Below are positions 1 through 64,000 of a stretch of 64,000 bases of DNA, piece after piece. Position 1 is the stretch's first letter. Each line of letters starts with the position of its first letter. The stretch spans positions 55,969-119,968 of the forward strand of contig JBHLRZ010000006.1 of the NCBI GenBank assembly GCA_048882045.1. Reading direction: 5' to 3'. Source of the stretch: Candidatus Thorarchaeota archaeon (GTDB lineage Archaea; Asgardarchaeota; Thorarchaeia; Thorarchaeales; Thorarchaeaceae). A program made the translations under genes and the position numbers. The notes under the pieces were generated by a model that was given only the letters and a program-made list of their open reading frames with translations, was not told the origin of the DNA and did not search any database.

Positions 1-702
1 ATTCATACCATGAGATTGAACAGACTCTCAGGATGTAGGATAGCAGCCAATGAGATTACAGCTCCATTGTTCAATGAGAAAGAAGAGATGAAGAAGTTCC
101 TTGGTTTTCACAAGGGAAATCCGGTTCGAAAGATGTGGGAAAAACTAGTCAACGAGAAAATGTATGGAGCTCTTGATGAGGGACGAGTTGATGAGATTGT
201 CAAGAATAGAAGTAGTCTTAATCTTGGAACAATAACACTGAGAACCCTCTACACACCAGGACATATCCCGGATCACATGTGTATAGAGATTCTCGAACCA
301 AACATTATCTTTGGTTCAGATCTGGACCTCACAGAGTTTGGACCATACTATGGTCATCCCAATAGCTCCATACCAGATTTTAAGGAGTCAATACGCAAAG
401 TGCAGCATGGAAAGTATAAGGGACTCATAAGTGGGCATCTTAGAGAACCTCTTGTCTTGGACTATCAGGACCGTTTGTCCGCATATGCACGTCAGATTGG
501 AATGAGGGAGGACTTGGTCTACTCAGCAATTCTGGAGGGTGCCAAATCGATCCCAGAGATTATTGTAAATCCTATCATCTACCCCTCGTTAACAGATCCA
601 GTATACCTCCAATTCGAAACGTGGATGATTGAACACCATGTCGCTTCATTGATTGATAACGGTCTCATAGAGGATGACCGTGGAAAGCTGAAGCCAGTCT
701 AG
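1..702 (+). CDS. MBL-fold metallo-hydrolase (probably 5'-truncated by window edge)
   Basis: TPGHIPDH, GSDLD and ISGH motifs; frame is open to position 1. Confidence 0.75.
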   Translation: MHTMRLNRLSGCRIAANEITAPLFNEKEEMKKFLGFHKGNPVRKMWEKLVNEKMYGALDEGRVDEIVKNRSSLNLGTITLRTLYTPGHIPDHMCIEILEPNIIFGSDLDLTEFGPYYGHPNSSIPDFKESIRKVQHGKYKGLISGHLREPLVLDYQDRLSAYARQIGMREDLVYSAILEGAKSIPEIIVNPIIYPSLTDPVYLQFETWMIEHHVASLIDNGLIEDDRGKLKPV

Positions 703-1361
703 AGAATCACTGGCAGACCAAGTAAAATTTGCATGATTACAATAGGGATTAGTGCACAGAGGAGTCCTTCTACCAAGTTTGACCTGAAACGAACAAGGGG
801 AATAAGAAATCCAACTCTTTGTCGGTAGTCCTTCCACTCATCTCCAAATGTATTATCAAGATGAGCCTCTTCAATCCAAGCAATAGCAACATATGCGAAG
901 AGCGTTGCATACCACAACACCAGGGTCTGGTCTGCAGAAAGCCAGCCCATGCCGAAAGTGTTTCTCAGGATCCAAACACTTGGATAAGTCATCATGGTTG
1001 TGAAGATGATAAGTGCAAAATATTGAGGATGACGAACGAATCTATAGGGTCCTGTTGTTACGAGGCCCCCAGTTTTTGTTCGCCAGAGATGAATAACAGA
1101 GTATAGCAGCAGTACAAATCCCAACGCAGCAACGATGAGAACGACCCAGTTTTCTAACCTTGTGTAATCAGGTAAGGTAGGGGGAGCAACTGAGATGTTA
1201 CCGAACATTAGCATCAGGTAAACGATGAATGGTACAGTCATAAGACCGCTCCATGCAGCAAGTGGAGGTAAAGAAGACATCAGAGGTAATAGATAACCAA
1301 CAATACCAGTAAGTTTCTGAACTATTCTGTCGCGAAGATTCTTGATCTCCATTATGGTCAC
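699..1361 (-). CDS. isoprenylcysteine carboxyl methyltransferase/PEMT-family membrane protein
   Basis: LVTTGPYRFVRHPQY and EEAHL...FGDEW.DY motifs; several TM helices. Confidence 0.8.
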   Translation of the reverse strand: MTIMEIKNLRDRIVQKLTGIVGYLLPLMSSLPPLAAWSGLMTVPFIVYLMLMFGNISVAPPTLPDYTRLENWVVLIVAALGFVLLLYSVIHLWRTKTGGLVTTGPYRFVRHPQYFALIIFTTMMTYPSVWILRNTFGMGWLSADQTLVLWYATLFAYVAIAWIEEAHLDNTFGDEWKDYRQRVGFLIPLVRFRSNLVEGLLCALIPIVIMQILLGLPVIL

Positions 1362-1452
1362 CTATCCACGATTTGAACATATATAGCTCCGTTGGAACGC
1401 TTATCTACTGTAACTTCCAAGCATGAATGTAGTATTTGACTGAGGGATAATT

Positions 1453-2022
1453 ATGCTACAAATGAGCAATGGTGAACCTGAAGCAGGACTTCCAGTCTGG
1501 AGATTAAATCAGATTCTTCTGATTCTTCAGGTCAGATTGGAATCCATAATGTATGACAAAAATAGAGAGTCAAAAATTCCAATCTCGTGGAGTGTTTTGC
1601 ACATGCATACAACAACTCAACTGGCGAAACTACTTGCCATTAAACGAGGATTTGATGTTGAGCTTGCTGCAATGATTGCTGCATTTCACGATGTCTATTC
1701 GTATCATACGGGCAAGTGGGAGAATCATGGAAAGTTGGCTAAGCCATATATTCATGAGATTGTCAACGAATACAATGAGGTGTGGGGGGATCAGCTTGGC
1801 ATAATCACCGAAGAAGAGGTCAAACACATCGTCAAGGCAATAAAAGACCATTCTAACAAAGAGAAGGTTGTCAAAGACCGATATACTGAATTGCTGAAAG
1901 ATGTCGATTGCTTTGACTCATATCTCCACGGATTCGAACCAACGGGATTCCATCTTGAAAGAGTGTCGAGAGTATTTGAAGAGCTTGGGTTTTCCCAAGA
2001 AGAAAGTAGCTTCGTTCTATAG
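1453..2022 (+). CDS. HD-domain protein
   Basis: H...AAFHD...H...H...LLKDVD pattern. Confidence 0.8.
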   Translation: MLQMSNGEPEAGLPVWRLNQILLILQVRLESIMYDKNRESKIPISWSVLHMHTTTQLAKLLAIKRGFDVELAAMIAAFHDVYSYHTGKWENHGKLAKPYIHEIVNEYNEVWGDQLGIITEEEVKHIVKAIKDHSNKEKVVKDRYTELLKDVDCFDSYLHGFEPTGFHLERVSRVFEELGFSQEESSFVL

Positions 2023-2553
2023 TAGAAGCTCCATTTGGGTGTGCTGTGTTTCTGGTTGTGCTTCACCCAAGTTATCCAGCGGCACTTCAATAAAACCAGC
2101 AGACTGGTATAGTTGAATTGCATATGGAAAATGCTCTGAAGTATCAAGTCGAAGTTTCTTGAAACCGAATTCCTTTCCCTTTGAGATAAGCTGATGAAGT
2201 ATCTCAGTGCCTACTCCTCTACCTCGATACGATGATTGGAGGAACATTCGTGTAATTTCTCCAACACCGTGAAGAAATTCATGTATTGCTCCCATTCCTA
2301 CTATTTTTCCTTGGTCCTCAATCAAGAGGATAATACCAGAGGGAGGGTGGATTTTCACAAATTCTTCAAGGAAACTAGATACGTATCCCTCAATTGTATC
2401 TCCTAGAACTTTTTCAAAATCAAGATTCAATGCAGTCCGAAATCTATCAGCCACCCATGTAACATACTCTACATTCAATCGGTACAAATCGGACTCCTGA
2501 GCATCACGGTTGAACTCGATAATCTGCACCAATTTAAGCCTCTCCAAAAACAA
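2017..2553 (-). CDS. GNAT N-acetyltransferase
   Basis: YRGRGVG acetyl-CoA motif; AIQLYQSAGF. Confidence 0.85.
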   Translation of the reverse strand: MFLERLKLVQIIEFNRDAQESDLYRLNVEYVTWVADRFRTALNLDFEKVLGDTIEGYVSSFLEEFVKIHPPSGIILLIEDQGKIVGMGAIHEFLHGVGEITRMFLQSSYRGRGVGTEILHQLISKGKEFGFKKLRLDTSEHFPYAIQLYQSAGFIEVPLDNLGEAQPETQHTQMELLL

Positions 2554-2606
2554 CCTGATAACAATAGTTAAAATTCTTTCCGAGGTCGTTTGTCCGAGGG
2601 GTCATT

Positions 2607-4724
2607 ATGACTAGTACTGATAAGAAAAAGAAGAACCGATTATCGAAAGAGAAGAGTCCGTACCTCCTGCAGCATGAAGACAATCCAGTGGACTGGTACC
2701 CCTGGGGAGAGGAGGCATTCGACAAGGCAAAGAAGGAGGACAAACCAGTGTTTCTTTCGATAGGCTACAGTACTTGTCACTGGTGTCATGTGATGGCACA
2801 TGAGTCGTTTGAAGACGATGAGGTTGCCATTTTAATGAATGAGGTGTTTGTCAACATAAAGGTTGACAGAGAGGAACGACCTGACATCGATGGCGTTTAC
2901 ATGGAGGTCGCCCAGATGATCACCGGTAGGGGCGGCTGGCCTCTTACCATAATCATGACTCCAGATAAACAACCATTCTTCGCTGGAACATACATCCCAA
3001 AAGAGAGCAGATACAGCAGTCTAGGGATGAAGGAACTCATCCCACGAATCAAGGAGATATGGGAGAGTGACCGGGACAACATCAATGAAACCACCAGTCG
3101 AATCAAGGACGCTCTTTCAGAAACAAGATATGCAGGAGAGAAGGAGGACCTATCATTAGACTCAGTTGACCTTGCTTTTTCCCATCTCTCTCAAAGATTT
3201 GATGAGAAACAGGGTGGGTTCGGGTCAGCGCCTAAGTTTCCATCACCTCACAACTTGATGTTAATACTCAGGTACTGGAAGAGGACAGGTGATGAGTGGG
3301 CTCTCTTCATGGTGGAGAAGACGCTCCAGGCAATGAGGAACGGAGGAATCTTTGATCATATTGGTTTCGGATTCCATCGGTATTCCACCGATGAGAAATG
3401 GTTGCTACCACACTTCGAGAAAATGCTATACGATCAAGCCAGTCTCATGATGGCTTATACTGAAGTATATCAAATCACGAAAAAACAGGAATACGCCGAC
3501 ATTGTCCGAGAGATCTTCGAATATGTGACTCGAGACTTGACAGGCCCCGAAGGAGCATTTTATTCAGCTGAAGACGCAGATTCAGAAGGGGAGGAAGGCA
3601 AGTTCTACACATGGACAAAGAGTGAGATAGAGGATATAATCAATGATAAGAATGAAGCTTCAATATTCATGCAGGCCTTCAATATCCATGAGGAAGGAAA
3701 CTTCGAAGACGAAGCGACTCGAGAAATGAACGGGCTGAATATTCCTCACCTCAAAGAAAAGGCTGACTTAGATACAGACCTGGGGATAACTAGGGAAGAA
3801 CTGAAACTACTGCTTGATAAAATCAAGACAAACATGTTCGTCCGTAGAGAGATGCGAGTCAGACCTAGTCTTGATGACAAGATATTGACTGACTGGAATG
3901 GATTCATGATTGCTGCACTCTCCAAGGCTGGAGCCATACTAGGAGATGCAAAGTTCATAGAAACTTCAGAAAGAGCACTCAAGTTCATTCTTGATACTAT
4001 GCTCGATGATGAACGTCGACTCTATCATAGATACAAGGATGGAGAGATAATCATCCAGGCATTTCTCGATGATTATGCGTATCTAGTCTGGGCACTCTTG
4101 GAAACTTATGAAGCCACTTTCAAGCCAGAGTACTTAGAACAGGCAATAGACCTGACGTTAGACATGCTGGAACATTTCTGGGATGAAGAGGAAGGGGGTC
4201 TGTATTTCACTGGTACATATTCAGAGGATCTTCTAGTCAGAAAGAAGGACGTCTACGATGGGGCAATGCCTTCTGGAAATTCAGTGGCTGCTCTCAACCT
4301 GATACGCCTCGCTCGGTTCCTTGGTGATACAAAACTGGAAGAAAAGGCTGCTGAAACTGTACGAGCATTTTCAGGCATCGTTCCTCGAGCGTACTCAGGT
4401 TTCACTATGTTGTTGACCGCAGTGGAGTTCGCTTATGGCGACTCCTACGAAATTGTGATTGCTGGTAATCCTGATTCAGAAGACACACAGGAGATGATCA
4501 GAGCAGTCCGTGACCAATTCATACCCAATCGAGTCATTCTCCTGAAGGGAACAGAACACCAATCAAAAGAGGTGTCTCAGCTTGCTCCCTATACCAAATT
4601 CCATGATACTGTTGGAGGTAAGGCAACAGCACATGTCTGTATCGACTATAACTGTAAGCTTCCAACAAATGATGTAGCGCAACTACTGAAGCTCATCGGA
4701 GTTACTGAGATGGCTTCTTCTTGA
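2607..4724 (+). CDS. thioredoxin-domain protein, YyaL/SSP411 (SPATA20) family
   Basis: [35 protein letters not shown]. Confidence 0.95.
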
Positions 4725-6186
4725 CCCACCAGAATGTCACAATCACAAGTGCTGCAACTCCAGCTCCAACGAAAGCGATTATAGGTCCATACACCTGCAG
4801 GATTCCACTTGGCCAAATTTGATCAAGTGCCTCTCCTGCCGCCTGCCATGAATCAGCAATGGTCAACAGCTTTTGACTGATGTCAGTCAGATCCGATTCG
4901 TAGGGTGATAATGAGGCATCAAGATCACCAGAGGCGTTGTAGGAATCTGCAATCCCTCGAAAAGTAGACGCAACATATCCATTTGCTTGTGTTAGATTTC
5001 CAGGATAGATGAGAGTTGAGTTGTCTGCGATTGCATCAAATGCTGGTAAGGCTGCCTCACCCGCTATGATGAAATCTGTGAGGTCAGTATCAGGCATCAG
5101 TGATGGGAGTGCATAGAGAGCTGTTCTGAATGAAAGATATTGTAGTGTTACCTGTGCCTCCACACCAAGACCGATGGTATAGAGAAGGGCTGCTTTGAAT
5201 CTTACTTCGTCTTCAACTCCATCAAAGAGACTGAGGTATGATTTCAATCCTTCAGAAGTGAGACCTGTACTAAGCCCGCTGAATCCATTATACCCGAATT
5301 GACCAACATAGGCATTTACTGATGTTGGGAAGTAAATCGTTCCGACACCGAGTAGCTTGTCCCTGATCATTGGTCCCAGCTGACTGTCTATAGAAGCCAC
5401 TGGTGTAGTGAGAGGCAAGAAAGTACTCGCAATGTAGTAACGAGCTGACCAAGCATCAAGCAAGAGTGTATACGAGATTGTCGTGTAGTTCCCTCGACCA
5501 TCTGAAGGATATCCATAGTTGTCCCCAAATGACCCCACACCTGGATCTATGATAGTTGCTAGATTGGCTGTGTCATTGTATCCGACTACAAGAATTCCAT
5601 GAGCACCACCAGTAAGTCCTTGATCACGAAGGTAATCGTAATCGGAGGAGGGTAGAAACATTGGATTGACACTGATCAGAAGGGGATATCCACTGTCAAC
5701 TGTTTGGCGCATAAAGTCCATCGCATGAGTCTGCCCATCAATGAGTCCGATGTTAATTCCTTGACTGTCGTAGACTTGGACCATCTGTTCAAGATCAGGG
5801 ATGTCGGTCCCCAGATATTGAGTATAGTTCACTCCATAGAGGTTAGCAAGGAAGTGTGTTGGTTCTACCTGCGTAAGTAATGCTCCTGGGAAAACAAGAA
5901 ACGTGTCATCGAACCGGAAATATGCGAATGAGAATCCTATTGTCGACAATGCAAAGACATCGTAGAGGTTGAGATCAACTCCTGCGTATTGCATAGCTAT
6001 TGCGGTAGCGGCCCATGCGCAGAAACCATTGATCTCCTGCCAAACATAGTCCCGAGGTTCCAGAAGAGCATCAGTGGATGATGTGATTGTAGGTTCATGT
6101 ATAGTAACTCCTTGAACACTGATAGGAATTAATAGAATCAAGAGGAGTGTGAGGACTGCAATAGAAGAGGAATTCAATCGGGACAT
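4702..6186 (-). CDS. secreted, C-terminally anchored papain-like (C39-like) cysteine peptidase-domain protein
   Basis: signal peptide; [22 protein letters not shown] and IIDPG; C-terminal TM followed by KKKP. Confidence 0.7.
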
Positions 6187-6310
6187 ATCGAATTCAAATC
6201 GTAACCAAGCAATCATAAGGATGTCGATGAGGACCTCATCTTCATCCTTAGGCTTGTAGAAAGAAACCTTATTGCACAGGTTTCTAGCATTACTTTATCT
6301 GGTGACTTGA

Positions 6311-6739
6311 GTGTCTGTCTTTGCACGAATAGCTGCAGTTGCATTGGCGTTAGTAGTGATTGGGATTGGAGTAGGATACTTCTTTTCGCCATTAATCCCC
6401 TCAAGTCCCACATCTGTTCTCATTCAAAATCCTGAGGAAGGAGTTTACAGATTCACGGGAACTTTGTCTGGTGACGATACTTATCTAATACACTCGTTCC
6501 ATGTGAACACTAGCGCAACTAACATGCATGTCACGCTAGATTGCGGGTTTAATGACTTTGATCTCTACCTTGCGCAAGGCTATACTCCTACATTATATGA
6601 TTATGATTGGCGTGGATTTGATGTTGGAGGGGAGGACATTACAATTGATTTTCCCGTGAATGGCATCTGGCATGTCATGGTCAACTCATACACTGGAGCT
6701 GGAAACTACTTACTGAATATAGACATCACGTACGGATAG
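6311..6739 (+). CDS. membrane-anchored PPC (pre-peptidase C-terminal) domain protein
   Basis: N-terminal TM; DFDLYL..G..PT...YDW, E.I.I..P..G.WHVMV..Y. Confidence 0.75.
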   Translation: MSVFARIAAVALALVVIGIGVGYFFSPLIPSSPTSVLIQNPEEGVYRFTGTLSGDDTYLIHSFHVNTSATNMHVTLDCGFNDFDLYLAQGYTPTLYDYDWRGFDVGGEDITIDFPVNGIWHVMVNSYTGAGNYLLNIDITYG

Positions 6740-6785
6740 AAAGAGCACTATTTATCAGGTGATTCTTGAGGGTTGCGAGTGACCA

Positions 6786-7577
6786 GTGATGACAAATCTG
6801 CGTAAGAAGATTCGCTGCTTTCTGTTTGATATGGATGGCACTATTTACCTGGGAAACAAGTTGCTTCCAGGGGCAAAGATGTTCCTTAGAGAGCTCGAGA
6901 TAAGGGATGTGCCATATTATTTCCTGACAAACAATTCGTCACGGTCAAGAGCAGACTATGTTACGAAACTAGAACGGTTGGGACTAAACACTCCTGCTGA
7001 GAAAATATTTTCTTCAGGAGAAGCGACTGCGACCTACTTGAAGAAAAAGGGAGGAGGTAGCCGTATCTTCCTGGTAGGAACACCCTCGCTTGAAAATGAA
7101 TTTGAACAACACGGATTCCAACTTGTTCAGAACAACCCGGATTATGTAGTGCTGGGATTTGACACGACACTCACCTACGAGAAACTCTGGAAGCTTTGTG
7201 ATTTTGTCAGGAGAGATATTCCCTATATCGCTACTCACCCAGACATCAATTGTCCTACTGAAACTGGATTCATGCCTGATATCGGTGCAATGATAGCTTT
7301 CGTTGAAACTTCAACAGGCCGAAAACCCGATGAGATTGTTGGGAAACCCAACCCTCCAATCATCGAAGCTATTTTGGAGAAGACAGTGTATAATGTAAAT
7401 CAAATCGCAATGGTTGGAGACCGTCTCTATACTGATATCGCCATGGGGAAAACAGGAATCACTACAATCCTAGTCTTAAGTGGGGAAACAAAGGAAAGTG
7501 ACATAGAATCTGCGAATCAAAAACCAGACTATGTTGTCAAGAATATCCAAGGTCTAAGAGAACTCTATTTTTCATAG
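6786..7577 (+). CDS. HAD-IIA hydrolase, NagD family
   Basis: FDMDGTIY, LTNNSS, GKPNP, MVGDRLYTDI. Confidence 0.92.
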   Translation: MMTNLRKKIRCFLFDMDGTIYLGNKLLPGAKMFLRELEIRDVPYYFLTNNSSRSRADYVTKLERLGLNTPAEKIFSSGEATATYLKKKGGGSRIFLVGTPSLENEFEQHGFQLVQNNPDYVVLGFDTTLTYEKLWKLCDFVRRDIPYIATHPDINCPTETGFMPDIGAMIAFVETSTGRKPDEIVGKPNPPIIEAILEKTVYNVNQIAMVGDRLYTDIAMGKTGITTILVLSGETKESDIESANQKPDYVVKNIQGLRELYFS

Positions 7578-7684
7578 CAGAAATCAATCAAAAGACATGT
7601 CTATTTCACATCTGCGTTTAATGCTTTGAAGGCATAGAGTAACGTTTATGCGGTTGATGAGTAGAGAGGGCTCGGAGCGCTGTC

Positions 7685-8767
7685 TTGTTGAACTATCATC
7701 TAGTCCTGACCCGAAGGTGCAATCTCAACTGCCTGTACTGTCATGGCGGCGAGGAAACTGGACCAGATACAGAGATACAGTACTCGCTTGATGACTTGGA
7801 ATCTTTCTTGGAGAAGGACAACAACGCTCAGCTCATGCTGTACGGTGGAGAGCCTACATTACGACCAAATCTCATTATCGAACTAATGGATCGTTTTCCT
7901 TCTACTCGTTTCATGCTTCAGACCAATGCGCTTCTCATGGACAAACTGCCAGAGGACTATGTCAAACGATTTCATTCCATCCTGGTTTCCATTGATGGGA
8001 CTGAAGCAACCACTGACCGATATCGTTCACAGGGAGTCTATCAGAAAGTGATGAATAACGTCCAATGGCTACATGACATTGGTTTCGAGGGAGACATTGT
8101 TGCTAGGATGGCAGTATCAGAGCAATCAGATATCCATAGTGAAGTTCGTCACCTTCTTGATGTAGAGCCTTCTTTCAATCATGTCCACTGGCAATTGAAT
8201 GTCATATGGGATGCTGAAGACAATTGGACAGATTTTGATAAATGGGTGAAGGAGTCATACAATCCAGGAATTACACATTTGGTGGATACGTGGGTTTCAA
8301 AAATGAATGATGGAATAGTTGAAGGGATTGTTCCATTCATACCCTTGATGCACTCGCTCATGACTGGGAATAAATCAGAGATGAGGTGTGGGTCTGGACT
8401 GGATACTTTCGCCATTCATATTGATGGGAGTATTGGAGTGTGTCCAATCTCTCCAGATTGGGACTTCTCAATAGTGGGTAATATCTATGAAACAGAACCC
8501 AAAGATCTGATGAACTGTATGAGGGTCGATGAACCCTGCTCATCCTGCAAGGAGTTTGAAGTATGTGGAGGTCGTTGTCTTTTTGCAAACAAACAACGGC
8601 TATGGGGAGAGAGTGGTTTTGAGAAGGTTTGCGACATAACTAAGCACTTGATTGATGAACTCAAACGAGTTGCGCCAAAAGTGCAAGAGATAGTTTCGGA
8701 TGGCAAGATTTCGATTGAAGACTTTGTATATCCAGAATTTAACAATGGATGTGAGATCATACCATAG
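7685..8767 (+). CDS. radical SAM/SPASM protein (archaeal AF0577/TIGR04084-like)
   Basis: CNLNCLYC, YGGEP, SPASM CGSG...C and CSSC...CGGRC; C-terminal EIIP. Confidence 0.85.
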   Translation: MLNYHLVLTRRCNLNCLYCHGGEETGPDTEIQYSLDDLESFLEKDNNAQLMLYGGEPTLRPNLIIELMDRFPSTRFMLQTNALLMDKLPEDYVKRFHSILVSIDGTEATTDRYRSQGVYQKVMNNVQWLHDIGFEGDIVARMAVSEQSDIHSEVRHLLDVEPSFNHVHWQLNVIWDAEDNWTDFDKWVKESYNPGITHLVDTWVSKMNDGIVEGIVPFIPLMHSLMTGNKSEMRCGSGLDTFAIHIDGSIGVCPISPDWDFSIVGNIYETEPKDLMNCMRVDEPCSSCKEFEVCGGRCLFANKQRLWGESGFEKVCDITKHLIDELKRVAPKVQEIVSDGKISIEDFVYPEFNNGCEIIP

Positions 8768-8817
8768 CTTTGTGTCTTTGGAAACGCACATAACCAGTAA
8801 GTTTCTCCAAACTCAAG

Positions 8818-9609
8818 ATGACCATGACTTCCACACGTGAAATTCTTGAGGATCTTGCTTCAGGTAAACTCTCTGTCGATGACGCAGAGAAAGCACTAAG
8901 AATACTGTCTTTGAGTAAAGTGGGCAATATAGGTATGCTCGATGTCAACAGAGGAGAACGCAGTGGTGTACCAGAGGTAGTTTACGCAGAGAGCAAATCG
9001 TTGGAATACTTAGTGAATATTGCAGAGGTCATGGTTGAGAAGAAGCAGTTTGTCATGCTGACACGAATGACACAGGACAAGCTAACTGGTCTTAAATCAG
9101 CTCATCCAGAACTCAAGTTTGATGCGTTTGGTCCTGATAATCATCTGACTGTGTTGGGATACACGGAGGAGTGGAAAGAGCCTCAGAAGAAGGGCAAAAT
9201 CGCAGTAGTGACTGCAGGTACGTCAGATATACCATATGCGCATGAAGCAGAAATGATTGCACGTCTGATCGGTGTTGAAGTTCTATCTTTCTTCGATGTT
9301 GGTGTGGCTGGAATTCATAGACTCATTGAACCAATCAAGACGATCATCAATGAAGATGTTGATGCGATTGTTGTCTTTGCTGGTATGGAAGGAGCATTAC
9401 CTACAGTAGTCGCTTCTTTGGTTGATATTCCCGTGATTGGCGTTCCAGTCCCAACGGGATATGGTTTCGGAGGCAAAGGTGAAACCGCTCTAGCATCAAT
9501 GCTACAGTCTTGTGCACCAGGTTTAGCAGTAGTCAATATCGGTAATGGTCTAGGTGGGGGATCGGTGGCATCACTCATTGCAAAAAAATATGCTGAGAAG
9601 AGAAAATAA
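8818..9609 (+). CDS. larB: nickel pincer cofactor biosynthesis protein LarB
   Basis: R..G.PEVVY, TAGTSDIP, DVGVAGIHRL, AGMEGALP, PVIGVP..GYG. Confidence 0.9.
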   Translation: MTMTSTREILEDLASGKLSVDDAEKALRILSLSKVGNIGMLDVNRGERSGVPEVVYAESKSLEYLVNIAEVMVEKKQFVMLTRMTQDKLTGLKSAHPELKFDAFGPDNHLTVLGYTEEWKEPQKKGKIAVVTAGTSDIPYAHEAEMIARLIGVEVLSFFDVGVAGIHRLIEPIKTIINEDVDAIVVFAGMEGALPTVVASLVDIPVIGVPVPTGYGFGGKGETALASMLQSCAPGLAVVNIGNGLGGGSVASLIAKKYAEKRK

Positions 9610-9611
9610 GA

Positions 9612-10130
9612 CTAATCTTCTTCATCCATAGGAGATTCGGTCAAGTCCTTCTGCATGACAACTATCTCTTCTCCAAGGCGCTCCATTCTTCCAGTTTCGA
9701 CATATCCATTTCGTTCGTAGAATGAGAGCTGATTTTCGACTACACCATAAATCTCTACTTCGATTCGTTGCGCATTCCTTACGGATAGAAGGTTTTCTGC
9801 ATAATCTACTAGCTTGCTTCCGATTCGTCTGTTCCTGAATGATTGTCGCACACCAACCCTACTTATCACACCAACTTGTCCACGAAGTCTGACCCTCATT
9901 GTTCCAACAACAGTATCTCCAACTAGAGCAACGTACTGATCACCCATCTGAATGTGTCGAGAAATCTTGTCAAGTCCCTCTTTTAGTGCTGCGGGTTCAC
10001 GGGATAGTTGTTTCTTAATGGGAGCGTAGGCCTCTCTAATTATCTCCTTAATCACATCTACTTCCGCGAGTTCTGCTCGACGAATTGTGACTTCAGCGTA
10101 GTTGTAAATAGAGATTCCTCCTTGGGACAT
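9612..10130 (-). CDS. GNAT N-acetyltransferase
   Basis: FRNRRIGSKL; FYERNGY. Confidence 0.85.
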   Translation of the reverse strand: MSQGGISIYNYAEVTIRRAELAEVDVIKEIIREAYAPIKKQLSREPAALKEGLDKISRHIQMGDQYVALVGDTVVGTMRVRLRGQVGVISRVGVRQSFRNRRIGSKLVDYAENLLSVRNAQRIEVEIYGVVENQLSFYERNGYVETGRMERLGEEIVVMQKDLTESPMDEED

Positions 10131-10220
10131 TCATTCAGTGTAGTGTACTTTTTGAAATAAATCATTTGGGGCGTGGACCAACAATCTATATCAGATAGAG
10201 GATAGATTCATTCTGAAACA

Positions 10221-10712
10221 GTGATTTGGATGGAAATACTCCTCCGCAATCTTGACCCAGACGATCTTGGTTGGGTTAGTGAGATTCTGATTGAGGCATG
10301 GGCATCAACTCGAGTGGTAAGCAGGGGTAAAATGCATAATGCAGATCAACTTCCTGGTATTGTTGCTGAAATCAATGAGGAACGTGTTGGAATTCTCACA
10401 TACAACATCACTTCACCAGACCTCGAAATTGTGACTCTCAATGTTTTGAGTGAAAGAGAAGGGATTGGAACTAGACTGGTTGAGAGAGCTGAACAGATTG
10501 CTAGAATCAAGAACTGTTCTCGCATATGGGTCATCACTACAAACGACAATACTGGAGCAATCTCTTTCTATGAGACCCTGGGTTTTAAAATCGCTGCAGT
10601 GCACTATAATGCCATTGAGTATTCCCGAAGGCTGAAACCAGAGATTCCATTGACAGGGATCAAAGGAATCCCCATAACAGATGAAATTGAGCTCGAAAAG
10701 ATTCTTGATTGA
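10221..10712 (+). CDS. GNAT N-acetyltransferase
   Basis: EGIGTRL, TTNDN..AI.FY..LGF. Confidence 0.88.
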   Translation: MIWMEILLRNLDPDDLGWVSEILIEAWASTRVVSRGKMHNADQLPGIVAEINEERVGILTYNITSPDLEIVTLNVLSEREGIGTRLVERAEQIARIKNCSRIWVITTNDNTGAISFYETLGFKIAAVHYNAIEYSRRLKPEIPLTGIKGIPITDEIELEKILD

Positions 10713-10779
10713 TTCAAACAAGCAACACTTAGCTTTAATACAGCTCAAGAACACATTACTTCATTCAGGAGGACACCTA

Positions 10780-10929
10780 ATGACTGACAATGAGAAGGAA
10801 GAGGAAGTAGCCGAATCACAGAAACTCACTAAGAAGGACAAGCAAGAGATTCAAGAAGGCCTCTGTGTCAATTGTGCGCTCCTCTCGTTCATAGTAACCA
10901 TCTTCATGATAATAGCACTTGTTCTCTAA
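10780..10929 (+). CDS. small tail-anchored membrane protein (49 aa)
   Basis: GGAGG upstream of ATG 10780; charged N-terminus, C-terminal hydrophobic helix. Confidence 0.55.
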   Translation: MTDNEKEEEVAESQKLTKKDKQEIQEGLCVNCALLSFIVTIFMIIALVL

Positions 10930-10975
10930 TCTAGGAAAGAGAATGAGGAGGACCACGGAGGGTCCCCATCATATA

Positions 10976-12382
10976 CTAGTTACTTGCATCATCCTCGTCG
11001 TCTTCACCATAGCGTTTGGCTTTTCCAAGACGGCGACTGTCGTCAATTGAGAGTCTATCAGGGTCAGGTGCTGAGAGTTTATGCCCAGGTTCACCTTCTT
11101 TGATACCTTCAGCTCTTTCACTCGGCCAGGATTCACCAGGGTCTGGTGTTGCATCAGCAATATCCTCATCGACTTCATCGGGTGCGAAGGTCTCACCTTT
11201 CTCACGAGCTCGGGTAACAATGCGTTCCATCCTTCCTGTTCGTAGGTAGATTACAGCAGTGAAAATCGCAGCCAATGGGAATGCTATCAGCTTGGCTACA
11301 TCCTTAAACAGGAATAGGAATCTTGGATCAGCAAGAAGTCCAGTTTCGAACCAACCAGTGGCGGGATCACCAATGATAGTGAGTGGGTTCGCAGAAACAG
11401 TAATGATACTGTCTACAAAGAAGAAACCACTTGCTAGGAAGAATGTGATCAGTGGTCCAAAATCTCCGATTCTACCTCCAGGTTTCTCAGCAGCCTCTGT
11501 AGCTGTACGTCCGATTCCACTCAACGCGTAAGCCAAAAAGAAGAGTGACATACCAATGTCAACTGGCCCCATACCAGAAACTCCTGTACGACGCATGACG
11601 TTGACCAAGAAATACCCCGCATAAATAGAAATGAAGAGAGTTAGAAGGGCTATATTAAGGGCTGCACCTTTGCCAGCGTACCTGAAGAATGCTAGAAGCA
11701 TCACAAGTGCAAATAGTCCCATGCATCCGTATGCAACCATCAGATATGGGACTGTTTCTGGATTAGTGAGATTTGCACTAGCTAACGGGAAAATCCCGTT
11801 CATTGTTGTTCCTAAACCAAGGATATCGTTAGGAACTAAGTATAAGGCCAAAAGGGCTTCTGCAGCAATTATTCCTAAACCGATTATGAGAAGGATGAAA
11901 CTCCCAGTTCCCAATAGGAAACCTCCCTTCTTCGGCTCTGCGATTGTAGCAATTCTTAAACTAGTCCTTGTAGAAAGATAGCCTTGAAAAGCAATCCAGC
12001 CTACCCAGCCAAATATCGCAAAGAAGAGTAAAGCTGCTCTACCAACTAATATTGACAGAAATACTGCAATGGCAAATGAAACAGCCATCCAAGCAACACC
12101 CTTCATTTCGGTAACTCGTCCTCGACCTCTCCGTGTAATCCAGAGACCATCTACGCCCAACCCTGTGAAAAGTGAGCCCAGAGCAAAATAGATTGTACCA
12201 GCTGATCCGATATATGTGAAGAAGTAGACTAGCCCCTGTTCGATACCGGTTCCAGGGTAAGTATACATCAACCAAGACACAAAGAGACCGAGAAATGTTG
12301 TAGCAACAAACACAGTAAGATACGCGAGGTATCTCCGTGTTTTGAAGAAAACTCCAATTCCATCAAACAACGGGATTCCCAA
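10976..12382 (-). CDS. polytopic membrane protein with acidic C-terminal tail, unknown function
   Basis: about 11 hydrophobic segments; GGAGGT upstream of TTG. Confidence 0.75.
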   Translation of the reverse strand: MGIPLFDGIGVFFKTRRYLAYLTVFVATTFLGLFVSWLMYTYPGTGIEQGLVYFFTYIGSAGTIYFALGSLFTGLGVDGLWITRRGRGRVTEMKGVAWMAVSFAIAVFLSILVGRAALLFFAIFGWVGWIAFQGYLSTRTSLRIATIAEPKKGGFLLGTGSFILLIIGLGIIAAEALLALYLVPNDILGLGTTMNGIFPLASANLTNPETVPYLMVAYGCMGLFALVMLLAFFRYAGKGAALNIALLTLFISIYAGYFLVNVMRRTGVSGMGPVDIGMSLFFLAYALSGIGRTATEAAEKPGGRIGDFGPLITFFLASGFFFVDSIITVSANPLTIIGDPATGWFETGLLADPRFLFLFKDVAKLIAFPLAAIFTAVIYLRTGRMERIVTRAREKGETFAPDEVDEDIADATPDPGESWPSERAEGIKEGEPGHKLSAPDPDRLSIDDSRRLGKAKRYGEDDEDDASN

Positions 12383-12512
12383 TAATAGTAACCTCCCTGT
12401 CTAGTAGGGACAGAGGGTCTGGACTGATATAAGGTTTACAGCTATATTGCTCTCAGTTCTATGTTGTGAAAAATAATAAGAGACCTAAGTGTAAATTCAG
12501 CATCATCCAAGG

Positions 12513-15146
12513 ATGTGTGCCAAAATGGCTGTTCGAGTTCTAATGGTCGATGACGACCCAGTACATCTTGAACTGAGTGAACGATTCCTCACTCGTCAGA
12601 GTCCAGAATATGAGGTAGTTTCAGCTGAAACTCCTGAAGAAGCTATGAACCTCCTAATTGATGAGGCGTTTGATGCCGCTGTCTGTGATATTGATATGGG
12701 AAATGAGCAACCAACTGGACTTGATATATTAGAGCAAATCAGATCCAATGGACTAGACGTCTCCGTCATTATATTCACGGGCAAGAGCAGAGAAGAGATT
12801 GCCATCCAAGCATTAAACCTAGGTGCGGACTATTACCTTCGGAAGAGCTCGACAAAGATTGAGGCACTCTATGCTGAACTCTCATATTACATCCTTACCT
12901 CAGTTGAGAAGAGAAGAACTAAGAGAGCACTGGCGGAATCAGAGAGAAGGCTAAGACAGAGTGAGGCGAACCTAGCAGAGGCCCAGAGGATAGCTCGAAT
13001 GGGACACTGGAATTGGGACATTGTAGAAGACAATATCGAGTGGTCCGATGAGATCTATCGAATCTTTGGTCTTGAGCCGCAGGAGTTCGCTGCAACATAC
13101 GAAGCTTTTCTTTCATCAGTACACCACGATGATAGAGAGGATGTCCGAAAAGCTGTTGATGAAGCAATTTCCAAGAAGAAACCATACCACATCGACCACC
13201 GTGTGGTGAGATCAGATGGCTCCATTGTCCAGGTCCATGAAGCTGGAGAGGTCACCTATAATGAAAAAGGAGATGCTATTCGCATGATGGGTACAGTCCA
13301 GCAAATCACTGATGGTAGTCATCATGTTCCCGTAGGCGAAGAGAAGTTGATGCATAAAATCCTTCAAATTCGTCAGGATTGGTGGCAGGCAGTTTTTGAA
13401 CACTCACCGAATGCAATAGCAATCTTCGATGAGGAGGGATTGTTGATTGATGCTAACAATGCTGCTGTGCAGCTAGTTGGAGTGAAGACTCGTGAAGAGG
13501 TATTGGGACTGAGTCTCTTCAAAGACACAAATCTCCCTGACGAAGTGCTTGAAAAGGTTAGTAAAGGAGAGGTACATCGATTTGACTATAAATGGAAACT
13601 TCAGATCGTATTGGATTTGGGAATCATGGACACTTCACACACAGAAGATGTTTTCATGGATGTTGTTATTTCACCATTTCAAGATGCACAAGGCAAACCA
13701 AGTGGGTATATTCTGAATGTGACAGACATGACTGAGCGTCATAAGACGGAAGAAGCCCTCAAAGCAAATGAAGAAATGTTCAGGAATATATTCCAAGAAT
13801 CACCAGTTTGCATCGAACTATTCGATTCTGATGGCCTATTGATTAGCGCAAACAAAGCAACATTGGATCTATTCGGAGTTAGTTCTCTTGACAAGTTGGT
13901 TGGATTCAATATCTTTGAAGATCCCAATACACCTGAAAACGTCAAAGAACGTCTTCGAAAAGGAGAAACTGTGAAGATCGAAACAAGGTTCGATTTCTCG
14001 AAGGTCAAAGTCCACAACATCTATGAAACATCAAAGACCGGAATCATGCATCTTGATTGTGTTTACGCTCCTGTTAGATATGGAGATGAAGAGGGGCATC
14101 GTGGATTCATCATTCACATCCAAGATGCGACAGATCGTAGCTTGGCAGAACAAGCGCTTATGGAGAGTAGAGAGAGCTTCAAAGAGCTATACAATAATGC
14201 ACTAGTGGGATTATTCAGAATCAGGATTTCTGACGGGATGGTCTTGGAGTGCAACGACCAATTCGCAACAAGCTTAGAATTCGATGACAAAGAAACGTTA
14301 GTTGATGGTTCGAAATTCTTCAAGGAACTCCTGACGAAACCGAGTAGTTGGAATCAACTCAAAGCAGATTTACGCGATCATGGCAAAATTGTGACCGAAC
14401 TTTCAGTTTCACCCAAAGAAGGCAAACGTTTCTGGATGAGATTGTCGCTTAATATCTGGCCTGAAAAGGGCTACATTGAGGGAGTGATGTCAGACATAAC
14501 GGAGCAGAAGCAAGCTCTTGAAATGCTCAACAAGCAGAAGGAAGAACTCAGTGACTTTGCCCATTCCATGAGTCATGATATGAAGAACATCTTTCACAAC
14601 CTGCTCGGTTTCATCGAACTCATTGAAGAAGAGCAAGACATCTCACACCTAGACAGGATGAGAGCACTACTAAACGAAACCCGAGAGATGGTTGATCACT
14701 CGGTTGCATTGGCTGATGCAGGTCTTATTATCGAACAGAAAGAGAATGTAGACCTTGACTCCTTGATACGCGAAGTAGCAGACTCACTGATTCCTGAATC
14801 AATCACATACTCACAGAGCGAACTTCCAACAATCAGAGCTGATGAAAGGAAAGTAGCTCAGGTGTTCCGAAACCTGTTTGATAATGCTATTCAACATGGA
14901 AGACCAGACAAGATTGATGTAAGTCTGATTGACGAAGGCAGTAGGTTCCTGATCACAGTATCAAACGATGGAAAAGCAATTCCTGATGTCGTACGCGAGA
15001 AAGTGTTTCTCAGGGGATTCACAACCAGCAAGACTGGAAAGGGCTTTGGGCTGGCTATCGTAAAGAGACTCGTAGAAGCCCATGGCTGGTCAATCAAACT
15101 TTTGGAAAGTAGAACTACAGCATTCGAGATAACGATACCAAAATAA
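12513..15146 (+). CDS. hybrid sensor kinase REC-(PAS)x4-HisKA-HATPase
   Basis: VLMVDDD/CDID/FTGK receiver; PAS repeats; SHDMKN H-box; NLFDNA, DG, GFGLAIVK. Confidence 0.92.
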   Translation: MCAKMAVRVLMVDDDPVHLELSERFLTRQSPEYEVVSAETPEEAMNLLIDEAFDAAVCDIDMGNEQPTGLDILEQIRSNGLDVSVIIFTGKSREEIAIQALNLGADYYLRKSSTKIEALYAELSYYILTSVEKRRTKRALAESERRLRQSEANLAEAQRIARMGHWNWDIVEDNIEWSDEIYRIFGLEPQEFAATYEAFLSSVHHDDREDVRKAVDEAISKKKPYHIDHRVVRSDGSIVQVHEAGEVTYNEKGDAIRMMGTVQQITDGSHHVPVGEEKLMHKILQIRQDWWQAVFEHSPNAIAIFDEEGLLIDANNAAVQLVGVKTREEVLGLSLFKDTNLPDEVLEKVSKGEVHRFDYKWKLQIVLDLGIMDTSHTEDVFMDVVISPFQDAQGKPSGYILNVTDMTERHKTEEALKANEEMFRNIFQESPVCIELFDSDGLLISANKATLDLFGVSSLDKLVGFNIFEDPNTPENVKERLRKGETVKIETRFDFSKVKVHNIYETSKTGIMHLDCVYAPVRYGDEEGHRGFIIHIQDATDRSLAEQALMESRESFKELYNNALVGLFRIRISDGMVLECNDQFATSLEFDDKETLVDGSKFFKELLTKPSSWNQLKADLRDHGKIVTELSVSPKEGKRFWMRLSLNIWPEKGYIEGVMSDITEQKQALEMLNKQKEELSDFAHSMSHDMKNIFHNLLGFIELIEEEQDISHLDRMRALLNETREMVDHSVALADAGLIIEQKENVDLDSLIREVADSLIPESITYSQSELPTIRADERKVAQVFRNLFDNAIQHGRPDKIDVSLIDEGSRFLITVSNDGKAIPDVVREKVFLRGFTTSKTGKGFGLAIVKRLVEAHGWSIKLLESRTTAFEITIPK

Positions 15147-15228
15147 TATCGATTGGCATTTTCGTGCATATCGAAAGAAATTTTTCGGAGAGGGGCAAGC
15201 TTAATAGGTTCTAAGTCTAGGTACTTGC

Positions 15229-15330
15229 GTGGTCAGTGAACCGGTTGGGCCTTGTTTTCGTAACATGCCCTCATTACATAACTCCCCCCCTCCTACCACA
15301 TTGAGCCCGTCGGGACCTGACCACACCTCT
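15229..15330 (+). ncRNA. candidate structured small RNA (or structured 5' leader)
   Basis: terminal stem GTGGTCAG(15229-36)/CTGACCAC(15317-24), inner stem CCGGTTGGGC/GCCCGTCGG, C-rich loop, upstream TTAATA at 15201, downstream T-tract. Confidence 0.45.
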
Positions 15331-15362
15331 TTTGATTTCATGCACAAACTCTATGAGTCCAT

Positions 15363-15821
15363 ATGGGCACTGCGAAACTGTGGTCAAAGGTGGAGAAATG
15401 GAAGAAGCTACTAATTCTATCACTATGTTTTTACTTGTTGCATCTCTACCTGAGTGTGACAGTCGGCTGGTCAAGTCCTGCTGAGGTTGGACCACCAATA
15501 ATGGTGGTCACTCGGATCATACCGCCCGTTCTTCTCTTTTGGGCCTACGATAGTTGGAGGAAACATAAAGGGAAAGGTCTACCCTTTAGCAAATTCAACT
15601 GGAAGACTTTTTCACTAATGTTCCTTGTCATTGCCATTGCGTCATATGTGTTTGCGGCATATTTGTACATGAATCCGGGTTTTTCCCCTCAACCAGGAGC
15701 GGATCAGTTCCATATGATTGGAGCTATACTCTATGGCACTTTATGTTTCGGATTAGCGATTCATATGATTAGGAATCATGAACGAATTCAAGGAGAAGTA
15801 GATAGGATGATGCTTTCTTAG
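15363..15821 (+). CDS. hypothetical 4-TM membrane protein
   Basis: 152-aa ORF with four hydrophobic segments. Confidence 0.6.
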   Translation: MGTAKLWSKVEKWKKLLILSLCFYLLHLYLSVTVGWSSPAEVGPPIMVVTRIIPPVLLFWAYDSWRKHKGKGLPFSKFNWKTFSLMFLVIAIASYVFAAYLYMNPGFSPQPGADQFHMIGAILYGTLCFGLAIHMIRNHERIQGEVDRMMLS

Positions 15822-15916
15822 CTGGAATCGGGCCAAACCAAATAATCTCAAGCTGCTCTAACTGTTTTCAAAATTCTGACCATAACCCTTCTATTGATGA
15901 GCCGATTAGATGCTGG

Positions 15917-15940
15917 AATTTGTGTGATATGACACAAATT
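15917..15940. promoter_or_regulatory. 24-bp near-perfect palindrome, putative transcription-factor site
   Basis: AATTTGTGTGATATGACACAAATT just upstream of TTTTATA (about 15954-15960). Confidence 0.55.
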
Positions 15941-16033
15941 TATGCAATAATTGTTTTATAAGAATAGATGAAAGCCTTATTAGAAAGGTATGGCTCAGGT
16001 ATTGTCACTCACGTGATGGGAGGTGAGAATGTA

Positions 16034-16489
16034 ATGAGTTTATCGAAGAGAGTGAGTGTTGGATTACTGAGTCTAGTTTTCTTGCTTGCATTAGTGTCTG
16101 CAAGTCCTGTGCAAGCAAAAACACCGATTAGATGGGATTTTGCTGCTAGATATGTACCGACGCCTACAACTGATTGGATTGGAGAAATAGGTGAGGATGC
16201 GGAAATTGGCATGTTCATTACAGATGTTGTATTCCTATCCAATGGGCAGAAATTAGCTATAGATTGGTGGATCAATTTCGATGGTGGAGGACATCTTGAG
16301 GGAACAGCTCATGGATTTTTTGTCTATGAAACACACGACTATGTCTTGGATGGTGGACAATATGTCCTCAATGGAGAGGTGACAGGTACGTCTACAGAGT
16401 GGTCTCATTTACTCGGACGAAATGTGCATATTATGGGTTATGTAGCACCTTGGTTTTCGATAACTGAGGGAGTTTTACAGATAAACTGA
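16034..16489 (+). CDS. small secreted beta-rich hypothetical protein
   Basis: GGAGGTGA upstream of ATG 16034; signal peptide ending VQA. Confidence 0.75.
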   Translation: MSLSKRVSVGLLSLVFLLALVSASPVQAKTPIRWDFAARYVPTPTTDWIGEIGEDAEIGMFITDVVFLSNGQKLAIDWWINFDGGGHLEGTAHGFFVYETHDYVLDGGQYVLNGEVTGTSTEWSHLLGRNVHIMGYVAPWFSITEGVLQIN

Positions 16490-16517
16490 AGGAGATCCAA
16501 CTAACATAATGGTTATA

Positions 16518-16555
16518 GAGGGGTCGGTCAACGACTGACCCTTCTTTCTATTTTT
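16518..16555 (+). terminator. hairpin plus T-tract terminator
   Basis: GAGGGGTCGGTC-aac-GACTGACCCTTC followed by TTTCTATTTTT. Confidence 0.7.
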
Positions 16556-16662
16556 GAAATACCTCATTGTGTCCTTTGGACCCTAGAAATATCTGATTTC
16601 CACCTTCAGCTGCCTGAAGTTAATTCGAAATTGTACTCGACCATCAAAAGTAACATGTAATA

Positions 16663-16676
16663 GTAATACTTATTAC
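16663..16676. promoter_or_regulatory. palindromic operator GTAATA-CT-TATTAC, copy 1
   Basis: identical 14-mer at 18540-18553; about 75 nt upstream of ATG 16751. Confidence 0.55.
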
Positions 16677-16750
16677 ACTTTACATGTAACATAAAGTATC
16701 CCTTTAGAATCATGTGACATGAGCTGAAGGAGAGGTAGTAGTGAAATATT

Positions 16751-17017
16751 ATGGAAGAAAGAAAGGTGATCGTTGGGATTCCTGCAAGAATCAAGCAGGA
16801 CTCTCATCCTAAGCTGATATCTTGGTCGACTTTATCTAAACTCTTTCGGACAGTCGGTGGATTGCTTCATGTTAATGTGTCTCTTTCTGGTGTTTTTGGA
16901 GGATCCAAGGTTGCTTTCTCAAACGCACAGCGTAGGAGTGTTGCACTGAAGAGCTCAGACGCTGAACGAAGACGTATTGGACTACGGTATCTACGACAAC
17001 CTCCGGTCATTAGATAA
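16751..17017 (+). CDS. small basic hypothetical protein
   Basis: GGAGAGG upstream; followed by a terminator hairpin. Confidence 0.55.
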   Translation: MEERKVIVGIPARIKQDSHPKLISWSTLSKLFRTVGGLLHVNVSLSGVFGGSKVAFSNAQRRSVALKSSDAERRRIGLRYLRQPPVIR

Positions 17018-17037
17018 TAGACCAAACTCATACTCAA

Positions 17038-17069
17038 TGGGAGCTAATAGCTCCCACCCTTTTATTTTC
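17038..17069 (+). terminator. hairpin plus T-tract terminator
   Basis: TGGGAGCTA-a-TAGCTCCCA, then CCCTTTTTATTTT. Confidence 0.65.
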
Positions 17070-17111
17070 GATTCGACAACCTCCTCAGAGGTAGTTCATT
17101 GATAAAGGAAA

Positions 17112-18380
17112 CTAGGTCCCCGGACTCTCAAGGCGTTCTTTGGTTTGAGTTGTCGTTCCTTCATCGCGTTCTCTCCCAAAGAACCAGTAGAAGAGAATGA
17201 TACTCAACGAGTAGAAGACTGCAGCCACCGCAAAGGGAGCCCGGAAAAAGCCAGAAGCCAACAACCAGCCAGCAACATTAAGGCCAACAGCTCGACTCAA
17301 GGAGTCGCCTGCGTTAATGACCCCCATGGCTGTTGATCGTTCATCCTTCTCAAGACCCTCCAGGTAAAATACATCCATGACTGGCCAAGCAATATAGATG
17401 AACAGAGCTCGACCCACCTGCCCAAACACTGCTATCGCCAAAGTGGGAGACCAAGCCAATACCACAAGGAACGGAACAGAGAACACCTGGAACCAGATGA
17501 TAGTACCAAGCTTGCCAAACCTATCGACGATCTTTGGCGATGCGATCATCCCTGCTGCCTGGATGATTGTGCCAAAGGCAAAGATGATACCAATTGTAGC
17601 TGAGTCCAAAGCAAATGCACGTGTGTAGAACACATTGAAAAGTTGCACAAATAGTCCAGCACCGAAACCAGACACTGTCCATGCGAGAGCATATTCCCCA
17701 ATGAACCGATGGTTTCGTACATTGCTGAAGCCAAATTTCATTTGACCAGACTCGACACGGTCGACAGATAATGGTATGACACTAATGAGACTGAGTGCGA
17801 AGGGTATCAGTGCAGTCCAGAGAGAAAGTCGGTATGCTGAGAAGAGATCAAAAGCAATTCCTAAGCTAGTCCATAATGTAGGAAGGAACCCTCCTATCAG
17901 AGATCCAAGAAGACTTGCGAGTAGGAAGAACGCAAGTCGGATTGTAAAGACGTGAACCCTCTCATCTTCAGTCGTTATGCTGACTGTGTAGGGTTGCCAA
18001 CAGACATGAACAAACCCGTTTCCAATGCCATAGAGCACCTGTGAGAATATCAGATAGATAGGAGTCAGGGCAGAGTATTGAATCACAACAGCCAGAAAAA
18101 CAACGATGTTCCCTACAAGTATAATCCGTTTCCTAGAATGCCTATCAGCTACCATCCCAGCAAAAATGGCGAGTATTCCAGCTAGGACTGCTGATATCGA
18201 GAGAAAGAATCCGAGAAAATCTTCACCAAACCCAGCTTCTAGAAGATAGAGGTTGAAAAGCACATCGTTTATCCCAAGACCAAACGCCCATAAAACCCAA
18301 CCCACAATGGTCAATCGAGCGTCCCTTCCGACCATTTTCAGCCTAGCAGCATAGCTCAGTTTCTCAGATTCAATCGACAT
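17112..18380 (-). CDS. MFS transporter
   Basis: 12 TM; motif A GMVADRHSRKR and KIVDRFGK. Confidence 0.9.
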   Translation of the reverse strand: MSIESEKLSYAARLKMVGRDARLTIVGWVLWAFGLGINDVLFNLYLLEAGFGEDFLGFFLSISAVLAGILAIFAGMVADRHSRKRIILVGNIVVFLAVVIQYSALTPIYLIFSQVLYGIGNGFVHVCWQPYTVSITTEDERVHVFTIRLAFFLLASLLGSLIGGFLPTLWTSLGIAFDLFSAYRLSLWTALIPFALSLISVIPLSVDRVESGQMKFGFSNVRNHRFIGEYALAWTVSGFGAGLFVQLFNVFYTRAFALDSATIGIIFAFGTIIQAAGMIASPKIVDRFGKLGTIIWFQVFSVPFLVVLAWSPTLAIAVFGQVGRALFIYIAWPVMDVFYLEGLEKDERSTAMGVINAGDSLSRAVGLNVAGWLLASGFFRAPFAVAAVFYSLSIILFYWFFGRERDEGTTTQTKERLESPGT

Positions 18381-18539
18381 GGCTATCCGTTCAACTGAAC
18401 TCCGACTTTTCTTTATTACCTTTAGACAAGCGCAGATTTACTTTCAGCATGTCTGAACTTACATTACTTCAAAGTAAAGTAATGAGAGGACCGAATATTT
18501 TTTAGCTAATGAATGAATATCTCACGCTCGGATGCAACA

Positions 18540-18553
18540 GTAATACTTATTAC
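18540..18553. promoter_or_regulatory. palindromic operator GTAATA-CT-TATTAC, copy 2
   Basis: identical to 16663-16676; followed by extra GTATTAC/GTATTAT half-sites. Confidence 0.55.
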
Positions 18554-18624
18554 GTATTACGTATTATATGTAATGTCTTTGGGTTGTGCTTTCGAGCACT
18601 GTACTCGAAGGCAGAGGTCTGGAG

Positions 18625-18963
18625 ATGTATAGAGAAGATCTGAACAAGTTGGCTGGGTTGGATGCGAGAATCAAAGCAACCTCTAGTACATATTCGATAC
18701 TCCCTAGATTGACAGGCAATTTGATCAGCGGATTGGCGGCGACTATGCTAGCAATTCTATTGCTGATACCTGCAACATGGTTGCCAGGCTTGTTGCTATT
18801 GATTTTACCATCGGAGGCTTATCTGATTGATTGGGCGTATACCAAACTCAGCTCACACTATGAATCAGCAAAAGGTGAAATCTTGGAAATCGGTGAATAT
18901 TCCAAGCTTGATCGCGGAAAGAATCTTTCAAGTTGGAGCATATTCTCAGAATTCACGAGATAG
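18625..18963 (+). CDS. small hypothetical membrane protein
   Basis: GAGGT..GGAG before ATG 18625; central hydrophobic hairpin. Confidence 0.5.
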   Translation: MYREDLNKLAGLDARIKATSSTYSILPRLTGNLISGLAATMLAILLLIPATWLPGLLLLILPSEAYLIDWAYTKLSSHYESAKGEILEIGEYSKLDRGKNLSSWSIFSEFTR

Positions 18964-19088
18964 TCACTCCAGAATAGTAAGGACAGGAGTCACTTACTTT
19001 TTGGACTGTGGCTCCTGTTGATTTTTCTTGGCGTTTTGCAGAAGAGCTCATAAGGTGCAATCTTTGTTTCAGTTCAAGTGGTTCATTC

Positions 19089-20108
19089 ATGAGGCAGACA
19101 AGTGTTTTGTTTATTTGGAAAGTCAGAGAGGAACTCAGAGACTATTTGATTGAGGGTCTCTCTGGAGTAGAGAATATTGAATTGGAATTTCTTGATGATG
19201 TTTCAGAAGAGAACCTCATGAAGTATGCACCGAAGGCGGACATTCTTGTTGGTTGGAGACCCTCAAGAACTCTCTTGGATGCAGCCACACAATTCCGTCT
19301 ATTCATCAATCCAGGAGTCGGAGTCCAGCATCATCTTGAAACTTTCAGAGAGTTGATCAAGACAAGGGAGGTCATCCTGATCAATGGTCATGGAAATACA
19401 TACTTCACTGCACAACATGCGGTAGCACTCCTGTTATCTCTGACAAACAAGATCATACCTCATCATGGATGGATGAAAGAAGGCAAGTGGAGAAAGGGAG
19501 ATGAATCAGCAAAATCGATTCCATTACGAGATCGCCAAATTGGGCTATTGGGCTATGGGGCTGTGAATTCCAAAGTCCACAAGTTCCTCTCTGGATTTGA
19601 TGTCAGATTTCATGTATGTCGTCGGTCTTGGCCAGTCGAGTCAATCACTCTTCCGACGCCTGTGAAGAAATACTCCACCTCTGAGCTTCACGAATTTCTC
19701 AGCGAGGTTGATACACTCATAGTGGGAGTACCCCAGACTCCTGAAACCATAGGACTGATAGGAAAAAAGGAACTTGAGCTTCTTGGAGAGGGGGGTCTCG
19801 TTGTTACTATAGCCAGAGGTCTCGTAATAGGAGAGGAGGCATTCTACAATGCACTTGTGGAGAAGAAGATTGCTGGGGCTGGCATTGATGTCTGGTACGA
19901 ATACAATCCAGAAGATGACTCTGAAGGGAAGAAGTATCCTTACTCATATCCATTTCATGACCTGGACAATGTTGTCCTCTCACCGCATCGTGGCGCATCA
20001 CCAATGGACGACCTCAAACGATGGGACGAGGTCATTGAGAATATTACTCGTTTTGCCCAAGGTAAAGATGAGTTCATCAATGTTGTGGACCTTGAACGTG
20101 GCTATTAA
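19089..20108 (+). CDS. D-isomer-specific 2-hydroxyacid dehydrogenase family protein
   Basis: GLLGYGAV, P.TPET.GLI, IARG, GIDVW, SPH. Confidence 0.9.
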   Translation: MRQTSVLFIWKVREELRDYLIEGLSGVENIELEFLDDVSEENLMKYAPKADILVGWRPSRTLLDAATQFRLFINPGVGVQHHLETFRELIKTREVILINGHGNTYFTAQHAVALLLSLTNKIIPHHGWMKEGKWRKGDESAKSIPLRDRQIGLLGYGAVNSKVHKFLSGFDVRFHVCRRSWPVESITLPTPVKKYSTSELHEFLSEVDTLIVGVPQTPETIGLIGKKELELLGEGGLVVTIARGLVIGEEAFYNALVEKKIAGAGIDVWYEYNPEDDSEGKKYPYSYPFHDLDNVVLSPHRGASPMDDLKRWDEVIENITRFAQGKDEFINVVDLERGY

Positions 20109-20962
20109 ACCTCTTCAAGTTCATCTGTCTTCAGAGTAAGCTTTCGTGGGTTTGCCAGGAGGCTGACCTCATACCTATGTTGTGTTGGTTCCCACTTCCC
20201 TTTCTTCCACTTGTGGAATCCATCATTGATCTTCTCTCGTATCTGACCGCGAAATGCAATCATAACAGAGAAGCATTGGAGTACTCTACAAAACCACTCA
20301 TTGTCAGCTAGAACTGGGTCCTTAATCTTAACTGTAAACTCCCCGCCGAGGTCTCCAAACTTACTGTCAATCTGAGCGACTTTCTTATGACCATTCAGAC
20401 GAATGACGTGGAAGTCATCACCAAGTGTTGCACGAGTACCTTCAATCCTAAAAGCTTCAAATGTTCCCTTGGGCCCAATGATGTAGAAGGAGTAGTTTTC
20501 GGTAGACATACCACCCCGCCGGAGTTGTTTTACCCATGTCACAAACTCACTCTCCCGAGAGAGGACAGTGAATGCAATCAGAGGCTCATCTGATACAAAA
20601 CTAATGGCATACTCCTCAGCCACCATCTCCTCCATCGTGGCAATCCAACCACCACTGTTTGAAAAAAGTTTGATAACAAGTCGTCTATCTAGTTCATCTG
20701 CTTTAGCCCACAACGATTGCCGGAGGATGATAAAACCTATCTTCTTGACAGGAGGCGACTTCTGTTTGTCGTTTGTACGTCGGCCTTCATCGATCTTTCC
20801 TATGATATCGGCATCTCTGGAAAACTGCCTGCTCTTTGACCGCCACATCTCCTCCTGACGGAAGCCAATCTCTTCAGTATGAAAACCAGTAGAATAGAGA
20901 TCTTGTGAAAAGACTCGATAGATAGGTCCGACTTTACGCTCCTTTTCCTTAGGCATTCGCAT
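20105..20962 (-). CDS. hypothetical protein, possible LURP-one/Tubby-like fold
   Basis: FRIEG...GDDFHVI...KVAQIDSKF...EFTVKI followed by a hydrophobic helix. Confidence 0.5.
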   Translation of the reverse strand: MRMPKEKERKVGPIYRVFSQDLYSTGFHTEEIGFRQEEMWRSKSRQFSRDADIIGKIDEGRRTNDKQKSPPVKKIGFIILRQSLWAKADELDRRLVIKLFSNSGGWIATMEEMVAEEYAISFVSDEPLIAFTVLSRESEFVTWVKQLRRGGMSTENYSFYIIGPKGTFEAFRIEGTRATLGDDFHVIRLNGHKKVAQIDSKFGDLGGEFTVKIKDPVLADNEWFCRVLQCFSVMIAFRGQIREKINDGFHKWKKGKWEPTQHRYEVSLLANPRKLTLKTDELEEV

Positions 20963-21092
20963 CACTTGTTCTTGCAGATGGTGGTTGCTGTGATAAGTCT
21001 TAGTCCCAGTACCAATCTCTTGATTTGTAGATTCATTCGACAACTCACAACATTCTTATGGCAGACTTTGATGGTGAATCACCCGTTGGCCT

Positions 21093-22703
21093 ATGTGGGA
21101 AGAACTAACGATTGCCTTCAACATCATTGGTGGGCTTGCTCTCTTTATGTATGGTGTGACTCTTCTTAGAGAAACACTAGGTAAGATATCAGGCAAGCGA
21201 GTCGTGAGGATTCTCGAAAAGGTGAGCAACAATCCTGTCAAGGGGATGGGTGCTGGGACAGCAGCCACTGTTATGACTCAGAGCTCGAGTATCACTGTGC
21301 TGACCTTGATTGGTTTTGTCAATGCAGGAATGATGACATTCAGGCAATCTGTAAATGTTATGTTAGGTTCAGAGATTGGAACAACGGTAACAGCACAACT
21401 GGTATCATTCGAAGTGGGAGTAATTTTCTGGCCCTTAGTTGCCATCGGATTTTTCATGAAAATGTTTTCTAAGAATGAGAGAATACAACTCGTCGGGACT
21501 GTGATTTTTAGTCTTGGCCTCTTGTTCCTAGCAATGGACTTCATGAAGGAAGGAGCCAAACCATTAACAACCGACTATCCATTCTTTAGAAATCTCATCA
21601 ATGACTATGGAGCAGTTCCTATCATTGGGATATTGATTGGTGCATTAATAGCAGGAGTTACTCAGAGTAGCTCAGCAACAACAAGCCTCGTCATAGCAAT
21701 GGGTGCTGCAGGTGCAATAGATCTCGGCCCAGGTATTGCGTTAGTTATGGGTGCCAACATTGGCACATGCTTTCTTGAGCTGTTTGCAGGTATTGGAGCG
21801 AGTACACCTGCGAAGCGTACTGCCATCGCTCAAGCAATCATCAATGTCGTGGGAGTGGTCATTTTCTTGCCTTTCCTAGCACCTTTTACAGATTTAGTAG
21901 TCATGACAGATACTAGTCTCACTCGTCAGATTGCTAACGCTCATACAATATTCAATATTATAGTGAGTCTGATTTTCATCCCTCTAGTTGGAGGACTTGT
22001 GAAGTTGTGTGAAAGATTGATACCCGATAAGGAAGGTGAGGTCATTGGACGACACTTCTTTGATGAGGAGATGCTTCACATGCCACAGGCAGCCCTAATG
22101 GAGTCAGAACGTGAAGCCCTTCGTACAGCAGAGAAGACAATCGATATGATCGTTCTGAGTAAGAGTGCACTTCTCTCAAGAAACATGGAGGATGCTATGA
22201 AGGTCATTCAGCTTGAGGATGAGGTTGATGAGAGCTGTAGAAGTACAGAGGACTTCATCGATTTGATTCGAGAAGAAGAATTGAACAAGGAAGATCAGAT
22301 TTGGAGAATCAAACTACTCGCCATACTTACTGATATAGAACGAGTCGGGGATCTTGCATCAAACATTGCAGGATTTACTCTTGATCAGCTCAAGAATGGG
22401 ATATTCTTCTCTGATGAGGCTGTGAGAGAGATTGGCCAGATGTTCGATCTCGTTGAAGAGGCATACTCAACTGCTATCGAATCACTCATGACAAGGAACA
22501 AGGACCTGGCTAAGGTTGCTGAACAGCTCGAGGATGATGTGGACAAACTTGAAAGGGAATTGAAAGCGTCCCATGTAAAACGAATGCGTACAGGTGTTTG
22601 CGATCCTCAAGCAGACGCAGTGTTCGTTGAAACTCTGCGGAATCTTGAGAGAATCAGTGATCATGCTGACAACATCGCCTATGATGTCATCATGGACACG
22701 TGA
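21093..22703 (+). CDS. Na+/Pi cotransporter (NptA type) with C-terminal PhoU domains
   Basis: two QSSS motifs, GANIGT, IANAHTIFN, ERVGD and LERISDHA. Confidence 0.93.
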   Translation: MWEELTIAFNIIGGLALFMYGVTLLRETLGKISGKRVVRILEKVSNNPVKGMGAGTAATVMTQSSSITVLTLIGFVNAGMMTFRQSVNVMLGSEIGTTVTAQLVSFEVGVIFWPLVAIGFFMKMFSKNERIQLVGTVIFSLGLLFLAMDFMKEGAKPLTTDYPFFRNLINDYGAVPIIGILIGALIAGVTQSSSATTSLVIAMGAAGAIDLGPGIALVMGANIGTCFLELFAGIGASTPAKRTAIAQAIINVVGVVIFLPFLAPFTDLVVMTDTSLTRQIANAHTIFNIIVSLIFIPLVGGLVKLCERLIPDKEGEVIGRHFFDEEMLHMPQAALMESEREALRTAEKTIDMIVLSKSALLSRNMEDAMKVIQLEDEVDESCRSTEDFIDLIREEELNKEDQIWRIKLLAILTDIERVGDLASNIAGFTLDQLKNGIFFSDEAVREIGQMFDLVEEAYSTAIESLMTRNKDLAKVAEQLEDDVDKLERELKASHVKRMRTGVCDPQADAVFVETLRNLERISDHADNIAYDVIMDT

Positions 22704-22755
22704 CTTGCGCGTTTGGAGTGGGAGAAACCTGTATTTCTGCTATATGGGTTGTTTC

Positions 22756-24204
22756 TCAGTTGTCATCAACATCCTTGTACACTTCACCTAGGCCACCTGC
22801 TCGTGTCATTCTCTCAGGCGACAGAAGCGCATCAAGTTGTTCTTCCTTGAGGAGACCTTCACCAAGCACGATATCCCGAATTGACTTTCCTGTTTCGAGC
22901 GCCGTCTTTGCTATGCGAGATGCAGCTTTGTATCCAATGATTGGATTCAAAGCTGTGACTATGCCAATGCTTCGATGTACGACATTCAAACCAACAGGAT
23001 TGGGTTTGATTCCTTTAATGCACTTCTCTGTGAATATGGGGATAGAGTTTCGAAGAATCTTGAGGGCTTGGAAAAAGTTGTATGCGATGACGGGTTCAAA
23101 GGCATTGAGCTCCAACTGTCCAGATTGAGCAGCCATTGAGATGACAAGATCATGCCCCATAACCTGGAAAGCAACCTGTGTGACCATTTCCGGTATCACA
23201 GGATTTACCTTCCCGGGCATAATCGAGGAACCAGGTTGAACCGGTGGGAGTATAATCTCGTGGAAACCACCAATAGGACCAGAAGATAGGATGATGAGAT
23301 CCCCGCATATCTTGGATAGATTGGTGGCGATGACTCTAAGAAGACCAGAAGCATGAACAAACTCATCTGAGTTTTGGGTTTCGTCAACGAGATTCTCAGC
23401 AGTTGTCAAATCCTTTATCCCAGTGACTTCGCGCAGGTGTTTTGCAGCAAGAGAAATGTATTCTGGATCAGCATTCAGTGAGGTCCCAATTGCTGTAGCA
23501 CCGATATTATGGGTTGTTAAGACTTCAATCGCCCAGTGGATTCGTTGTAAATCTCTCTTGAGAGCAGCAGACCAGGCTCCGAACTCTTGTCCTAAGGTGA
23601 TCGGAACGGCATCCTGCATTTCTGTGCGGCCCAACTTGAGGGTGTCCTTGAAGGCTTCAGCCTTGTCATCCAGTGCTTTTGTTAGCCGTTGTAGATTCTC
23701 TGAAAGAGCTTGAAACCCATGGATTGTGGCAATCTTGATTGCTGTGGGATAGACATCATTCGTAGATTGACTCATGTTTACATGGTCGTTCGCTGAAATT
23801 GGAATCTGAGTATTGATTGGGTGACCAAGAATCTCATTGGATCTGGAAGCAATGACCTCGTTGACACACATGTTTGTCGAGGTTCCTGCACCTCCCTGTA
23901 GCATGTCAACATCAAACTGCTCCTCTAGTGCACCATCTATTATTTCATCGCAAGCCTGGATGATTGCATTGGCATACTTCTTACTGATATGATTGAGCTC
24001 CAAATTAGCCAAAGTGCATGCTTTCTTGACCATTGCCATTGCATGAATGAGTGTTGAGTAGTTATAGAGCCGGACAAGCGAAACACCAAAATTCTCCTGA
24101 GCACGGAGTGTTTGTATTCCCCAATAGGCATCCTTTGGGACTTGTCTAGTTCCTAAGAGGTCACTCTCTTCGCGATATTGTTCTTCAGGACTCATGTACC
24201 TCAC
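22756..24204 (-). CDS. aspA: aspartate ammonia-lyase
   Basis: YWGIQTLRA..NF, QGGAGTSTNM, SQSTNDVYPTA, GSSIMPGKVNPVIPE. Confidence 0.9.
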   Translation of the reverse strand: MRYMSPEEQYREESDLLGTRQVPKDAYWGIQTLRAQENFGVSLVRLYNYSTLIHAMAMVKKACTLANLELNHISKKYANAIIQACDEIIDGALEEQFDVDMLQGGAGTSTNMCVNEVIASRSNEILGHPINTQIPISANDHVNMSQSTNDVYPTAIKIATIHGFQALSENLQRLTKALDDKAEAFKDTLKLGRTEMQDAVPITLGQEFGAWSAALKRDLQRIHWAIEVLTTHNIGATAIGTSLNADPEYISLAAKHLREVTGIKDLTTAENLVDETQNSDEFVHASGLLRVIATNLSKICGDLIILSSGPIGGFHEIILPPVQPGSSIMPGKVNPVIPEMVTQVAFQVMGHDLVISMAAQSGQLELNAFEPVIAYNFFQALKILRNSIPIFTEKCIKGIKPNPVGLNVVHRSIGIVTALNPIIGYKAASRIAKTALETGKSIRDIVLGEGLLKEEQLDALLSPERMTRAGGLGEVYKDVDDN

Positions 24205-24240
24205 ACAATATCTGACTGGATTCAGCCTGTTAATAGGTTA

Positions 24241-25827
24241 TTAGAAGCCGGCAGCTTGACCATCCTTTCGATAATCAGATCCTGCAATCCAAGCATCTTC
24301 ATTAATTCTGAGGATGACCTGTCCTCCACCATAGTAATGCAGTGTCTCGGAATGATCAAACCTATGTCCCAGCTTTTGAAGTTCTCCCTCAACATACAGC
24401 GGAATTCCCATCTCTAGTCCAACAGTGTTTGTCACATGATCATGATCGAACCTTGGGAAATCCACGGCTTCTTGAGGGGACATCTTGTAGTCTACTAGAT
24501 GACTCACAAATTGTCCGTGGGCTTGGGCCTGGTGTGCGCCACCCATGATTCCAAAAACGCCCCAGAGTTTGTTTTTCTGATACAATGCTCCTGGGATGAT
24601 GGTATGAAACGGCAACTTGTTTGGTGCATAGCAGTTTGGATGATTCGGATCAAATGAAAAGAGATGTCCTCTGTTCTGGAGTTTGATTCCAGTACCTGGA
24701 GCAACCAATCCACTTCCTATTCCCATATACAGACTATTGATGAATGACACTGCGTTACCGTCACCATCAGCAGTACAGAAATATACGGTGTCAGAACCAA
24801 GAGAGAGCCCAGAAGAGTAATCCTCCAATGCAGAGGTAAGACTGATCATCTTGGCTCGTTCTTTTGCATACTCCTTTGACAGTAGTTTTTCTAGTGGAAC
24901 TTTATAGGAGGAAGGATCTGCACAGTGTTGATGCAGGTCGCCATAGGCTAGTTTCTTCGCCTCTATCATGATATGAAACCGTTCTTCACTGAGTGAATCA
25001 AACTCTGTGAAATCAAAACGCTCCATGATGTTGAGCATGGAGAGAGCAGCGAATCCCTGACTATTGGGCGGATGCTCATAGACATTAACGCCACGATAAT
25101 TTGTGGAGATTGCTTCAGTCTGTTGAGTCTTGTGTGACTCGAGATCGTCTAGAGTAAGAAAACCTCCGTGTTCTTGAACAGTATCGACCATTGATTTAGC
25201 AATCTCACCAGTGTAGAAGACATCTGGACCGTCCTTTCCAACCTTCTCAAAGACGTTGGCTAGGTCCTTGTTCTTCATCGTCTGACCAACCTGGGGCGCT
25301 CGGTCATTAATTGTATAGACTCTACGAGCTTCTTCATTCTGAAAGACAGACAAGACAAAAGGCCAATATCCGCCGATTATGGGCGATACTGGAAATCCAT
25401 TCCGAGCGTAGTATATTGCAGGACCCAGAACATCCTTGAGCTCGAGAGCACCATGCTTCTCGATAACAGTAGTCCAAAGATGCAGAGCTCCTGGTACCGT
25501 GACAGGAGGACCTCCACGTGGTGGCATTTCTGTCCATCCCTTATCTAGAAGATCCTGTAGGGTGGCAAGAGACCCCGATCTACCTGAGCCATTATAGCTC
25601 AAAGGCTTGGTCTTACCATCAAGATGGATGAGTGTAAAGGCGTCACCACCGCATCCAGTGCTGAATGGTTCTACAACATCAAGAACAGCTGCTGCAGCCA
25701 CAGCCGCATCAATTGCATTGCCACCCTTGCGGAGGATCTCCAATCCAGCCTGAGTAGCAAGGGGTTGTGAGGTTGCTACGATACCTCTCTTTGCAAGCAC
25801 ATCTGACCGACTAGTACGTACATTCAA
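24241..25827 (-). CDS. ggt: gamma-glutamyltransferase
   Basis: GGNAIDAAVA, nucleophile DTVY, LQNRG, PFHTIIP, GSDYRKDG. Confidence 0.93.
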   Translation of the reverse strand: MNVRTSRSDVLAKRGIVATSQPLATQAGLEILRKGGNAIDAAVAAAAVLDVVEPFSTGCGGDAFTLIHLDGKTKPLSYNGSGRSGSLATLQDLLDKGWTEMPPRGGPPVTVPGALHLWTTVIEKHGALELKDVLGPAIYYARNGFPVSPIIGGYWPFVLSVFQNEEARRVYTINDRAPQVGQTMKNKDLANVFEKVGKDGPDVFYTGEIAKSMVDTVQEHGGFLTLDDLESHKTQQTEAISTNYRGVNVYEHPPNSQGFAALSMLNIMERFDFTEFDSLSEERFHIMIEAKKLAYGDLHQHCADPSSYKVPLEKLLSKEYAKERAKMISLTSALEDYSSGLSLGSDTVYFCTADGDGNAVSFINSLYMGIGSGLVAPGTGIKLQNRGHLFSFDPNHPNCYAPNKLPFHTIIPGALYQKNKLWGVFGIMGGAHQAQAHGQFVSHLVDYKMSPQEAVDFPRFDHDHVTNTVGLEMGIPLYVEGELQKLGHRFDHSETLHYYGGGQVILRINEDAWIAGSDYRKDGQAAGF

Positions 25828-25846
25828 TTCCTACAATCCTCCGAGG

Positions 25847-27235
25847 TTATTCATCAGAACCATGAATTAGGGGAAAGTCTTGATCTTTCCAAGCTTTTAA
25901 TCCATCCATAGACACCTTGACATCAGTCTTACCTTCTCGCAAGAGGATGCTAGCTGCTGTAGTACCTCTGTTTCCACGAGGACATATTGTTGCGATGAAA
26001 CGGTCAGAGTCAATCGTAGCAGCCTCTTCTCCAAAATCTGAGAGGGGAATACTTCTAGAGCCTTCGATCCGTTCCTCAACAAACTCATGGGGTTCTCTGA
26101 CATCGATGATGTCTAGTTCAGAGCGAGTCTGATATGCACCAAAGACTTCTAATGACATCGATTCAATCGACCGAAGCTCCCTACCACTCTTTGTCCAAGA
26201 TTCAATGCCATTCCTAAGATACCCACGAATGTCATCATAACCAATCCTGTGCAACATTGCCTTTGCTAGTTTCAGTTCATCCATATTGTTCTCAAATATA
26301 ATTGAGAAGTTCTGGGTAGGTCTTAATGCCAAACCAACTAGCAATCCCATGTTGTGAATACTGAGACTGATTGTACCAGGGATGTGACCTACTGTGAATT
26401 GTAGGGATGAGCGTATGTCAATTGCGCGATGCTTCTCCTGTTTAAGGAGTGTTTCAAACTCTCCTATCTCCACCTCACGAGCGATTGGTTGTTCGGACAG
26501 TAATGGAGCACCGATTGTGTTAAGATGCTCACAGTGCTTGAAGTAAGACGCAGTTGTGAGGCGTTGCTTGACCTTTCTTTGAATGAATTCGTCTTCTTCC
26601 ATACTCAGCCATATGTTGTGTTTCCGTTCGAAACCGATAGTTGAAAACTCACGTGAGCCTATATCACCACCACAGACCGAGCCCGATCCATGTCCAGGAC
26701 GGATGACTACTCCATCAGGAAGCTTCAGCAACCTCTCGTGGAGACTGTGGTACATCTTGCGAGACATATCTTCGTGTTTCTTGATATCAACTAGGTCGGT
26801 TCGACCAACCGAGTTTACAAAAAGGGTATCTCCAGTGAATGCAACGATTGGGTCGGTACTGACTGATCTGTCTGCGACCACATAGCACATGCTGTCATCA
26901 GTATGGCCAGGGGTGTTCAAACAGGTGATGAGCATGTCACCAACTGTAATTGTATCTTGGTCATCGAGATTGATGTTTCCATACTTGAACGAGGTTGCCT
27001 TGGAATGTGCAATCTTGGATTCAGGAAACGTTGAGTGTAACTCGAGAGATCCTATGACATAGTCCTCGTTTCTATGGGTTTCAAGAATGTGGGTGATGGC
27101 AACCTCTGATCTTTCAGCGAGTCGTGTATAGACTTCAACATCACGACGAGGATCGATGACTACGGCCTCATCGCGAGACACAACAAAATATGACAAGGAT
27201 GCAAGTCCTTCAGATTTGATAGTAGAAATTTTCAT
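25847..27235 (-). CDS. MBL-fold hydrolase with two rhodanese domains
   Basis: ETHRNEDY, TPGHT, FTGDTLFV..VGRTDL, PGHG.GS.CG; DVREPHEF, CPRGNRG. Confidence 0.88.
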   Translation of the reverse strand: MKISTIKSEGLASLSYFVVSRDEAVVIDPRRDVEVYTRLAERSEVAITHILETHRNEDYVIGSLELHSTFPESKIAHSKATSFKYGNINLDDQDTITVGDMLITCLNTPGHTDDSMCYVVADRSVSTDPIVAFTGDTLFVNSVGRTDLVDIKKHEDMSRKMYHSLHERLLKLPDGVVIRPGHGSGSVCGGDIGSREFSTIGFERKHNIWLSMEEDEFIQRKVKQRLTTASYFKHCEHLNTIGAPLLSEQPIAREVEIGEFETLLKQEKHRAIDIRSSLQFTVGHIPGTISLSIHNMGLLVGLALRPTQNFSIIFENNMDELKLAKAMLHRIGYDDIRGYLRNGIESWTKSGRELRSIESMSLEVFGAYQTRSELDIIDVREPHEFVEERIEGSRSIPLSDFGEEAATIDSDRFIATICPRGNRGTTAASILLREGKTDVKVSMDGLKAWKDQDFPLIHGSDE

Positions 27236-27336
27236 CGAACGCCTCAGTAGCATTTCTATAATCAGTCTTTTAAGAATAGGGACGTTCAGAAACGAGACCA
27301 AAGATTAAACAGCAGGATATCCAGATTGTACTTGCT

Positions 27337-27816
27337 ATGGCCGACGATCAATGTGATGACCAGACGATGCAAGATGAAGGCATCATTGTAGACGCGCCTC
27401 TTGAGATTCTAAGAGAGGGGGCTAGAAAGGTCCTGTTTGATTTCAATGAGAGCATCTTTGACAGGGATGGAGAACCACGGAAAGACGAGAGTGAGATTCA
27501 TCCCGGTGATACAGTCCTGTTTGTGGAGAAAATTCCAACCTGTCCAGCTCGTATTGTAGCAGTGTATATCATCAGAAACTTCTGGTATGTAAATGCTACT
27601 TCTGAAACACCAAAGGGAGGGTATCCATCAGGAAGAGACGCAATGAAGGCTGCAGAATTAGATGAACAGAATTTGAAAATCTTGGAACGGTTTCTGATTG
27701 AGAAGGAAGGCAGAGGCAGTGTGAGAGATGTTGATGATTGGAAACCAGATCTAAAGAAAGAGGCGGTTGATGTACTCGGTATCGTAAAACAGGCGACCAG
27801 AAAGTGGAATCGTTAG
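27337..27816 (+). CDS. hypothetical protein
   Basis: 159-aa acidic ORF filling the gap between known genes. Confidence 0.65.
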   Translation: MADDQCDDQTMQDEGIIVDAPLEILREGARKVLFDFNESIFDRDGEPRKDESEIHPGDTVLFVEKIPTCPARIVAVYIIRNFWYVNATSETPKGGYPSGRDAMKAAELDEQNLKILERFLIEKEGRGSVRDVDDWKPDLKKEAVDVLGIVKQATRKWNR

Positions 27817-27872
27817 TTAGTCAGTCACTTTTATTAGAACAGTAAAAGCAGCCCTAACTGGAAGTCAATAAG

Positions 27873-28445
27873 ATGGAGAGAGTCCGGCGAACAATTAAAT
27901 GGAATCAATGGCCAGAGATTGCTCAGACTGGATTCTTTATCGCGTTAATCATTGGAGTGACTCTTGGAGGATTCAGCCTCTTCAGCTTGGGAATGGGAAC
28001 ATCAACTCCTCTTGTTGTAGTGACAAGTGAGTCCATGTCCCCAACTCTTGAAGTGGGACATCTTCTGGTTCTGCAGCGACAGGCTCCTGAAGACATAGTC
28101 GTTGATGATATCATTGTTTTCGATGCAACTTGGCATCAGGAAGCCCCCGTGGTGCACAGGGTTGTACAAGTGGATATCATTGGAGGCGAATATTGGTACT
28201 GGACAAAAGGAGACAATAATCTACATATCGATAGTGTTCCAACCTCATACAATAGTATCATAGGAGTTGTTGTATACGCAATTCCATATATTGGATACAT
28301 CACACTTGTTCTACAAGAACCAGGAGTCCTTCCACTCATCATAGTTGTACTCATTGTGATTATTATACTACCAGAGTTTCTTCCAAAGAAAGAACCTGAA
28401 GTTGTAGAAACAGATAATGATGGTTCTGAAGCAAGTACTGAATAG
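27873..28445 (+). CDS. sec11: signal peptidase I, archaeal/eukaryotic Sec11 type
   Basis: VV.SESMSPTL..G, PVVHRV, TKGDNN...D, IPYIG. Confidence 0.92.
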   Translation: MERVRRTIKWNQWPEIAQTGFFIALIIGVTLGGFSLFSLGMGTSTPLVVVTSESMSPTLEVGHLLVLQRQAPEDIVVDDIIVFDATWHQEAPVVHRVVQVDIIGGEYWYWTKGDNNLHIDSVPTSYNSIIGVVVYAIPYIGYITLVLQEPGVLPLIIVVLIVIIILPEFLPKKEPEVVETDNDGSEASTE

Positions 28446-28527
28446 CTCTATGCCTAACAAGAGAATTAACAGCGGGTGGATGTGTAGTGTTCCTATTCTC
28501 CATATTGTATTATCGAAGAAGGAGACA

Positions 28528-30153
28528 CTAGTTGAATAGTGTATCAACCAATCCTGTGAATGCCTCCGAATACCCATGAGGCAAGATGCCCTCATTGGTT
28601 TCTCTGACAAACAACATTGCAGATTCCTCATCAAAACGGAGAGTCAACAATGCACTTCCTAGCTCTTCTGAGATTGCATCGAACTTAGCACCCTTTGTGG
28701 CAGTTGGAATCGCAATCACGGCAGCCTTCACAGCATCTGTATCCAGGATATTCTTGAGCCTCTTTGCTGAATAGAATGCTGCAACCCCACCACTTCTGTC
28801 CCAGTCTTTCACGTTCGGAAGGTCAATACCAATATACTGGGTTTCACCGTTCTTTGTAAGTTCGACAATTGCGGCCTGTTGCTTCTGAGTTCCTCCGCCA
28901 GATACTTGGAGTTCAACCTCAATTCCGAGTGGTTTTGCAGCAATAGTAATTGCCCCTACTATCGAGTTCAGGACCACTGTTCCAGTCAGCTTAATGACAT
29001 AGTCTTCTTGAGGTGCGACTTCGACTGGCTCTTTTTCAAAAAGAATCTCATCAAGACGAGGAATGAGATATCTGATTGCCTCTCGTGGGTTACCCTCACT
29101 CTTATTGAAGGCTATGTCGATGTCAGTAGTAGAAAACGGGAAGAGTTGGTCGGGAGGAGCTTCGACGTTCTGCTGTTGCCAGTACCTTCTCATAGTTTCC
29201 GAAACGAATGTAGCTACATCCTCTCTTGTGAATGGTTTCAGATGCACTGGTGCTTCCATTCTAGATTTCATAGGTGCATCTGCGATTGCATACACTCGGT
29301 CCCAGATCTCAGTCAAACAAGATGCGACAATGACTACGTTTTTTGTTTCGTTATAGATGCGCTTCAATATCTCAAGAAAGTGGCGCTCAGCCTCTTCACC
29401 ATACGCATTGAACGGGCCTTCCATCTCATCAACAAAGAGGACTATGGGTCGTAACGAGCCTTCTGCGAGAATCTTGAGCATAGCCATTGTGACGTCATCC
29501 TCCTCTAGAACAGTTCGCACGTTGAGTCGTTCGAGCTCGGCTTCATTCAACGCATCTCCAAGCAACCATCTTCTTGCAAGATCAGTGGTTGCAGGATCCA
29601 ATCTGTAGCGAAGTAGTGCCTTGACAGCGTCAGACGATATTCCAGGATAATCATACAGGAGTCTTTCCATGGCATAGGTGTAGTCATAGATCTCATGGGT
29701 GACTCCCTTTACTCCACCAAATTTCGATATCAACATGTCAACTGTCTGGTCGAAAAGATCATCTCCAGCCTCATCAACAATGCATGCATGGAGATGGAGT
29801 GGGACACGAACTGGTGATGGAGGAGAGGGTACATACACAGCAAGAAAGCTACCTGCTGCAAAGATGTTCTCCTGTTCTTTGATCACCCAGTAGAGATGAG
29901 TCTTTCCCATTCCAGCGTCACCAAGAATTGGCTGGAATCTTGGAGTGTTATCTTTCATCGTGAATCTTGCCACACGCCAGATTGCACGGTCTGCGTCTTG
30001 ATGGGGGCCAGGGATATCCACATCATCTGGCATATCACCCCTTGATACATATCTTCTGAGGGGGGGATCAGCCTTTAGGATTTCAAAATACATCTGAGTG
30101 TCGAATTCTGTGGGTGAGTCACTAGGTGGAATCGCGAAAACCTCCTCACGCAT
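28528..30153 (-). CDS. P-loop ATPase (BrxD/DUF2791-like) with C-terminal alpha/beta domain
   Basis: Walker A GDAGMGKT, Walker B LFVDEME, ARRWLLG, GNPRE. Confidence 0.7.
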   Translation of the reverse strand: MREEVFAIPPSDSPTEFDTQMYFEILKADPPLRRYVSRGDMPDDVDIPGPHQDADRAIWRVARFTMKDNTPRFQPILGDAGMGKTHLYWVIKEQENIFAAGSFLAVYVPSPPSPVRVPLHLHACIVDEAGDDLFDQTVDMLISKFGGVKGVTHEIYDYTYAMERLLYDYPGISSDAVKALLRYRLDPATTDLARRWLLGDALNEAELERLNVRTVLEEDDVTMAMLKILAEGSLRPIVLFVDEMEGPFNAYGEEAERHFLEILKRIYNETKNVVIVASCLTEIWDRVYAIADAPMKSRMEAPVHLKPFTREDVATFVSETMRRYWQQQNVEAPPDQLFPFSTTDIDIAFNKSEGNPREAIRYLIPRLDEILFEKEPVEVAPQEDYVIKLTGTVVLNSIVGAITIAAKPLGIEVELQVSGGGTQKQQAAIVELTKNGETQYIGIDLPNVKDWDRSGGVAAFYSAKRLKNILDTDAVKAAVIAIPTATKGAKFDAISEELGSALLTLRFDEESAMLFVRETNEGILPHGYSEAFTGLVDTLFN

Positions 30154-30264
30154 CTTCACATTTGTGTCAAAACGTTTTGAATGTACCGAAGTCAAGGTCG
30201 TATCATAAAAGATTATCAAGGTGGCTGTATCGACCTGCTTCGTTGAAAGGACTGTGAAATAAGA

Positions 30265-31569
30265 TTGGACTCTGATGTTCCCGTCAATGGAAGACCAATG
30301 GTCGCGAAGATCGCATGGCTCTCCTTGTTGTCTGCTCTAAATAGACTGAGCATGTCATTCAACCAGATAGTTATGCCTCTCTTTGTGTTAGCTATTGGCT
30401 CAGATGAGGCATTCTATGGATTGATCGTTGCATTGGCCGGATACGCTCAATCACTGGTTGTCTTTCCTGCTGGAGCATTCAGTGACAGGAGTGGTCGGGG
30501 CCTTACTATACTCATTGGTGGATTGTTCTCAGGTATTGTGATTCTGCTTCTGCCTTTCGCTGTGGATACAACTATGGTGTTGATTCTCTATGCGTCGACA
30601 GGTATTGGAGCAGGTTTTCGAATGTCCTCAGTTCAAGCGCTCATTGCTGATGCAACAAAGAGTGGTCATGAGAGAACACAGTCATATGGCTATACTGCTG
30701 CAATAGCCACCCTAGTTGCTGTTGCAGGTCCTTTCATCGGAGGATTCATTCTAGACGAAAATGCATTTCCGGGTATTGATCCTGTTATGGTCAGGTATAT
30801 GATTCTCTTCTTCATAATGGGAGGGCTACGAATCTCAGCAGGTGTTGTTGGCTTTGTAGCAGAGCGACGATTAAAGACCCAAGGACTACTGAATCATGAA
30901 GAGATCATTGAAACTCCAATTGAAAAAACCCAGAGTGCAGAGAATGATGCAAGAACTGCGGCTCTGTTTGGTCTCAGTCGACTGTTAATGGGCTTCAGTT
31001 CAGGTATGGTCATTCCGTACCTGATACTCTGGATCATTGATGCTTTCAATCCAAATGAAGTAGTATTGGGGAGTATTCCTGCAATTGCAGGTCTTACTCT
31101 TGCGTCTGGGGCCTTATTTGTTGGACTAATGAGTGAAAGAACAGGGAAACTGAAGATGATCACCGGGCTCTATATTCTTACACCTATCCTCACGTTTGGT
31201 ATGGTGTACTCACCCCGCCCGGAGGGATTTATTTTGATGGTCGTCTTCTATGTCGCCCGTCAGGCCGTAGCTAATATGGCTCAACCAGCGAACAACTCGC
31301 TTTTGATGAGTGAAATCAGTCAAACCCGAAGAGGTCGCTCATATGCTGTCACTCGAGTGATGTGGACTTTCCCAAGACAGACAGGTACGTTAGTAACAGC
31401 AGCAATTCTCAGCACTGGGCTTTTTTCGATGACTGCGTTTGGTGTCATTGTATTCCCAATCGCGATGATTCTCTATCCAATAAGTGTCATACCAATGTAC
31501 ATTGCTGTTAGGAGAAACCGTGAGCTAATTGCAGCTGAGGCTATGGTAGTTCCGGATATCGATTCATGA
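30265..31569 (+). CDS. MFS transporter
   Basis: GAFSDRSGR motif A; 12 TM. Confidence 0.9.
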   Translation: MDSDVPVNGRPMVAKIAWLSLLSALNRLSMSFNQIVMPLFVLAIGSDEAFYGLIVALAGYAQSLVVFPAGAFSDRSGRGLTILIGGLFSGIVILLLPFAVDTTMVLILYASTGIGAGFRMSSVQALIADATKSGHERTQSYGYTAAIATLVAVAGPFIGGFILDENAFPGIDPVMVRYMILFFIMGGLRISAGVVGFVAERRLKTQGLLNHEEIIETPIEKTQSAENDARTAALFGLSRLLMGFSSGMVIPYLILWIIDAFNPNEVVLGSIPAIAGLTLASGALFVGLMSERTGKLKMITGLYILTPILTFGMVYSPRPEGFILMVVFYVARQAVANMAQPANNSLLMSEISQTRRGRSYAVTRVMWTFPRQTGTLVTAAILSTGLFSMTAFGVIVFPIAMILYPISVIPMYIAVRRNRELIAAEAMVVPDIDS

Positions 31570-32095
31570 ACTCCTCCCTTAGAATGTCCATGATCATGAG
31601 ACCCTTGTGAGCCCCATTCATATACTCTGTTTGACGGAGGACACCAACCCGTTTGAATCCCAATTTCTCGTAGACATGAATGGCTCGTTCATTGTCCTCC
31701 ATTGTGTCGAGATAGATGCTATTGAGTCCAAGGATATGGAATCCAATCCGCAGAAGAACCATGACAGCATCACTTCCATATCCCTTTCCTCTGTCCTCGG
31801 GATCATAGATCGAGATGCTAAGTTCAGCTCGATTGTGAGGAAAAAGAACATCCTGAAGAGCCGCTCCCCCCAAGAATTTACCTGTTGCTTTTTCAACAAT
31901 CGCCAGATAGAGATGTCCATCTTTCCAGGGATCCCACGCTGATACCTTCTGAAGCCACTCCTCCATGTATTTCTTTGATCGTACAATCGGAGGACCAGTG
32001 TGTCGCCGAAATTCAAGGGTATTGTAAAACCTCAGAATGTCTTCAAGGTCAGACATCTCTAATGCTCTCAGTGTAACGAGCTCTCCGTGATACAT
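31541..32095 (-). CDS. GNAT acetyltransferase, RimJ/RimL type
   Basis: RGKGYG, N.RAIHVYEKLGF..VG.LR. Confidence 0.9.
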   Translation of the reverse strand: MYHGELVTLRALEMSDLEDILRFYNTLEFRRHTGPPIVRSKKYMEEWLQKVSAWDPWKDGHLYLAIVEKATGKFLGGAALQDVLFPHNRAELSISIYDPEDRGKGYGSDAVMVLLRIGFHILGLNSIYLDTMEDNERAIHVYEKLGFKRVGVLRQTEYMNGAHKGLMIMDILREEFMNRYPELP

Positions 32096-32193
32096 AGTAG
32101 TGATGGGGATTGACTACCAGATAAACAATTTCCGGAACCCTTAACATTTGCCACATCGTTCGCAACTGTTCATCTCATAGAGGTGAAATAATA

Positions 32194-32910
32194 ATGTCGA
32201 GTTCACTCAGGACACCTTTTGGCATAATACGAATACTGCTTGTGTTGATCATTTTAGCATCAATTGTGATGATTGATGTTGTCACACTACGCTTTGGATC
32301 TGTGATGATTGCGATTCTATCGCTAGTCAATTTCTTAGAGAGAAAGGATGATGAAAATTGGTCACGATTCTTATTACTGATGTTCATAGCAATGGTAATT
32401 TGTTCAATAGCTGACTTCCTATTGGCTGGAATTTTCTTCATCATCCCTGGCGAGGCCCTCATAAACGGAGTCATCTTTTTCCTTGCAGGACATGTAATCT
32501 ACATTCTAGCGCTGAGAGATCGTTCACCTTTGTTTCTACGAAGTGAGTCACCTAGAATTATCACAAGGAACTTTTTGATTTGGATAGCTGGAATGGTGGT
32601 GATTTTTGCTCTATTCTTCTTCACACTATACAATCCTGCACAGATGGTAATTAGTATTGGTCTAGTTTTCTATGGAATCTTCTTAACCTCGTCTCTTGTC
32701 TTCAGTATCACAAAATGGTTTGATGACTATCCCCAACTCTTCAGTCTATTCTTAATCATAGGTTTTCTGCTATTCTTCATATCCGACTATATCCTAGGAT
32801 ACAAGATGTTGATCGATGCGAACTTTCTCCAAGGAATTGATGCAGTAGGCTATACATATCTCCTTGGTCAAATGATAATTCATCTTTCACCAATGTTTAC
32901 GAGTGATTAG
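32194..32910 (+). CDS. YhhN/TMEM86 (lysoplasmalogenase-like) membrane protein
   Basis: ADFLL, G..FFLAGH..Y, LFFISD..L, TY..GQ. Confidence 0.75.
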   Translation: MSSSLRTPFGIIRILLVLIILASIVMIDVVTLRFGSVMIAILSLVNFLERKDDENWSRFLLLMFIAMVICSIADFLLAGIFFIIPGEALINGVIFFLAGHVIYILALRDRSPLFLRSESPRIITRNFLIWIAGMVVIFALFFFTLYNPAQMVISIGLVFYGIFLTSSLVFSITKWFDDYPQLFSLFLIIGFLLFFISDYILGYKMLIDANFLQGIDAVGYTYLLGQMIIHLSPMFTSD

Positions 32911-32922
32911 TGAGGTTTCGAG

Positions 32923-33687
32923 ATGGAGGAGTATCTTTTAGCAAACATGACATGGCCAGAGGTCGAAGAACGTCTCAAGGAGTGCGACATCGCAATAGTA
33001 CCCCTTGGTTCAACTGAGCAACACGGACCAGCACTTCCAGTGAGTACTGACCATTACATCGCCACACAATTTGCTTACAGGGCTGCTGAGATGATTTGGG
33101 AGGAGCAGAAAGTAGTGGTGACTCCAACCATAACATTTGGATTCTCACCACACCATATGGAGTTCAAGGGAACAATTACACTCAGCGAACTCACGTTGTC
33201 CAGTATGATTGCAGACGTCTGTCACTCCCTTGCCCAGCACGGATTTAAGAAAATCATACTTCTCAATGGACATGGAGGAAATGAGACTGCAATATCGAAC
33301 GCGATGCACGACATGCATGGCAACATCGATGCAAGGATCTACAATGCAAATTGGTACAGCCTTGTGGGTGACAAGCTTGGTAACATAATAACTCCACCAG
33401 CCTATCATGCATGTGACATGGAAACGTCAGTTGCATGGTACCTTGGACAACGAGTTCTTGAGGACAAGAGAGTGGATGAGCCAGGAGAAAGTCTGGTTCC
33501 AGGATTCATTATTCCGGACATGCTTTATCCAGGACCAAAAGTGGCTACCTCATACAACATGAAGGAGATCTCAAAATCTGGAGTTGTGGGTTACTCTACA
33601 AAGGCAACGAGAGATAAAGGAAAGCTCATTGCAGATATAGTTCTTGAGAGATTGACAGACTTCATCAGAGAGATAGCTAAAATGTAG
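32923..33687 (+). CDS. creatininase family protein
   Basis: PLGSTEQHGPALP..TD, S.HH..F.GT, NGHGGN, HA...ETS. Confidence 0.92.
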   Translation: MEEYLLANMTWPEVEERLKECDIAIVPLGSTEQHGPALPVSTDHYIATQFAYRAAEMIWEEQKVVVTPTITFGFSPHHMEFKGTITLSELTLSSMIADVCHSLAQHGFKKIILLNGHGGNETAISNAMHDMHGNIDARIYNANWYSLVGDKLGNIITPPAYHACDMETSVAWYLGQRVLEDKRVDEPGESLVPGFIIPDMLYPGPKVATSYNMKEISKSGVVGYSTKATRDKGKLIADIVLERLTDFIREIAKM

Positions 33688-33699
33688 GAAGAAAGATGT

Positions 33700-34395
33700 T
33701 CAACTCCTTCCTGGCAATAATAGAACGTGATCGATATTGCTAGTTTCATCTTGATCGATGATGAACTTGGCAGCCCTAGCTACATCTTCAGCAGTAAGCA
33801 TCTTGTCACGGTTGACATCCCTCCCTTCAAACCATGGGGTTGAAACGGAACCAGGATTTAGTGTAGCAGCTTTCACCATTGTTCCCTTCAATTCATCCCT
33901 CAAACACCAGACCATCGCCTGAACAGCATGCTTCGTTCCAGAATAGATACTTGATCGTGCAGATGTCTTCAGTCCAAGATTGGAGGATGTGACGATAATC
34001 TGACCTTTGTTCCGTTTTTTCATTCCAGGGAGAACCTTTCTCATCCATAGAAAGACTCCTCGGACATTAGTGTTGAACTGCTCGTCAAACTGTGAAACTG
34101 TCATATCCTCCAAGTTTCCATAATAGCCAACTCCTGCATTCGCGATGAGTACATCGACTCCTCCCATCATCGCCTCAGCCTCTGCAAACTGCATGTCAAC
34201 TATTTCTTCGTCAGAAACATCACCAACTCCAGTGAAGACCTTGCCACCCAGAGTATTTACCTTTGCACATACAGCCTTCAACCTCTCTTCATTCCGACCT
34301 GTGAGATAGAAGGTGTGACCTCCAGAAGCCATCTCAAGCGCTATTGCTTCTCCAATTCCACTTGAGGCACCAGTAATCAGAATTCTTTTCATCAC
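33700..34395 (-). CDS. SDR oxidoreductase
   Basis: TGASSGIG, NAG, YSGTK. Confidence 0.92.
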   Translation of the reverse strand: MMKRILITGASSGIGEAIALEMASGGHTFYLTGRNEERLKAVCAKVNTLGGKVFTGVGDVSDEEIVDMQFAEAEAMMGGVDVLIANAGVGYYGNLEDMTVSQFDEQFNTNVRGVFLWMRKVLPGMKKRNKGQIIVTSSNLGLKTSARSSIYSGTKHAVQAMVWCLRDELKGTMVKAATLNPGSVSTPWFEGRDVNRDKMLTAEDVARAAKFIIDQDETSNIDHVLLLPGRS

Positions 34396-34471
34396 GTGAG
34401 TTCATCCCTGAATTCTCGATTCATGATGATGTTTTTCTAGTTTCGCGTGTAACCAATTTGGGGAAAATATC

Positions 34472-34687
34472 GTGGTTGAATATAGAATGAAAACCGATGC
34501 ACTTGTCTGCTTCAATTGTGGGGAGAGAAATCTAGAGGGCCCATTCAAGCTATATGATGCTAACCTGCGAATCGATTGGAGCACCCACGTCAAACCAGTA
34601 GCATTGGTCTGTATGGATTGTGGATATACGATTTTTTTCACAGAAGAGAATGAGAGAAAGAAGATCCGGAAGGAGTCAAAGGACTAA
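34472..34687 (+). CDS. small zinc-ribbon protein
   Basis: CFNC...CMDCGY; paralog of the next ORF. Confidence 0.7.
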   Translation: MVEYRMKTDALVCFNCGERNLEGPFKLYDANLRIDWSTHVKPVALVCMDCGYTIFFTEENERKKIRKESKD

Positions 34688-34793
34688 TCGAAGACAACAT
34701 CAAAAGGTATCTTCAAGACCAGCAACTGAAACTCCTTCGGAATAGAAATTGAAGAAGTTTTATTGCTTTCAAGCAAGTCAGAAGTAGGGAGGT

Positions 34794-35030
34794 ATGCTGT
34801 TGTCAGAAGTCAGACGCAAGAAAAGTCTAGAAAAGTGTCACAATTGTCAGTCAGAGAATATTGTTGGACCCTATCAAGCCATGGGAAATATCTGGTTTTC
34901 AACAATGAGCAGCGTCAGTAAGGATGCATATGTTTGTGGTGATTGTTATCATGTCATGATGTTCATTATCGAGAAAGATGAACGCAAGGTGAAAAGAGAA
35001 ATCGAGAAAAAGACTCACCGAAATACTTAG
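34794..35030 (+). CDS. small zinc-ribbon protein
   Basis: CHNC...CGDC; GGGAGGT upstream. Confidence 0.7.
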   Translation: MLLSEVRRKKSLEKCHNCQSENIVGPYQAMGNIWFSTMSSVSKDAYVCGDCYHVMMFIIEKDERKVKREIEKKTHRNT

Positions 35031-35057
35031 CATTGAATTGCCATAAATGAACGCTTA

Positions 35058-35075
35058 AATTCACTATTGTGAATT
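35058..35075. promoter_or_regulatory. inverted repeat upstream of pirin gene
   Basis: AATTCAC-tatt-GTGAATT in an AT-rich promoter region. Confidence 0.35.
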
Positions 35076-35114
35076 AACTAGTATTATCTAAATAAATTCA
35101 ATGGAGAGAAAGAC

Positions 35115-35969
35115 ATGGCTCAAATTCGAAAGATTAAGACTGTATTCAAGAGTAAACCCACCATAGAGGGAGCGGGTGTCCGTTTGAAGCGTGTCTTTGG
35201 ATACCATGAGACTGAACTGATGGATCCCTTCTTACTATTGGACCACTTTGGTTCAAACAACCCAGATGACTACATGAAGGGTTTTCCCTGGCACCCCCAT
35301 CGAGGTATCGAAACTATCACCTACATGATCGAAGGCAGGGTCAAACACGAGGATAGCTTAGGCAATGCTGGTACCATTGAAACGGGGGATGTGCAATGGA
35401 TGACCGCAGGGAGCGGTATCATACATCAGGAGATGCCAAAGGGTTCAGATGGACGGATGATGGGATTTCAGTTGTGGGCGAATCTTCCTAGTTCAAGCAA
35501 GATGATGCATCCGAGGTACCAAGAGGTCAAGGATTCCCAGATACCCGAGGTAGAAACCGAAAGTGGTGCCAAGGTGAGAATCATCTGTGGGAATCTTGAT
35601 GGGACTTGTGGTCCTGTGAGTGAGATTGTAACAGATCCAGAGTACATGGATGTAATAGTCCCAGCAGGGAAAAGGTTCGCTCATTCGGTTAGGAAGGGTC
35701 ACACTGTCTTTGCCTATGTCTTCGAGGGGAGTGGATACTTCGACGAAGATGAGGAGCAGCTCATTGAATCAGACCACCTAGTACTATTTGAGGATGGAGA
35801 CCAGATAATAGCTAAAGCAGATGATGAGCAGCTACGATTCCTTCTAGTGTCTGGAATGCCTATTGGCGAACCCATTGCGTGGTACGGTCCAATTGTCATG
35901 AACAACCGCGAAGAACTTGATTTGGCGTTTCGTGAGTACCGTGAAGGGACCTTCATCAAGCACAACTAG
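35115..35969 (+). CDS. pirin family protein
   Basis: DPFLLLD, HPHRGIETITY, WMTAGSGIIHQE, QLWANLP, GPIVMN. Confidence 0.95.
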   Translation: MAQIRKIKTVFKSKPTIEGAGVRLKRVFGYHETELMDPFLLLDHFGSNNPDDYMKGFPWHPHRGIETITYMIEGRVKHEDSLGNAGTIETGDVQWMTAGSGIIHQEMPKGSDGRMMGFQLWANLPSSSKMMHPRYQEVKDSQIPEVETESGAKVRIICGNLDGTCGPVSEIVTDPEYMDVIVPAGKRFAHSVRKGHTVFAYVFEGSGYFDEDEEQLIESDHLVLFEDGDQIIAKADDEQLRFLLVSGMPIGEPIAWYGPIVMNNREELDLAFREYREGTFIKHN

Positions 35970-36028
35970 AGTACAACTCGATGACAGAGAGCTTATCTGT
36001 CACCTCATTTTCTGTAGAAAGGAGAAAG

Positions 36029-37135
36029 ATGACAGCTTATATGATTCATCACGAAGATCTACGAATCTTTTCTCAAGAAGTAATCATGAAGATGGGGGCG
36101 TCTAAGGAGGATGCTTATCATGTGGCTGATAATCTCGTGACATCCAATCTGCGAGGAATCGATTCTCATGGGGTGGGCAGGCTCATGCGGTATGTAGAGG
36201 GCATAAAGTCCGGATACATAATACCGACAGCGACGCCAGCGATAGAGAAGGATAGTCCGGTTATTGCAAATATCGACGCGATGAATGGATTGGGCCAGCC
36301 TGCTGGTGTCTTTGGAATGAAGATGTCAATTGAGAAAGCATTGAACACAGGTGTCGGGATGGTGACAGTGTTCAACTCTAATCACTATGGATTTGCAGGA
36401 TACTATGCGATGATGGCTTTGGAAAATGATTTGATTGGCATTTCAATGACTAATTCTGAACCATTGGTAGTTCCTACGTTTAGTAAGAACGCAATGATTG
36501 GTACAAATCCTATTGCATTTGCCGCACCTACGAAATCAGAGAGACCATGGGTCATGGATTTGGCAACAAGTGTTGTTCCAAGTGGTAAGCTTGAGGTATA
36601 CGATAGGCTAGGAAAGAAGATTCCAAAAGGTTGGGCAACAGATGAGAATGGTCAGAGTACAGATGACCCAGCAGTTGTGCTTAACAATCTCTACAGAGGA
36701 CTTGGCGAAGGGGGAATCTTTCCACTCGGTGGGGAAGGAGAGCTGCATGGAGGTCACAAAGGATATGGTCTGGCTACTATGGTCGAAATTCTCTGTGGTG
36801 TTATGTCAGGAGCCAATTTCCTTAGAGATCTGGCGTTTAGAAAAGATGAGAAATCCAAACATCCGAGAATTGGACACTTCTTCATGGCGTTTGACCCCTC
36901 ATTTTTCATAGATATTGACCTGTTCAAAACGAGAATGGACGATATGATTAACCGACTGAAGACAGCAGAGAAAGCTGAAGGACATGACAGGATATTCGTT
37001 CATGGTGAGAAGGAGTACGACGAACACGAACTCAGAGAACGGAATGGAATACCTGTAGATGAGAAGACAGCTGAGGCTCTGATTGGATACTCTAATGAGT
37101 TTTCGATTGATTTGGAATTCATCGACTCAAAGTAA
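36029..37135 (+). CDS. Ldh_2 family (malate/L-lactate/sulfolactate) dehydrogenase
   Basis: RGIDSHG, NSNHYG, GTNPIAFA, DLATS, GGHKGYGL. Confidence 0.92.
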   Translation: MTAYMIHHEDLRIFSQEVIMKMGASKEDAYHVADNLVTSNLRGIDSHGVGRLMRYVEGIKSGYIIPTATPAIEKDSPVIANIDAMNGLGQPAGVFGMKMSIEKALNTGVGMVTVFNSNHYGFAGYYAMMALENDLIGISMTNSEPLVVPTFSKNAMIGTNPIAFAAPTKSERPWVMDLATSVVPSGKLEVYDRLGKKIPKGWATDENGQSTDDPAVVLNNLYRGLGEGGIFPLGGEGELHGGHKGYGLATMVEILCGVMSGANFLRDLAFRKDEKSKHPRIGHFFMAFDPSFFIDIDLFKTRMDDMINRLKTAEKAEGHDRIFVHGEKEYDEHELRERNGIPVDEKTAEALIGYSNEFSIDLEFIDSK

Positions 37136-37145
37136 GGAAAGTAGA

Positions 37146-38876
37146 CTATGTGTCCCATTTTCCAGAGGCTCGAAGTTTTTCCACAATTCGATTTGCTTCT
37201 TCTTTTAGAGTAACATAGTCAGTCTTTGCTACTCGATTAAGAGGCATCTCTGGAATAATCTCAACATGAGAAGGTCTCTTGTAAGAAGCAATCTCTTTTG
37301 CAGCCTGAAACACCTCTTCTGGAGTTACACTCTTTCCGGGGTGTGGAACCACAAATGCGAAAATTGCCTCTGTGAAAATCTCATGTTTTACTCCTACGCA
37401 GGCAACTCCAGCAACCTTTTCCCTTAGAGCATTTGATATGAAGTTCTCAACCTCAGTTGGAAATACATTGTATCCTTTTGGTTTGATCATCAATTTGGAT
37501 CGACCAGCAAGATGCAGACCCTTCTCATCATAAGAACCCAAATCTCCAGTGTACAACCATCCATCTGAAGATATGGTCTTTCTAGTTGCTTCTTCATTAT
37601 TCACATATCCCAAGAATAGCTGAGGACCACTGAAGCATATCTCACCCACTTCTCCTTCGGGCAACTCCTTTCCCGCTCGCCCATCTTCTCGAATTGGTTC
37701 ACGTATGGAGATAGGAGTAATTGGCATTGCATATCCAACACCAGCAAGAATATCATCTACAGTCCCATCCAGTGGTGTATAGGTGCAAAATCCGGAAGTT
37801 TCAGTCAGTCCTAATCCCGTTCCAAATCGTGGAACCATCTGAGACAATTTCTCCAGAAACTCACGAGTAACTGCTTGTCCTCCATAGAGAGCAAATTTCA
37901 GACTCGATAAATCATATTCCGCATAGTTAGGAAGTCTCCATTCCATGGCAAATAATGCTGGAATCTGTCCGAAGAGGGTTATTTTGTATTTCTGGATCAT
38001 TTCCAAAGTCAGGTCAGGTTTGAAGACGTGAAGCACAACGCACTTCCCGCCGAAGAACCATGGTGTCATGAGCTGCTCTGCTTGTCCCCCGACATGACTT
38101 GGAGGAAGATTGACACACATAGTATCCTTCTCGGTCATATCAAAACCCATACCAAGTGTTAGGTTTTGGGAAGTAATTCCCCGGTGAGAGAGGAGGGCAG
38201 GCTTGGGAAATCCTGTTGAGCCCGTTGTGTATATCACCTGACACCCATCAGTCTCTACCACAGACGCCTTGGCATCTGCACATTTCTTGGCAATCTCTGG
38301 TGCATTTCCAGATAGTACTTCTCTTGCAAGCGTTTCTGCTTCTTTCGCTAGAGTGAATGCAGATATTGCTCCTTCATTGCACTCGTCTGGTGACGAAAAC
38401 TGAATGAAGTGCTCTACAAATGAGCAATTCTCCTGAACCGCTTTACCCATGCCAGCAAAATCTGCGATGGGTGTTTTTCCAAGATGACAATATGCCTTGG
38501 CTTTGACTAGACTTAAGCAACGAATTACTTCTGGCGGCTTGAGTCTCATATCAAGAGGAACATGTATGACTCCTATTTGAAAACACGCGTATTCAAGGAA
38601 AATGTGTTCTGGAAGAAATGACAATGATGTTGCGAGAAAGTCGCCCTTTTGAAATCCCATTTCAGTCAATTTCATCGCTATTGCTGTAGATGATTCATAG
38701 ATTGCTTTCCATGAAAACTCCCGACCATCATCTGCACAGATAAGACCAATTTCATCTGGTTTTTCCTTCGCCCATTTTTGAACAACACCGTGAACCAAAT
38801 GACGATCTGCGAAATCAACCTCATATTGCTCCAATGTACACATTGGAACTCCATCTTTCTTCTCAATCTCAACCAA
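37146..38876 (-). CDS. acyl-CoA synthetase (AMP-forming)
   Basis: YTTGSTGFPK, GLTET, TGDLG, GR.K..I..KGYNVFP.EVE; likely TTG start after GAGGTGA. Confidence 0.9.
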   Translation of the reverse strand: MVEIEKKDGVPMCTLEQYEVDFADRHLVHGVVQKWAKEKPDEIGLICADDGREFSWKAIYESSTAIAMKLTEMGFQKGDFLATSLSFLPEHIFLEYACFQIGVIHVPLDMRLKPPEVIRCLSLVKAKAYCHLGKTPIADFAGMGKAVQENCSFVEHFIQFSSPDECNEGAISAFTLAKEAETLAREVLSGNAPEIAKKCADAKASVVETDGCQVIYTTGSTGFPKPALLSHRGITSQNLTLGMGFDMTEKDTMCVNLPPSHVGGQAEQLMTPWFFGGKCVVLHVFKPDLTLEMIQKYKITLFGQIPALFAMEWRLPNYAEYDLSSLKFALYGGQAVTREFLEKLSQMVPRFGTGLGLTETSGFCTYTPLDGTVDDILAGVGYAMPITPISIREPIREDGRAGKELPEGEVGEICFSGPQLFLGYVNNEEATRKTISSDGWLYTGDLGSYDEKGLHLAGRSKLMIKPKGYNVFPTEVENFISNALREKVAGVACVGVKHEIFTEAIFAFVVPHPGKSVTPEEVFQAAKEIASYKRPSHVEIIPEMPLNRVAKTDYVTLKEEANRIVEKLRASGKWDT

Positions 38877-38886
38877 TTCATTCACC

Positions 38887-39357
38887 TCAACCACGAATCT
38901 CTTTGTAAAGAGGCTGAATACCAATGAGAGACTTCGAGAGAATTCTATGAAGTTCAGATAGCTCGTCCTTAGTGAGATATGAGAAGATCTTTTTGATATT
39001 CTCGTAGTTCTCTATCTCGCGTTCTTCCCAGAATTTATCATTGGCTTCTGTCAGTTTCAAAAGCTTCCTTCTCCCATCCTTTGGGTCCTTCAAAATCTCA
39101 ACAAAACCACGACGTTGAAGGTTGAGTGCTATCTGAGTAACATTTTGATGGGAGGTACTGAGGACCTCAGCGACTTCACTCACTGATGGATCGGATTCAA
39201 ATGCATTCCCGATGGCAATGAGTGTGAGAAGCTGCTTAGTGGTCAAAGAGTCTTTCTTTAGGTAGCAGTCAGTGATGTATTCAATGCGTTGACTCAGAAC
39301 GAAAAGATAGCTGAACACCTCAGCAAGTTTTCTGGTCTCTTTACTCAACCTATACAC
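38887..39357 (-). CDS. MarR family transcriptional regulator
   Basis: LTTKQ, S.QNV.QIA..L...GFV....DPKDGR. Confidence 0.9.
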   Translation of the reverse strand: MYRLSKETRKLAEVFSYLFVLSQRIEYITDCYLKKDSLTTKQLLTLIAIGNAFESDPSVSEVAEVLSTSHQNVTQIALNLQRRGFVEILKDPKDGRRKLLKLTEANDKFWEEREIENYENIKKIFSYLTKDELSELHRILSKSLIGIQPLYKEIRG

Positions 39358-39507
39358 ATCCTAAAAACAGAGGAACGACGGATTATTTGTAATCTCCGGA
39401 AATCGTACGAAGCGAAGACCATATATAGCTGAAAATTCGGGCGAGCGCTTAGATTCACCCGATTTTGGAGGGTGTTTGATTACCATTTCAGGTATATGGT
39501 GAAGATC

Positions 39508-40698
39508 ATGAAAAGAGATCCAACTGGTTGGATGAGAGACGAGTACGACAAGCTCGTCGAGCAGAATTTTGACTGGAAGATTCGTGAGTTGCAAGGACCT
39601 TCGACTCCGAGTGCAAAGATTGACGGCAAAGAGGTAATCATGCTCTGTAGCAACAACTACCTCAACCTGAGCAACCATCCCAAGTTGAAGGAGGCTGCTC
39701 TCGAAGCTATCAAGACACATGGTGTTGGTTCAGGCTCAGTCCGGGCCATTGCAGGAACCATGGACCTTCACCTTGAGCTAGAACGCAGACTTGCAAAGTT
39801 CAAAGGTGCTGAAGCTGCATTGACCTATAGCGCTGGTTTCACGACAAATGAAGGATTGATTCCTCAGCTTGTCGATAAGGGCGACGCAATCATCTCTGAC
39901 GAGTTGAATCATGGCAGTATAATCGACGGTGTCCGCTTGACAAAGGCTACACGTTTTGTTTACAAGCACAATGATGTTGCAGACCTGGAGAGGGTTCTTG
40001 AAGAAGCAGAGAAAGAGAATCCAAAGAAGATGCTTGTCATCACAGACGGCGTCTTTTCAATGGACGGGGATATAGCTCCACTTGACGGAATAGCCAAAGC
40101 AGCAAAGCCACACGGAGCCATGATCTATGTGGACGATGCACATGGCGAAGCTGTTCTTGGTAAAGGCGGTCGTGGAATTGTTTCGCACTTCAACCTTACC
40201 CACAATGATGTACACTTTGAAATGGGAACTTTCTCGAAAGCCTTCGGGGTTATGGGAGGTCATGTTTCGGGAAGTCGTGACATGGTGAACTATGCCCTCA
40301 ATAAGAGCCGTTCCTGGCTCCTGAGTGCATCACATCCACCGGCTACCGCAGCAGCTTGCATAGCAGCTATTGACGTTCTCGAAACAGAGGAAGAGCACGT
40401 GAAGACCCTATGGGAGAATCGTGAGTACTTCATCAAGGGTCTCCAACAGATGGGCTATGACACTGGCAAGAGCGAAACCCCAATCATCCCAGCGATGACT
40501 GGTGAGAGTGCCAAGGCAGTTGCTCTCAGTGACGGTCTCATGGAGGAAGGAATTCTTGCACTGCCAATAGTCTTCCCAATGGTTGCACGCGACGCAGCAA
40601 GAATCCGAAACATGATGAACTCTGGCCTGACCAAGGATCAGCTAGACAAAGCACTAGCTGCCTATGAAAAGGTCGGAAAAAGAGTCGGTATTATTTAG
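39508..40698 (+). CDS. kbl: glycine C-acetyltransferase / AONS-family PLP acyltransferase
   Basis: SNNYLNL, GSVR.IAGT, SDELNHGSIIDG, DGVFSMDGD, DDAHG, TFSKA. Confidence 0.8.
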   Translation: MKRDPTGWMRDEYDKLVEQNFDWKIRELQGPSTPSAKIDGKEVIMLCSNNYLNLSNHPKLKEAALEAIKTHGVGSGSVRAIAGTMDLHLELERRLAKFKGAEAALTYSAGFTTNEGLIPQLVDKGDAIISDELNHGSIIDGVRLTKATRFVYKHNDVADLERVLEEAEKENPKKMLVITDGVFSMDGDIAPLDGIAKAAKPHGAMIYVDDAHGEAVLGKGGRGIVSHFNLTHNDVHFEMGTFSKAFGVMGGHVSGSRDMVNYALNKSRSWLLSASHPPATAAACIAAIDVLETEEEHVKTLWENREYFIKGLQQMGYDTGKSETPIIPAMTGESAKAVALSDGLMEEGILALPIVFPMVARDAARIRNMMNSGLTKDQLDKALAAYEKVGKRVGII

Positions 40699-40768
40699 GC
40701 TCAAACATAGAGGATGATGATTCAGACAAATAATTCATCTGATTCATCACTCCCGACTTTTCAACAAC

Positions 40769-41047
40769 TCACTTGATTTTCTGGTCGACACTCTCAAGTT
40801 CAACAATAGGTGCGAATCTGAAACTTACTTCTGGAAGATAGTGTCGAGTGATTTTGACGAGGTGTTGTGCATCATCGGTCTCAACTAGTTGAAAACCTTC
40901 AGTACCATCAACCATAGTGTAGTTCTTCGAGATGAACCTGGCATGTTGCTCAGGGTTCTTCTTTACAATTCCACGGAACTCTTTCAGTTTGTCCATGACA
41001 GTGTTGTGATCACCAGGATCATATTCCCAGAACATGATGTATTTCAT
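40769..41047 (-). CDS. DUF3303-like small protein
   Basis: MKYIMFW...GFQLVETDD...F.PIVE pattern. Confidence 0.6.
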   Translation of the reverse strand: MKYIMFWEYDPGDHNTVMDKLKEFRGIVKKNPEQHARFISKNYTMVDGTEGFQLVETDDAQHLVKITRHYLPEVSFRFAPIVELESVDQKIK

Positions 41048-41260
41048 TCAAATAACTCCTGAAACTTTGATAGTACTTGATGTAACCTGTTATGAGAGTT
41101 GTGAAACAGGATAATTCAATCATGGTCGACAGTCAATCCATTCTCGTATCCTTCTAATTTTGTGAGCTCATTATGCAGTTCTTAACTAAATTGCGAGATT
41201 CTCATGGTCCTAAAAGTAGATTACGAATCCTTATCACTGAAAAAGCATCTTAGTTTGGAC

Positions 41261-41500
41261 ATGTCGAAATTCGAGAAGGATGCTACCCTGCGGAGTGTGT
41301 TACTCGATGCGGCAAAATCGGGAGAGCAATTGAGATTTTATGGTTCTGGGATGATGATTGTCGCTGAAGGACGCGTGGCATTTGTCGGAGAGGATGTAGT
41401 AGGTCTCAGTCATGGCAAAGCCGAAGACGCCGATGAGTTTGTCCGTATCGAGTGTATAATAAAAGTGCAGATACTAGGTGAGTACCGGCACTACGGATAG
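41261..41500 (+). CDS. small hypothetical protein
   Basis: beta-rich 79-aa ORF. Confidence 0.55.
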   Translation: MSKFEKDATLRSVLLDAAKSGEQLRFYGSGMMIVAEGRVAFVGEDVVGLSHGKAEDADEFVRIECIIKVQILGEYRHYG

Positions 41501-41520
41501 GGGTAGTGTCTAGACCTTAA

Positions 41521-42744
41521 TCATATCCCGCCATAGAACAGTAGTATGTACAGCATCATGATAAAGACCGCAATCATGGAGACTGACTCAAGCGCATTGA
41601 TCTTTGCGTCATCAGTTATCATTGCTCTTAATATGAACATGGTGGGGAAGGCAAACAGTAGGAGTACAACTGAATAGAGCTCTATAGGTAGTATCTCATG
41701 ACCTAACAAGATAGGATCAAAATATCCTGCAAGACCAGATACAATCATAGTAAATCCAAAAATGACAAAGAACACCTGGACAATGCCGCCAAACGCATTA
41801 CTCAGCGCTACCTCTATCTCTTCCTTTCTGTGACTACTAGCCACGATGATGTACTCAGGAGTGCCACCAAATATCACGAGTAACAGTGCGGCATGGATGA
41901 TGGGTAGACCAATTTCATCAATAGCGAAGTTGGCGAAAGACGAGAGTGCATGACCGCCGAGAGCTGCACCAAGAGAGGCAAAGAACAGATAGACTCCAAG
42001 ATTCTTCCAGGACATGGCGTCATGTACAACATGCTCATCCAAGAGCGGATCGGATGAAGTTGGATCAATTTTCCCATAGTACCTTGTGATTCGATAGAGG
42101 TAAGCAACAAAGACAATCATGAGACAGAATCCAAAGAGTATCAACTCTCCGGAGTCAAGATATTGGGAGATTAATTCATTTCCAGGGGTCAATGGAAATA
42201 GATGCACAAGCATCATTGATAGACCGACTGAAAGTGAGATTACTGAACCCATTGTCAATAAATCCGATCCAACATGATGAATTGCGTCAGGAAGTCGAAA
42301 ATTACCTTCATGATCCTTTGGCAATACAAGTGTATAGAGGGCAAATACAAGACTGTTCATGAAAATGGTAGCGAGGGCTAGAATCCAAGCCATCTCATAT
42401 TGCCTACCAACAATGAGAAAGAGAAGTACAAATAGCTCTGGAATTGTGCTTGCCAGACTTGCATAGATACCAGCAACATAGTCAGTAAGTTGCATGTTGT
42501 GTGCCAGACCTTCAACAGATAGGACAAAGGCTTCACAGGCACCACCAATCAGAAGTACACCACCAACCAGTTCGATTGCAGCTTTAATGGATTCATCCAT
42601 ATGAAAACCGATAAAATCAAGGAGAAGCAATCCGACAACAATGAGAAAGCCAATCACATACGCGAGCTGCCATATGTGGTACTTACGCTCTTGTCCTTTG
42701 GGTTTCACATGGGTTTCACCAGATGTGATGACTTCATCCTGCAT
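41521..42744 (-). CDS. Ca2+/cation antiporter (CaCA family)
   Basis: alpha-repeats ASTIPEL and GGTPEY; about 11 TM. Confidence 0.8.
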   Translation of the reverse strand: MQDEVITSGETHVKPKGQERKYHIWQLAYVIGFLIVVGLLLLDFIGFHMDESIKAAIELVGGVLLIGGACEAFVLSVEGLAHNMQLTDYVAGIYASLASTIPELFVLLFLIVGRQYEMAWILALATIFMNSLVFALYTLVLPKDHEGNFRLPDAIHHVGSDLLTMGSVISLSVGLSMMLVHLFPLTPGNELISQYLDSGELILFGFCLMIVFVAYLYRITRYYGKIDPTSSDPLLDEHVVHDAMSWKNLGVYLFFASLGAALGGHALSSFANFAIDEIGLPIIHAALLLVIFGGTPEYIIVASSHRKEEIEVALSNAFGGIVQVFFVIFGFTMIVSGLAGYFDPILLGHEILPIELYSVVLLLFAFPTMFILRAMITDDAKINALESVSMIAVFIMMLYILLFYGGI

Positions 42745-42813
42745 AGACTAGCCTCCAAGTCAGTGACCAAACCATTCTCCCAATAAAACTTCTCCATGCG
42801 GTATATCGTTTGT

Positions 42814-43431
42814 CTAGTTATCTTCAGCAAGGACTTTGCGAATTATAGTAGTCGCAGTCCGACCAATTACTGTGATTACAAACTGAACCAGCAGTGCCAT
42901 CAGGAATATTCCCACAGAAAGAGACATTCCAAAGAAGCTGAGTGAAACAGCAGCTTGGGCTGCTAGGACATAGTTCCAGAAGAGGTAGTATCCATAGGCT
43001 CCAAGTATCAGTATGAACCCAACAGCGAGACCGTATATGATGATCACAGTCTTCACTTCTGGTCGGTTCAGGTCGACCTCACCCACTCCTTCTGCAATGA
43101 CAACTCTTCCAATCCGTCGATTGAATCGAACAAAGAAGCTAATGGCTCCCAAGAAGATGAAGAGAGTGAGCATCGCTCCAACTAGGACAAGGAAGAGTGC
43201 AATATCAGGCTCAATAATACTGACATAGTCTCTTATGACATAAGCAGATGCGGATCCGAGAAGCATAATTGCTGAAACAATCTCGGCAACCAAGGTGATT
43301 GTAGCAGTTCCTCTGAAGAGAGACCCTACATCCAACATTTCCGTTTCAGGTTCATCGGTAGAAACAAATTCGTCTTCAGACAAGATGTTCCCTCCATTTG
43401 CGTGCACCTTCACTATGTTGTAGGCCTTCAT
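42814..43431 (-). CDS. hypothetical 4-TM membrane protein (start may be downstream)
   Basis: four hydrophobic segments. Confidence 0.65.
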   Translation of the reverse strand: MKAYNIVKVHANGGNILSEDEFVSTDEPETEMLDVGSLFRGTATITLVAEIVSAIMLLGSASAYVIRDYVSIIEPDIALFLVLVGAMLTLFIFLGAISFFVRFNRRIGRVVIAEGVGEVDLNRPEVKTVIIIYGLAVGFILILGAYGYYLFWNYVLAAQAAVSLSFFGMSLSVGIFLMALLVQFVITVIGRTATTIIRKVLAEDN

Positions 43432-43497
43432 AAAGCCTTGTCGTTTGAGTGATAAACCTCAAGTAGAGCTGTGCGAGTGTCAAATTGGCGAGATTCG

Positions 43498-44022
43498 ATG
43501 GTGAACTATTATCATGATGTCCCTCCTGGACCTAATCCCCCAAGTGAGATCTATGTGATCGTTGAACTCACTCGCGCTAGCAAGAACAAGTATGAGTATG
43601 ATCCTGAGTTAAACCTCTTCAAACTCGACCGGGTCCTCTATACATTTGCTCCATTCGACTACGGATTCATTCCCCAAACACTTGACCAGGATGGAGACCC
43701 TCTGGACGTTATCTTACTAATAACACAGCCTACTTTCACATCGTGCATGGTACATGCTAGACCCATCGGTGTGATGGAGATGGATGATGTTGGCAGAATT
43801 GACGATAAGATAATCGCAGTACCGATGAACGAGCCATATTATCGAGACGTCAACAGCATCATCGATGTCCCGGTGAGTCAAATCAATGAGCTTCGTCACT
43901 TCTATTCAACATACAAGATACAGGAAGGCGGTCATGTAGAGATCAAGAATTTCCGGGAGCTCAATGATGCCTACCAAACTATTAATCGGTGTCTTGACGA
44001 TTACAAGAAAGCTCAATCCTAG
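43498..44022 (+). CDS. ppa: family I inorganic pyrophosphatase
   Basis: KYEYD, LDRVL, YGFIPQT..DGDPLD, DDKII. Confidence 0.93.
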   Translation: MVNYYHDVPPGPNPPSEIYVIVELTRASKNKYEYDPELNLFKLDRVLYTFAPFDYGFIPQTLDQDGDPLDVILLITQPTFTSCMVHARPIGVMEMDDVGRIDDKIIAVPMNEPYYRDVNSIIDVPVSQINELRHFYSTYKIQEGGHVEIKNFRELNDAYQTINRCLDDYKKAQS

Positions 44023-44037
44023 GCATGAGATGGTTTC

Positions 44038-44709
44038 ATGAAAGAACTGGTTTTTTGCAAGGCAGTTGTATTCGATTTCGACGGGACACTGGCTGACAGT
44101 ATGCCTTTCCTACAACGGATCGGTGTGGAAATCATGATGAAACACTATGGTGTTTCGAAGGATGATGCCACTGAGAGGTATGTAACAACCACTGGTCTCC
44201 CTTATGAACATCAGATAAAGATGAATTTCCCTGATGATCCCAGAAACGAAGCTGCTATCGAGGAATTCGAGCAGCTCAAGATTGAGAGAATCTTCGAGCA
44301 AGAACTGTTTCCAAATGCAGAATGGGTTGTTCAAGAACTTAACAAGAGAGGATTTGATGTGTTTGTTTCATCCTCGACCTTCCAACCAACAATAGAGGAG
44401 TATTTCCGGAGACTAGGTATCATCGACCTTTTCATAGAGATTGTTGGATATCGACCCGGCTTTGAGAAGGGAGCGGACCATTTCAAGCATATTAGCTCAA
44501 AACACAACATCAATTTCGACGACATGGTTTTTGTTGGAGACTCTATCAAGGACTACGAGCGGTCCAAAGACTTCTGCAAGTTTATTGCTGTGGTTGGTCT
44601 GTTCGGTTCAAAAGACTTCTACAAAGCTGGACATCGCGGTCACATTATTCAACCACTTACTCAACTCCTCGAAATTGTTGAGAATGATTACCTTGATGTG
44701 AATTTGTAA
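44038..44709 (+). CDS. HAD-family hydrolase
   Basis: FDFDGTLADS, VSSS, K, FVGDS..D. Confidence 0.9.
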   Translation: MKELVFCKAVVFDFDGTLADSMPFLQRIGVEIMMKHYGVSKDDATERYVTTTGLPYEHQIKMNFPDDPRNEAAIEEFEQLKIERIFEQELFPNAEWVVQELNKRGFDVFVSSSTFQPTIEEYFRRLGIIDLFIEIVGYRPGFEKGADHFKHISSKHNINFDDMVFVGDSIKDYERSKDFCKFIAVVGLFGSKDFYKAGHRGHIIQPLTQLLEIVENDYLDVNL

Positions 44710-44799
44710 TCGGATTCGAAAGGTCTGAAATATTCAAACCGTTCTAGAAACAAGAAATTTTTATCCGAATTATGGATTCTCTTATCAGGAGAGGGAATA

Positions 44800-45723
44800 G
44801 TGTCTACCAAAAGACTGAAAGTGTGCACAATCGCGATTTTGCTCTTTGTAGGGGGAATTATCCCTCAGATTCCTTTATCCAAGGCTGACTTAACATCCTG
44901 GGTTGAGATAGAATTGGGGGGAACAATGACAAACAGCTCCCAATTATCGATGCCTGTTGCAGATGTGATAATACGAATACAAGAAGGTGTCAATGGTGTT
45001 ACTGCAAATGTATCATGTCTATTCGAGGTAGTATCAGATATCAGTATCAATACATCACTAGCATTTGTTTATCCTTTCCTTTGGCATTCTTTCTATTCTT
45101 ACGATCCATTAAACCAATTCGCAGTTCTCAACTTCTCTGTTCATGTTAACGATTTGGAGGTGAATCACACAATAATTTCATGGGACAACCTCACATCATA
45201 CGGTTTTAATGCTGACCAAAACATGTATCGATATCTCTGGTTGACGACCTCAAATTTCGTTCTCTTCTCATTCGAGATGGAAGAGTCAGAAAAGTATAAT
45301 ATCAGTGTTCAAACAAGTGCGTTCCCTGTGTTTAACGCACATGATGGTCGTTTTCGGTATGTTGTTGGAAGTGCTGAAACATTCTCTGGAGAGACTCATC
45401 AAACAGTGAACATTATTGTAGATCATGGAGTAGCGTATGAGGAATTGACGTTCCTCCCAGAAACGTACCTAGTAGAATCAATGAATGCTTCAGGTAGGTA
45501 TGCTGTATGGGAATTTTCTATTTTCGAATCTGCTCCAATTTCCTACGTAGGATTCGATGTCAAAATAGCTAACTACACTCAATCCCACAGCCCACTACCT
45601 CGCCCTTCAACAACTACGCCAAATGAGATTCACAGTCTTGTTTCGAATGGACTGCTTCTATTTATCGCAGTTTCGATAGGAGTTGTGATTCTTCTGATAG
45701 GAAACGATCGAAGGACAAAATAG
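44800..45723 (+). CDS. secreted, C-terminally anchored cell-surface protein (cargo X)
   Basis: signal peptide, beta-rich body, Pro/Thr linker, C-terminal TM followed by RRTK. Confidence 0.75.
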   Translation: MSTKRLKVCTIAILLFVGGIIPQIPLSKADLTSWVEIELGGTMTNSSQLSMPVADVIIRIQEGVNGVTANVSCLFEVVSDISINTSLAFVYPFLWHSFYSYDPLNQFAVLNFSVHVNDLEVNHTIISWDNLTSYGFNADQNMYRYLWLTTSNFVLFSFEMEESEKYNISVQTSAFPVFNAHDGRFRYVVGSAETFSGETHQTVNIIVDHGVAYEELTFLPETYLVESMNASGRYAVWEFSIFESAPISYVGFDVKIANYTQSHSPLPRPSTTTPNEIHSLVSNGLLLFIAVSIGVVILLIGNDRRTK

Positions 45724-45746
45724 ATCATGCTAGATAGGATTACTCT

Positions 45747-45896
45747 TCAGGCAGTTTGTTCAGCAGCTTTTGGTGGTCCTTGACCAAGAACCTTGTTCAT
45801 TCGCTCGAGAATCTCACGTATGTGTGGAACAGATGGTTCAGGGAATGTGACAATGTTTTCCTCTGGAAGGTTCTCCAGCACGTTCAGAATTTTCTC
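45747..45896 (-). pseudogene. nadA: diverged duplicate of the last 49 codons plus stop of nadA
   Basis: 46/49 aa identical to 48501-48650; about 31/150 nt differ by hand count, nearly all synonymous. Confidence 0.92.
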
Positions 45897-46170
45897 GTCG
45901 GCTATCGACCTGGATTCGAGAAAGGAGGAGACCAGTTCAATCATATCAGTAAACAACACAACATCCACTTTGATGACATGTTGGTTGTTAGATTCCATAA
46001 AAGACTATGAGAGGTCAAAGGGTTTTTACAAGTTTGTACCGCTTCTTGGAATGTTCAGTTCACAAGACTTCTACAAAGCTGGACATCGTGGTCACAGAAT
46101 CGATGTATTAGGGCAGCTCCTCGACTTTGTCGAAAATGATTACCTTGATGAGGAGTTTGGAATAGATTAA
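45897..46170 (+). pseudogene. diverged, frameshifted duplicate of the 3' part of the HAD gene
   Basis: VGYRPGFEKG...VENDYLD matches 44443-44709 (about 61/85 aa); 2-nt deletion in the V-G-D codons near 45990. Confidence 0.92.
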
Positions 46171-48437
46171 TGGTGCTCTGAAGCTTCGGAATTGGATTCG
46201 TAGATCCACAGAACAACTGCGAAACCAAGTATAAGAAATGTCAATAGTGGAAAAGGTGTCCAAGTATACCACACAATATATGGACTGTTAAGTCTGATCC
46301 AGCCTATCCAATTGAGAACGAGTATACCGGGAATCATTACAACAATGGAGATGATACCTCCAATGAGAACCCAAAACATACTCCTTCGGTGGTTAATTCT
46401 TTCCCACAACCAAAATAGATTCAATGTACTGAATGCAGTATATGGTACTCCTACAAGTAGAGCAGAAATGGCTTGGATGGAATAGTACGTGTAAATATCG
46501 GGCAATAGAGCTAGTAGTTGAAGTGGGAAACCAAAAAATTCTGAATCAGGTTGGCCAAACCAAGCATGCATATGTCTAATACCAATCAAACAAGGGACCA
46601 GCATAGAAACGAGTAGAAGAGTGAAAAATCGGCTATCAAAGAATATTGAATCATCTTGAATCTTGGGTTTCTCTTCATTCATACCTTCCTTCAAAGACTC
46701 GAAGGTTTTGAAATCTCGTTCAAGCATATTGAAGTGTTCACCAAAAACATAGTATCCTTTCTTGCTATATACTGCAACAAACATAAGCCAAGTAATTGGA
46801 ATCCCCAAGAGTAACAATGGTTCAAACAACGGAGATATGGGTTCACTGGTGATACTAGCTAGTAGAGGTTGAACTAGGAATGGATAGATAACTGGAACGA
46901 ACAACACTAGACCCATAGTGAGATCTGTTTGGCGATTTGATGGTGTTGAACATGTTACTATGCACCAGATGATTGGAAGCCAATAGAGTATAATTGCCCA
47001 AAATGACCAAGTCAAGGCTTCGCTTGGAATCTTCAACAGACACTGACTTCCTTCTGTCCATAGACCCATTATCGGTAATGGTCCAGCAAGACTACTGTGA
47101 ATTACAACAACTTTGTCTTGCCAAAGTGATTCGAAAAGGCGAGTTGATGAGAACCAAGGGAATAGGGCTAGAACAGAAAAAAGCAGAGGAGGAATCATGC
47201 GGAAATCGAGTTTCAACCTAGTCTTATGCAATCTCTGAACTTTGTTCATCCATACTCCTATTCGCGAGATAATTAACACAAACATTACTAGAGAGAGTGC
47301 GGCATATCCCAAGTCCCATATCTGTAGGATAGTTATTGCTTCTCTAAATTCAACGAATATCTCTAGGTTGTGAGTCCCATTTGATTGAATATAACCAGCA
47401 ACACTTGCTACAGATGTCAGTCGCCACGATCCCAGTCTATCATCTAGAAGATCTGCAATGTAAAAACTGCCATAGGCATTTCTAGGAGGTACTATAAAAA
47501 CACAAGGTAGTGATTCTGAGGTTAGATGTAGGTCATATATCTCATCATCATTTGATTTCTCACTCCAAACAATATGATACACTGGATACACTGAGTCAAA
47601 TGTTATCTCGACTCGGACAGCTCTTAGATGCACAATCATGATTGTTCGTTCATTTTCTGAGAAACTGATGCTGAAATTCACTTCATGGTAATAGTATTGA
47701 TAACTCCATCCGCACGTGCCATTCAAGCTCCCTGTCCTAAGGAGAAGCGTATCATTTACAGAACGGGGATAAAAAAGAGTGGTTGACTCACTCCAGTTAT
47801 CTCTCGACACATATAGAGCCGGAGTTACCCACATCATTTCACTCATCCATTTGTTATCGTACAGGCTAAGTCCTTCAGTGGATTTTAGGTCAAAAGAAAC
47901 TGGACATAGTGGAACACTTGAACTGACTGAAACTATCAAACTGTGGCAAATCAGATTGTCCCTTGGAGTAACATAGACTACACTATCGACTAACCAACGA
48001 TCAGAACTGTTTTTCGTAAAAGCTAAGTCAGTCTGCAAAGTCATAGTTGTCAATTCTGAAACAAATTGAGTAGTTTCTATGTTCTCACCAGATAGGTGCA
48101 AGCCGAAATCAACTTCTTTACCTTCAGTAGTAGATTCCAAAGTTACGTTGAGAAAAATCAGGTCATAATCGAATCGTGGCAAGTTAAAATAGTGATAACC
48201 ATCAAATGGTGTAAGATTGAGAATAACAGCATTGTTCACAGAAGATTGGGGTTCATAATACAATGAATAGTTAGTCGACTGTGGAATGGGAGTTGTTGGT
48301 TTAACGGTATACTCTCCAGTAAGACCTGGCAAAGGATAGGAGAACGTGTAATATGATGAGAGAATCAAGTATCCGACGACTATGATGGACAGTGTTAGAA
48401 GTCGCTCTTTCGAGATTGCGAAAGCATGTCTGTTCAA
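46167..48437 (-). CDS. large membrane protein with extracellular N-terminal region and multi-TM C-terminal half (cargo Y)
   Basis: N-terminal TM, about 340-aa region with many N-x-S/T sequons, about 9 further TM; AT-rich. Confidence 0.75.
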   Translation of the reverse strand: MNRHAFAISKERLLTLSIIVVGYLILSSYYTFSYPLPGLTGEYTVKPTTPIPQSTNYSLYYEPQSSVNNAVILNLTPFDGYHYFNLPRFDYDLIFLNVTLESTTEGKEVDFGLHLSGENIETTQFVSELTTMTLQTDLAFTKNSSDRWLVDSVVYVTPRDNLICHSLIVSVSSSVPLCPVSFDLKSTEGLSLYDNKWMSEMMWVTPALYVSRDNWSESTTLFYPRSVNDTLLLRTGSLNGTCGWSYQYYYHEVNFSISFSENERTIMIVHLRAVRVEITFDSVYPVYHIVWSEKSNDDEIYDLHLTSESLPCVFIVPPRNAYGSFYIADLLDDRLGSWRLTSVASVAGYIQSNGTHNLEIFVEFREAITILQIWDLGYAALSLVMFVLIISRIGVWMNKVQRLHKTRLKLDFRMIPPLLFSVLALFPWFSSTRLFESLWQDKVVVIHSSLAGPLPIMGLWTEGSQCLLKIPSEALTWSFWAIILYWLPIIWCIVTCSTPSNRQTDLTMGLVLFVPVIYPFLVQPLLASITSEPISPLFEPLLLLGIPITWLMFVAVYSKKGYYVFGEHFNMLERDFKTFESLKEGMNEEKPKIQDDSIFFDSRFFTLLLVSMLVPCLIGIRHMHAWFGQPDSEFFGFPLQLLALLPDIYTYYSIQAISALLVGVPYTAFSTLNLFWLWERINHRRSMFWVLIGGIISIVVMIPGILVLNWIGWIRLNSPYIVWYTWTPFPLLTFLILGFAVVLWIYESNSEASEHH

Positions 48438-48500
48438 TAGGAACTCTCCACTCCACTTGGTACTAATGGAGGATATCAGAGATTTAGCCTTTTGCTTTCA

Positions 48501-49478
48501 TTAAGCCGCCTGTTCCGCAGCCTTCGGTGGTCCTTGACCAAGAACTTTGTTCATCCTCTCAAGTATTTCGCGAATGTGTGGCACAAATGGTTCAGGAACC
48601 GTGACGATGTTCTCTTCTGGCAGGTTTTCAAGTACATTGAGAATCTTCTCCAGAGTGTGTTTCTTCATCTGACGACAGACCGCACCATCGAACATCGGAA
48701 TGATCGTCTTGTCTGGATGTTGCTTCTGGAGTTGATGAACGAGACCTAGCTCTGTTGCGATGATGAAAGTCTTTACGTCTGATTCTGCCACCGTCTTGAC
48801 CATCATTCCAGTTGATCCAATCATATCAGCATGTTCTTGGACCTCGATTGGACATTCTGGATGAGCTATTGCAATTGAGTTGGGATATTTCTCTTTAAGC
48901 TCGATCAACATACTGAGATCAAACATGTTATGGACATAGCAGTGGCCTCTATAGTCGATGTCAATGATCTCAACCGGGGTATGCATTCGGACATAATCTG
49001 CCAGATTTGCGTCCGGGCCAAAGATGACCCGATCTACACCAAGTGACTCGACGACCTCAACTGCACTACCAGAGGTACATATCATATCTGCTTCTGACTT
49101 GGCTTCTGCAGTTGTGTTCACATAAACGACGACTGGGACACCAGGAAACTCCTTCTTCTTCTGACGTATCTTCTCAGCATCAAGATAACCAGCGAGTGGA
49201 CACAACGACTTGGTGTCGGGAATGTAAACCGGAATATCAGGGGATAAGACAGCAGCCATTTCAGCCATGAACTTCACTCCTGAGAATATGACCATGTCAT
49301 ACCCTTCGACCTCAGCAGATTTCCTTGCTAACTGAAGAGAGTCACCCACAAAGTCAGCAATCTCCTGAATATCGATTGTCTGATAGTTGTGAGCTAGAAT
49401 GAGAGCCTTCCTCTCTTTTTTCAGCTTGAGTATCTTCTCCTGTAATTCCTTGATGTTACGTTCCACTGTGAACACCAC
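48501..49478 (-). CDS. nadA: quinolinate synthase
   Basis: ILAHNYQ, GDSLQL, GVKFMAE, YVNT, PD.NL, CYVH, AHPEC, GST, TE.G, C..MK. Confidence 0.95.
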   Translation of the reverse strand: MVFTVERNIKELQEKILKLKKERKALILAHNYQTIDIQEIADFVGDSLQLARKSAEVEGYDMVIFSGVKFMAEMAAVLSPDIPVYIPDTKSLCPLAGYLDAEKIRQKKKEFPGVPVVVYVNTTAEAKSEADMICTSGSAVEVVESLGVDRVIFGPDANLADYVRMHTPVEIIDIDYRGHCYVHNMFDLSMLIELKEKYPNSIAIAHPECPIEVQEHADMIGSTGMMVKTVAESDVKTFIIATELGLVHQLQKQHPDKTIIPMFDGAVCRQMKKHTLEKILNVLENLPEENIVTVPEPFVPHIREILERMNKVLGQGPPKAAEQAA

Positions 49479-49597
49479 GTTATTATCGAACGAGTGGCCT
49501 TTTAATAAATTTCAAACGGCAATAAACGTACGAATTCTGTGGACCTATTTCAGAGTGATTTAAGTGTGATGCGAATTCTTCCGTCACTACAATCTAT

Positions 49598-51739
49598 GTG
49601 ATAATCATGACAAAGAAAGGCATCCCGAAAACAAAGAACAAAGCGATTCAAACCATGTTTGATCAAGCTGAGCGTAATATCAAGTTGTTGATGGATGGAA
49701 AGCCAGTTTCAGAAGAACCAGGATTATTTGGAGAATCGCGACTCCTAGTAGTATCTGAATTGGCAAAATCAATGAATAAGGAAATCGCTTCAGACAAAGT
49801 AGATTCTGTACAAAGAACATTGATGGAAATCTTTAGGGATGTCAAGCAAGAACCTACTCTCTCAGATATAATTCAGTCTTTGACCCTAGGCCTATATGGT
49901 TTTGTTCTTGGAAACTATAATGACGAGGACTTCAGGTATCTATACAGGTACTCACTCAAACACCTGAAGAACCAAAAGAAGTTGGATCAATGGCTCCGTA
50001 AAGCTCTGATTTTCATAGCTGCCTGTCAATATGATGATGAAAGGAAAATCATGTCAGAGGTAAGATTCTGGTTGCAATACCTGGGAGCGACTGTGTTCAG
50101 CCCAGCGACATTCATCGAACCAGGAAAGGAGTTTGGTATCGATATGGGGTCAGTCGTCGAAACTGAGGAACTCAAGCTCGTTGATGCCCTTACTAGACAC
50201 TCACAATATTTGCGAGAGGCAGTGGAAGGTCGTCAGTTCTTTGACGTATATGATTCATGTAAAGAATGGACACCGGATGGTCTCCTCTCAGATTTATTTT
50301 CGATATCAAGAGAAGAAGCATACGAGGGAGCTCAGAATGCAGTCAGTCCTGATATGAGTGTAGCTGAAGCTTTTGAAGCAGTAAAAGAACACTTTGAGAA
50401 GAATCAGTTTCGAACCCACAAGAAAGCAGTAATGCCAGTTCGTCTTCAGGAGTTACCATCACCTCCCCCAGGAGAAGCTGTTGATCCGGTCATCTTCGAA
50501 TTGATACCACAGAAATTGAGAATGGGTCTGCTTCCAGCTGTTGCATTTTCTCGAAAGACAAAGCACATAGAGATCATCTTTCTCGGAGGTCCCCGTATTG
50601 GTCGTAGTGGCATTCTAATCAAGACTGATACAGGGGGAGTACTACTAGATTTCGGATTGTCTGTGGCAAACCATCGTATTCCCGATTGGATTCCAGAGAT
50701 TGAAATGGTTGATACAATCTTAGTGAGTCATGGACACCTTGACCATCTTGGGGGTCTCCCTGTCCTCTTCGACAAGTTCGATGGAAAATGGTGTTCTGTT
50801 GGACCCACCGGAGGAATAACGAAGATTCTTCTGAATGACGCACTGCGAGTTGGTACTCCTTCACCTCCTCGAAGGCTAGACAAACTCGACCTTGTATCTA
50901 GGTTTAATGAGGGCAACATCAAGAAAGTGACCGACAATCATGTTCGGCTGGAATATGGAAAGAGTAGTGAAGTAAGTCCAGGAATCGTAGTTACTCCTAT
51001 TGATGCGTGTCATATTCCTGGTAGTGCAGCGTATTCTATTGATGTCGAAGGAATTAAGATTCTATACACTGGGGACTTCAATCTAGACCAGTCTGCATTG
51101 TTTCCAGGTGCAACCTTTCCCACTGATGCTGATTATGTCATCTTTGATGGTACATACTGGGGTCGAGAGGACTTTGACAGAAAAGCTGTTTCGGAGATGA
51201 TAAGCAGCACCATCGCAAATCATGGCCCGGTCATCATTCCGAGTTTCGCTGTAGGTCGGTCGCAAGAGATTCTCACCATTCTGGAGAATTTGGGAATCAC
51301 AAAAAACAGAAATGTCATGGTCACGGGGATGGCTGAACGAGTAACAAACCTTGTAGGTGTGAAGGGTTCTTGGGAGAGCATGAAGAAGAATAAGGTCCAT
51401 CTAGACAAAGACGACGTACTTGTTGCAGGTGGTGGAATGCTCGGAGGGGGGCTTTCCAGGTATCACTTCAATGAGCAGAGGAACAATCCAAAGGCAGCCA
51501 TCATTCTCTGTGGTTATCTTGCACCAAGAACACCCGGATGGAACCTTTTGCACGGATATGAACCTCATGAGTGTAGGATGGAATATGCCCGACTGAGTGC
51601 TCATTCTTCAGCACACAATCTTGAGAACTACATCAATTCTTGTTCCGGCAAACGAATAATCGTTCATACTCCTACGGAAAAGGCTCCGAAAGGGGTGGTT
51701 ATGCCTGAGTACCAGGAAAGAATCATTGTAAAGACATGA
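49598..51739 (+). CDS. beta-CASP/MBL ribonuclease with uncharacterised about 320-aa N-terminal domain
   Basis: LLDFG, SHGHLDH, HIPGS, YTGDF, PSFAVGRSQE, GY.A..TPG, LSAHS, VH. Confidence 0.8.
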   Translation: MIIMTKKGIPKTKNKAIQTMFDQAERNIKLLMDGKPVSEEPGLFGESRLLVVSELAKSMNKEIASDKVDSVQRTLMEIFRDVKQEPTLSDIIQSLTLGLYGFVLGNYNDEDFRYLYRYSLKHLKNQKKLDQWLRKALIFIAACQYDDERKIMSEVRFWLQYLGATVFSPATFIEPGKEFGIDMGSVVETEELKLVDALTRHSQYLREAVEGRQFFDVYDSCKEWTPDGLLSDLFSISREEAYEGAQNAVSPDMSVAEAFEAVKEHFEKNQFRTHKKAVMPVRLQELPSPPPGEAVDPVIFELIPQKLRMGLLPAVAFSRKTKHIEIIFLGGPRIGRSGILIKTDTGGVLLDFGLSVANHRIPDWIPEIEMVDTILVSHGHLDHLGGLPVLFDKFDGKWCSVGPTGGITKILLNDALRVGTPSPPRRLDKLDLVSRFNEGNIKKVTDNHVRLEYGKSSEVSPGIVVTPIDACHIPGSAAYSIDVEGIKILYTGDFNLDQSALFPGATFPTDADYVIFDGTYWGREDFDRKAVSEMISSTIANHGPVIIPSFAVGRSQEILTILENLGITKNRNVMVTGMAERVTNLVGVKGSWESMKKNKVHLDKDDVLVAGGGMLGGGLSRYHFNEQRNNPKAAIILCGYLAPRTPGWNLLHGYEPHECRMEYARLSAHSSAHNLENYINSCSGKRIIVHTPTEKAPKGVVMPEYQERIIVKT

Positions 51740-53698
51740 TCAGGCTACGACTTCAAGAACACCATCAAGCACCAGCTTTGTCGCTACGAACTTCATTGCA
51801 GGCAGACTGACATTGATTTTCCGGACAACATCCTGCATTGGTATGGTACCATCACAGAGATCAACGAATTTGACAACGACAGCCCCATAGGCTTTCTGTG
51901 TGTCTTCATCGACATCACCTATCTTCCTCAGGTGGCTCTCTGGGCCTATCTCGACCTTGAAGTCGACCCAGCCATATTGACTCATGATCTGAAGACAACC
52001 AATTACAGTTTCACGAGGAAGATCAATGCTTCGTACTAAACCTCCAATCGTGTCATTGCTTTCAATTGCAGATTTCACTGTAACAACTGCTGCACCCACT
52101 TCTCTATTCTCGAAGGGGAGCGGCTTTCCTGCTTCTCGGGACCTGACAATGTAGTCGAAACTGATTGGTCTTAGGGGCATCTTGGCTAGAACATCAAAAA
52201 CAGAGGTTTCGAATATTGACGCTTTCCCATCCCAAGTCTCCCACACATCCTCATATCGATGTTCGATTTCATAGAGGAGTGATGTAAGGATGCTTCTCTG
52301 CTCGTCCTCTTCACTGTCATTTGTGACTATGAGTGCAAGAACGAAATGCTTTGATTTCTCAATCATCACCAGATTGCCTTCGTGCTCAATTGTTTCAAGA
52401 GCATCAGTAGTGCCTGGTTCACTGGAGCTCTCAGCATCAATTCCTCCAAATGAGTCGAGTGCAGATATGAGTGAAGCAACTGCATTGGTGTCGATTTCGT
52501 CATCGTGATATTTCAGATGGAAAGCGACATCCGGCATACCTTCTTTCTGAACTATCAGCATGAGGTGTAGGATTCGTGACTTCTCTGGAACTGTCTTTGC
52601 AACCATTTGTTGTGCGGTTTCTGTAGTCGCAGAGGATTGTTCAGCAGCATCTGCGATTGCCATGACCTCATCGCCAGATGGCACACGAGTTTCACTAATC
52701 GCTTCAATACTATCCTCGGAGTAAGGGACAGCCTCGAATCCACTGTCTCCTTTAGCACCTGCTGCGGCAGCGGCGGCTCCTGGTTTGTCTATCTCCTCAG
52801 TACCCCTTCTGACAGTGATCATCTCGCTGATAGGGAGTTCTGGGAGTGTGACACCTACGGTCTTTGCAGCGACCTCAAGCATAAGTCTGATGAACTCCTC
52901 TCTCCTGGTCTTGTCTGTGGCCACCATTGGGAAAGTAGGAGCACCTAGCAAGCGTTTGATCTTCTCTGCCTTCATTGACTCTGGAAGGTCTTGCTTGTTT
53001 GCCATGATGAACAGTGGAACCGCAGGAGCCTCCTTGCGAATGTTACGCAGGAGGGACTTGGTCTGCATCACATTTCTGAAACTTGAGTCTGTAATGAGAA
53101 AGATGACGTCTGTTCCTGAGAAGTAGAAGCTCCAGAGATCTTGGAATACAGCCTGTCCCGCAAAGTCCCAAACTGTGACAAGAAAAGTACCAAACTGAAT
53201 TGTTTCAGAAGAATCTACGGCAACTTCGATGGTAGGTACGTAGCCTCCAGGAGCAGGCTCTTTTCCGAACAGGAGTCTGAGTAGAGTGCTCTTACCAACA
53301 CCACCACTTCCGACGAAGCTCACCTTAAAACGAGTGAAAATGAGTTCACCGAGGATGTCATCCAGATTGTCACGGATGTAGCCAATGCTGTTTCCACGGA
53401 GCGCTGTTGAAACTCTATTAGCCCCCTCACGCACTCGGTGTTGGATGAATCTGTCCTCGTCTCGACCGTCAGTAACGAAGAGGAGGAGCATGTCACCATC
53501 AACAGGGCCATGGAAGACTTTGTGCTTCTCAGCAACGAAGACTGGAGTATCTTTGGAGAGACCTTCAGTATTTTGAAGATCCCAGTATCCAGCAAGAAAC
53601 TCACGGATGTCTTTGTCCTCAAAATCGATTTTCCAGAATCTAGTCCTGACTACAACGTTGCCATCGGCCTTCTCAATTAGGAGTACGTTGTGAATCAA
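51740..53698 (-). CDS. multidomain small GTPase: longin-like + Arf-like G domain + longin-like + winged helices
   Basis: G1 GSGGVGKST, G2 YVPTI, G3 WDFAGQ, G4 NKQD; flanking domains inferred from sequence pattern. Confidence 0.85.
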   Translation of the reverse strand: MIHNVLLIEKADGNVVVRTRFWKIDFEDKDIREFLAGYWDLQNTEGLSKDTPVFVAEKHKVFHGPVDGDMLLLFVTDGRDEDRFIQHRVREGANRVSTALRGNSIGYIRDNLDDILGELIFTRFKVSFVGSGGVGKSTLLRLLFGKEPAPGGYVPTIEVAVDSSETIQFGTFLVTVWDFAGQAVFQDLWSFYFSGTDVIFLITDSSFRNVMQTKSLLRNIRKEAPAVPLFIMANKQDLPESMKAEKIKRLLGAPTFPMVATDKTRREEFIRLMLEVAAKTVGVTLPELPISEMITVRRGTEEIDKPGAAAAAAGAKGDSGFEAVPYSEDSIEAISETRVPSGDEVMAIADAAEQSSATTETAQQMVAKTVPEKSRILHLMLIVQKEGMPDVAFHLKYHDDEIDTNAVASLISALDSFGGIDAESSSEPGTTDALETIEHEGNLVMIEKSKHFVLALIVTNDSEEDEQRSILTSLLYEIEHRYEDVWETWDGKASIFETSVFDVLAKMPLRPISFDYIVRSREAGKPLPFENREVGAAVVTVKSAIESNDTIGGLVRSIDLPRETVIGCLQIMSQYGWVDFKVEIGPESHLRKIGDVDEDTQKAYGAVVVKFVDLCDGTIPMQDVVRKINVSLPAMKFVATKLVLDGVLEVVA

Positions 53699-53790
53699 GA
53701 CATCACTTCCACTTAAGGAGGGGATTGTATTCGGCGTTATCTACTTTTCTTGCTCGTTCTGAGTATTCTTGAACCTTATGGGTACGTGCA

Positions 53791-55485
53791 TTAATCATTA
53801 ATAGTCACTATCTCTCTTCGATGGAGTTCTGCAAACACCGTGACCAAGACACTGGGTTGAAGACTCAACTCATTGGCTATATCAACAATTGTACGACTCC
53901 CATCCACGAGGGCAAGAATCTCGTCGACCCGAGAATACAAGGATAAAACCTCATCATCAGGAACGCCAATGAGGACTGGAGAGTCATCAGGTCCGATACG
54001 TAGTTCGAACTTAATGGCGCCTAATCTATACAGGAGATGAACTGCGCCAAGCATCATTTCAGGACCAGTTCCAGGAACAAGTCGAGACATTGTCAGACTA
54101 CCATCTAGTCTATTCCAGACTGCTTCAAGGAAGTCTCTGAGTGGCTCGTTCTCAAACCGTTCCCAAAGTAAGGCTCGTGATTGAGTCGGAGCCATTCGCC
54201 CTGGTATAACTTCAGGAGGGAGTGTAGCAAGAAGCTTGAGTGTGAATGGAGGTGAACGGAATAGATCTGTAGGTGTGTCAATCAACTCTGGGACTTCGTC
54301 CATAAACAGGTCAGGGAGGAATGAAAACCTCTGTCGTAGGGCTTTGACATCAGCATCCGTACCAGTAATCAGAGTGTAGACATAGTCACCTCTTTCAATT
54401 GTTATATAGTTGAGATCACCAGTCCGGAATACAGAGGTTTCGTTAGGTTTTGCGGGATCAAACTTGAAAGCAGAAATAGCAGCCACAATGTTAGGAGCCA
54501 CTTCAAGGAGTTTTGATTTCTCCTCGTAGTAGTAACTATATGCCGCTACACCGTTACGCTTGTCTACGACGAAGAATGCTTGATGACCCTTTGCATCCTC
54601 TTCAACAGACTCAACAGGTTGTTCTTGATCAACTGAAGTATCGACCTTCCAGGTCTTTAGTGCTAGCTCAGGGTGCATATCAGAAAATCCAGCCATAGCT
54701 AGAACAGAGAGCAACAGAATGGTAGGTCTTGAAGAATCCGAGTCACAGAGGTCAAGACCATATTGCTCCTCGTATTCCCTTGCCAACTCAAGTTGGTCAT
54801 CAGAACCTGGAACAATCATAAGTTTAGCAGTGGATTCCTCTCTTATTCTCAGGACTATATGCTCAACCCTGTCCGAGGTAGGTAATGGAGGTGAGATGAT
54901 GAGTGCAAAAACGTCAGCACTCGAGAGGTCATCTGTCCATTCGGTCTTGATTATATCATCATGGGATATTCTCATTACCTCGATGCCAAACGGACCAATC
55001 TCTGCTGAGATTGTATATCCTCGACCTCGTCGACCTCGAGTTTTGAATAACATCTCAACAGCAGTACCTGCTTTGTCATCGAATGAGGGATTTTCACCTG
55101 TGATGAAACAGATGCGGATCCTTTCTCTCAAAAACTCCAGAGAGAAATCTGGAAAAGTTTCCTTGAAGTCCCTGACCGACGTCTGTTCTACCTGCTTGGA
55201 AACTGCATCAGAGAATTGTTTCATTCGTTCTATGTCGTCTTCTCTCACTACATTGGAGTCAGTGATACCCACTGCAAGAGTGACTTCACTTATCTTGCAG
55301 ATGACTGTACCTCTCTCTTCAATCTCAGTTGAAATAAAATCGCGAGCAGAATCTTCTTGAATTAGCTGATAGTACATCTCGACAATCTGTTGGAGAAATT
55401 CATCGTGAACGGTTTCTTTACTGAAAGAAATTGATGCCAGTGCTTTAGACCCAAGCAGGTCATAGAGAATGGCATTCACTATCAC
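53791..55485 (-). CDS. paralog of the adjacent GTPase with a degenerate G domain (longin-pseudoGTPase-longin-wHTH)
   Basis: colinear segments; no intact G1/G3/G4; C-terminal LDGSLTM and VDGSRTIVDIA wHTH repeats. Confidence 0.7.
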   Translation of the reverse strand: MIVNAILYDLLGSKALASISFSKETVHDEFLQQIVEMYYQLIQEDSARDFISTEIEERGTVICKISEVTLAVGITDSNVVREDDIERMKQFSDAVSKQVEQTSVRDFKETFPDFSLEFLRERIRICFITGENPSFDDKAGTAVEMLFKTRGRRGRGYTISAEIGPFGIEVMRISHDDIIKTEWTDDLSSADVFALIISPPLPTSDRVEHIVLRIREESTAKLMIVPGSDDQLELAREYEEQYGLDLCDSDSSRPTILLLSVLAMAGFSDMHPELALKTWKVDTSVDQEQPVESVEEDAKGHQAFFVVDKRNGVAAYSYYYEEKSKLLEVAPNIVAAISAFKFDPAKPNETSVFRTGDLNYITIERGDYVYTLITGTDADVKALRQRFSFLPDLFMDEVPELIDTPTDLFRSPPFTLKLLATLPPEVIPGRMAPTQSRALLWERFENEPLRDFLEAVWNRLDGSLTMSRLVPGTGPEMMLGAVHLLYRLGAIKFELRIGPDDSPVLIGVPDDEVLSLYSRVDEILALVDGSRTIVDIANELSLQPSVLVTVFAELHRREIVTIND

Positions 55486-55540
55486 GGTTGTAATATCCTC
55501 CCTGAACTATCTCAATACAGTCCACGTGATTACTTGTTAA

Positions 55541-56731
55541 TCAACCTTGTTCGCTTCTCTTTTCAATGAATTCGGAACGGTCAATCAATCCTCTCATCAA
55601 ACGCTGATAGTCTGTCTTGATCCACTTTGGATTATATATGACCGAATCCGATCCTAGATTTCTAGTAAGTGGTGGCAGGTCAGAAATAGCTTCGTAAACA
55701 CTTACAGGAGGAGGTAGGTTTGCAGAAGTAGGTTTGACATCCTTTCGTGTCTTTCCTCGTTTAATGGGAGAGAGGATTCCTCTGGGGATTGTGATAAACT
55801 CATTGCTTCTTGTTCCCAGAACGAACAATCTCCGTCGTCGCTGAGGGACACAGAATTCCTCAGCCCTTAAATCAGCAACACTGCAGCTGTACCCAAATTT
55901 CTCGAGTATGTCAAGAATCTTGTGAAAAACTAATCCTTTCTGCATCCACTTCATTCCAAGAACATTTTCAATCACTACCGTTTCAGGTGCAAGTTTGTTT
56001 ACGAGATTTAACATAGCCAGAACTAGGGAGTTTCTAGTATCAGAAGGTTTCCACCGACCAGCTGTCGAGAATCCTTGACAGGGAGGACCTCCAATAAGAC
56101 AGGTTAATGTTCTTCCAGAAAGGACGTTTTCAATTTCTTCGAGGAGATGGGCATATTGCGAATCCGAGCTCAAATCTGCTTGAACAACACGAGTCTGGGG
56201 ATGATTGTAGGCGTAGGTTTCACACATGTGAATGTTCAGGTCAGATCCAAGAATAACATCGTTTCCAGCTTGGGCAAATCCCTCCGAGAGTCCGCCTGCT
56301 CCTGAAAAGAGGTCTATCACCTGCCCAGTTTCCAACACTTCTGCTACTGATCTAGCGAGTAGAGGGGGCACTGCATTTCCAATCTGTTTGTAACGTGAAC
56401 TGAAGCTTCCCAAGAACCTGAAATGATCAGGAAAAGACTGGAGTCTGGCAGCTTCACGCATTGAAATTAGACGATTTTCGTCAGGATGAATAAAAGAACC
56501 ATTACCGGGTCGATTGAAGTAAGTGTTTATCGTGTAGCTTGGCAAATGGTTTGAGAGACGGCCATAGTAAGTAGTTCTACCTCCAGAATTACTGATCTGA
56601 GTTAGTCTGGTTGATTTCTTCACTATGGTTTCAGGAATATCCTGCCAGTTTCCACCTGGTGGGACTGAGCATATCATCTCCAAATCTAGGTCGCTGAGAG
56701 ATGAACATATATGATTATACAGAAAATCCAT
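55541..56731 (-). CDS. circularly permuted DNA cytosine-5 methyltransferase (Eco31I/Alw26I type)
   Basis: motifs IX-X (REAARLQSFPD, QIGNAVPP) precede I (DLFSGAGG), IV (GGPPCQGFS), VI (ENV) and VIII (PQRRRR). Confidence 0.9.
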   Translation of the reverse strand: MDFLYNHICSSLSDLDLEMICSVPPGGNWQDIPETIVKKSTRLTQISNSGGRTTYYGRLSNHLPSYTINTYFNRPGNGSFIHPDENRLISMREAARLQSFPDHFRFLGSFSSRYKQIGNAVPPLLARSVAEVLETGQVIDLFSGAGGLSEGFAQAGNDVILGSDLNIHMCETYAYNHPQTRVVQADLSSDSQYAHLLEEIENVLSGRTLTCLIGGPPCQGFSTAGRWKPSDTRNSLVLAMLNLVNKLAPETVVIENVLGMKWMQKGLVFHKILDILEKFGYSCSVADLRAEEFCVPQRRRRLFVLGTRSNEFITIPRGILSPIKRGKTRKDVKPTSANLPPPVSVYEAISDLPPLTRNLGSDSVIYNPKWIKTDYQRLMRGLIDRSEFIEKRSEQG

Positions 56732-56819
56732 TGAATCGTTTCTACTAACTTCCTCAACTCTTGCAGATGATATAGAATTCACAAGAAAAGACCTGGAACA
56801 ATGAATGAAAGACTTCGTA

Positions 56820-59003
56820 TTATTCGATACGCACTTTGTGTACTGTTTCTTGGATATCAACTGGTGGGGTCTTTCTCATGATCAGGATGTTTCTGGTTTC
56901 TCTCTTCGAAAATCCATAGATTGAGAATACAATAGCCTCTAGCTCCGTCATTGACCCGGAATCCTGATTCAGTAAAGATTTGACTTCAATAACTAGATCT
57001 TTGATAAGGTTCTTGGGAATAGATTCTCTGTTGGGTATAGGAAGCTGTTTCAGCTCTCTGATGGATACATGATTATTGGTGTTGCTCAGCTCGAATCTCC
57101 AATTAATCACTTCAGAATTGAGAATCCCGAGAAGGAAAAACAGGAGATCAGCGTTCTCCGTTTCAAAGAATATGTAATTGCATGAGTTAGCCAGAATCAC
57201 ATCAGAAGTAATTCGAGCAAACTTCAAGCGCCATCGTTGCGTTCGATTAGAAACCTGTTGACACGCAATCCGGGGAGAACCAACGTGTCTTATCCTAGAA
57301 GAAGTCTTCATGGAATTCCTCAAGCAATCAAGATCTACAAATTCGTCTTCTCTGCTCAAACGGGTGTGTAGTGAAAACCTAGAAATGTCAGACCCTCTCA
57401 CTAAACGATGACCTGTGTCGTCTTGGACGATGCAGGTGCGATTGAGCGTCAGATCCAATTCACCTCTGTTAATCCCAATCCAATCTAGAGAGGATAGTGG
57501 AGGGTGTCTGTGAATTTTGTCCAAGGCAGCCCACCCATTCTTGTTTACTTGAGGAATTGAGTATGGCATCCCTGTCATTGAATGGATGTCACTGGTCTGA
57601 ATCTTTACTCCTTTTTGAGATGAGAGGTCATCCAAATCCTTGACACCGAATTGAGCATTAAACGAAGAAGTTGTACCCCCTTTTCGAATCGTCAAAACAG
57701 AAACCGATTGCGTGACGCCCTCAAAAATTCTAGATGACTCAGGAAATTCGTTCACGATTTGAAGTTCGTTCTCTAGGAGTATTAGCCTTCTGAGTGGATT
57801 TGCAGACAAATCTCCGAGAATGGTGGAAGGAACTATGAAGCCAATCATGCCTCCCAATCGAGTCAGCTGAATTGCTCTTTCGATGAATAGTCTGTAGGCA
57901 TCTATCGTGTATCTGTTCCCATACTTGTACTCACCAGACTTTCGGTAGTAGTTCAGATCTTCATTTAGTAGATTCTTATAATTCTCAAACCTCTCAAGGT
58001 GAATCTCCCTGTTTCCTAACAGGATTCGTTCTCTTAGAAACTCAGCCATATTTGGCTTCATTCGTTCATATGGAGGATTCATAACTACAAAATCAAATCC
58101 ACCATCATCAAAGACCTCTCTATATTCCTCTACCCATTCGAAAGGTTGTCGTGTACTCGGATTCGTAAAGAAGTGATTATGGTTTTGATCTCCCTTCAGT
58201 CCTTTGAGTGAAACGAGTGAATTGCCTCTCCTCAGATTTGAGAGGTCTTCAGAACTTTTTCGAACACCTGAAAAAATACCGATTGAAACATCAGCTACTT
58301 CCAATGCACTTGAATCTATGTCAACTCCATAGAGATTGTGAAGCAACCGTTCCCGGTAGTCAATGATTCCTGTTTGCTCTAGTTCAGATTGAGAGATTCC
58401 AAAGGTACGTGCAAAACGAAATACTTCATCCATAGAACTAACCAATCGATCATAGGCTGACACAAGGAAAACCCCTGTTCCACATGCTGGGTCCAAGATC
58501 CGTAGTTTCATTAGGTCTTCAAGTGCAGCTGTGCCACGCTTTCGTATGCTTTTTACCAAACCATCAAGCGTGTGACCCATAGTTGAACCTACTATGTAGT
58601 CCGCGATATGTTGTGGTGTATAGTAAGCACCAAGGAGTCTTTGAGAGGTCCCTTTGTCATATTGAATTGGTAAATGATGACTACCCAATGAATGAATCAG
58701 TCCAAGCAATGAAACCAATCCTGATGATGAAACGCGGTTGAGTGAAGGGCCATCAAAGGATTCCACACAGGCCATCGTTGAATCCTGAATGTCAACATAC
58801 GAAACGCCAGATCTCTCTGCTTCAAACGAAATCTTCGAGAAATCATAGTCAGCGAACAAGTCAGTCGACCTTACAGCATAAGTAAGACCTGCAAGCCTCA
58901 CGGCCTCTGTCTTTTCCAAGGTAGATAGAGAGCTCTCATTAGCAACTAGCTTATGCAGTCCATTCACGATAGCCCTAGCATTTGTTTGATGCTCTTGTTT
59001 CAC
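56820..59003 (-). CDS. N6-adenine DNA methyltransferase, gamma class (Alw26I/Eco31I/Esp3I-family-like)
   Basis: GAYYTP, LDPACGTG, NPPY; C-terminal TRD with GELDLT, LANSCNYI, STNNHV-like segment. Confidence 0.85.
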   Translation of the reverse strand: MKQEHQTNARAIVNGLHKLVANESSLSTLEKTEAVRLAGLTYAVRSTDLFADYDFSKISFEAERSGVSYVDIQDSTMACVESFDGPSLNRVSSSGLVSLLGLIHSLGSHHLPIQYDKGTSQRLLGAYYTPQHIADYIVGSTMGHTLDGLVKSIRKRGTAALEDLMKLRILDPACGTGVFLVSAYDRLVSSMDEVFRFARTFGISQSELEQTGIIDYRERLLHNLYGVDIDSSALEVADVSIGIFSGVRKSSEDLSNLRRGNSLVSLKGLKGDQNHNHFFTNPSTRQPFEWVEEYREVFDDGGFDFVVMNPPYERMKPNMAEFLRERILLGNREIHLERFENYKNLLNEDLNYYRKSGEYKYGNRYTIDAYRLFIERAIQLTRLGGMIGFIVPSTILGDLSANPLRRLILLENELQIVNEFPESSRIFEGVTQSVSVLTIRKGGTTSSFNAQFGVKDLDDLSSQKGVKIQTSDIHSMTGMPYSIPQVNKNGWAALDKIHRHPPLSSLDWIGINRGELDLTLNRTCIVQDDTGHRLVRGSDISRFSLHTRLSREDEFVDLDCLRNSMKTSSRIRHVGSPRIACQQVSNRTQRWRLKFARITSDVILANSCNYIFFETENADLLFFLLGILNSEVINWRFELSNTNNHVSIRELKQLPIPNRESIPKNLIKDLVIEVKSLLNQDSGSMTELEAIVFSIYGFSKRETRNILIMRKTPPVDIQETVHKVRIE

Positions 59004-59060
59004 ACGGACATCCTCATGTCATGACAGAGGATGCTTCACAAAGGTGTTTTGTTCCAAGGT

Positions 59061-59429
59061 CTACTTAGCGTTTGGGTCATTCTGCATGATTCCCCAAAGG
59101 TTACCTTCACTATCTTTGAAGTATGCAAGCCAACCTACACCCGGAACTGCCCCTTTCGGCCGAACTATCTCTCCGCCGTTCTTCTCAATCAACTTGGTCG
59201 TTTCATCGACAGATTCAACATCTATGGTGTTGACTGTGATGTCGTCTTTACTCTGCCGCATTCCGAATGCACCATCAATCCCAGGTTCATTCTCATCGCC
59301 AGTCATAAGGAACCAATAGTCCATCGGGCCGTCCCATTTCTGAACTTTCCACCCAAAGACATTCTCATAGAATTTCACTGTTCTCTCTGCATCATCTGCT
59401 ACAATCTCGAAATGAATCACTCGTCCCAT
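59061..59429 (-). CDS. VOC/glyoxalase family protein
   Basis: VIHFEI.ADD.ER..KFY..VFGW; FKDSEGN.WG. Confidence 0.9.
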   Translation of the reverse strand: MGRVIHFEIVADDAERTVKFYENVFGWKVQKWDGPMDYWFLMTGDENEPGIDGAFGMRQSKDDITVNTIDVESVDETTKLIEKNGGEIVRPKGAVPGVGWLAYFKDSEGNLWGIMQNDPNAK

Positions 59430-59529
59430 ATGCATCACACACCCATTTGTGTTAACAATAGTGAATATGAATATTCCGTTGAGGCGCAATGGTGCGAATA
59501 TTTTAGGTGGAACAGTTTCATACAAACAT

Positions 59530-60285
59530 ATGGTGTCCGAGAGAGAGATTGCAGAGCTAGAGCTCTTGGCATCACACTGTTGGCCTGCTCGAGAGATTGT
59601 GAGATACAAGGGATGGATCATCCACTGGAATGATGGCGTCACATGGAGAGCCAACAGTGTACTGCCAAACGAGTGGGACAGCAATGTCGAACTTGAACAG
59701 CTTGTAGACTACGTGATCGATCTCTATAGAGAGAAAGATACTCCACCTGCATTCAAGATAACTCCAGCAAGTCAACCAGAAGGTCTGGACGAATTACTTG
59801 TTGAGAAAGGATTTGAACAGAGGATGGTCACTCATGTTCAGATCGCTCCTATTACTACCATCTCCTGTCATAGTCCACGAGTGCCTGTAGATCTGTTTAA
59901 AGTGACTGATGAGTCTCTCGATGTACTCATGCACAAATCAACGAGAGACCCATTTGCTGTCGAAGTGAGAAGGGAAATCATCCACAGAATTTCTGGCGAC
60001 AAGGCCATTGCACGAGTCATGATGCATGGAAACATAGGAGGGGTGGGGCTAGGAGTGGTTGAGGAAGACTGGTTGGGACTTTTCTCTGTTCGGACAATGC
60101 CCGAGTTCAGACGTCAGGGAATTGCCTGGTCAGTAACGTGTGCATTGGCGCAATGGGGGGAGGATATAGGAGCAGAACGCGTATTTCTTCAAGTTGAAAA
60201 TACAAACACTCCTGCACTTGCTCTCTACGAGGCTATGGGTTTCAAAACCATGTATACATACTGGTATCGAATTCTTGAAGGTTAA
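59530..60285 (+). CDS. GNAT N-acetyltransferase
   Basis: TWRANSV N-terminal domain; FRRQGIA, LQV..N.PA.ALY..MGF. Confidence 0.88.
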   Translation: MVSEREIAELELLASHCWPAREIVRYKGWIIHWNDGVTWRANSVLPNEWDSNVELEQLVDYVIDLYREKDTPPAFKITPASQPEGLDELLVEKGFEQRMVTHVQIAPITTISCHSPRVPVDLFKVTDESLDVLMHKSTRDPFAVEVRREIIHRISGDKAIARVMMHGNIGGVGLGVVEEDWLGLFSVRTMPEFRRQGIAWSVTCALAQWGEDIGAERVFLQVENTNTPALALYEAMGFKTMYTYWYRILEG

Positions 60286-60418
60286 AAGTCACAATTTGAG
60301 TTCTCGCGTCGAGAATTGCTCTTATATTTGGAAAATGATTATCATAAATGACCAGAAACTCAAAAGAGAGAAACCAGTTTCAGAGAAATTCAGGAAAAAG
60401 GATTGAGGTATTGAAGAT

Positions 60419-61843
60419 ATGTTGGACAGATTGCAAGAATGCGTCCGCATTGGTGAGGATCTGGGTGCAGATTTCATGGAAGCAAGATTCGATGATCTCA
60501 CCCTTAGAGCCTTACAGCGGGTTGACGATATTTGGCAGGATATCCAAGTCAAATCTCGTATGGGATTTGGTATAACTGCTTATGTAGATGGAGTGTCGGG
60601 ATTTTCCTTCACTCCTAGTACTGAAAATAAAGACATCAAAATGGCGGTAGAGAAGGCATATAGAATGGCCAATGCGTCATCCAAAGCCGCGAAACTCAAG
60701 TTACCCTTTGAAAGAAGGACGGCCGTGAAGAGCAAGAAATCAGACACACCTAAAGTTAAGTTGCATCCTCGGGATATTGAACTGTCAGACAAAATTGATA
60801 TGATCAATCGAATGGTAGAATCTGCGAGAGAACACGGAGAGAATATCCGGAGTCTTCGAGGAAGGTGGGGCGAACTCTTTGGTCCAAAGCTGTTTGTCAA
60901 CAGTGATGGTACTGTTATTGACTGGGAATTCTTAGTGACGGACCTTCGGATCAGTGTAACCTCCAAGACTGATACAGGTGCAATGGTCCAAGGTCGGAAA
61001 TTCCATGGAGGAACCTTCGGTCTGGAAGAGTTCGAGAAGGATGAACTGACGCCTGAGAGGACAGGAGAGGTTGCTGGGCAGAATGCCAAAAACCAGCTAA
61101 AAGCAAAAGCTTGTCCCGCTGGAAAATTCCGAGCCCTAGTTGAAGAGGGATTAGTCGGAGTCCTGGCACACGAGTCATTCGGTCATCTGAGTGAAGCGGA
61201 CTCCATTGTGACAGGAGGTTCTCCATTGACTGACCGGATAGGCTCAACATTAGGAAGTGAACACGTGACCATTATTGACGGTGGTGTTCCAGATATCAAA
61301 AAGTATGGTGGACTTTGGGTACCTTATGATGATCAAGGGATAGCGGCAAACCAAACGACCATCCTTGAAAATGGAGTTCTCAAACACTACCTCCACAATA
61401 GAGGTACAGCTCAGAAACTTGAGCAGGAACCGACGGGAAATGCTCGTGCTATCAACTATGTATACCCTCCAATTCCAAGAATGACAAACACATACTTCCT
61501 TCCTGGAGATCTGACCGAGGAAGAAGCTATGGAGAAACTAGGAAAGGGGATCTATGCAATTCAAACATCCGGTGGACAGGTCGAGGGAGATGGCAGCTTT
61601 GTCTTCAAGGCGATTCGAGGTTATTGGATTGAGAATGGTGAGATACAATATCCAATTCGAGAAGTAGCACTCTCTGGTAATATTCTAGATCTTCTGAAAA
61701 ATGTAGAAGGAGCCACGAAGGAACTCAAATTGGATGCTGGATATTTTGGCGGATGTGGGAAAGGTGGCCAATATCCACTACCTGTAGGTGATGGAGGACC
61801 GCAACTGGTCATTGATGATGTGACCTTTGGAGGGACAGCGTAG
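60419..61843 (+). CDS. tldD: TldD family metalloprotease
   Basis: HESFGHLSEAD, YDDQG, GNAR, PRMTNT, CGK.GQ..PV..GGP. Confidence 0.92.
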   Translation: MLDRLQECVRIGEDLGADFMEARFDDLTLRALQRVDDIWQDIQVKSRMGFGITAYVDGVSGFSFTPSTENKDIKMAVEKAYRMANASSKAAKLKLPFERRTAVKSKKSDTPKVKLHPRDIELSDKIDMINRMVESAREHGENIRSLRGRWGELFGPKLFVNSDGTVIDWEFLVTDLRISVTSKTDTGAMVQGRKFHGGTFGLEEFEKDELTPERTGEVAGQNAKNQLKAKACPAGKFRALVEEGLVGVLAHESFGHLSEADSIVTGGSPLTDRIGSTLGSEHVTIIDGGVPDIKKYGGLWVPYDDQGIAANQTTILENGVLKHYLHNRGTAQKLEQEPTGNARAINYVYPPIPRMTNTYFLPGDLTEEEAMEKLGKGIYAIQTSGGQVEGDGSFVFKAIRGYWIENGEIQYPIREVALSGNILDLLKNVEGATKELKLDAGYFGGCGKGGQYPLPVGDGGPQLVIDDVTFGGTA

Positions 61844-61861
61844 ACAAGGAGATGATTATGA

Positions 61862-63259
61862 ATGGAATTCGATAATCTAAAAGACGAACTGCTTTCAGTG
61901 ACCGATACTGGGCTCAAATACGCAGGGTCTTTGGACAGTTCTGCGGAGTTTGAGATCTTTGTTTCGTATCAGAATGAAGTTTCAGCAAGTATCAGCCAAG
62001 GAATTGTAACGGCGAAAGATGGCGCAACAGCAGGAGCTGCAGTGAGAGCTGCAAAAGGAAAACGCATCGGTTTTGCAGTTGCGAGTGGTGTATCTCCAGA
62101 TAGAATAAAACTAGCAACAAGGGAAGCGTTATCGATCATCAACAGTATTGACGTAGAAGATGTCAGGTTCCGAGGATTTTCTGATCCAAGAGGGAAGGGA
62201 AAGGAGGGAGCCTTTTGTGATGACATCTTGTCAATTGAATCAAAGGACCTCATAAAGAGCTGCGAAGAAATCATCGATGAAGCTAAAGCGGTTGATGAGC
62301 GCATAAAGGTAGTTTCAGCAGCAGCCGCCGCCGCCTGGAGAGGCTATTCGGTAGGCAACACACGAGGAATTCTGGAAGCAACGATAAGTGGTGACAATGA
62401 CTGTCAATGCGGGGCATATGCAATCGAGGGTGAGGAAAGACGCAGTGGAATGCACTTTGATGTATCTAGAGAGAGGCTATACAATCCAGAGGGAGTAGGA
62501 AAGGTTGCGGCTGAACTTGCCATCGATCTTCTAGGTGCTGAGAAACTAGACTTCAAAGGCAAGATTCCAACTATCTGGACACCAATTCCTGCAGCACTCT
62601 TTGTCATGTCCAGTCTGGCTAGATCCGCCTTAGGTGATGCTGTCGTAGAGGGGATTTCACCTCTTTGTGACAAAATTGGAGACACAGTCGCATCCAAAGA
62701 CCTTACAATCATAGACAACGGACAGAGTAGGCTTGGACTGGGAACTGAAGCAATCGACGCTGAAGGACAACCGCAAAGGACGAATTCAATAATTGAGAGA
62801 GGAGTGCTGAAGAACTACCTATTTGATCACTACTATGGTACAGCCTTTGGTCTTGAATCAACAGGAAATTGTGGACGAAGTGGAGGATTCTTCAGTGCGG
62901 GTGCTACCCCCTTCGAAGCAGGTCCTTCTGTGTCAACCAAGTGGATGGAGGTCAAAAAAGGAATAAAGTCAGAGAAGGAAATTGTCGAGTCTATAGATGG
63001 AAAGGCGGTTCTCATTCGTGATTTCCCAATGGGCATATTTCACTCAATTGTGGCGACAGGTGAGTTTTCATGCGTTGCTGGTTCTGCCTATCTCGTTGAG
63101 AAGGGAGAAATGAAAGGTTCTCTGGAACCAGTTTCAATCGCTGGCAACTATTATGAAGGATTTGAGAAACTTCGTACCATAGGTGGTGATAACTGGCCTC
63201 TACCTTGGGGGATAGACATCCCAACACTTGTCTTTGACGACTTCACAGTTGTTGGATAG
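61862..63259 (+). CDS. pmbA: PmbA/TldE family protein
   Basis: follows tldD; DAEG, IERGVLKNYL, STGN, TGEFS; no HExxH. Confidence 0.88.
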   Translation: MEFDNLKDELLSVTDTGLKYAGSLDSSAEFEIFVSYQNEVSASISQGIVTAKDGATAGAAVRAAKGKRIGFAVASGVSPDRIKLATREALSIINSIDVEDVRFRGFSDPRGKGKEGAFCDDILSIESKDLIKSCEEIIDEAKAVDERIKVVSAAAAAAWRGYSVGNTRGILEATISGDNDCQCGAYAIEGEERRSGMHFDVSRERLYNPEGVGKVAAELAIDLLGAEKLDFKGKIPTIWTPIPAALFVMSSLARSALGDAVVEGISPLCDKIGDTVASKDLTIIDNGQSRLGLGTEAIDAEGQPQRTNSIIERGVLKNYLFDHYYGTAFGLESTGNCGRSGGFFSAGATPFEAGPSVSTKWMEVKKGIKSEKEIVESIDGKAVLIRDFPMGIFHSIVATGEFSCVAGSAYLVEKGEMKGSLEPVSIAGNYYEGFEKLRTIGGDNWPLPWGIDIPTLVFDDFTVVG

Positions 63260-63362
63260 AAACATTGAATTTGGAGGCTCAAAAGTGGGTCTCCATTCCT
63301 TCCAAGCTTTTACGCTAATCCGACCGCTAATATATTCCCAATGCATCTATTTGCCGGTTATT

Positions 63363-64000
63363 ATGAGATTCAGAATAATTCTGGTTACATCTCTGCTAAT
63401 TTTCTCATCAGTACTCTCTAGTCATCAGATCACACAACCAATAGATGCTGTTGATGATGTATCCGAAATGAAAGTCATGATAGTATTGATGGATGGATTT
63501 GGCTGGAACTATTTTGATGCAAAAGACATACTGGAATCATACGGAGTCAACGTAACAACTGTGGCGTACGCGCTTGACTATGATATTGACTCATGTTACA
63601 ACAGAGCTCCAAGACCTATCACAGCTGATCTTCTTCTGTCTGAAATGACTCCAGAGATGGTCCAGCAGTTTCATTGCTTGTTAGTCACTTCTGGTGGTCA
63701 TTGGGCGAATATGATTGCTAGCGATATTGTTATGACATTCATTTCAGACGCTTTCAACGCTGGATTGATAGTTGCATCAATATGTACAGGAACAAGAATG
63801 GTAGCAGAGGCTAATGATATCGTAAATGGAAGCAAGGTCGTGGAATACACACTCAGCAGCGCACAGATGACTCAAGCTGGTGCCACACCAGTATATGGTC
63901 TAGAGGCTGTCGCTGATGGGCAAATCATTACTGGAGGTCGAGGAGGTGGCCCAACTGGAGGAGGAAATTTGGAAGCTCCAACTTCGGAAGTCTGTGCAGA
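63363..64000 (+). CDS. secreted DJ-1/PfpI family protein (3'-truncated; absent from the ORF track)
   Basis: hand translation MRFRIILVTSLLIFSSVLS...LLVTSGG...VASICTG...ADGQIITG. Confidence 0.75.
   Translation, partial: MRFRIILVTSLLIFSSVLSSHQITQPIDAVDDVSEMKVMIVLMDGFGWNYFDAKDILESYGVNVTTVAYALDYDIDSCYNRAPRPITADLLLSEMTPEMVQQFHCLLVTSGGHWANMIASDIVMTFISDAFNAGLIVASICTGTRMVAEANDIVNGSKVVEYTLSSAQMTQAGATPVYGLEAVADGQIITGGRGGGPTGGGNLEAPTSEVCA

What the first reader, a model, noticed from the sequence alone, without database searches (positions are those of the whole stretch)
44038..49478. Tandem [HAD-3' / cargo / nadA-3'] units: scar of additive gene capture at a variable slot
Seen: the order is HAD(+), cargo X(+), nadA 3' fragment(-), HAD 3' fragment(+), cargo Y(-), nadA(-). 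The two fragments are fused with no spacer at 45896/45897. The nadA copy is about 79% identical in nucleotides but 46/49 identical in amino acids. The first 10 HAD codons at the junction carry 6 changes, all synonymous. Inference: such synonymous bias cannot come from neutral decay of an in-place duplication, so the copies diverged as functional orthologs in different lineages. A relative's version of the same convergent HAD><nadA slot, carrying a different cargo, appears to have been added rather than swapped. Possible routes are homology-anchored illegitimate recombination or single-crossover integration of a circularised fragment. No integrase or transposase is present. This would be an integrase-free, cassette-like way to accumulate surface genes using conserved gene ends as anchors.
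Basis: partly seen in the sequence, partly recalled or inferred. Interest (0 to 1): 0.82.

Follow-up and report, generated by a model that had tools for sequence, protein, structure and literature searches.

The report
Double gene-end scar from added cargo
In a Thorarchaeota (Asgard archaeon) genome, a membrane-protein gene from a related lineage was added beside an existing surface-protein gene between two housekeeping genes, leaving two dead gene ends fused back to back; this is a clear natural footprint of integrase-free gene gain by recombination, a pattern that recurs in this genome.

Summary
The order is HAD(+), X(+), nadA 3' relic(-), HAD 3' relic(+), Y(-), nadA(-), and the two relics abut at 45896/45897.

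- **Assembly.** The open reading frame that spans the junction occurs letter for letter on NCBI and Logan contigs, so an assembly chimera is unlikely.
- **Origin of the relics.** Both relics differ from the resident genes mainly at silent sites. For nadA' pS is 0.78 and pN 0.027; for HAD' pS is 0.65 and pN 0.16. They carry few defects. In a tree, HAD' groups with the HAD gene of another lineage (P0001) and not with this genome's own HAD. In-place duplication followed by neutral decay is therefore rejected.
- **The slot in relatives.** Across about 45 related genomes and contigs the slot is empty or holds X, Y, Y+X, a Y remnant or LRR genes. G006 and G018 share a roughly 3.5-kb tract that runs from mid-HAD through Y into nadA. 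This shows cargo exchange by homologous recombination with crossovers inside the two genes.
- **No recombinase.** No integrase or endonuclease gene is present.
- **Best reading.** One homologous crossover plus one illegitimate join (HFIR-like) added [HAD'-Y-nadA end] next to X. Pop-in of a circularised fragment is the main rival.
- **A second case.** An identical double scar lies at ahcY><enolase on contig C1.

This scan has noted similar gene-end relics on other Thorarchaeota DNA before. I rate it a new variant of a known kind, of moderate interest.

The parts
43471..44022 (+). Inorganic pyrophosphatase gene (ppa), conserved left neighbour of the slot
   Evidence: Pfam PF00719, E 6e-48. Syntenic next to HAD in 17 of the genus genomes examined.
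44038..44709 (+). Intact HAD-family hydrolase gene, left anchor of the slot
   Evidence: Pfam HAD_2, E 8.8e-20. Orthologues are 63-79% identical in the genus.
44443..44705 (+). The 3' part of HAD (from codon 135) that is repeated as the HAD' relic
   Evidence: Repeat families D2, D3 and D4, 76-82% identity. Alignment.
44800..45723 (+). Cargo X: a 307-aa protein with an N-terminal hydrophobic signal, a C-terminal membrane anchor and 9 N-x-S/T sequons. Probably a surface glycoprotein.
   Evidence: No Pfam match. Hydropathy and sequon counts. Homologues of 26-43% identity occupy the same slot in G003, G004, G010 and G020.
45744..45896 (-). nadA' relic: the last 49 codons plus stop of a quinolinate synthase gene, with no 5' part
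   Evidence: 79% nucleotide and 46/49 amino-acid identity to nadA. pS 0.78, pN 0.027. It has F at a position where all 24 orthologues have V (alignment).
45896..45897 (.). Junction nadA'|HAD': two gene ends fused tail-inwards with no spacer
   Evidence: Sequence. Homology to nadA stops at 45896. The junction-spanning frame occurs on independent NCBI and Logan contigs.
45897..46170 (+). HAD' relic: codons 135 to stop of a HAD gene from another lineage, frameshifted by a 2-bp deletion at 45990
   Evidence: pS 0.65, pN 0.159. Groups with P0001, support 99/92, and not with the resident HAD. H>Q, F>V and C>Y at columns that are invariant in the orthologues (alignment).
46167..48437 (-). Cargo Y: a 756-aa membrane protein. 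It has an N-terminal anchor, a roughly 350-aa region holding all 9 sequons, then about 6-7 hydrophobic segments.
   Evidence: No Pfam match. Hydropathy. The nearest relatives in 5.8 billion proteins are only 42-45% identical, all Thorarchaeota or unnamed. Homologues occupy the slot in G001, G006, G014, G015, G018 and G023.
48501..49478 (-). Intact quinolinate synthase gene nadA, right anchor of the slot. Its last 150 nt (48498-48650 with the stop) are the partner of the nadA' relic.
   Evidence: Pfam NadA, E 3e-99. Repeat family D1.

Best explanation
The convergent HAD><nadA gap is a replacement-type variable slot for surface or membrane protein genes in a genus of Thorarchaeota.

**Normal exchange.** Cargo normally moves between lineages by homologous recombination, with crossovers inside the two conserved genes.

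**What happened here.** In this genome one exchange went half wrong. DNA from a related lineage (P0001-like) carried [HAD 3' part, Y, nadA ...]. It recombined homologously on the nadA side. On the other side it was joined illegitimately, with no homology, to the recipient's chromosome 150 nt inside the recipient's nadA. This is homology-facilitated illegitimate recombination, or equivalently a one-ended repair finished by end joining.

**Outcome.** Both housekeeping genes stayed whole. The recipient's X was kept and Y was added. The recipient's old nadA end and the donor's HAD end were left as dead fragments fused back to back. No integrase or nuclease of its own is involved.

**Shown:** the anatomy, the foreign origin and young age of the relics, the variable slot, and recombination tracts that end inside HAD and nadA.

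**Inferred:** which side was homologous, the direction of transfer, and how the DNA entered the cell.
For: - **Anatomy and junction:**
- **Junction in independent assemblies:**
- **Relics diverged under purifying selection:** nadA' pS 0.78 and pN 0.027; HAD' pS 0.65 and pN 0.159. This is the same pattern as true orthologue pairs.
- **Few signs of decay:** one 2-bp deletion and 1+3 changes at invariant residues.
- **HAD' is foreign:** it groups with P0001 from another lineage and not with the resident HAD. The 5' part of the resident HAD is not P0001-like (sequences read).
- **Slot alleles:** empty, X, Y, Y+X, Y remnant and LRR.
- **Shared tract:** G006 and G018 share 81-92% identity from mid-HAD through Y to about 700 nt into nadA, within flanks of 61-75%.
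- **More breakpoints in HAD:** they are also seen in G008/G015, G016/G020 and G000/L057.
- **Single relic in G014:** G014 has HAD, then a decayed HAD' relic, then Y, with no room for a nadA' relic. This fits a one-sided illegitimate join better than a circle.
- **Second double scar:** it has a 3-nt CCA overlap at its junction.
- **No recombinase:** no PF00589 integrase in the genome and no recombinase or endonuclease domain in slot or island ORFs.
Against: - The donor itself is unsampled.
- The data cannot separate a one-sided illegitimate join from single-crossover integration of a circularised fragment. Both give the same map.
- At the amino-acid level nadA' is closest to this genome's own nadA (shared tail PPKAAEQ-A). 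The foreign origin of that relic therefore rests on silent-site divergence alone.
- At the ahcY locus the relic boundaries cluster within about 40 nt across genomes. This hints at a site preference that plain illegitimate recombination does not predict.
- No reads were examined.
Confidence: 0.55

Rival explanations
1. Pop-in of a circle. A linear exchange fragment [HAD 3' part, cargo, nadA 3' part] from a relative was closed into a circle by end joining, which created the nadA'|HAD' joint. It then integrated by a single homologous crossover in one of the two short gene-end homologies (Campbell type). This duplicated both gene ends.
For: - It predicts exactly the observed map, with both gene ends present as direct repeats and a spacer-free joint.
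- The same map occurs at ahcY><enolase.
- Identical stretches of 25 nt (HAD) and 20 nt (nadA) exist where a crossover could occur (alignments).
- Repeated pop-out and pop-in would explain why the ahcY relics keep nearly the same 5' boundary yet resemble the resident gene in each genome.
Against: - It needs homologous recombination within only 150-270 nt at about 80% identity.
- G014 has a HAD' relic with no room for a nadA' relic. A circle integrated through nadA would have left one.
- No circle has been observed.
Confidence: 0.25
2. An unrecognised site-directed system, such as a homing-type nuclease (as in yeast WHO elements) or a novel recombinase encoded elsewhere, cuts conserved gene ends and drives replacement of the gene end plus capture of cargo. 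The scar would be its footprint.
For: - ahcY 3' relics recur in at least 10 genus genomes, sometimes 2-3 per contig. Their 5' boundaries cluster at ahcY nt 1047-1088, and they group with the resident gene, not with each other.
- Both relic boundaries in the window lie at invariant motifs: VGYRPGFEKG in HAD and MKKHTL|EK in nadA.
- WHO elements leave 3' relics of FBA1 that begin at the cut site and a diverged replaced 3' end (PMC7282813).
- Earlier notes of this scan report many integrase-free gene-end cassette arrays in Thorarchaeota (treated as leads only).
Against: - No endonuclease or recombinase domain was found in any cargo ORF of this slot or in the ahcY islands that were scanned.
- No PF00589 hit in G000, G004, G007 or G009, and none on the ahcY contigs of G015.
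- The two known HAD' relics start at different places: nt 403 in G000 and about nt 500 in G014.
- Only 2 of about 45 slot alleles carry any relic.
Confidence: 0.12
3. In-place tandem duplication of [HAD end, cargo, nadA end] within this lineage, followed by divergence and differential loss of cargo.
For: - A tandem duplication gives the same B'|A' novel joint.
- Y+X alleles exist (G005, G021, L065). From such an allele, a duplication plus two deletions could give X ... Y.
- nadA' is closest in amino acids to the resident nadA.
Against: - Dead copies should drift neutrally, giving dN/dS of at least 0.5 for each pair. The observed values are about 0.03 (pN/pS, nadA') and 0.12 (HAD') with silent sites saturated.
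- There are no stops in nadA' and only one indel in HAD'. The truly old G014 relic, by contrast, has 2 stops and 60-66% identity.
- HAD' groups with another lineage's gene.
Confidence: 0.04
4. Assembly chimera of two co-occurring strains, one with X and one with Y.
For: - The genome is a 93-contig metagenome-assembled genome.
- The junction 24-mer is absent from the JGI metagenome contigs.
Against: - The two sides of the joint share no sequence that could mislead an assembler.
- The relics carry pseudogene defects, so they are not pieces of a working gene from another strain.
- The junction-spanning frame is present on 4 NCBI and 3 Logan contigs.
- A second locus has the same build.
Confidence: 0.04

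Closest known systems
Homology-facilitated illegitimate recombination (HFIR) in transformable bacteria (Acinetobacter, S. pneumoniae, P. stutzeri; de Vries & Wackernagel 2002, Prudhomme et al. 2002, Meier & Wackernagel 2003, as cited in PMC5361080 and PMC3240628)
   Same: One homologous anchor plus one join without homology. Foreign DNA is added without any element-encoded enzyme. The junction has 0-3 nt of overlap.
   Different: - This is a natural relic in an Asgard archaeon, not a laboratory event.
- Donor and recipient carry alleles of the same slot, so the product looks like a heterologous tandem duplication with two gene-end relics.
- The route of DNA entry is unknown.
Orphan immunity-gene arrays of Vibrio cholerae T6SS clusters and C-terminal displacement in rhs loci (Kirchberger et al. 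2017, PMC5361080)
   Same: A new module arrives by recombination in a conserved upstream region. The old module is pushed downstream and kept, together with gene fragments. HFIR is proposed and no integrase is involved. Plain replacement is commoner than addition.
   Different: - There the anchor is one conserved 5' region, and the relics belong to the variable toxin system itself.
- Here the anchors are two unrelated housekeeping genes in convergent orientation, and both leave relics.
Replacement flexible genomic islands exchanged by homologous recombination (Lopez-Perez et al. 2014, PMC4033161)
   Same: The same chromosomal slot is present in all relatives and carries different genes for exposed structures. 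The boundaries show altered, mostly synonymous divergence inside the flanking conserved genes.
   Different: - Those islands are usually multi-gene glycosylation clusters and are swapped cleanly.
- Here the unit is one gene, and one allele shows addition with scars.
WHO homing elements at FBA1 of Torulaspora and Lachancea yeasts (Coughlan et al. 2020, PMC7282813)
   Same: 3' end fragments of a housekeeping gene lie behind the intact gene. The intact gene has a replaced, diverged 3' end. Tandem build-up occurs.
   Different: - WHO units encode the endonuclease, and their relics start at its cut site.
- No nuclease gene is present in this slot, and the two HAD' relic boundaries differ.
Integrative elements that target the 3' end of tRNA or protein genes and restore it (Islander, PMC4383910)
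   Same: An intact target gene plus a displaced 3' fragment mark the ends of the inserted DNA.
   Different: There is no integrase, no shared att core beyond chance-length identities, and the inserted unit is a single non-mobile gene.

Membership tests
Homology-facilitated illegitimate recombination product | Inserted DNA is foreign (from another lineage) | tested here: met
   HAD' groups with P0001 (support 99/92) and outside the resident HAD. Silent sites are saturated and replacement changes few.
Homology-facilitated illegitimate recombination product | One junction lacks homology (0 to a few nt of overlap) | tested here: met
   nadA'|HAD' abut with no spacer and no shared sequence. The twin locus has a 3-nt CCA overlap.
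Homology-facilitated illegitimate recombination product | The other end is resolved by homologous recombination in a conserved anchor | tested here: inconclusive
   Crossovers inside HAD and nadA are shown in relatives. No crossover point could be located in G000 itself, because silent sites are saturated against the nearest relative L057.
Campbell-type integration of a circular molecule | The insert is flanked by direct repeats of the recombining homology | tested here: met
   Both HAD-end and nadA-end copies are direct repeats.
Campbell-type integration of a circular molecule | A circular intermediate exists | not testable with these tools
   This needs reads or outward PCR.
Site-specific integrative element (tyrosine integrase, att sites) | An integrase gene in or beside the insert | tested here: not met
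   All ORFs of the slot are accounted for. There is no PF00589 match anywhere in G000, while all 14 control genomes gave matches.
Site-specific integrative element (tyrosine integrase, att sites) | The same insertion point in independent insertions | tested here: not met
   HAD' starts at nt 403 in G000 and at about nt 500 in G014.
WHO-type homing element | The unit encodes a homing endonuclease | tested here: not met
   Pfam finds no nuclease domain in X, Y, the LRR cargo or the ahcY island ORFs that were scanned.
WHO-type homing element | Relics begin at one position (the cut site) | tested here: inconclusive
   Not so for HAD, with only two relics. The boundaries are clustered for ahcY, at nt 1047-1088.
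Replacement flexible genomic island | The same slot in relatives holds different genes | tested here: met
   Empty, X, Y, Y+X, Y remnant and LRR alleles.
Replacement flexible genomic island | Recombination boundaries lie inside the flanking conserved genes | tested here: met
   The G006/G018 tract and the pS steps in HAD for G008/G015, G016/G020 and G000/L057.
Replacement flexible genomic island | The cargo encodes exposed cell-surface structures | tested here: inconclusive
   Signal or anchor segments and sequons in X and Y and LRR domains in other alleles. This is prediction from sequence only.
Integron | IntI integrase with attI and attC-bounded cassettes | tested here: not met
   No integrase. 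Apart from the gene-end copies themselves, the other repeats found are short two-copy matches that do not bound the cargo.

The most novel reading that the evidence does not exclude
Thorarchaeota have a general way of capturing and shuffling single-gene cassettes that needs no element-encoded integrase. Conserved gene ends serve as portable recombination anchors. Fragments of the form [gene end, cargo, gene end] pop out and in as circles, or are driven by an as yet unrecognised site-directed nuclease. The nadA'|HAD' joint would then be the preserved closing joint of such a circle. This would be an archaeal functional analogue of integrons built on host recombination.
Probability: 0.3. Interest if true: 0.78.

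Novelty: new variant of a known kind. Interest (0 to 1): 0.56.

Why it matters
Asgard archaea are the closest known relatives of eukaryotes, yet how they gain genes is almost unknown. They are rarely cultured, and few classical mobile elements have been found in them.

This locus is an unusually legible record of one gain. It shows what the recipient had (X), what came in (Y with a foreign HAD end) and where the DNA was joined. The housekeeping genes stayed intact, and no integrase was needed.

Together with the tract shared by G006 and G018, it shows that conserved gene ends act as landing pads for cargo exchange between species. It also shows that a failed swap can add a gene instead of replacing one.

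The second identical scar and the other gene-end relics in this genome suggest that the process shapes much of the accessory genome of these archaea.

Tried and rejected
- **Donor among sampled species.** I looked for the donor among the 28 species of the genus by DNA search. None is closer to either relic than this genome's own genes, so the donor is unsampled there.
- **Junction in JGI metagenome contigs.** An exact junction 24-mer found nothing.
- **The look-up of encoding contigs.** The contexts of P0001, of the Logan contigs and of Y relatives could not be read.
- **Crossover point in G000.** I compared HAD and nadA with the nearest lineage, L057, in sliding windows. HAD shows a step from pS about 0.45 to about 0.85 near codon 120. 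But HAD' is not closer to L057 than the resident end is, so this does not identify a native relic. nadA is too saturated to read.
- **Hidden relics in other alleles.** I searched the Y+X and other alleles by blastx at E up to 1. Only G014 has one.
- **nadA' as an outlier.** I asked whether its near-perfect protein conservation with saturated silent sites is unusual, for example recoding. It is not: the working orthologue in L057 shows the same pattern against nadA (pS 0.84, pN 0.015).
- **ESM Atlas search of Y.** It gave no usable fold or family.
- **Integrase searches.** A PF00589 search of five genomes, and Pfam scans of 19 ORFs in all at this slot, its neighbours and the ahcY islands, found no recombinase or nuclease.
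Full report
**1. What is there**

The window is part of contig C6 of a 93-contig, 3.6-Mb metagenome-assembled genome. Protein names from public sources and a shared SMTZ1 contig place it in Candidatus Thorarchaeota.

The ORF map and Pfam give the following, in order:

- ppa (43471-44022, +)
- a HAD-family hydrolase (44038-44709, +)
- X (44800-45723, +, no family)
- Y (46167-48437, -, no family)
- nadA (48501-49478, -)
- a beta-CASP nuclease and an Arf-like GTPase

Between X and Y lie two gene pieces.

- 45744-45896 (minus strand) repeats the last 49 codons and stop of nadA. It is 79% identical in nucleotides and 46/49 in amino acids.
- 45897-46157 (plus strand) repeats HAD from codon 135 to the end at 76-82% identity. 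A 2-bp deletion at 45990 shifts the frame.

The pieces abut with no spacer. On the nadA side, homology stops at the stop codon and at the joint. The first ten HAD' codons carry six differences, all silent (sequences). The one omission is that HAD' also has about 26 amino-acid changes and a frameshift.

**2. Is it an assembly artefact?**

- The two sides of the joint share no sequence that could mislead an assembler.
- The relics carry pseudogene defects, so they are not pieces of a working gene from a co-occurring strain.
- The 83-aa frame that crosses the joint is on record letter for letter on two Logan contigs. Shorter start variants are on one further Logan contig and four NCBI contigs.
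- A junction 24-mer was absent from the JGI metagenome contigs.

I put the artefact reading at about 4%.

**3. How the copies diverged**

By Nei-Gojobori counts:

| Pair | Silent sites changed | Replacement sites changed | pS | pN |
|---|---|---|---|---|
| nadA' vs nadA | 27 of 34.5 | 3 of 112.5 | 0.78 | 0.027 |
| HAD' vs HAD | 33.8 of 51.8 | 33.2 of 209.2 | 0.65 | 0.159 |

For HAD' the dN/dS ratio is about 0.12. A dead copy made in place must give a ratio of at least 0.5 for the pair, so in-place duplication with neutral decay is rejected.

The pattern matches real orthologue pairs. Species pairs with saturated silent sites show pN of 0.06-0.2 in this part of nadA and 0.18-0.3 in this part of HAD.

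The nearest lineage found is the metagenome contig L057 (nadA 95%, ppa 95% and HAD 87% amino-acid identity). Against the resident nadA end it gives pS 0.84 and pN 0.015. So the near-perfect protein conservation of nadA' is not odd for this subclade.

The relics have decayed only a little:

- nadA' has F where all 24 orthologues have V.
- HAD' has Q, V and Y at three invariant columns, plus the 2-bp deletion (alignment).

For contrast, the HAD' relic of G014 is 60-66% identical and has two stops. The event in G000 is therefore young relative to the divergence of the two parents.

**4. Whose gene ends are they?**

No species of the genus (28 genomes) has a copy closer in DNA than this genome's own genes. 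A search of 5.8 billion proteins with the HAD' translation found P0001, a partial HAD from a JGI contig. Over the 53-residue search query it is 83% identical, against 72% for the resident HAD. Over the whole 87-residue relic the figures are 79% against 70%.

In a tree of the 3' segment, HAD' and P0001 pair with support 99/92. They sit inside a clade with P0002-P0004 that excludes the resident HAD. The 5' part of the resident HAD is not particularly P0001-like (sequences read). So HAD' is best read as the foreign piece that arrived with Y.

nadA' shares the tail PPKAAEQ-A with the resident nadA only. Its foreign or displaced status therefore rests on silent-site divergence alone.

**5. The slot in relatives**

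I mapped 24 genus genomes and about 20 metagenome contigs.

| Slot content | Where |
|---|---|
| Empty (0-200 nt) | G002, G008, G009, G011, G012, G016, G019, G024, G041, L057 and others |
| X homologue only | G003, G004, G010, G020 |
| Y homologue only | G001, G006, G014, G015, G018, G023 |
| Y then X, no relic | G005, G021, L065 |
| Remnant of Y | G013 |
| LRR proteins | L072, L076 |

The cargo proteins are only 22-45% identical between species, while the flanking genes are 63-87% identical.

X and Y have hydrophobic anchors, and their N-x-S/T sequons lie in the predicted outer parts. "Surface genes" is therefore a fair but unproven label.

G018 (Y) and G019 (empty) are close kin (pS about 0.25). 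G019 is a clean 2.35-kb deletion of Y.

**6. How cargo moves**

G006 and G018 have saturated silent sites in all neighbouring genes. Yet they share a tract of 81-92% nucleotide identity that starts about 275 nt into HAD, runs through Y, and ends about 700 nt into nadA. The flanks are 61-75% identical. This is direct evidence for exchange of [HAD end, cargo, nadA end] by homologous recombination with crossovers inside the two genes.

Steps in pS within HAD are also seen for G008/G015, G016/G020 and G000/L057. This is how replacement flexible genomic islands behave (PMC4033161).

**7. The additive event**

Three routes give the observed map:

- **(a) One-sided illegitimate join.** One homologous crossover on the nadA side, plus an illegitimate join between the donor's HAD (codon 135) and the recipient's nadA (150 nt from its end). 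This is the HFIR type, or a one-ended repair finished by end joining.
- **(b) The mirror image of (a),** with X as the incoming cargo.
- **(c) Circle pop-in.** End joining of a linear exchange fragment into a circle, followed by a single crossover in one short gene-end homology.

I prefer (a), for three reasons:

- HAD' is the piece with foreign affinity.
- The homologous anchor can be long.
- G014 shows HAD, then a HAD' relic within about 30 nt, then Y, with no room for the nadA' relic that a circle integrated through nadA would leave.

The data do not exclude (c).

No enzyme of its own is encoded here. Every ORF in the slot is accounted for. PF00589 finds nothing in the whole genome, although it matched all 14 control genomes. 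Pfam finds no recombinase or nuclease in the cargo.

**8. The same thing elsewhere in the genome**

A self-tblastn of 3,270 ORFs against the genome found a second locus with the same build on contig C1:

- ahcY (+), then a flavin reductase gene (+)
- an enolase-superfamily 3' relic (-) joined to an ahcY 3' relic (+) with a 3-nt CCA overlap
- a TPR gene (-), then the enolase-superfamily gene (-)

The search also found single 3' relics behind three other genes, on C18, C56 and C12. All five relics outside the window, like the two at this locus, have pS well above pN.

ahcY 3' relics recur in at least ten genus genomes. Their 5' boundaries cluster at nt 1047-1088. In a tree they group with the resident gene and not with one another. 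This clustering is not explained by plain illegitimate joining. It keeps alive two ideas: repeated pop-out and pop-in of relic-bounded units, and an unrecognised site-directed enzyme.

Earlier notes of this scan describe many such integrase-free gene-end arrays in Thorarchaeota, including the same ahcY scar. I used them only as leads. So this kind of structure was found before on other DNA.

**9. Comparison with known systems**

- **HFIR.** The mechanism is closest to HFIR as described in bacteria, and to the displacement arrays of Vibrio T6SS and rhs loci, where HFIR was proposed (PMC5361080).
- **Replacement flexible genomic island.** The slot itself behaves like one.
- **WHO homing elements.** They share the relic-behind-gene picture but encode their nuclease. 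That defining feature was tested here and not met.
- **Integrative elements and integrons.** They fail on the integrase test.

**10. Verdict**

The structure is real. Addition is a rare by-product of ordinary cassette swapping at this slot. The process is also not limited to surface genes.

I rate it a new variant of a known kind. It is of moderate interest in itself, and of higher interest as one clear instance of a genome-wide pattern in Asgard archaea.

Noticed in passing
G000 contig C1:189641-194274 (locus L137:4642-9275): A second back-to-back double scar. The order is ahcY(+), flavin reductase(+), enolase-superfamily 3' relic(-) at C1:191741-191965, ahcY 3' relic(+) at 191963-192176 with a 3-nt CCA overlap, TPR gene(-), enolase-superfamily gene(-). 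Both relics are about 80% identical to the intact genes, each has one indel, and pS is well above pN.
   Followed up: yes
Loci L141-L150 (G004, G007, G015, G042, G016, G010, G012, G020, G021): The region behind ahcY is a hypervariable island across the genus. It holds one to three extra copies of the last ~70 codons of ahcY. Their 5' boundaries cluster at ahcY nt 1047-1088. The copies resemble the resident gene of each genome. No integrase was found on these contigs.
   Followed up: partly
All have mainly silent differences (pS 0.45-0.62, pN 0.085-0.16).
   Followed up: partly
L033 (G014) between HAD and Y, first ~170 nt after the HAD stop: An old, decayed HAD 3' relic (60-66% identity, two stops) lies directly behind the intact HAD and before Y. 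In protein comparison it is nearest to the HAD of the Y-bearing G006/G019 group.
   Followed up: yes
L038 (G006) 2628-5801: In G006 a 1057-aa ORF (minus strand) is inserted between ppa and HAD. This gap is only 15-120 nt in the other genomes, so it may be a second variable slot one gene to the left.
   Followed up: no
whole genome G000: No match to the tyrosine recombinase family PF00589 anywhere in this 93%-complete genome, nor in G004, G007 or G009, although all 14 control genomes gave matches. Even a XerA-type gene was not detected with this model.
   Followed up: no
window 41521-42744 (Na/Ca exchanger gene) compared with relatives: This gene is 84% identical to G002 and G009 but only 64-78% to the other genus members. 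nadA and the beta-CASP gene on the other side of the slot are nearest to G004, G014 and G012. The neighbourhood is a mosaic of recombined segments.
   Followed up: no
L037 (G019) 69-nt HAD-nadA spacer compared with L035 (G018): The empty allele of G019 is a clean deletion of the 2.35-kb Y gene from a G018-like allele. It keeps 6 nt on the left and 63 nt on the right.
   Followed up: yes
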